28,480 bases of DNA from contig SHMW01000056.1 of NCBI GenBank assembly GCA_008080735.1, positions 1 through 28,480 of the forward strand, read 5' to 3'. Shown in pieces: positions 1 to 28,480 of this stretch. A program made the position numbers and the translations under genes. Within the stretch, counting starts at the first letter, position 1, and each line of letters opens with the position of its first letter. The notes beneath the pieces are model-generated. The model saw only the letters and a list, made by a program, of their open reading frames with translations, was not told the DNA's origin and did not search any database. This stretch comes from Promethearchaeota archaeon (lineage in GTDB: Archaea; Asgardarchaeota; Lokiarchaeia; Sigyniarchaeales; SOKP01).

Positions 1-949
1 CAGCTGTATTGGAAATATCATTAGGATATATCCAAGCTGTAACTGTAAATTGAGTACTAGTATCGCTAAATGGTTGACCTGGACCCTCCATAATAGCACC
101 AAATGTAACACCCTCACTATTTGAACTCTCAAATTCCAGACCACTCTTTACAATTCCATCAGTCCAAGTTGGATTATTTACAAAACTACCATCCCCCCAG
201 TTTCCTGAGGAATCAGAAACGCTAATACTAGTGTTTTCATCCATATGGGCTAATAAGCTTAGTTCAGAAAGAGTGAGTTGTTTTTCTGGCGAGAATGAAT
301 CATCTGTATGAAAATTGACTGTATCCTTTACGAAATCTGTAACTCCTTTTCCTTCTTCAAGAACTGCTTTATATTTTTCGCCAAGGTTTCCAACTGTAAC
401 CGTTAATTTTCCAGCAGCTAATGTACTAGTAAAATCTGTAGAATAACTTGGAGATCCAATATCATCGTCGTTTTCGTTGAAATATAGAAAATATGTAGAA
501 TTGGAATTTTGAGAAACATTTGCTATAAATTTTATTGTTGCAGATTGAATAAAACTTGTCGCACCATAATATGAAACATTCCAAAATTGAATCGGAATAG
601 GATCGCTCCATTCTTCATTCCCACTTGCATTAAAACCTACAAGTCGGGCGCTCCCTTCATAATGTTCTTCGTCCTGAAAAGTAAAATATACATCAACAGG
701 TTCATATCTATCATAAGAAAAGGGATTTTCTACTTCAAATCCTATTCTAAATCTAAAGCGAGTATCCCACCATTTGGAAACAGCATACTCGGATCCATAC
801 TGATATACGTCAGATGTACTTATCGTGGAGTCTCCGTCTTCATGATTGTCATTAATTGATATTATACTTAGAAAGCTCATGAAAGCAAAAGAAAAGCAAA
901 GAAACAATGCAATTAATTGTTTTCTGTTATAAGATTTTCTTTTATTCAT
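1..949 (-). CDS. Secreted/cell-surface glycoprotein, 5' part (runs off the window). Signal/TM segment, DUF2341-like region, start of a LamG/concanavalin-like domain
   Basis: Missing from the ORF track. Manual translation from ATG at 949: MNKRKSYNRKQLIALFLCFSFAFMSFLSII (basic + hydrophobic N-terminus), then KWWDTRFRFRIGF...STYFLYFN, later DSSGNWGDGSFVNNPTWTDG...FTVTAWIYP (LamG-like). Several N-x-S/T sequons (NAS, NVS, NST, NTS). Confidence 0.75.
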   Translation of the reverse strand, partial: MNKRKSYNRKQLIALFLCFSFAFMSFLSIISINDNHEDGDSTISTSDVYQYGSEYAVSKWWDTRFRFRIGFEVENPFSYDRYEPVDVYFTFQDEEHYEGSARLVGFNASGNEEWSDPIPIQFWNVSYYGATSFIQSATIKFIANVSQNSNSTYFLYFNENDDDIGSPSYSTDFTSTLAAGKLTVTVGNLGEKYKAVLEEGKGVTDFVKDTVNFHTDDSFSPEKQLTLSELSLLAHMDENTSISVSDSSGNWGDGSFVNNPTWTDGIVKSGLEFESSNSEGVTFGAIMEGPGQPFSDTSTQFTVTAWIYPNDISNTA

Positions 950-1139
950 AAATTTCTTACCTTGTTATAAATAGATTTTTAAAATACTTCAAAATGTTAT
1001 AAAGTATTTGTCATCTATTGTACAAATCTAAATTTTTTTTTATAAAATTTGGGTTACCAAACTAATTAGAATTCAAATATTAAAATCTTTAGATTAGAAA
1101 TCTATGATCTATCCTCCGCAAGATCAAAATCATAAATTT

Positions 1140-1781
1140 TTAGATCTCGTCTCCTTTTATCAGCTCTAAAAAAATCCTTCTTTTCTTGGGACTTTCGGGA
1201 TTATCAATGATAAAACCACCTTGGAAAGGGGTTTCCCGAGAGATTATCTCTCCAATTTTGTCCAAAACGTGATCACTTTTGGGGTAAAATTGAAAGACGA
1301 TTTTTGATCCAAATTTCAGTACTTTATGAAATGATTTAATCAGTATGATAAAATTTCGTTCCATGCTCTCATTTTCAATATTGCGATATATCCATTGGAG
1401 CGCAGAAATAGAGATTATACCATCAAACGTACGCGCTTTAAAAGGAGGATTCACCATATCTGCTACTAAGGGATTTATATTCGTTAAATCATAATATGTG
1501 AGAAATTGACCGATTAAATCGAACGCAACGACCTTAAAACCTAATTCTTTAAGATAAAACGATGCGAACCCAGGACCGCATCCCGCATCTAAAATTAGAC
1601 TGTTGGTATCCTGTAAATCTAAGATTTCTAATGCCCGAGCCGCAATTCGCGTTTGAATTCTCTGCATATTCTTAGATAATGCATACTCATCAAGTCTTTT
1701 TCCCTTAAAATAATCAATAACACTTTCATACTTCTCCTCTGGTCGCTCCGTCTTGACATTAAAGGTATATTTATCATTCAT
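1140..1781 (-). CDS. bud23: Bud23/WBSCR22-like SAM-dependent SSU rRNA m7G methyltransferase
   Basis: RPE...IQTRIAARALEIL, motif I LDAGCGPG, FDGIISISALQW, FQFYPKSD and GGFIIDNPESPKKRRIFL all mirror the conserved blocks of eukaryotic Bud23. Confidence 0.8.
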   Translation of the reverse strand: MNDKYTFNVKTERPEEKYESVIDYFKGKRLDEYALSKNMQRIQTRIAARALEILDLQDTNSLILDAGCGPGFASFYLKELGFKVVAFDLIGQFLTYYDLTNINPLVADMVNPPFKARTFDGIISISALQWIYRNIENESMERNFIILIKSFHKVLKFGSKIVFQFYPKSDHVLDKIGEIISRETPFQGGFIIDNPESPKKRRIFLELIKGDEI

Positions 1782-1932
1782 AGGTTAAGTATTACAGATT
1801 CGTTTTAAAAAGTAAAATTTAGCATACTTTTATCTTTTATACTGGAAACCTAAATCAAAAATTTTATTATTTTTAGCTCCTTACTAAATGTAAGATTAGA
1901 AGAACGAATGAAATAATTTTATGTGATACACC

Positions 1933-2232
1933 GTGTCTGATAAAGAAGATAAACTCTTAGTGCGAAGGGATACCCTAAATTTAAGAAGAAAATACGGAAG
2001 GACCCAAAGGGTAAATGTGATCGAGCGAGATGCATTTATCCCACGAGGAATTGAAGAAGATATAAAAAACGATATTTTAAATCGTAAGGCCATTTTAGCA
2101 TCTGATATTGCGGTAAAATATGATATCAGGGTTTCTACCGCAAAAAATTTGTTAGATAAGTATGAAGAGGAGGGTTTGGTCGAGATCTTAGACCCTACAT
2201 TAAAACTGAAGATTTATGTGCCCACTTCTTAA
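1933..2232 (+). CDS. rps25e: 30S ribosomal protein eS25 (S25e)
   Basis: 99 aa, basic N-terminus, winged-helix pattern ILASDIAVKYDIRVSTAKNLLDKYEEEGLV...KIY. GTG start. Confidence 0.75.
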   Translation: MSDKEDKLLVRRDTLNLRRKYGRTQRVNVIERDAFIPRGIEEDIKNDILNRKAILASDIAVKYDIRVSTAKNLLDKYEEEGLVEILDPTLKLKIYVPTS

Positions 2233-2378
2233 CATTATAATCAAAATAGTTATCCAGATTATTTCTCTTTTCTCATTCTCAAATTATTATTTTTCTCTTA
2301 GATTACTCTACCTAATAAAGTTAAAATTTTTTGATGAATTACCTTCTTAAAACTAGATGGTTTTAAGTAATAGCGAAT

Positions 2379-2390
2379 CTTATTTAAACC
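2379..2390 (+). promoter_or_regulatory. Putative TATA box for the tRNA gene
   Basis: TTATTTAAA upstream of the mature tRNA 5' end. Spacing is short and the context is AT-rich, so support is weak. Confidence 0.3.
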
Positions 2391-2402
2391 AATTAAATCT
2401 AA

Positions 2403-2505
2403 GCAGATGTAGTCTAGCCCGGTAAGGCGCTGGCCTCGAGAGCTGAATAAGCCAAGTAAGCCAGTGTGCGTAACGCATGCGGGGGTTCGAATCCCTCCAT
2501 CTGCG
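2403..2505 (+). tRNA. tRNA-Ser(CGA) with 18-nt intron at canonical position 37/38 (2441-2458)
   Basis: Acceptor stem GCAGATG/CATCTGC, discriminator G, anticodon stem CTGGC/GCCAG, anticodon CGA at 2437-2439, long variable arm, T arm GGGGG-TTCGAAT-CCCTC. Intron AGCTGAATAAGCCAAGTA forms a relaxed BHB. CCA not encoded. Confidence 0.93.
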
Positions 2506-2534
2506 TCCTTCTCTCTTTTAAGGAGATGAGTAAA

Positions 2535-3599
2535 ATGTCTAAACATTTGATTGTGGTAGGGGAACTCCATCAAGACCTTTATTATGAAAACACTTTTTAT
2601 GAAGATTTGGTCAACAAAATCGTTGATAAACTGATTAATTTCATCAGGTATAACCCCGATGATTTAATGAATCGCAGATTATTAACAAAAATAGTTAAAT
2701 CAGGTTTTTCCGATACTCCCAAGAAGATTCTTAGCAAGTCCTACATTAAACGTGGAGGAAACGGCAACAATTCCGCAGAATATCTCTCCGATTTAGATAT
2801 TCCCGTGAAATTAATCTCAGTAATAGGAACTGAGAGTGAATGGATGCTTGAAGAGTTGCGGAAAAAGAACATAGACACGGGAGGGATATTCCAAATCCAA
2901 GAAAAAACTCCAATCAGCACCATCATTAAATCTGAATTCACCACCAAGATCTATCTCGCCCCTAATCTAAAGGAAAGGATGGATTTTCAATCAGTTTCGC
3001 TTAATAACTCCTTTTTTTCAGACGCTAAACTGATTTTTTTCACTCCACTTGCAGAAAAGTTTAAAACCATTTTCGATAAAGTCATTGAACATGATCTTAT
3101 TTTGGCGAGCACAATTGAATATCAGAAGGTTCAAACACACGAACAACTCAGGCAATTATTACCCCAAAAAACCGATTTACTCTTTATAAACTTGGATGAC
3201 GCTAGATTAATTTTGCAAGATGAAAATATTGATGATATAGATACAATATTACAAACCTATTCACAAATTCGAATTTATACCGACGGAAAAAATGGTTCTT
3301 ATATATTTACTAATGAAATTTCTAAATTGTTTATTCCTACAAAAGAAGTCAAAGTAATTGATAGAACGGGCGCTGGAGATTGCTATGCGGCGGGTTTTCT
3401 CACGAAATTTTATCACTTATTTCAAAATAAAGAGCATTTAGAAAGATTATTATCGAGTGAGCTCAAAGCTGATCTTATTTCAAAATTGGAGGAATGCGGA
3501 AAATATGCAACCTATACTGCTATGTATAAAGTTTCTCATCAAAAATCGCCAGCTAAAGATGATTTGGAAGGGTTCATCGCGAAATTTACCAAAGAATAG
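2535..3599 (+). CDS. PfkB/ribokinase-family carbohydrate kinase
   Basis: GGNGNNSA (PfkB signature 1) and DRTGAGDCYAAGF (signature 2). Start moved to ATG 2535 (or 2526) after AGGAG, because the track start at 2466 lies inside the tRNA. Confidence 0.88.
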   Translation: MSKHLIVVGELHQDLYYENTFYEDLVNKIVDKLINFIRYNPDDLMNRRLLTKIVKSGFSDTPKKILSKSYIKRGGNGNNSAEYLSDLDIPVKLISVIGTESEWMLEELRKKNIDTGGIFQIQEKTPISTIIKSEFTTKIYLAPNLKERMDFQSVSLNNSFFSDAKLIFFTPLAEKFKTIFDKVIEHDLILASTIEYQKVQTHEQLRQLLPQKTDLLFINLDDARLILQDENIDDIDTILQTYSQIRIYTDGKNGSYIFTNEISKLFIPTKEVKVIDRTGAGDCYAAGFLTKFYHLFQNKEHLERLLSSELKADLISKLEECGKYATYTAMYKVSHQKSPAKDDLEGFIAKFTKE

Positions 3600-3617
3600 A
3601 AGACAAAATTGAAAAAG

Positions 3618-4553
3618 CTATTGGATAATTTGATAGATAATATTCTCCATCTCTGGTTTAGCAGCCTCAATTTTATCCAAGATCTCAATGGTTTGTCCGA
3701 GATTCTCTTCATTCTCTTCTACAATGAAGAGCAAATAGAAATCTAAATTACCGAATGTAAGGACTTCAATTACACCGGAAAAACGCTTACCATTTTTGAA
3801 TGTGTCTGAAAATTCATACATAGAGCGATTTTCTGCGATTATACGTTTTTGAGTCTCCAGATAGGCATCATAGATTTTCATTTTTTCATCGATCTGTAAA
3901 TGTGGCTTGTAATATTCACCAATAGTAATTCCTTTTGAATCAAATAAGGCAATCAAAAGAGCATCATAATTTTTACTAATCTCTTGGAATAATTGGGACA
4001 CCAACTCTAATTTTGAAAATAAAAGCGATAATCCATTCGAAAATGCGTCCATTATCGATTTTAAGTCATAGATGGTGGTTTCAAAAAAGAAGATGTCAAA
4101 ATCATTGGAATACCTAGTTAACGCTTGTTTTAGAGTTAATGTTTTTTGGTTGATCTCTTTATCATTTCTAATATCCGGATCGAATTTATGGAACAACACT
4201 GCGATTGGAGGAGATTGCTTAATTTCCTTAAAGAATAATAATACTTCATCAAGATAATCTATGGATTCGATATGTCTGTCAGGGTCTTGAACATCTATAA
4301 CATAGAAGATTAAATCGGTACCCGCTAAATATTTACCTGGATTTTTTAGATACTGTTCTCTATATTGTTCTTGACCTCCAAAATCCATTCTTACGAATTC
4401 CAAACCCAAAAAACTGAATGTTTCACGGTCAATTCTGCGAGTGGGTAAAAGTTGCATTACTTCCTCTTCAAATCCGAACTTTTGTGTTATACCCGTAATA
4501 ATACTCGTTTTTCCTGCGTTATCTAATCCCAAAAAGGCCAATTTTTTTACCAA
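3618..4553 (-). CDS. Small GTPase (Arf/Rag-like) with C-terminal roadblock/longin-like domain
   Basis: G1 GLDNAGKTS, G2 PT, G3 DFGGQ, G4 HKFD, G5 TTI. C-terminal region includes IALFDSKGITIG. TTG start preceded by GAGGG. Confidence 0.85.
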   Translation of the reverse strand: MVKKLAFLGLDNAGKTSIITGITQKFGFEEEVMQLLPTRRIDRETFSFLGLEFVRMDFGGQEQYREQYLKNPGKYLAGTDLIFYVIDVQDPDRHIESIDYLDEVLLFFKEIKQSPPIAVLFHKFDPDIRNDKEINQKTLTLKQALTRYSNDFDIFFFETTIYDLKSIMDAFSNGLSLLFSKLELVSQLFQEISKNYDALLIALFDSKGITIGEYYKPHLQIDEKMKIYDAYLETQKRIIAENRSMYEFSDTFKNGKRFSGVIEVLTFGNLDFYLLFIVEENEENLGQTIEILDKIEAAKPEMENIIYQIIQ

Positions 4554-4726
4554 TTTTATTCCCTCTTAATCTAGTTTATTTATAAATCAGATCCCGATTT
4601 TATTATACAAGTTCAGTAATAATAATAAAAAATTAATTCCTTTTAAAATAATTGTGATAGAAGAGACTAATAAATTATCGTATTTCAAAGGAATTGGAAA
4701 ATATTTAATAAAATTCGAGAGAAAAC

Positions 4727-5008
4727 TTATCCTCCGCTGATGGGATACGATAAATAAATTTTATCTCCGGTTTTTAGCTGGGTATCATAATTATTCTTAT
4801 ACTTGACGTCTCTTCCGTCTAAGAGGATAAGAATTTGTGGGTCCAATTCAGTTCCCGATTCATTCAACAAACTCTCATCCAACTTATTTTTGTAATCCTT
4901 CACGAACTGAGCAATGACATCTTGAATAGTGTTTCCCTCATACTCTACCGTGTTTTGACCAGTTCTAAGAGCAAAAATATTTAGCAAGTGTAAAGTTACT
5001 TTAGGCAT
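4727..5008 (-). CDS. MoaD/ThiS/SAMP/Urm1-like ubiquitin-fold sulfur carrier
   Basis: 93 aa, ILILLDGRD...DTQLKTGDKI...PISGG, C-terminal di-glycine. Confidence 0.88.
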   Translation of the reverse strand: MPKVTLHLLNIFALRTGQNTVEYEGNTIQDVIAQFVKDYKNKLDESLLNESGTELDPQILILLDGRDVKYKNNYDTQLKTGDKIYLSYPISGG

Positions 5009-5048
5009 TCTAAGAATGAAAAAATTTGCTAAAATTTAAGTTTAATTT

Positions 5049-6269
5049 TTATGAAAGTACCATATCCTTTACATTCTTAATCGCTTCTTGGATGAGTTCT
5101 TCCAACTGAAGACTGCTAAAAATATTTTTTACGGTTTCTATATCAAATTCTTGGTTCTTTGGTTTATATTTGCAGTAGTCTATTTTTGACAACCTCTCTG
5201 ATATGTTTTCTAAAAAATTTCCAATTTGTTTTTCTTCAAACCCGATAAGTGGTGTAAACACAAGTAGGTCAGAGAATAAATCATTAAAGACCAGAGATTC
5301 TAAATCAATTAAATCGGTACAAACATTAAGGCCATTAAAGCTTAATCCATCACTAAATCCTTGGATCTCCTCTAACCCTCTTAAAGACTCATCCATCAAA
5401 CCCTTGAGGATTTTAAACCGAATCAGTCTGCATAAAGCACAAAAATATTCCTTCTGTTCTAATTCCGCTTTCAGCTTGTCTAAGATCGGTGTAAGACCAA
5501 CGATTCTCAGTGTAAATTTAGAAAATGGTGTGAAATGAAAAACTTCCCTCCAATTGGAAATCCACGTCTTTTTAGTTTTAATATCCCCTTTTATATCAAA
5601 TAGAATAGGATAAATTTCACAACCTCTACGCATTAACATAAATCCCCCAAGCAAATCACTCTGACGTCCGACATCCATAACCCCAACTTTTTTTTTATAT
5701 TCTATAGGGAGTCCTTCCCACGCAGTTTCGATGATATCGGTAAAAAGATACGAAAATTCGTTCCTAACCTCTATGAAAATTTTTTTATCAGGATTAGATA
5801 AATCAACCGAGAGCCCTAAGTGTGAAAAGTTATCGATTATATCTTGTCCCACTTTCTTGGCAACATCTTGCGATGAGAAATCATGTTTGCCCGAACGCTT
5901 TACGCGTAGCGCAAAACTGTCATTCTTATCCAATATTATATTTCCTATTTCAATTGCCCTTTCGGAGATATTTTTCATTCTATTGGAAGTTCTGAGGGCA
6001 GGACTTAATGAATAGACTCCGAATACTTTTTTAATAATCCCAATTGCTTTTGCGATATCTTTATGCTTAAAAAAAAAGAGGATCCTTGTGGCATCATTGG
6101 TAATCTGATATTTTGTATAAGGTATTTTTTCTTTTTCCAGCATTCGTTTTATATTGTTTACTAAGATGTGAATCATCCGCATCTTGACCTTTTGGGACTT
6201 TAACCAGATCTCCCCAGTATAGCGTATTAAGATAAGATTATATGATTCAAGAAGTCGAGATGAATTCAT
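5049..6269 (-). CDS. thiI: ThiI-like THUMP-domain protein with a degenerate PP-loop
   Basis: LIRYTGEIWLKS N-terminus, THUMP (SFALRVKRSGKHDFSSQDVAKKVG...VDLSNPD..IFIEVR), GLP, MLMRRG, CALC. SGGxDS is replaced by DVGRQSD. Confidence 0.75.
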   Translation of the reverse strand: MNSSRLLESYNLILIRYTGEIWLKSQKVKMRMIHILVNNIKRMLEKEKIPYTKYQITNDATRILFFFKHKDIAKAIGIIKKVFGVYSLSPALRTSNRMKNISERAIEIGNIILDKNDSFALRVKRSGKHDFSSQDVAKKVGQDIIDNFSHLGLSVDLSNPDKKIFIEVRNEFSYLFTDIIETAWEGLPIEYKKKVGVMDVGRQSDLLGGFMLMRRGCEIYPILFDIKGDIKTKKTWISNWREVFHFTPFSKFTLRIVGLTPILDKLKAELEQKEYFCALCRLIRFKILKGLMDESLRGLEEIQGFSDGLSFNGLNVCTDLIDLESLVFNDLFSDLLVFTPLIGFEEKQIGNFLENISERLSKIDYCKYKPKNQEFDIETVKNIFSSLQLEELIQEAIKNVKDMVLS

Positions 6270-6297
6270 TTTGGTTCGGATATTGGATTTATAAGAA

Positions 6298-7884
6298 TTA
6301 TGAGAAAATATTAATCGAATATTTCCCTAAAAGTGTTCTATTCTGGGTTCGTAAATTATTTTCGATTAATTCTACTAATCCATCCTCATAAATATCAATT
6401 TCGATAAAAGTTTCATCGAAATGATTTTTTTGGAGATTCCCACCATTAGAAATTAACGAGTTTTCTACCTTTAAATTAAATGAAACGCTGGGAGTACTAT
6501 TCAAGATGAGATCGATTTGAGATAATGCAAGCTGAGATAACACGTCACCAGCATCGGTTAATTCGGTCCTCCAAATGCTCAATGGGGTTGGTATTAAACT
6601 ATGGAAGCAAGCAAATCCACACACCTTTTTTTGGCTAACCCGTAAGACCTTTTCAATTAACAGTCTTAATTTTTTTCTACCGATAAATCCAATAGTAGAA
6701 TCTCTGGTACTTGAATTAATTCCTTGAAAAAATATTTTATCACTCTTGTATGAGGGATCTAACGGCCCTAAATAATCTTGCCAATAATCCCACGTGGGTG
6801 GATGAGAGTCACTATATCCCGGGATTATGATATAAGGCATTTTCAACTGGTCAAACTTTTCTTTTCCTATTAATATTTCCTCCTTATATCCATTTTTTGT
6901 CAAATTTCCGTTATGTACTACTAGATCAATATTAGGTATTTTATTGATAGTTTCGATACATCGATCAATACTTGATTTTTTCTTCTTTTCTTTTTTTGAA
7001 ATCAACGTATTTGACAATTGTATAATCTTACAAAACGGGCTTTCTTGCTCTTCTTTTTTTCTGGGGAGATAATATTGCATTTCTCGATTAATCTCTTTTT
7101 TATACTGAGATTCCATTACAGGAAAGATCCGAAAAGTAATTTTACATTGTTCAATATCAATTACATTATATGTAAATAATTCACGGTATCTCGTTTTATT
7201 ACATGAAAATGTTCCGGCATTGAATATGAAGAGATCCTTTTCTTGAGAAGCAACATTATATAAATGTGAAATATGCCGATGTCCGTTAATCACTAAATCT
7301 GCCTTTGCTTCGAGTAGCATCTGAAGCATATCACCAGAGTCATCAATAGCTGAGCGTTCCTTACCTGTCTTTGGTATTGGAATAGTTTGATGATGGAAAC
7401 ATACGATTTTTAACTTATCTTCTCTATTTGATTGTTCTAAACGTGTTCGTATTGATCTTATGGTATTTTGATGAATAATCCCACTTGCTAAATCTGGTTT
7501 CGTGCTATCTATTCCCAGCACATATAAATCGTTATCTTCATATTCAAAATGTCTCTCTCCAATCATCTCCTCGAACAAAAGGTATCCTACATTAAGGGCG
7601 TCATGATTTCCGATTACATAATATAAAGGTGCGTCTGAGGAGGGATGAAATTTATTCATCTGAACCAACGTATGTTCATAGTCGAGGAAGGTTCCACTAT
7701 GGGTCAAATCTCCCAGATGTAGATACAAATTCACATTTTTGATCTTATTTACTTTATCTATTCCTGTGTTAAACGCACCTACATTAAATTCCGTCCCATA
7801 TCGAGTAATATGGGTATCGGAAATAATAATAATTCTTTTTTTTTCATTTGAACCTTTTTCTGTCTTAACAATAGATTGTGCCAT
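6298..7884 (-). CDS. Tandem calcineurin-like metallophosphoesterase (intact N-domain, degenerate C-domain)
   Basis: N-domain has SDTH, GDLT, GNHD, HH, GHRH. C-domain equivalents are LSNT, GNLT, GYSD, FHS, NSTP. Confidence 0.85.
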   Translation of the reverse strand: MAQSIVKTEKGSNEKKRIIIISDTHITRYGTEFNVGAFNTGIDKVNKIKNVNLYLHLGDLTHSGTFLDYEHTLVQMNKFHPSSDAPLYYVIGNHDALNVGYLLFEEMIGERHFEYEDNDLYVLGIDSTKPDLASGIIHQNTIRSIRTRLEQSNREDKLKIVCFHHQTIPIPKTGKERSAIDDSGDMLQMLLEAKADLVINGHRHISHLYNVASQEKDLFIFNAGTFSCNKTRYRELFTYNVIDIEQCKITFRIFPVMESQYKKEINREMQYYLPRKKEEQESPFCKIIQLSNTLISKKEKKKKSSIDRCIETINKIPNIDLVVHNGNLTKNGYKEEILIGKEKFDQLKMPYIIIPGYSDSHPPTWDYWQDYLGPLDPSYKSDKIFFQGINSSTRDSTIGFIGRKKLRLLIEKVLRVSQKKVCGFACFHSLIPTPLSIWRTELTDAGDVLSQLALSQIDLILNSTPSVSFNLKVENSLISNGGNLQKNHFDETFIEIDIYEDGLVELIENNLRTQNRTLLGKYSINIFS

Positions 7885-7888
7885 AGTT

Positions 7889-8545
7889 TTAATCCTCTTT
7901 AATTTTAGCTGGACGTCCTTTATATATTTTATTTTCTAGTAATTGTTGATCATAAGATGTATAGGAGTGAGCATTTAATTTTACGTTTTCCCTGATTTTA
8001 GTGCCAGGTAATAATACACATTTCGCTCCGATCGATACCCCATTCTTAATACTAATTTTGTCTATTATAAACTTATTTTGCTCAATTCCAAATGACAATA
8101 TCGTTGTCCCCATCCCGATTATGACATCCTTCCCAATTTCCACAAATTCTGATGAAATCCATGCATTATCACACAAACCTTTTTTCCCGATCTTAACTCC
8201 AAAAAATCTCAAGCTAAACCTATTTTTAAACCAAGGAAACGGATGAGTTGCGGTGATATAGAGCGGCCATTTTTTAATTATATTTCGAAGGGTCCAATAT
8301 CTATACGCCTTATCCTCAATATCTCTCTTAAATGTTCCTTCTTTTGGATGATAACGAAGATTGCAAATGGTAATAAGTAAAAATGAGATTAATAATGCAG
8401 AAAATTGTAATAAATATAATGCCAAGACTACATTAAACGGAGATAAAAAGAAAAACCAAAAATACCCCTCTGGTTTCCATAGAAAGAAAACGTACGTATA
8501 TTCAAATAGAATAAGTGGAATCATACTTACTATAATAATACACAA
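7889..8545 (-). CDS. Membrane-anchored left-handed beta-helix (hexapeptide) acyltransferase-like protein; true start probably upstream
   Basis: TM helices, PKEG.F, FGVKIGK, EIGKDVIIG, IGAKCVLLPGTKI, GRPA. The frame stays open upstream to 8629. Confidence 0.75.
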   Translation of the reverse strand: MCIIIVSMIPLILFEYTYVFFLWKPEGYFWFFFLSPFNVVLALYLLQFSALLISFLLITICNLRYHPKEGTFKRDIEDKAYRYWTLRNIIKKWPLYITATHPFPWFKNRFSLRFFGVKIGKKGLCDNAWISSEFVEIGKDVIIGMGTTILSFGIEQNKFIIDKISIKNGVSIGAKCVLLPGTKIRENVKLNAHSYTSYDQQLLENKIYKGRPAKIKED

Positions 8546-8673
8546 ATATAATGGAAAAAACCTACGACGTAATCTCTCATCTATAGGTGTGGGTGAAGTT
8601 CCTTTTAAGCTGGCAGGTTGGAAAATACTCTATACACCTCTCAAATTTAATTCCTATATTAATAAATTTTTAG

Positions 8674-9510
8674 TTATTCTATATTGTTTGAATTGCGTTC
8701 TTTTGCTTTTTTCCGTGATTCTTCGACGGTAGTTATGGGAAGGGCGTGCGTTGCTGGAGTTCCAATATGAATAAGATTACCTTCTAAAACTTGATCTGGT
8801 TCAGTATAACTATTTGCTCCTAATACTGCTCCCTCCTCTATAATAGTGCCAGGGGTAGTGATTGTATGAGGCCCAACGATACAATTCTTACTTATCTTTA
8901 CTTTCTTGATAACCACTTTATCGTGATAAATCAGATGCGAGAAAATCCCTACATTTAGGGAGGTCATCGAATTGTCCCCTATCTCAATCAATTCTGGATC
9001 TATATATCCCTCATATGCGACCACACTTTTTCCAATCTTGACACCAAACATCCGATATACAAATATATCTGACCACGGAAATGGAATGGCTCGTGCACAC
9101 CAAATAGGAAAATAAGCAGTCCAAAATCGTCTATGCATGTATTTCCAGTCTTTACTTCCCTTCTCAAAGATACCTTCCTTAACGGGATAAACCCAATTGA
9201 GAAGCCTGAATATCACTGCCGAGACCAGCATTACCAGCGCGAAAAATAGAAAAATATTACCGTAAATATTTAAAGGAAGTAAGAACCAGTACCACCATTC
9301 ACCTCCCGGCCAACTTGGGATAAACCTCTCTCCAGTAAGTAGAAAATACAATGAATTAAGGAACCATAAATTGATAAGAATCACTATCATCGATGATATA
9401 AATACTTGAACTAAAATTATTAGGGAAAACGGGGTCTTATATACACCTGATGTAGAAATATAGTCTAAATCTGTCATTTCATCAGTCTCGCTTTCCATAG
9501 TATTTACCAT
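8674..9510 (-). CDS. Membrane-anchored hexapeptide-repeat acyltransferase-like protein (paralog of 7889-8545)
   Basis: Two N-terminal TM segments, PVKEGIF, FGVKIGK, IEIGDNS, VGPHTITTPGTIIEEGAVLGANS, GTPA. Confidence 0.8.
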   Translation of the reverse strand: MVNTMESETDEMTDLDYISTSGVYKTPFSLIILVQVFISSMIVILINLWFLNSLYFLLTGERFIPSWPGGEWWYWFLLPLNIYGNIFLFFALVMLVSAVIFRLLNWVYPVKEGIFEKGSKDWKYMHRRFWTAYFPIWCARAIPFPWSDIFVYRMFGVKIGKSVVAYEGYIDPELIEIGDNSMTSLNVGIFSHLIYHDKVVIKKVKISKNCIVGPHTITTPGTIIEEGAVLGANSYTEPDQVLEGNLIHIGTPATHALPITTVEESRKKAKERNSNNIE

Positions 9511-9708
9511 TCCACTGAATCACCACATTATTAATAATAATAACACCAACAAATAAAAAAATATATATTGAATTGTTTTTATTATAGTTCCTAGTTGGTT
9601 GAATTTCACCAATAATTAAAATAGAAGCTAAAGAATTATTATTATATAAATACTTTTTAAATTTAATAAATCTAAAGAATCAAAAACCAAAACGAGAAGG
9701 AATGAATT

Positions 9709-10641
9709 ATGTCTATTGATTGGCAAAAAGCTGAGGAGCGTCCCGATAAGGCTCAGAAAGTTGATGGAAAGGCTCTTTTAGACTTACGAGCAAAAATCAA
9801 CGACTTAGAAAAACAATTAGCTGAGAAGAAAACAAATTTAAGCCAAACAGATGAAAATCTAAGCTCAACCCAAAGCGAGTTGGAAGAGACGAAAAATACC
9901 CTAGAGGCTACCAAGAATGACTTAGAGCAAACGAAACAATCATCTGAAGCAAAAATAACGGAACTTACCTCTTCACTAAAACAAAAAGACCAAAAGATTA
10001 ATGAGCTAAACTCACAAGTTAGTGAACTAAATCAAAAAATTGAAGATTATAACCAGCAAGTCGGAGATCTGGAGGAAAAACTTAATCAATTATCTGAGAT
10101 GTCTCAGAGTTCCCAAGAAAAAGTTTCAAGTCTCGAGTCTCAATTGGCTGAGACCCAAAAACAATTAGAACAAGCAAACCAAACAATCCAAACTAAAGAT
10201 GAAAAAATATCTTCCCTTGAAGCACAAGTTGAACAATTGAGTTCTGAACTCGATACTACCAAAAGAGCCAACACCACTATGGAAACGGAACTTGCAGAAG
10301 TCAGAGAAACACTCGCAGCAACTGAGGCAGAAAAATCAGAATTATTAGAAGCCGTTGAGGAACAAAAAGAAGCTATTAATGCTCAAGGAACCAAAATTGA
10401 GGAACTTGAAGCGGAGTTGAGTGAATACAAGCCTCCTGAAATTGGCTCGGGAGGATTTGATGCCGAGGAGAGAATCACATGTCCAATGTGCGGAGCTGTA
10501 GGACAAGATATCAAAACAGTTGAGGACAAGTCCAAAGTATTATCATATGTTGGCCACATACCCATGTATGCAAAAACTGTTTTCTAACTCAGAAAACAAT
10601 TGTATAAACATGTGTGTAAAAAATGTGGCTATGAGTTTTAA
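9709..10641 (+). CDS. Long coiled-coil protein with C-terminal Zn-ribbon, interrupted by a 30-nt intron: join(9709..10575,10606..10641), 300 aa
   Basis: About 220 aa of heptad-rich E/Q/K/L sequence, then CPMCG...EDKSKVLSYVGHIPMYAK. After the insertion the same frame reads KHVCKKCGYEF*, supplying the second CxxC. Confidence 0.8.
10576..10605 (+). other. Candidate BHB (tRNA-splicing-endonuclease type) intron in mRNA
   Basis: Sequence ACTGTTTTCTAACTCAGAAAACAATTGTAT. Internal 8-bp hairpin TGTTTTCT/AGAAAACA, central 4-bp helix GCAA/TTGT, 3-nt bulges AA^A and AT^A. Contains an in-frame TAA. Confidence 0.72.
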
Positions 10642-10649
10642 CTAAACCA

Positions 10650-10672
10650 TTTTTTTCAATCTTTTCTTTTTT
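10650..10672 (+). terminator. Oligo-T archaeal terminator
   Basis: TTTTTTTCAATCTTTTCTTTTTT directly after the TAA at 10639-10641, which supports that as the real gene end. Confidence 0.55.
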
Positions 10673-10695
10673 GTGTGGAACAAATCCTTTAAAAC

Positions 10696-11115
10696 TTACT
10701 TATAATTTCTAGAAAAATTGGGGTAAATTCTATTAAATTCTTTTTTTCTTAAAAAATCCCCTTTTTGGACGCATTTTTCATGTTTCCTTAAATGTATATA
10801 ATTTCTATAATCCTTTAGTATATTTTTTATTAAATTCCAATCAGTGTAGGTACGAATTTCATCTGAATATATCTTGGAATTTTTCATAAAAAATTCAATC
10901 ATTTCACGAAAGGTTACATATTGCCATTTTTTCTTCCTATCATTGGTTATTTGTAAAGGAATAACAGTTTTTTCTTTAAGCCATATAGAAAGCAAATATT
11001 CTAACATGATCCCAATTTTAATACAAGCATCTTTCCAAGAACCGTTTTCTACAATCCCGTCCAATTCTTTACATTTATTAAGTAAAATCTCTCTTTTTAT
11101 TGGGTTTTTTCTTTC
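10696..11115 (-). pseudogene. Probably 5'-truncated HEPN-like (DUF4145/Abi-like) gene
   Basis: ACIKIGIMLEYLL helix and LKDYRNYIH (RN..H) motif. The frame is open upstream of TTG 11064 (ERKNPIKREILLNKCKE) with no ATG, and overlaps the tail of the upstream gene remnant. Confidence 0.5.
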
Positions 11116-11252
11116 TTACCATATCCACATTTTATACATTCTAATTCAAGCTTGGTAAATTCTCCAGTATATTTTTCAATATTTTTAATTTCAATATTAA
11201 AAAATTTATCTTTTCTATTTAGATCTTCTATAGTATTTTTTATGTCTTTATA

Positions 11253-13262
11253 TTATTCAATTTTTTGGAGATTTTTCCTGATATTCATATTCTCTTGTTT
11301 AGTTAAAACATACCAAATATCAAAAATCTCAATTAAATTCTCATTCCTTAATTCTTTTTTTAAATCTTTGGTAGTTAATATTGGAATATTTTTTTTAATT
11401 AAGTCCTTACGAATCTCTAATAGTTTAGATATATCGAGGTTGCGATGATAAACTATTGCTTTTTTATAGATTTTTTTCAAATCTCCTTTGATTCCAATAA
11501 TATTAGCAAATAGAAAAGGGTTTAAAAGATAGACTCCTCTTGTTTCCAAGCTTTTTCCCTTATATTTAACTTTTTTGGGCAATTTATAAAATTTTAAAGA
11601 TTTGCTTTCTCTTGTACAAACGATAAACAGTGCTTCTTCTAATGGATTTCTTAAATATTTCCTTATTCTTTCAAATACTCTCGATTCAATTAATTTTCCA
11701 TTATTATCAAATACTACAGTATAATCAAATAAAAAATATTTTTTTTTACCAATTTCTCCATATAATTCGGGTAAATTACTTCTAATTTTGTCTTTAAAGT
11801 TTTTATTACTTAAAATTAATCCATCAACTGTATAATTTCTTAATGGCTCATATAAAGCAATTTCAGAATAAAAATAAGGATTATTTTCTGAGACTATATA
11901 TCTAATAATCTCATGGAGTAAATTTCCCGCCTCCACTCTTATATCTTGTTGCGGTTTTAAATTTAGAGAATGTATAAAATCAATATAAGTTAAATTAGGA
12001 ATTTGATATATCTGATTTATGAAACCACGATAATACTTCATAACGCTCTCGGCAAGAGGAGCTATTCCATCTGGTATATTCTGAGTTTTTCTTAAAAATG
12101 GATAGACTTTTTTCTGAAAGAATTCAGTTAATTCACTATAATCCATATTAGAATAAAGATATTCATGAATTGGTGATAAATCAGAATATTGTAGAAGTTC
12201 ATTATGTCTTTTAATATTTTTTAATTTTTCATAGAGATAGCGATATTTAGTACTTCGGAAATTTGATGCTGTGGGTTTTATATTTTCTTTCTGAATTTTT
12301 GAAGCAACGAATAATTTAAAAAATTCAAAAGCTAATTCTAATCCTGATCGCCACTCTTTATTAATTTTATTCTTAAAGTTTAATTCTTGATTAATCCAAT
12401 ACCAACGGCTTTTTGAATTTAAAACTTTCCTTACTTTAACACCATTTTCTTTAAGCCATTCTAATTCTCTTTTTGAATAAAAAAAACTTAAATTATATCT
12501 ATTTTTAAGGTATGTAATAATTTCTAAAAGTTCAGTTTTAGAAAAGGATAAATTAAGATCATTAGCTAGCCTACTTGGGCTTATTCCTCTCCTTTGCTCT
12601 TCTGGTCTTTCATATAATTTCTTAATCTTTTTAACTAACTTTGCTAAAATACCAAAATAGTTCCTAAAAGAATCTTCATATTTTGGATTTTCTAAATATT
12701 CTCTTAACTCTTCCAATTCTTTGAAATTAATCTTTTTTCTCTCTCTAGAACTTCTTTTTGAACAATAATTATCTAAAAAATTCTGAAAATCTTTAATTGT
12801 TTTATACTCATCTTTAAGTATAAAATCTATTACTTTTTGAACAATTGATTCGATTGAAAGCTCATTTTCTAAAATTATTGAATATATATAAGAACAGATA
12901 ATTGTTCTAGGAACTTGAGGAAATGAAGTCACTCTTTTATCGTCTATATTTATCTGAAAATATGGAGTTTTTCCTTGAAATAATTCTTTTTCGTAAAAAT
13001 TTCTATAGGTTCTATCAAATTTAGATAAAAACCACAAATTTCTATAATAATTGAAAGTTCTTTTATTTGGTTTTCCTACAATTTCTTTAGCATATGGGAA
13101 AATCCTTACAAATTCTTTCCAATGTTCAAATTTAATATCTTTTCCTTCCTTAATCTTTTCTATATTTTGATCAAAAAAGGTTGATATATAGAATGGGATA
13201 TTATTTCCTTTTTTGATATATCTTCTAAATAATGATATCCTTTCTTTCTTTTTATCATTCAA
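11253..13262 (-). CDS. Large basic protein with putative C-terminal PD-(D/E)XK-like nuclease domain; possibly prematurely terminated
   Basis: AGNLLHEII...SEI...VDGLI...LFDYT resembles a restriction-like nuclease core. Preceded by two helical repeat-like blocks (KPTASNF..Y.YL / APLAESV..Y.GF...TYIDFI..LNLKP). TTG start with AGGAGA. Very AT-rich. Confidence 0.55.
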   Translation of the reverse strand: MNDKKKERISLFRRYIKKGNNIPFYISTFFDQNIEKIKEGKDIKFEHWKEFVRIFPYAKEIVGKPNKRTFNYYRNLWFLSKFDRTYRNFYEKELFQGKTPYFQINIDDKRVTSFPQVPRTIICSYIYSIILENELSIESIVQKVIDFILKDEYKTIKDFQNFLDNYCSKRSSRERKKINFKELEELREYLENPKYEDSFRNYFGILAKLVKKIKKLYERPEEQRRGISPSRLANDLNLSFSKTELLEIITYLKNRYNLSFFYSKRELEWLKENGVKVRKVLNSKSRWYWINQELNFKNKINKEWRSGLELAFEFFKLFVASKIQKENIKPTASNFRSTKYRYLYEKLKNIKRHNELLQYSDLSPIHEYLYSNMDYSELTEFFQKKVYPFLRKTQNIPDGIAPLAESVMKYYRGFINQIYQIPNLTYIDFIHSLNLKPQQDIRVEAGNLLHEIIRYIVSENNPYFYSEIALYEPLRNYTVDGLILSNKNFKDKIRSNLPELYGEIGKKKYFLFDYTVVFDNNGKLIESRVFERIRKYLRNPLEEALFIVCTRESKSLKFYKLPKKVKYKGKSLETRGVYLLNPFLFANIIGIKGDLKKIYKKAIVYHRNLDISKLLEIRKDLIKKNIPILTTKDLKKELRNENLIEIFDIWYVLTKQENMNIRKNLQKIE

Positions 13263-13527
13263 TACTTTGAAATCTCCTACTAAATTAACGTATTTTTCAT
13301 TATGATTCAGTAAGAAACTATTTAAATGACTTTAAAATTTATTGTATGATTTGAATTGATAAAATATTAGCATTTTAGTAAAAACTATTTTTTTTCTTTC
13401 TTTTCTTTTAACTGAATAATCTCCAGAGTTCTAGCTGGTTTTAGGGCTTGATTTTTAGGTTTTTTAAAATTTTATTAAAAATTCATATTTCATAATTTTA
13501 ATATATTCCGACATTCATTCTTAAACT

Positions 13528-14841
13528 ATGAAGAATAATTCAGAAAAAAAATACATTGGCACCCTATCCCAAACAGAATTATTAAAGTTATATGCGAAAC
13601 ATGTCAATAAACCTAAGGTACAGATTTTCAAGCAATTTGGATTCGCGGTAATTCCTGGGGAACGTTCTGGCATCTATTTAAAAACACTGGGCGGTTCAAA
13701 GAAAGGGCAACCTCCAATGGAAATCATTAATTGCAGATCGAGTGGGGGTGTGTTTAATCTCGGTCATCGTCATCCAGAAATAGTGAATGAATTGAAAGAT
13801 GCTTTGAATGGCGGGTTAGATCTCGGGGATCATATGCTCTTATCCGAACAGAGGGCCTTATTAGGACGACAACTTGCAGAACTCCTACCTGGTGATTTAG
13901 ATAAGACAACTTTTGGTGTGAGCGGAGGGGAGGCTATTGATAGTGCCATTAAATTTTCGAGGGCTTATACCAAACGCAAAGGATGTATTTCTGCCATAGG
14001 AGGATATCATGGACATACTGGGTTTGCATTACTCACGGGAGACCCCGACTTCAAAGATACTTTTTTGTGGAATAATCCCGATTTTATGCAAGTTCCATTT
14101 GGAAACTTAGATGCAATGGAGAAAGCAATTAATGAAGATGTAGCGTGCGTAATTTTAGAAGGCATCCCCGCGACTGGAGGCGTACTAATAGCACCTGAGG
14201 GTTACTTTCCTGGCGTTAGAGAGCTCTGTGATGAGAACGGAGTTATGCTTATCCTTGATGAAGTTCAATCTGGATTAGGAAGGACCGGAGAATTTTGGTC
14301 CTTCGACGGGGGTTTATACCCGAATGATAAAATTGTTCCAGATTTTGTAGTCTGTGGAAAAGGGATGAGCTCTGGAATCTATCCACTTTCCACCTGTAGC
14401 TATAAATCGAAAATTGAAAAATCAATCTTTAAAGAAGATCCCTTTATTCATATCTCTACTACGGGGGGATCTGATCTTGGATGCGCAGTTGCCTCAAAAA
14501 TGTTGGAAATTCAATCTGATCCAGACTTTCTCGCTCATGTAAAAAAATTGGGTGAGTCATTTGAAAAAGGTCTCAGAAAAATTCAATATGATCATTCTGA
14601 CCTTATCAAAGAAGTCCGTGGGCGTGGATTAATGTGGGGTATAGAATTTTATGAGGAAATAGACGGTCAATTAAATATGCTCCATTGTATAAACGAGGGA
14701 GTGTTATTAAATTATTGTGGAAACAATAAAGCAACCGATATCATCATGCCCCCCCTAATAATTACCCAAGAGCAGCTTACCGATGTACTCGACAGGATCA
14801 GCAATGCTATCACTAGATTAAGTAAGTTGAAAAAGTCATAA
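13528..14841 (+). CDS. Class III PLP-dependent aminotransferase (ornithine/putrescine aminotransferase-like)
   Basis: FNLGHRHP, SGGEAID, YHGHT, DEVQSGLGRTG, GKGMSSG (PLP Lys), EVRGRGLMWGIE, IMPPL. Confidence 0.92.
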   Translation: MKNNSEKKYIGTLSQTELLKLYAKHVNKPKVQIFKQFGFAVIPGERSGIYLKTLGGSKKGQPPMEIINCRSSGGVFNLGHRHPEIVNELKDALNGGLDLGDHMLLSEQRALLGRQLAELLPGDLDKTTFGVSGGEAIDSAIKFSRAYTKRKGCISAIGGYHGHTGFALLTGDPDFKDTFLWNNPDFMQVPFGNLDAMEKAINEDVACVILEGIPATGGVLIAPEGYFPGVRELCDENGVMLILDEVQSGLGRTGEFWSFDGGLYPNDKIVPDFVVCGKGMSSGIYPLSTCSYKSKIEKSIFKEDPFIHISTTGGSDLGCAVASKMLEIQSDPDFLAHVKKLGESFEKGLRKIQYDHSDLIKEVRGRGLMWGIEFYEEIDGQLNMLHCINEGVLLNYCGNNKATDIIMPPLIITQEQLTDVLDRISNAITRLSKLKKS

Positions 14842-14977
14842 ATAGTGTTATTTACACTTTTCTCTTTCTTTATTTTCCCAATGATTGTTATCCCTCGTTC
14901 CAAAATATTAAAAATTATAAACTATGGGAATTACTAAAAAAATAACACATTTTAAAATTTTAACCTAACAAAAAATC

Positions 14978-16423
14978 ATGGACTTAGAAAAGCTCTTTCG
15001 TCCGAAATCGATGGCAGTTGTAGGAGTCAGTAAAAGCAACAATTTATCACCTGGAAGAATTATTTTACTAAAGAATGAATTTGAGATGAATGTTGACGTG
15101 TATGGAATTCATCCAACTGGTGGAGCAATAGAGGGTATACCACTTTATAAAAGTTTAGATGAATTACCTGTCAAACCTGACATTTTAGCCATTGCGGTCG
15201 GCCCAGATGATACCTTAAGCTATATTGAACAGTGTGTACAATATGATATCCCCGCAAGTATCATCATTGGCGGAGGATTTGCGGAAATTGGTGGAAAAGG
15301 GATTGAACGACAACAAAAATTAGAAAAAATTGCCTTTGAGAATGATATCGCAGTGCTAGGACCCAATTGTATAGGCGTCTATTCTCCCCCTCTGATCGAT
15401 ACGGTGTTTCTACCCACTGAGCGAATTACTCGACCCCCGAAAGGTTCTGTTGCCCTTATCAGCCAATCGGGTGGGGTACTCATAGACCAATTTTTCGTGA
15501 AATTCAAAGAAAGAAATATAGGTGTATCTACTGCTGTGTCCATTGGAAATAGGGCGGTTGTGGATGAGACTATGCTTTTGGAATATTTTAGCAAAGTGGA
15601 TCCCGACACCAGTAATATTGCCTTTTATTTAGAAGGATTTAAAGAAGATGGCGCTCGAAAATTTCTCAATCTTGCGAAGCAATCAGAAGATACTGTCATT
15701 GCTTACTTTGGAGGGATCACAGCTCAAGGGAAAGTGGCTACGCAATCGCATACTGCAAGTCTTGGAGGGAATCTGAAAGTACTTTCTGGAGCCTTGAAAC
15801 AATTTTATATAATTCAACCGCATTCTGAACGTGAATTATTAACAGAACTTAAGGTGTTTGATGTACTCTCTCACAAGCAAAAACCATTTGGGCAGAATAC
15901 TGTTACTTTTGGAGATGTTGCGGTATTGTCAGTCTCCGGAGGACATGGAGTGTTATGTGCGGACATGTTAAAAGATTATGGCCTTAAAGCAGTCCAGTTT
16001 AGTGATGAAGAAAAGGAAGATATGTACGAGCTTATGAATCCCGTTGCGAGAGAGATTGCGTCATTCAATAATCCTATTGACTTAACCGGCTCAGTATTGG
16101 ACAAGGATATTGAAAGTATAATAGAATATCTATCGGGATTAGAACGCATAGAATGTATTTTACTTTTATTATTACCATATCCCCCCAATATATCATTCCA
16201 GATTGGAAGAAGAATTACCAATGTTGTGGCAAACAAGAGAAAGCCCATTATTACGTTCATTCCCTATGTAGAAAAATATCAAATGATTATCGAATCGCTT
16301 GAGATAGGTAACATTCCCGTTTTTCATAGTATTAAGGAAGTAGTGCAAGCTGCCTCTGCGCTAAAAACAAGAACGCGATTCCAAAATCTAAAGCGAGAAA
16401 ATATCTTTTGGGAAGATAGATAA
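14978..16423 (+). CDS. Acyl-CoA synthetase (NDP-forming), alpha subunit
   Basis: LFRPKSMAVVGVS, GGFAE, LGPNCIG, SQSGG, SIGN, SHTASL (phospho-His), SGGHGVLCAD, NPIDLTG. No fused ATP-grasp domain. Confidence 0.9.
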   Translation: MDLEKLFRPKSMAVVGVSKSNNLSPGRIILLKNEFEMNVDVYGIHPTGGAIEGIPLYKSLDELPVKPDILAIAVGPDDTLSYIEQCVQYDIPASIIIGGGFAEIGGKGIERQQKLEKIAFENDIAVLGPNCIGVYSPPLIDTVFLPTERITRPPKGSVALISQSGGVLIDQFFVKFKERNIGVSTAVSIGNRAVVDETMLLEYFSKVDPDTSNIAFYLEGFKEDGARKFLNLAKQSEDTVIAYFGGITAQGKVATQSHTASLGGNLKVLSGALKQFYIIQPHSERELLTELKVFDVLSHKQKPFGQNTVTFGDVAVLSVSGGHGVLCADMLKDYGLKAVQFSDEEKEDMYELMNPVAREIASFNNPIDLTGSVLDKDIESIIEYLSGLERIECILLLLLPYPPNISFQIGRRITNVVANKRKPIITFIPYVEKYQMIIESLEIGNIPVFHSIKEVVQAASALKTRTRFQNLKRENIFWEDR

Positions 16424-16463
16424 TAATTCTATTCTTTATATGTCTCCCTTTTTTAGCTTGGGT

Positions 16464-17282
16464 TTATTCCACATCAATTATATTTTCCATTTCTGCGATG
16501 GATTTTGAGATGTAGGATTCATCAAAGAGAGATAAGCTTATAGCATTCTGTGGACAAATTTCTATACAACGCCCACACCCGCGGCATTCTCTACTAATCT
16601 CTATGTCTTTACCCCGTTTTTGGATAGCATTTACAAAACATACATCATTAAGGCATTTTTCACAGAGAGCGCATTTTTGATTATCGATTTTGACTTGAAT
16701 TCCGGGCATTTTTTTTATTTTTGATCCAATATCTTTATCTAAAATCGGCGAAATCCTCCATAAACAGCAACACGGACAGCAGTTACAGATAGATAGGAGC
16801 TTCTCACCATCTTTTACTCCCAACCATTGCTTATCTAATAAATTCTTGCCGATCATATGGACTAATCCCTCGCTACTACATTTTCTTATATGCTCTAACG
16901 CCTCTTCTTTACTAACCCGCTTACCTAATTTGGGATTTATATCTAATACCCCCTTTCCCAAAAATAAACATCCGAGCTCAATAGGATAATCCTCGCATTC
17001 CATACTGGCTCGGCAAATACAGAAATCCATAATCCAATGATAATTAGCTTTCTTAATAAAATATTCTAACACTTGGGACGGCAAGACAAAATTATCTGGT
17101 TTTCCAATATTTTGTTCAATAGGAATGACGGTATCTTTTGGAAGGTAAATGATATTGTCTCCTTTAAACAGTAAGAAATCAAATAATTTATTCAAGATTG
17201 GAATATTCGTTAATTTTGCAATCAGTTTTACGTTCGGAAATGCTTTCTTCAATAATTTTACAAACCAAATTGGTCGAGCCAT
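16464..17282 (-). CDS. 4Fe-4S ferredoxin-domain protein
   Basis: CICR...C...CL, ICNCCPCCC, CALCEKCLNDVC, CRGCGRCIEICP. Confidence 0.88.
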   Translation of the reverse strand: MARPIWFVKLLKKAFPNVKLIAKLTNIPILNKLFDFLLFKGDNIIYLPKDTVIPIEQNIGKPDNFVLPSQVLEYFIKKANYHWIMDFCICRASMECEDYPIELGCLFLGKGVLDINPKLGKRVSKEEALEHIRKCSSEGLVHMIGKNLLDKQWLGVKDGEKLLSICNCCPCCCLWRISPILDKDIGSKIKKMPGIQVKIDNQKCALCEKCLNDVCFVNAIQKRGKDIEISRECRGCGRCIEICPQNAISLSLFDESYISKSIAEMENIIDVE

Positions 17283-17379
17283 TGTAATTAAGTCCTTTTT
17301 TATTAATTTTTATGTGGTATCATTAAATCTAACAATATTCTGTATTAAAATTTACTCCATCATAAATAAACCTTCAATT

Positions 17380-18825
17380 TTAAAATCTACCTTTTCTTAC
17401 TGGTAAAGGATCCACAGTGAAAGCCATCCTATTTGAGAGTCTGATGAGCATGTCCATTTTTATTTTCGAGTATGTTTGATTATTCCACAGATTTTCTGTT
17501 TCATTTGGATCTTGTTCCAAATCATATAATTCGCCATAACTTCTCGTATGATCAACGACAAGCTTATATCGTTCGGTGCGCACCATACTAGCCTGGGCGG
17601 TCGGGTCTTTATGCCATGGCATTGCGTTATAATATTCAGAATAGATATCATCTTTATGGTAATCGGGTATTTCTTCTTGAGATATTAACGGCCATAGCGA
17701 CTTTCCTTGCATACCTTTGTGATAAGGATATTCTAATATATCCAAGATGGTCTGTGGAAGATCAATCAACTCAACAAGCGCTTGAACTTTTTTTGGAGAA
17801 ATATGATTTTTCCAATACATAATCAAAGGTACGTGAATGCATGGTTCATAAAAATAAGGACCCTTTAAATAAATTCCGTGATCTCCCAGCATCTCTCCGT
17901 GATCTGACATAAATATGATGAGTGTGTTCTCCAATTGGTTTGTTTCCTCTAGCAAGTTTATAATCCTTCCGATTTGAGCATCAATCAGGTCACACATCGC
18001 CCAATAGGCAACTTTTAAAGACTTATGGTCTCGTTCTTTCATATGAGTATAATTAAATCGTTCTGTCTGGCCATATGCTCCTTCATGATCAATTTTTTGC
18101 CATTCAGTTTTATTCTCTAATTCCCCTTCGTGATAATTGGGGAGGGGGATCTCATCAAAAACTTCCATATACCGATTGATATATTTCTCAGGCGGATCGA
18201 AAGCATGATGAGGATCAAATATATTGATTGAGAAGAGCCATGGAGTATTAAAATTCGCTGCTTGTCTTATAAAATCAATCCCCTTTTCGACGCACCATGT
18301 GGTCTGATGATAATCTTCGGGCCAGCCATACTGAACAAATCTGGACTTTTTGAAGCGCTTTTTTACATATTGAGCATCTTTTTCCTTTAACCATTGAAAA
18401 TATTCATTCGTTAGCCAGAGATTAGTATTATCATGGGACCAATGAAACTCATCATATCCATCATCAATCCTTCTTTCAGTCCCTCTCCTCACCATTGGAT
18501 CTGCCGCTGATAAGTGGAGTTTTCCCGAAAGTCCACATATGTACCCTGCCTCAGATAAGATTTTTGGAAGAACAACTTCTCCTTCTGGTATATCTGCTCC
18601 ATTTTGACGGGCTCGACACGTTCTCGGATACCGTCCCGTAAGAAAACATCCTCTGCTAGGAGTGCATACAGGGCTCTGAGAAAAGGCATTCATAAACTGG
18701 ACCCCTCCGTCAGCTAATTTATCCAAGTTGTGAGTCTCTACAAACCTATTACCATAACATCCGAGCGTATCAAATCTTTGTTGATCTGTACAAATCCAGA
18801 GGATATTCGGTCTTTTTTCTCTCAT
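17380..18825 (-). CDS. Cys-type (formylglycine) sulfatase, cytoplasmic
   Basis: PNILWICTDQQR, CTPSRGCFLTGRY, GKLH, PHH, SDHGEMLGDHG. No signal peptide. Confidence 0.93.
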   Translation of the reverse strand: MREKRPNILWICTDQQRFDTLGCYGNRFVETHNLDKLADGGVQFMNAFSQSPVCTPSRGCFLTGRYPRTCRARQNGADIPEGEVVLPKILSEAGYICGLSGKLHLSAADPMVRRGTERRIDDGYDEFHWSHDNTNLWLTNEYFQWLKEKDAQYVKKRFKKSRFVQYGWPEDYHQTTWCVEKGIDFIRQAANFNTPWLFSINIFDPHHAFDPPEKYINRYMEVFDEIPLPNYHEGELENKTEWQKIDHEGAYGQTERFNYTHMKERDHKSLKVAYWAMCDLIDAQIGRIINLLEETNQLENTLIIFMSDHGEMLGDHGIYLKGPYFYEPCIHVPLIMYWKNHISPKKVQALVELIDLPQTILDILEYPYHKGMQGKSLWPLISQEEIPDYHKDDIYSEYYNAMPWHKDPTAQASMVRTERYKLVVDHTRSYGELYDLEQDPNETENLWNNQTYSKIKMDMLIRLSNRMAFTVDPLPVRKGRF

Positions 18826-18927
18826 AATTAGCTTACTTAATCTTATTTTCTAAAAATGAAATAATTTAATTCTATAATAATTAATTATTCTAATAATAAT
18901 AAAGAATCTTAATAGGACTCAAAATCA

Positions 18928-20991
18928 ATGTCTCAAAATAAATTATATTTAAACCCAAAAAACGATCTTGATAAGCGAGTTGAGTCGCTTCTTGATGACT
19001 TAAATTTAGAAGAAAAAATTAGACTAATACGAGGTAAAGATTTCTGGACTACTGAAGCTATAAAACGGCTGGGGATTCCACCTTTTGGTATGACTGATGG
19101 CCCTCTTGGAGTGGCATACCATTCGAGTTTTAAAGGTAATCGTACAAGGTTTCCAGCAACTATTAGTTTAGCTGCTACATGGAATAAAGAGTTAGCATTT
19201 AAAATGGGGCAAGCTATGGGAAAAGAAACAAAACAAGCTGGTCGCCATCAAATTCTCGGGCCAGGGGTTAATATTATTCGATCCCCGTTATGCGGGAGAA
19301 ATTTTGAATATCTTAGTGAAGATCCGGTGCTTTCTTCTGATATAGCTGCGGAAATAGTCAAAGGAATTCAGTCTGAGGGAATTGCAAGTTGCATCAAACA
19401 TTATCTAACAAATAATTCTGAAACTAAGAGAACAAAGATAAGTACAGAAATTAGTGAGCGCGCATTACAAGAGATTTATGTGAAGAATTATAAGAGAATC
19501 ATCGAAAAATCAGATCCTTGGGGATTGATGGTGTGTTACAATAAAATAAACGGGACATACGGCGCAGAAAATAAGAATATCCTCACAGATATTCTTGTTG
19601 ACCAACTTGGATTCACTGGACATACAGTAACCGATTGGGGGGCGGCTCAACGCACTTCGGGAGCTTCTGCGTGTATTAAAGCGGGATTAAGTCTTGAAAT
19701 GCCCGGAAGTTTCATCTTGAGCAGGGTTTATAAAAAAAAGAAAGTACAAAAAGCTTTAGATAGCGGAGAAATCAGCGAAGAGGATATTGATAATATTGTG
19801 CGTCCTTTGCTAAGAACCTTCCTTCGAGTCGGTTTATTGACTCAAGATAGGGTCTCTCCCAAAAATATTATCGATAACCCGGAACATCAAGCAATAGCAC
19901 GGCAAATTGCAGAAGAGGGAATGGTTTTGCTCAAAAATGAGGATAATTTTCTGCCTCTTGATTTAAATCAGATTAATAAAATCGCGATTCTTGGACCTAA
20001 CACCGATACAAGATTTGGTAAACCATTTTACGGAGGCAGCAGTGCTGTGGTACCACCTTTCGAAATAACTCCATATGAAGGAATTAAAAACTATGTTTCC
20101 AATAAAGCTGAAATTGTATCCAAACCAGAAGAGGCGGATGTGGTTTTCCTAATTATGGGACTCGATCACGGAGGTCATTTTATACTCAATCTACTTTTAA
20201 AAAGAGAAGGTGACACAGAAGGATCAGATCGCACTACATATGCTTTACCAGATGATCAGGAAAAATTAATTAAAGAGACTTTAGGTAAAAATAAAAACAC
20301 AGTCGTGATTCTAGTTGCGGGAAGCCCAATCAATGTATCAAAATGGTATGATGATGTCCCCGCACTTCTAAACGCCTGGTATCCAGGAATGATGGGAGGA
20401 GATGCACTTGCGCGCATTTTATTTGGTGAAGTTTCTCCCTCTGGAAAATTACCTGTAACTTATCCTAAGAAGATAGATGATCATCCCGCCCACAAAACTG
20501 AACGCACGTTTCCGGGTGATCTCGATAAGTTAAAGATCTATTTCGATGAGGGTATTTATGTAGGATATCGATATTTTGATAAAAGAAATATTGAGCCATT
20601 CTTTCCTTTTGGCTATGGTCTTTCCTATACGGAATTTAAAATGTCCAATATTCAAATAGATAAATCCGAAGTTAAACGGGGAGAGACGTTTACGATCTCT
20701 GTTGATGTGGAAAATATCGGAAAACGAAACGGGGCAGAAATAGTTCAAATCTATCTGAGTGATGAGGAGTGCTCAGTGGATCGACCCCCTAAAGAACTTC
20801 AAGCTTTTGAAAAAGTATATTTAGAACTCGGAGAGAAAAAGAATATCAAAATAGAACTGGATACAAGCGCATTTGAATTCTACTCCGAATCAGAGCATAA
20901 ATTTAAAGCAGAAGATGGCTTCTTTACGATTTGGGTAGGTTCATCGTCAAGAAACTTTCCATTATCGACAAAAATTAAATTCCAATCCTAA
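18928..20991 (+). CDS. Glycoside hydrolase family 3 beta-glucosidase with C-terminal Fn3-like domain
   Basis: TDGPLG, GRNFEYLSEDP, KHY, VTDWG nucleophile motif, PSGKLPVTYP, PFGYGLSYT, GAEIVQIY. Confidence 0.94.
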   Translation: MSQNKLYLNPKNDLDKRVESLLDDLNLEEKIRLIRGKDFWTTEAIKRLGIPPFGMTDGPLGVAYHSSFKGNRTRFPATISLAATWNKELAFKMGQAMGKETKQAGRHQILGPGVNIIRSPLCGRNFEYLSEDPVLSSDIAAEIVKGIQSEGIASCIKHYLTNNSETKRTKISTEISERALQEIYVKNYKRIIEKSDPWGLMVCYNKINGTYGAENKNILTDILVDQLGFTGHTVTDWGAAQRTSGASACIKAGLSLEMPGSFILSRVYKKKKVQKALDSGEISEEDIDNIVRPLLRTFLRVGLLTQDRVSPKNIIDNPEHQAIARQIAEEGMVLLKNEDNFLPLDLNQINKIAILGPNTDTRFGKPFYGGSSAVVPPFEITPYEGIKNYVSNKAEIVSKPEEADVVFLIMGLDHGGHFILNLLLKREGDTEGSDRTTYALPDDQEKLIKETLGKNKNTVVILVAGSPINVSKWYDDVPALLNAWYPGMMGGDALARILFGEVSPSGKLPVTYPKKIDDHPAHKTERTFPGDLDKLKIYFDEGIYVGYRYFDKRNIEPFFPFGYGLSYTEFKMSNIQIDKSEVKRGETFTISVDVENIGKRNGAEIVQIYLSDEECSVDRPPKELQAFEKVYLELGEKKNIKIELDTSAFEFYSESEHKFKAEDGFFTIWVGSSSRNFPLSTKIKFQS

Positions 20992-21093
20992 TATTTTTCC
21001 ATCTTTTTTTAAACCTAATTTAGATAATTTTATAATAATCTACAACAAAATTTGTTATATCGCACTCAAGAATGAAATAAGTGTTTATTAATT

Positions 21094-22056
21094 ATGGATA
21101 TTGATTTAAATTTGTTAAAAGAATTTGAAAAATATATTGACACTAACCATCCTGAAAACGGAAAAGTCCCAATCAAGATTTTAGGATTTGGGGAAATCTC
21201 CCTTGTTTTCGAAATAGTTGGGGATTCAAAGCAAATTGCATATAAACGAATTCCCATTTTTGATAACGTGGCCCAAGTTAAAAGACATATTTGGGCATAT
21301 AATGAATATAATAGAATACTGAAAGAAGAGGTTGGATTAATATTACCGAATTACGGTTGCGCGTGGTTCAGAGATGAAAGAGGGAAAATCCAATTCTACT
21401 GTGTCCAAGAGAAGATTAATCCAGAATCAGTTGGCAATAAGATTATTCATGAATTAACGGATGAGGAGATAAAAACACTTGTGTTATTGGCATTAAGGGA
21501 AATGAAAAAGGTGTGGACCTATAGCAAAAAGAATGATAAAATTGATTTAGGGCTCGATGGCCAAATTTCGAATTTTTCAGTGATCGGGTATGAACCTGAA
21601 AATCCAAAGATAACTAATAGCACTAAGTTGCGATATTTAGATACCAGCACACCAATGTTTAAGATACATGGGATGGAAGCTATGGAAGCCGTGTTGTTTC
21701 TGAAGAGTGCGCCCTCATTTTTGAGATGGCTATTAAAGGCGGCTTTCTTGGAAGACACCGTTAATAGATATTATGATTGGAGGCGTGTTTCTATAGATCT
21801 CATCGCTAATTTTTTCAAGGAACAAAGAGCAGACATGATTAAACCTCTCATACAACTCACCAACTCCTTTTTTACAGAAGAAGCATCTGAATTCGAAATA
21901 GAGAAGATTAGCTTAAAGGAGGTCCAAGATTATTATAAAAGCGATAGAGACATGTGGGTAATTTTCCAAAAGGTTCGTAAATTCGATAGGTTTTTGAAGA
22001 CGAAGGTTTTTAAAAAACAGTATGATTTTTACCTTCCTCCTGATATTGAACGCTGA
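21094..22056 (+). CDS. Conserved hypothetical protein (DUF6206-like, possibly kinase-like fold)
   Basis: ILGFGEISLV, AYKRIP, GLDGQISNF, YLDTSTP, DLIANFFKE. Confidence 0.6.
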   Translation: MDIDLNLLKEFEKYIDTNHPENGKVPIKILGFGEISLVFEIVGDSKQIAYKRIPIFDNVAQVKRHIWAYNEYNRILKEEVGLILPNYGCAWFRDERGKIQFYCVQEKINPESVGNKIIHELTDEEIKTLVLLALREMKKVWTYSKKNDKIDLGLDGQISNFSVIGYEPENPKITNSTKLRYLDTSTPMFKIHGMEAMEAVLFLKSAPSFLRWLLKAAFLEDTVNRYYDWRRVSIDLIANFFKEQRADMIKPLIQLTNSFFTEEASEFEIEKISLKEVQDYYKSDRDMWVIFQKVRKFDRFLKTKVFKKQYDFYLPPDIER

Positions 22057-22206
22057 AGATTTCTTCGAGGAAGGTAATAAAAAATCTTTTCGTGAGGTGT
22101 GATAAATTATCTTACTCATTAATTCACTCGATAACTATTAAGATTGTCCCTTTTTATATTTCTTAAGAATTATTTTAAAATTTGAATGATACCATCTTAT
22201 ATAAAT

Positions 22207-23334
22207 ATGAAAACAAAAGTCTATCTTACTTCTAATGTGTTCTCACCCCAAGAAATTGGACAAAATGAAAAAATTCAAGATTCTCTTAAGGTTCGGATTG
22301 AACAGTTATGGCATGAGTTGGAGTCAAATGCAAACTTAAAAGTGTTTGAGGGCCGTTTTCCTACAAAATCTCAACTACAACAAGAAATTGGGAAATACTC
22401 ACCACAAATTATTGGATGTCATTTGAGTCATCCAATTTCCGAAAACATACTCGATAATTCCGACATCTTTGCTGTCTCGACTTCTACTGCGGGATTTAAT
22501 CATATTGAAAGACCCGAAAAGGATGATATTATTATCACACATACTCCAGGTGTCTTATTTGAAACTGTTGCCGATTATACTATTGCTTTAATCATGGCAA
22601 ATCTACGTAATCTTATCGATCTTCATAATTATGTTTGGGATGGTCAATGGTCTCCAGATGAAAAATGGGATTTGGATCAGAAATTATCTTCTGTTATTGA
22701 TAATAAGGTTGTTGGTATCGTTGGGTTGGGTGAAATTGGGACAGAGTTAATGAAACGGCTGTACGCTTGGAATCTAAAAATCATCTATTATGATAAATAT
22801 CCAAAAGTAGAGCTGGAAAAACTATTTCCTGGTCTCGAATATAAAGAGAATATCGAAGACCTGTTTAATGAAGCTGATGTGGTATCGCTCCATGTTCCAC
22901 TGAATTCCGCCACCAAACATATGGTCGATGCTGATCTTCTTACACTAATGAAACCAAAAGCTCTTTTAGTTAATACTGCTCGCGGAGGTGTGATAAATTT
23001 TGATGACTTACTTGAATTATTAGAATCGGGGGAGATCGACATAAATTTTTCATTGGATGTTTTTCCCGAGGAACCCCTAGATCCTTCCATTTTGCGAAGA
23101 CTTAAAGCGATAAAAGAGAAGAATCCCGGAATACGGATGATCTTAATGCCTCATAATGCATCAGCGGATGCAGACACAAGAGGTAAAATGGTGATTATGC
23201 TCTTGGAAGATATTCTTAAAATAATTGATTCAAAGAAGATTATAGATCTAGAAACTATTCACTTAATTCCTCCACATAAAAAAAAGTTGTACGATGAAGA
23301 CTGGCGAATTTTTAAATATTGGGAAAAGAAATAA
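22207..23334 (+). CDS. D-isomer-specific 2-hydroxyacid dehydrogenase (glyoxylate reductase-like)
   Basis: AGFNHI, TPGVLFETVAD, GIVGLGEIG, SLHVPL, VNTARG, DVFPEEP, PHNAS. Start at 22207 or 22186. Confidence 0.9.
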   Translation: MKTKVYLTSNVFSPQEIGQNEKIQDSLKVRIEQLWHELESNANLKVFEGRFPTKSQLQQEIGKYSPQIIGCHLSHPISENILDNSDIFAVSTSTAGFNHIERPEKDDIIITHTPGVLFETVADYTIALIMANLRNLIDLHNYVWDGQWSPDEKWDLDQKLSSVIDNKVVGIVGLGEIGTELMKRLYAWNLKIIYYDKYPKVELEKLFPGLEYKENIEDLFNEADVVSLHVPLNSATKHMVDADLLTLMKPKALLVNTARGGVINFDDLLELLESGEIDINFSLDVFPEEPLDPSILRRLKAIKEKNPGIRMILMPHNASADADTRGKMVIMLLEDILKIIDSKKIIDLETIHLIPPHKKKLYDEDWRIFKYWEKK

Positions 23335-23347
23335 TAGATGACATACC

Positions 23348-24295
23348 ATGAAAATTGCAGCAGTTCAATTAGAAGCAGAATTCGCTAATGTGAAGAAAAA
23401 CCTTCAAAAAATTAGAAGACTGGCGACTCAAGCGTTTGAAGAAGGTGCAGAATGGGTGATCCTGCCTGAATTTTTTACCTCTGGAATGGGATATCATCCT
23501 AAAATGCACTCAGTTATACAAGCTTTCTTAGGAGAACCTTTATCTCTATTAATGGAGTTAGCTGAGAACTATAATGGTGTTATTGGAGGCTCGTTCCTCG
23601 CTCAAAGAGGTTCTGATATCTACAATTCTTTTTTACTGGTATTTCCTGACAAGTCACTCTATATCCATGATAAGGACCAACCAACTATGTGGGAAAATTG
23701 TTATTACATAGGAGGTAGTGATGAGGGAATTCTTAAAACTAATGAATATAATGTGGGAGTGGCACTTTGTTGGGAGTTTATACGCTCTCGTACTCCAAAA
23801 CGATTATTGAATAACATTGACTTTTTAGTTGGTGGATCTTGCTGGTGGACTTTACCCGAGCAGAAAGTTCCGGGATTTCCCGATCGTCTGTTGGAAAGAA
23901 ATCGAGAAATTATGTTCAAAACGCCCCAAAAATTAGCTAAAATGCTCGGAGTCCATGTAATCCACGCAGCTCATGCAGGTGACTTTAAATGCGACATGCC
24001 TTTAATGCCATCCATCAATTATAAGTCTTATTATCTGGGAGAGACGCAAATTGTGGATGGTGCAGGCAAAATATTAGACCGTCTGACCAGAGAGGACGGA
24101 GAAGGCTTCATTATGAAAGATGTCAATCCAAAACGAAAGTGGGAGCCAACCGAGGTAATACCTAAACGATTTTGGATCCCGAAATTACCTTTTCAGTTTC
24201 GCTTAATTTGGTTTTATCAAAATCTCTATGGGAAATATTATTATTATCGAACCAACACACGATCAAATATTCGCTTTAAAGACCTAGCTCCCTAA
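23348..24295 (+). CDS. Carbon-nitrogen hydrolase (nitrilase superfamily)
   Basis: MKIAAVQL, LPEFF (Glu), HDK (Lys), ALCWE (Cys) catalytic triad. Confidence 0.9.
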   Translation: MKIAAVQLEAEFANVKKNLQKIRRLATQAFEEGAEWVILPEFFTSGMGYHPKMHSVIQAFLGEPLSLLMELAENYNGVIGGSFLAQRGSDIYNSFLLVFPDKSLYIHDKDQPTMWENCYYIGGSDEGILKTNEYNVGVALCWEFIRSRTPKRLLNNIDFLVGGSCWWTLPEQKVPGFPDRLLERNREIMFKTPQKLAKMLGVHVIHAAHAGDFKCDMPLMPSINYKSYYLGETQIVDGAGKILDRLTREDGEGFIMKDVNPKRKWEPTEVIPKRFWIPKLPFQFRLIWFYQNLYGKYYYYRTNTRSNIRFKDLAP

Positions 24296-24348
24296 TTATA
24301 TAAACTATTACACAATTTTTTAAAATGAAATATTAATTTGTGATTACT

Positions 24349-24927
24349 ATGATTCGAACTTTTATTGCTTTTGATTTGGAAGATGAGAGAACTATCCAAA
24401 ATATTGAAGAATTTATGGATCGTCTTAAGAAAAATCAACCTGGGATCAAACCGATTGAATCGGAAAATATTCATCTTACTGTAAAATTCCTAGGCAACAT
24501 TAAAGAATCCACTGCTCCCAAAATCTACCATATAATTGACCGAGAAATCAACGAAAAAATACTCCATGGCGATATATACACATATGATTTGAAGGGTGTG
24601 GGAAACTACAGAAATTATGAGATTATATGGGCTGGGATGGAAGGAGATCTCGAACTCCTACAGAAAATAAAAGACATAGTTGAGGAAAAGCTTAATGAAC
24701 GACTCAAAATCAGAAAAGATAAGCGGAGAAGCTTTACACCACATATAACCATCGCACGACTTAAAAAGAAAAGGAGGGATTACAACACCTTCGATAGTTT
24801 TAAAAACATCATTAATGAAAATCGAAACAAGGAATTTGGTCCATTTAGAATTAAAAAAATAAAATTGAAGAAATCTGTTCTTACACCAAAAGGACCGATA
24901 TATTCAGATTTAACCTATGAAAAATAA
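24349..24927 (+). CDS. thpR: RNA 2',3'-cyclic phosphodiesterase (2H family, ThpR/LigT)
   Basis: RTFIAFDL, HLTVKFLG, FTPHITIAR, SVLTPKGPIY. Confidence 0.92.
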   Translation: MIRTFIAFDLEDERTIQNIEEFMDRLKKNQPGIKPIESENIHLTVKFLGNIKESTAPKIYHIIDREINEKILHGDIYTYDLKGVGNYRNYEIIWAGMEGDLELLQKIKDIVEEKLNERLKIRKDKRRSFTPHITIARLKKKRRDYNTFDSFKNIINENRNKEFGPFRIKKIKLKKSVLTPKGPIYSDLTYEK

Positions 24928-24944
24928 AAAACCTGAGTAATAAT

Positions 24945-25625
24945 ATGAAAGCACTAATCTGGGATTTAGATGGGACTCTTATCCATTTCAAAATTAATTT
25001 CATTAAAGCCCGTCGCACCGCGATGGAAATTCTGAAGAAAAATGAGATTCCAAAGGAGGAGTTAAGTATCAAAAAAAGTATTTTAGACAATGTCAAGCAT
25101 GCAATAAAAATCTTTGAAGAAAACGGCTTAGATCCTCAAAAAATTAATGAGATTGTTGAGGAGATTGATAGGGAGGTATCTAATATTGAATATGATGCCG
25201 CATTGAAAGCATCTCGAATTGATGGAATCGAAAGAGTACTCGAATTTGCACGGGATCAAAAGTTAGAACAGGCCATCTATACATATAATACTACAAAAAA
25301 CGCAATTACTTCATTAAAGACGGTTGATTTATTAGAATATTTTAGCGTCATTGCTGGAAGAGATTCTGTAGAAAATCCTAAACCTCATAAGGATCATTTA
25401 TTATATATATGTAATAAATTGGATGTTTCGCCTGAACAAATTATAGTCATCGGAGATACTTATCGTGATATCGAAGGCGCTTTAAAATTGGGGGCTAAAT
25501 CCGTTGCCATAAAGACGAAAACCTCCGGATTCTCTAATAAAGAAATATTTGAACAAGCAGATGTTATTATTGCTCAAGAAGCAATTCCGGGCGAATTAAT
25601 TGTTGCCTTAAATCAATTATTATAA
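24945..25625 (+). CDS. HAD-family hydrolase (phosphoglycolate phosphatase-like)
   Basis: WDLDGTL, KPHKD, IGDTYRDIEGA. Confidence 0.9.
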   Translation: MKALIWDLDGTLIHFKINFIKARRTAMEILKKNEIPKEELSIKKSILDNVKHAIKIFEENGLDPQKINEIVEEIDREVSNIEYDAALKASRIDGIERVLEFARDQKLEQAIYTYNTTKNAITSLKTVDLLEYFSVIAGRDSVENPKPHKDHLLYICNKLDVSPEQIIVIGDTYRDIEGALKLGAKSVAIKTKTSGFSNKEIFEQADVIIAQEAIPGELIVALNQLL

Positions 25626-25706
25626 TAACTTGAAAAATAAAATGTGAGAGAGCTTATTCTCACCAGAAATTAGTTCAATTGCATTTTTCTACTTTCTCAC
25701 GAAATC

Positions 25707-25979
25707 CTAAATTTCTTCAGAATTATCAAAATCCCTCTGATAAAAGACTTCATCTACGCTATGGAGCGCACAATTAAGCTCCTCTAATTTTTGGGTGATG
25801 GTTTCAAGGTCCAAATCATAGCCTCCGACTTTTATGTGCAAAGACGCAGTTCTCTGATCTAACTCATCAACATTTATTCGAACCACATCAACACCTTCAA
25901 TCTGCATCAGCGTTCTAGCTATCAAATCGCTTCCAGGATTATGAGGTTTTAGCACGTCAAGGTAGAATTCATTACGCAT
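25707..25979 (-). CDS. DUF211-family protein
   Basis: LDVLKPHNP, EGVD, and HSVDEV. Confidence 0.82.
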   Translation of the reverse strand: MRNEFYLDVLKPHNPGSDLIARTLMQIEGVDVVRINVDELDQRTASLHIKVGGYDLDLETITQKLEELNCALHSVDEVFYQRDFDNSEEI

Positions 25980-26040
25980 TTCGAATTTTTTCCTCTTTAT
26001 TTTAACTTTTTTAGGACTAAATCGAACTATATCAAATATA

Positions 26041-26205
26041 TTATAACATTGAATAATAAAGATTTATTTTTTTAATTATTATCGGTTCCCATATGCATTT
26101 GGAATGCAGATCTTTTTTGACCTCAAAACTTGCGTGAATCGGTATTAGGTAGTACTGCAACACATAGGCAGTTTGAGTCATTTTCAAAAATTTTCTTGGA
26201 CTCAT
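26041..26205 (-). CDS. Possible 54-aa small ORF
   Basis: AAGGTG-TCAA-ATG; MSPRKFLKMTQTAYVLQYYLIPIHASFEVKKDLHSKCIWEPIIIKKINLYYSML*. No recognisable motif. Confidence 0.25.
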   Translation of the reverse strand: MSPRKFLKMTQTAYVLQYYLIPIHASFEVKKDLHSKCIWEPIIIKKINLYYSML

Positions 26206-26403
26206 TTGACACCTTTGTGGTTTAACCTCACTTTTATTTACTCTTTCTTTCCTTTTAACTCTTTTATAGTGTGTCCGTTTGAGGGGGAAAATCTTTATTC
26301 CATATATGACTTAAATTTTATATTAAAGGGGATCAACATTTAATAATCAATACTAATATTCCTTTATTAAGTAGTAAAAAATAAAGTGTTAGGTATTTTT
26401 AGA

Positions 26404-26757
26404 ATGGAGAGTCCGCAAGTGAAGAAGGTTATTGAGGAAAAGGGAGAGATTTCAGATGAGTTAGATTACGCTTTGATGAAGTATCTACTAAGCAATCGAG
26501 GAAGTGGTTACACACCGTGTCAACCTCAGTTGGTGGAATTAGAAAATGGAAAAGAAGCAATTAAGATGAGTATTGACAATACCTTTATTGGGAAAGATAA
26601 CGAGCTCATGGGCCTGGGAATTGTAGGGAAGCTTTTTATTGATCCCGAATCCTTTGACATTATCTATGCGACCCCAAAGGAGGAATTAGAGAAAAATATA
26701 GAAAAGCTTGAAAAATCGGGAGTAAAACCTCAAAAAAGACCTAAGGGCAAATATTAG
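26404..26757 (+). CDS. Hypothetical protein
   Basis: Protein-like composition. ATG 26404 preferred to GTG 26386. Confidence 0.75.
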   Translation: MESPQVKKVIEEKGEISDELDYALMKYLLSNRGSGYTPCQPQLVELENGKEAIKMSIDNTFIGKDNELMGLGIVGKLFIDPESFDIIYATPKEELEKNIEKLEKSGVKPQKRPKGKY

Positions 26758-26851
26758 GTAATTTAATCATCTTTAGGAGCTTAGATAAGCTTTTTCAAAT
26801 ATTAATCAAAAACTTAATTTAATATTCTATTTTTACATTAATAACGTAAAT

Positions 26852-27394
26852 ATGACTGCTAATGCTCAATATCTTGAAGATATTATCAGAGATTATCTAT
26901 TAGATGAGGGAATCCTTCGAAAGCGAATAGACAATGAAAATCTTGAATTTGGGTATCAATTTGAATTTCCTCCCTTTACCGAAGGTGCGAATAAGAGAGG
27001 ACAAAATATGGTGGTATATCAACCAAAAAAGAAAGATCTTATCATAATTTCTATTGCGACTCAAATCTCTCCTCCTCACGTTGAGGCATTGGAAGGTGTG
27101 GAGGGAAGGAAAATCCGATTTTTCGTAGAGCTAAAAAAATTGCTTCTGTTAAGAAATTTATTTTTTCGATTAGATATCAATAATTATAGATATGAAATCT
27201 CGGATCAAATGTTTATTACGAATAATGAACCTATTTCAAAAAATCACTTTTTCCAGACGGTTCGGAAAGTCTTTAATGTACAAGCATATAGTAATTTACT
27301 TCTCATGGAGTTCTGTTCCGGCAAAATTAAACAAGAAGATTTTGAGAACACGGAAAAATTTCAATCAGGTCCGGGATTTTCTCTGTATACTTAA
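26852..27394 (+). CDS. DUF2299-like protein
   Basis: IRDYLLDEG, VYQPKKKD, ISPPH..AL, ISKNHFFQTVRKVFN pattern. Confidence 0.65.
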   Translation: MTANAQYLEDIIRDYLLDEGILRKRIDNENLEFGYQFEFPPFTEGANKRGQNMVVYQPKKKDLIIISIATQISPPHVEALEGVEGRKIRFFVELKKLLLLRNLFFRLDINNYRYEISDQMFITNNEPISKNHFFQTVRKVFNVQAYSNLLLMEFCSGKIKQEDFENTEKFQSGPGFSLYT

Positions 27395-27409
27395 TTAAAT
27401 AGCATTGAG

Positions 27410-27937
27410 GTGGATAAGATTTTTAAAAAGTGGATTCAAGCATTAGGAAAACTCGACTATGTCCAAGGAAAAGATAGACCGGATGTTGAGTGTATCCTAT
27501 GTGCGGTTCGGGACGAAGATGAAAGAGTAAGAGTGCTAAAAGTATACGAAGATGAGATTCTCTTTGTATGTTTAAATCTGTATCCCTATAATCCGGGTCA
27601 TCTTCTCGTCGTTCCCAGAGATCATCTTGTTAAATATCTTGAACTCTCTAAAGCTGATTTAATACATATAACTCGGACGATTCAGGGATTACAGAAGCTT
27701 CTTAATTCTCTCTACAGTCCACATGGCTACAATATAGGTTTAAATGAGGGCAGAGATGCGGGCGGCTCAATAAAACATCTACATTTTCATATTGTCCCGC
27801 GCTACGGTGCTGAATTAGGCTATATCGATATTGTGGGAAAAACACGTGTTGTAGTGGAAGGTCTTAAATCCGTAAAGAACAAAATAGATAAGCATATTGA
27901 TAAGTACCTAAATCCAGAATTTTACAAGAGTTTTTAA
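27410..27937 (+). CDS. HIT-family nucleotide hydrolase/phosphorylase (Ap4A-type)
   Basis: CILC, LNLYPYNPGHLLVVP, NIGLNEGRDAGGSIKHLHFHIVPR (HxHxH). Confidence 0.92.
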   Translation: MDKIFKKWIQALGKLDYVQGKDRPDVECILCAVRDEDERVRVLKVYEDEILFVCLNLYPYNPGHLLVVPRDHLVKYLELSKADLIHITRTIQGLQKLLNSLYSPHGYNIGLNEGRDAGGSIKHLHFHIVPRYGAELGYIDIVGKTRVVVEGLKSVKNKIDKHIDKYLNPEFYKSF

Positions 27938-27967
27938 AAAAAATTTCCTAAACCTATACCAAATCTA

Positions 27968-28480
27968 ATGTCAATCAACGAGAATAGAATACGTAACCGT
28001 ATTAAAAATTTTTCGTTTCCACGTTTATCAGGCACGGAATTTGAAGAAAAGGCTTCTAAACTTGCTCAAGAAGAAATAAAAAATATGGGACTTGAGCCTC
28101 AGCTACAGCAGTTTCAATTCTCCACATTTTACTCTAGAGTTTATCCAAAGATCACCTTTCCGCTGACTTTTTGGCTTGTACTCTCCTTTTATCTACGATT
28201 TGAACCACTTTTTCTCCTACTGAATCTTCTAATCATTAGTATAATTTTTTTACCGTTCTTTATTCTCACCAGAAAACCCGAGACTATACGTTTTGGTAAA
28301 GTTTTGGAGTCCAAAAATGTTTATGTGCGAATAGAGAATAAAGCCGACCAAAACGATTTGAAACTCAAGGATAGGGAAATTACAAATGTGTTTTTTATTG
28401 CCCATTAGATTCGAAAGGACAAAGATTTATCGCCAGAACACGCTTCTTGAGCATTCTTGGTTATACATTATCCTTGATTT
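27968..28480 (+). pseudogene. Membrane-associated M28-like peptidase, frameshifted near 28406 (real or sequencing error); continues off the window
   Basis: FSFPRLSGTEFE, SKNVY, FIAH, then TAG. The shifted frame continues DSKGQRFIARTRFLSILGY. One extra T restores AH(L/Y)DSKGQ. Confidence 0.7.

What the first reader, a model, noticed from the sequence alone, without database searches (positions are those of the whole stretch)
10552..10641. Candidate bulge-helix-bulge intron inside a protein-coding gene: splicing would complete a Zn-ribbon
Seen: the ORF stops at ...HIPMYAK-TVF* with only one CxxC (CPMC). The same frame resumes with KHVCKKCGYEF*, followed by the oligo-T terminator. The intervening 30 nt (10576-10605) fold as inner stem TGTTTTCT/AGAAAACA (loop AACTC, one C.A mismatch at its base), central 4-bp helix GCAA(10570-73)/TTGT(10600-03), and 3-nt bulges AA^A (10574-76) and AT^A (10604-06). 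Exon-exon pairing adds ATGT/ACAT plus ACATAC/GTGTGT, or alternatively GCCACAT/ATGTGGC(10623-29). Cutting after the second nucleotide of each bulge removes exactly 30 nt and the TAA, giving MYAK|KHVCKKCGYEF (300 aa). Established: archaeal EndA cuts BHBs at those positions and RtcB ligates; the well-known archaeal mRNA example is crenarchaeal cbf5. Inference: this is an EndA/RtcB-spliced mRNA in a probable Asgard archaeon, in an unrelated gene. The unspliced form would lack half its Zn ligands, so splicing could act as a switch, conceptually like HAC1/XBP1 non-spliceosomal splicing. Caveat: the BHB is relaxed, and a competing 7-bp helix TATGCAA/TTGTATA is possible.
Basis: partly seen in the sequence, partly recalled or inferred. 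Interest (0 to 1): 0.93.

Follow-up and report, generated by a model that had tools for sequence, protein, structure and literature searches.

The report
tRNA-type mini-intron in Asgard protein gene
A 30-base hairpin carrying a stop codon interrupts the zinc-binding tail of a coiled-coil protein gene in a Loki-type Asgard archaeon. It has the shape cut by the tRNA-splicing enzyme, and comparison with relatives shows it must be removed from the mRNA, a kind of splicing published for only one archaeal coding gene (cbf5).

Summary
Window 10576-10605 is a 30-nt insert with an in-frame TAA.

- **Junction:** about 120 orthologues in Promethearchaeota (Asgard) genomes lack the insert and read exactly the predicted junction, ...HIPMYAK|KHVCKKCGYEF*.
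- **Alleles at this site:** seven other loci carry an intron here, five of them from metagenomes, giving six different sequences of 29, 30 or 31 nt. All keep a 4-bp central helix, A-rich 3-nt bulges, an 8-9-bp inner stem and a 5-nt loop. Compensatory changes include one between exon (GCA to GCG) and intron (TTGT to TCGT).
- **Other sites:** two more 30-nt, stop-carrying introns of the same build sit at two other positions of the same zinc ribbon in other genera.
- **Selection:** exons downstream of the stops are under strong purifying selection.
- **Enzymes:** the genome encodes two EndA paralogues and two RtcB.
- **Other genes:** inserts of the same architecture split other conserved genes here, for example the AMP phosphorylase motif DKHST|GG.

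No RNA data were available, so splicing itself is inferred. The 3' bulge is relaxed, and the regulatory "switch" idea has no support.

This scan had already noted such mini-introns on other Asgard DNA and in this genome. I found no publication reporting them.

The parts
9709..10575 (+). Exon 1: coiled-coil rod plus the first half of the Zn ribbon (CPMC), ending ...HIPMYAK
   Evidence: ORF list and translation. Orthologues are colinear up to this point.
10551..10558 (+). Distal exon-exon helix, 5' strand (UGGCCACA). It pairs with 10624-10631.
   Evidence: Minimum-energy fold. Changes in L045 and L047 on the partner strand are wobble-compatible (C10629 to U).
10563..10567 (+). Proximal exon-exon helix, 5' strand (CAUGU). 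It pairs with ACAUG at 10608-10612. It is displaced from the ideal BHB register by A10568 and U10569 on one strand and A10607 on the other.
   Evidence: Pair probabilities are 0.65-0.99.
10570..10573 (+). Central helix H, exon strand (GCAA)
   Evidence: It pairs 4/4 with 10600-03. In L048 the exon reads GCGA and the intron TCGU, a compensatory exon-intron change. In L047 the intron strand is UUGC, which is all Watson-Crick.
10574..10576 (+). 5' bulge AA^A. The predicted cut is after 10575.
   Evidence: The bulge is AA^N in all ten intron-bearing alleles at three sites. The cut position reproduces the orthologue junction.
10576..10605 (+). Intron, 30 nt, with in-frame TAA at 10585-87
   Evidence: It is absent from about 120 orthologues. 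It is present in G006 and in 5 metagenome contigs as variants of 29-31 nt.
10578..10598 (+). Inner hairpin h': an 8-bp stem (10578-85/10591-98) with the 5-nt loop AACUC (10586-90)
   Evidence: Four stem pairs are changed on both sides in L045. Six of nine pairs show double changes across alleles.
10600..10603 (+). Central helix H, intron strand (UUGU)
10604..10606 (+). 3' bulge AU^A. The predicted cut is after 10605. In this allele A10604 and U10605 can instead pair with U10569 and A10568.
   Evidence: 2.9 kcal/mol to open. The competing pairs are not conserved in L045, L047 or L048.
10606..10641 (+). Exon 2: KHVCKKCGYEF plus the TAA stop, which is the second CxxC of the Zn ribbon
   Evidence: It is identical or near-identical in all orthologues. 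Against L045, L047 and L048 it shows 3-7 synonymous and 0-1 non-synonymous differences.
10650..10656 (+). T7 run after the stop codon, a likely archaeal terminator signal
   Evidence: Sequence

Best explanation
Window 10576-10605 is a tRNA-type (bulge-helix-bulge) mini-intron in the pre-mRNA of a 300-aa coiled-coil/zinc-ribbon protein of a Promethearchaeia (Lokiarchaeia-type Asgard) archaeon.

**Shown**
- The gene is colinear with intron-less orthologues only if exactly these 30 nt are removed.
- The RNA around them forms a conserved, covarying structure. It has a 4-bp helix between exon GCAA and intron UUGU, an A-rich 3-nt bulge on each strand, an inner 8-bp stem with a 5-nt loop, and exon-exon helices outside.

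**Inferred**
- The host's two-subunit splicing endonuclease (EndA) cuts after the second nucleotide of each bulge, that is after 10575 and after 10605.
- RtcB joins the exons.
- The spliced mRNA encodes ...HIPMYAK-KHVCKKCGYEF with a complete four-cysteine ribbon, and a 30-nt intron is released.
- Any unspliced transcript would give a 292-aa product lacking the second CxxC.

The intron is one of a set of equally built ~30-nt introns. Their layout is 1 nt, a 9-nt strand, a 5-nt loop, a 9-nt strand, a 4-nt helix strand and 2 nt. They occupy three sites of this domain in different genera, and also other conserved genes of this genome.
For: 1. **Junction.** The orthologues I translated, from 37 intron-less loci of the same order, read HIPMYAKK[HNR]VCKKCGYEF without a stop and are exactly 30 nt shorter. 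Motif spacing puts about 118 of 127 loci as intron-less at this site.
2. **More alleles at this site.** These are G006 (identical intron) and five metagenome contigs. Intron lengths are 29, 30 and 31 nt, so read-through or an in-frame coding insert cannot explain them.
3. **Structure.** The central helix is 4/4 paired in all site-B and site-C alleles, the 5' bulge is always AA^N, and the loop is always 5 nt. On the alignment 86.9% of cells are paired, against 30-61% when partners are slid. Seven pairs have changes on both sides, against 2.6 in shuffles (0 of 500 reach it). This includes exon GCA to GCG with intron UUGU to UCGU.
4. **Two further sites.** 30-nt stop-carrying introns of the same layout lie at CP|MC (G007, G064) and HIP|MY (G149, G098) of the same domain. 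Both split a codon, so removal must be exact to the nucleotide.
5. **Selection on exons behind the stops.** At site A there are 22.5 synonymous and 7.5 non-synonymous differences in 40 codons. At site B the figures are 6 and 1.
6. **Nucleotide conservation.** Positions 10546-10641 are 97-100% identical between G000, G006 and L044, while the rest of the gene is 70-80% identical.
7. **Enzymes.** The genome has two EndA paralogues, consistent with the broad-specificity alpha-beta type, and two RtcB.
8. **Same genome, other genes.** A scan for this architecture with at least 50 open codons on both sides found 6 hits at L = 30 against 1.0 expected. One splits DKHST|GGVPGNK of AMP phosphorylase. Relatives carry a stop-containing insert in the same stretch in at least five other genera, and 18 other copies in relatives lack it.
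9. **A real tRNA intron nearby.** The tRNA-Ser intron in the same window has the same order of modules.
10. **Cut rule.** Cutting between the 2nd and 3rd bulge nucleotide is the rule stated for cbf5 introns (PMC2738675).
Against: - There is no RNA evidence. The one metatranscriptome offered held nothing, so cleavage, ligation and efficiency are inferred.
- The motif is relaxed in this allele.
  - C10577 and A10599 are mismatched at the base of the inner stem.
  - The outer helix is out of register by 1-2 nt.
  - The minimum-energy fold closes the 3' bulge to 2 nt (6-bp helix, favoured by 2.9 kcal/mol).
- The site-A introns have only 2 of 4 central pairs.
- Only six distinct sequences support the covariation at this site, and three of them are near-identical.
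- The 100% identical block could reflect recent recombination rather than structural constraint.
Confidence: 0.82

Rival explanations
1. The gene is decaying or truncated. A small hairpin insertion introduced a stop, nothing removes it, and the cell makes only the 292-aa protein with half a zinc ribbon.
For: Unspliced reading gives a long ORF that ends 10 nt into the insert. Most relatives have paralogues of this gene family, so loss of one copy might be tolerated.
Against: The 11 codons behind the stop are perfectly kept in all alleles, with 3-7 synonymous and 0-1 non-synonymous differences. At site A, 40 codons behind the stop show 22.5 synonymous and 7.5 non-synonymous differences. The insert keeps its helices through compensatory changes over saturated synonymous divergence. 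The same architecture interrupts the catalytic motif of AMP phosphorylase in several genera.
Confidence: 0.05
2. Translational bypassing (T4 gene 60-like hop). The ribosome takes off at Lys AAA 10573-75, skips the hairpin and lands on AAA 10606-08.
For: Matching AAA codons flank the insert, and a hairpin with a stop lies just downstream of the take-off codon.
Against: A hop would give MYAK-HVC, one Lys short of the invariant YAKK of orthologues. At sites A and B the insert splits a codon (CCA A|..|TG), and no matching CCN landing codon lies at the 3' end. The conserved pairing of 4 exon nt with intron nt 25-28, and the BHB geometry, have no role in bypassing.
Confidence: 0.03
3. RNA-level removal does occur, but by something other than EndA/RtcB. 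Candidates are another nuclease-ligase pair, or DNA-level excision in part of the population.
For: The 3' bulge and outer helix depart from the canonical motif. No enzyme assay exists for any Asgard EndA (bioRxiv 10.64898/2026.10.13.758758).
Against: The cut sites inferred from orthologues fall exactly where BHB geometry puts them, at three independent sites. 30 nt is far too small for group I or II self-splicing, and no Rfam family matches. No direct repeats flank the insert. DNA contigs from three studies all carry it, and none shows a joint across it. Relaxed motifs are the norm for alpha-beta-type EndA substrates, including cbf5 (PMC2738675).
Confidence: 0.06
4. The gene is split, or the stop is read through. 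Exon 2 would be translated separately from the in-frame TTG at 10600-02, or the TAA would be read through to give a 310-aa protein.
For: In this allele the insert is a multiple of 3, and the frame stays open apart from one TAA. An in-frame TTG precedes exon 2.
Against: Alleles of 29 and 31 nt shift the frame. The insert's peptide is not conserved, but its base pairs are. A free 13-residue peptide is an implausible zinc-ribbon half. Inserts in other genes carry two or three stops.
Confidence: 0.03

Closest known systems
BHB intron of the cbf5 (pseudouridine synthase) pre-mRNA in Desulfurococcales and Sulfolobales (Watanabe 2002; Yokobori 2009, PMC2738675)
   Same: It is a short intron inside an archaeal coding sequence, with a relaxed ('unconventional') BHB. 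The cuts are predicted between the 2nd and 3rd bulge nucleotide. The host has a hetero-oligomeric EndA. Presence among relatives is patchy, with gain and loss.
   Different: The phylum differs (Promethearchaeota/Asgard, not Thermoproteota), and the gene is unrelated. There are three alternative sites in one 70-residue domain. The module is strikingly uniform at ~30 nt (9-bp stem, 5-nt loop) and is shared with inserts in other genes of the genome. Splicing of cbf5 was shown by cDNA and enzyme assays. Here it is only inferred.
[quoted passage not shown]
   Same: The motif is the same: a 4-bp helix, two 3-nt bulges, and part of the motif built from exon sequence. The enzymes are presumably the same. 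The tRNA-Ser intron at window 2403-2505 has the same order of modules.
   Different: The substrate is an mRNA. The exon half of the motif is made of codons, so synonymous sites are frozen. The papers I read on Asgard tRNA introns do not mention protein-gene introns.
HAC1/XBP1 unconventional mRNA splicing (Ire1 plus tRNA ligase/RtcB)
   Same: Both are non-spliceosomal. An endonuclease cuts a small structured intron in an mRNA, a tRNA-type ligase joins the ends, and the C-terminus of the protein changes.
   Different: The nuclease (Ire1) and the motif (twin stem-loops with 7-nt loops) are different, and that splicing is stress-regulated. No Ire1 nuclease domain was found here, although that search was uninformative. 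Nothing indicates regulation.
EndA-dependent processing of a 5' UTR in Haloferax volcanii mRNA (Schwarz 2020, PMC7714728)
   Same: It is an mRNA that serves as a substrate of the archaeal splicing endonuclease.
   Different: That site lies in an untranslated region, not inside a reading frame. I know it from the abstract listing and from a note of this scan, and did not read it in full.

Membership tests
Archaeal BHB (EndA/RtcB-spliced) intron | A central 4-bp helix flanked by a 3-nt bulge on each strand | tested here: met
   GCAA/UUGU pairs 4/4, with bulges AAA and AUA. The helix is conserved 4/4 in all six site-C sequences, with one compensatory exon-intron change. Caveat: in this allele two extra A-U pairs can shrink the 3' bulge to 2 nt. 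Those pairs are not conserved in the other alleles.
Archaeal BHB (EndA/RtcB-spliced) intron | Flanking helices h (exon-exon) and h' (intron) directly abutting the bulges (strict hBHBh') | tested here: inconclusive
   h' is present (8 bp after one C.A mismatch). h is present (CAUGU/ACAUG, then GGCCACA/UGUGGCU) but is offset by 1-2 unpaired nt. This makes it a relaxed HBh'-like motif. The site-A intron of G007 has both helices in exact register but a weak H.
Archaeal BHB (EndA/RtcB-spliced) intron | Cuts after the 2nd nucleotide of each bulge give the functional junction | tested here: met
   Cuts after 10575 and 10605 give MYAK|KHVC, identical to the intron-less orthologues. The same rule restores CPMC at site A, HIPMY at site B, and DKHSTGG in AMP phosphorylase.
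Archaeal BHB (EndA/RtcB-spliced) intron | The host encodes the splicing endonuclease and an RtcB-type ligase | tested here: met
   There are two PF01974 hits (103.7 and 68 bits) and two PF01139 hits (570 and 556 bits) in G000.
Archaeal BHB (EndA/RtcB-spliced) intron | The intron is actually excised and the exons ligated in RNA | not testable with these tools
cbf5-type archaeal pre-mRNA intron | Location in cbf5 at the catalytic Asp codon, in Desulfurococcales or Sulfolobales | tested here: not met
   The host gene is a coiled-coil/Zn-ribbon protein with no Pfam family above threshold. The relatives are Promethearchaeota. It works like a cbf5 intron but is not a member of that orthologous intron.
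HAC1/XBP1-type Ire1-spliced intron | Twin stem-loops with conserved 7-nt loops cut by Ire1, and regulated splicing | tested here: not met
   The cut sites lie in 3-nt bulges of one continuous helix, not in 7-nt hairpin loops. No PF06479 match was found in G000, but the control genomes were also silent, so that part is uninformative.
Programmed translational bypass (gene 60-like) | Matched take-off and landing codons around a non-coding gap, giving a product without the gap | tested here: not met
   AAA/AAA exists at site C, but the product would lack one conserved Lys. Sites A and B split a codon and have no matching landing codon.

The most novel reading that the evidence does not exclude
The 30-nt unit is a mobile mini-intron family of Promethearchaeia. 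Its layout is 1 nt, a 9-nt strand, a 5-nt loop, a 9-nt strand, 4 nt that pair with the exon, and 2 nt. On this reading it enters mRNA-coding DNA wherever four exon bases plus 'AA' can complete a BHB. It would do so by reversal of the EndA/RtcB reaction followed by reverse transcription, or by recombination between lineages. That would explain several observations:
- three sites lie within 70 codons of one gene;
- the same site is occupied in non-sister host clades;
- a 100%-identical 96-nt block surrounds the intron in otherwise 70-80% identical genes;
- equally built inserts lie in other conserved genes.

If so, Asgard archaea would splice many protein-coding messages with the tRNA machinery.
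Probability: 0.35. Interest if true: 0.92.

Novelty: new member of a known kind. Interest (0 to 1): 0.82.

Why it matters
In the papers I could search, splicing inside an archaeal coding sequence by the tRNA endonuclease and ligase is documented for one gene only, cbf5 of Crenarchaeota. Finding it in Promethearchaeota, the archaeal group closest to eukaryotes, matters for three reasons.

- **Scale.** The intron sits at three sites of one gene and in other conserved genes of the same genome. If it is spliced, interrupted protein genes and obligatory mRNA splicing are part of Asgard gene expression.
- **Annotation.** Gene callers truncate or split such genes. Here they give a 292-aa product instead of 300 aa, with half a zinc ribbon.
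- **Testability.** It offers a concrete system with a 90-nt substrate and two EndA genes. That system can address how protein-dependent introns spread, and how splicing competes with coupled transcription and translation.

Tried and rejected
- **RNA evidence.** One metatranscriptome (X6) shared a few words with the gene but laid nothing, so there is no information on expression or splicing.
- **Loose genome-wide scans.** Scans requiring H >= 3/4 and stem >= 7/9 were swamped by chance matches, for example 62 observed against 47 expected at L = 30. Frameshifting lengths gave about 70,000 coding-compatible positions each. Only the strict version was usable, and it cannot see introns near gene ends such as this one.
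- **tRNA finder.** ARAGORN finds no tRNA in the window although Rfam does.
- **Protein families.** Pfam on the whole protein gives only coiled-coil noise. The C-terminal domain gives only sub-threshold zinc-ribbon hits.
- **Ire1.** The nuclease-domain search found nothing, but its controls were silent too.
- **Host-gene tree.** On 160 residues the tree is too weakly resolved, and L045 too short, to tell gain from loss or to show transfer. It shows only that same-site introns are not monophyletic.
- **Dispersed repeat.** Rejected, because the hairpin core is unique in the genome at up to 3 mismatches.
- **Common origin of the three sites.** Sequence similarity between the introns of sites A, B and C is limited to short AT-rich words. 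I did not accept it as evidence of common origin.
- **Literature.** Four searches found no report of BHB introns in Asgard protein-coding genes.
Full report
**1. The observation**

The ORF 9709-10587 (+) encodes a long coiled coil followed by CPMCG...HIPMYAKTVF, and stops at TAA 10585-87. The same frame continues with LRKQLYKHVCKKCGYEF to TAA 10639-41, and a T7 run follows.

- the inner stem 10578-85/10591-98 with loop AACUC;
- the C10577/A10599 mismatch;
- the central helix GCAA/UUGU;
- the bulges AAA and AUA.

The stretch 10540-10650 folds better than all 200 dinucleotide shuffles (-27.1 kcal/mol, z = -3.4). The minimum-energy fold adds A10568-U10605 and U10569-A10604, giving a 6-bp helix and a 2-nt bulge. 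Opening them costs about 2.9 kcal/mol.

**2. Is it an insert?**

A six-frame search of 41 and then 154 related genomes with the C-terminal 86 residues gave a clear answer. The orthologues I translated read ...VLSYVGHIPMYAKK[H/N/R]VCKKCGYEF* without a stop, and their match is exactly 30 nt shorter. Removing 10576-10605 reproduces this junction letter for letter.

The only other register that gives the same mRNA is 10577-10606. It does not fit a 4-bp central helix.

The insert is not an assembly artefact:
- a DNA contig of run X1 covers 10319-10760 without a difference;
- a depth-32 contig of an unrelated freshwater-sediment study (the organism of G006) carries it;
- five contigs of other metagenome projects carry it too.

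It is not a dispersed repeat.

**3. More alleles at the same site**

G006, of the same genus, has the identical intron. A pattern scan of metagenome contigs, using the two exon borders and a 26-40-nt gap, returned five loci:
- **L044 and L046:** single-base variants of the window's intron.
- **L045:** 30 nt. Four stem pairs are changed on both sides, and the stop is now the last intron codon.
- **L047:** 29 nt. One stem nucleotide is missing, and the helix strand is UUGC.
- **L048:** 31 nt. The stem sequence is entirely different.

The 29-nt and 31-nt alleles shift the frame, so read-through or a coding insert is excluded. The exon-2 frame is restored only by excision.

In L048 the exon codon GCA has become GCG and the intron strand UUGU has become UCGU. 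This is a compensatory change between exon and intron within the central helix.

On the MAFFT alignment, which puts L048 out of register and so undercounts, the results were as follows:
- 86.9% of cells pair, against 30-61% with slid partners;
- 7 pairs have changes on both sides, against a shuffled mean of 2.6 (0 of 500 shuffles reach it).

The two competing A-U pairs of the window allele are not conserved in L045, L047 or L048. This favours the 4-bp helix with open bulges over the 6-bp helix.

**4. Two further sites in the same domain**

Four other genomes carry a 30-nt, stop-containing insert elsewhere in the same zinc ribbon:
- at CP|MC in G007 (genus g2) and G064 (g11);
- at HIP|MY in G149 (g2) and G098 (g11).

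Both sites split a codon (CCA A|..|TG).

Numbered from the orthologue-defined 5' border, all ten introns share one layout:

| Intron nt | Element |
|---|---|
| 1 | third base of a bulge that is always AA^N |
| 2-10 and 16-24 | an imperfect 9-position stem |
| 11-15 | a 5-nt loop |
| 25-28 | pair with the four exon bases lying 2 nt upstream of the 5' border |
| 29-30 | start of the second bulge |

- **Site B:** the central helix is 4/4 (UUCC/GGAA or GGGA), and two stem pairs are compensatory (G-C and A-U).
- **Site A:** the outer and inner helices are in exact BHB register around a 7x7 internal loop, but only 2 of 4 central pairs form.

The borders were fixed by protein alignment, not by the motif. 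Their agreement with BHB geometry at three sites is therefore independent evidence.

**5. The downstream exons are translated**

Pairwise counts of differences behind the in-frame stops:

| Comparison | Codons | Synonymous | Non-synonymous |
|---|---|---|---|
| Site A, two alleles | 40 | 22.5 | 7.5 |
| Site B, two alleles | 14 | 6 | 1 |
| Site C, window against L045, L047 and L048 | 11 | 3-7 | 0-1 |

At site A the proportions are pS 0.95 and pN 0.08. This is not how sequence behind a real stop evolves.

**6. Nucleotide-level constraint**

Between G000 and G006, and between G000 and L044, the gene shows this pattern:

| Region | Identity |
|---|---|
| Coiled coil | ~70% |
| First part of the ribbon | ~80% |
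| 10546-10575, intron, and exon 2 | 97-100% |

Intron-less orthologues vary freely at the same synonymous sites. Either the exon half of the structure freezes these sites, or the block was recently exchanged. I cannot tell which.

**7. Host and machinery**

Named relatives of the gene are Promethearchaeota/Promethearchaeia MAGs, that is Lokiarchaeia-type Asgard archaea. The nearest is in the same genus.

G000 has two EndA catalytic-domain genes and two RtcB genes. Two EndA paralogues are what a 2026 preprint reads as the (alpha-beta)2, broad-specificity architecture in most Asgard genomes (10.64898/2026.10.13.758758).

The window's own tRNA-Ser(CGA) gene (2403-2505) has an 18-nt intron at 37/38. 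Its modules follow the same order: 1 nt, a 3-bp stem with a 5-nt loop, a 4-nt helix strand (3 of 4 paired) and 2 nt.

**8. Same genome, other genes**

I scanned both strands of G000 with three requirements:
- a central helix of 4/4 and at most one stem mismatch;
- at least 50 open codons on each side after removal;
- a stop inside the removed piece.

At L = 30 there are 6 hits where 1.0 is expected from the genome-wide rate of the motif. Three of them restore continuous, recognisable proteins:
- AMP phosphorylase, DKHST|GGVPGNK, where the insert carries three stops;
- a thiolase-like enzyme;
- a MoxR-like AAA ATPase.

For AMP phosphorylase, relatives of at least five other genera carry a stop-containing insert in the same stretch. 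G005 and G006 have frameshifting ones, and 18 other copies in relatives have none. A conserved metabolic enzyme interrupted in its catalytic motif across genera is hard to explain without splicing.

Notes of this scan had already listed such candidates in this genome and in others. I used them as leads only, and the scan above is motif-based and independent of them.

**9. Distribution**

About 5% of the sampled orthologues carry an intron. On a tree of the last 160 residues, same-site introns do not group. Site A lies in a g11 clade and a g2 clade, and so does site B. Close intron-less neighbours exist, such as G096 next to G064. The tree is too weak to separate repeated loss from transfer or regain.

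**10. Mechanism and rivals**

The best explanation is excision by EndA at 10575/76 and 10605/06 and ligation by RtcB.

The rivals fare as follows:
- **Bypassing.** It fits only site C, and there it would drop a conserved Lys.
- **Read-through or a split gene.** These fail on the 29/31-nt alleles and on base-pair rather than peptide conservation.
- **Pseudogene.** It fails on exon-2 selection and covariation.
- **Self-splicing.** It is excluded by size, and no Rfam family matches.

Nothing links the intron to regulation, and most orthologues lack it. It is true that in a cell with coupled transcription and translation the unspliced fraction would yield a protein without the second CxxC.

**11. 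Comparison with what is known**

The closest case is the cbf5 pre-mRNA intron of Desulfurococcales and Sulfolobales. It too has a relaxed BHB, the same cut rule and a patchy distribution (PMC2738675). That paper states that no other archaeal pre-mRNA splicing had been confirmed.

The papers I read on Asgard tRNA introns do not mention protein genes. Four full-text searches found no report of BHB introns in Asgard coding genes.

I file this as a new member of a known kind, with two unusual traits: the fixed ~30-nt build, and multiple sites in one domain.

Noticed in passing
window 2403-2505 (+): This is a tRNA-Ser(CGA) gene with an 18-nt intron at 37/38 and a long variable arm. Rfam finds it (47.4 bits) but ARAGORN reports no tRNA in the window. 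Its intron has the same module order as the mRNA intron (3-bp stem, 5-nt loop, 4-nt helix strand, 2 nt).
   Followed up: partly
window 10546-10660: A block of about 96-115 nt is 97-100% identical between G000, G006 and metagenome contig L044. It covers the end of exon 1, the intron, exon 2 and the start of the 3' UTR. The rest of the gene is 70-80% identical. This could be structural constraint or a recent recombination tract.
   Followed up: partly
G000 C49:14395 (-), C11:35446 (-), C18:6924 (-) (loci L133, L134, L135): Three more 30-nt stop-carrying inserts of identical architecture lie in AMP phosphorylase (DKHST|GG), a thiolase-like gene and a MoxR-like AAA ATPase. For the AMP phosphorylase gene, relatives in at least five other genera carry a stop-containing insert in the same stretch.
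   Followed up: partly
L016, L043 (site A); L024, L042 (site B): Sites A and B both lie at CCAA|TGT, and every 5' splice site, including the window's, is preceded by AA. This may be a target preference, or simply what a BHB needs from the exon.
   Followed up: no
window 10606-10639, runs X1, X2, X4: Several DNA contigs of other organisms match only the 34 nt of exon 2. They diverge exactly at 10606, with ...YGK or ...YAK codons directly upstream. These are intron-less homologues in the same samples.
   Followed up: no
G000 C10:27830-29137 and C1:51843-53150; C72:1034-1273 and C37:9578-9826: The genome holds two full-length RtcB genes and two EndA paralogues.
   Followed up: no
window 9709-10641 and relatives: The coiled-coil/Zn-ribbon gene family is present in all 41 relatives first searched. 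Most of them give several matches, including short Zn-ribbon-only forms. No Pfam family covers the ribbon.
   Followed up: no
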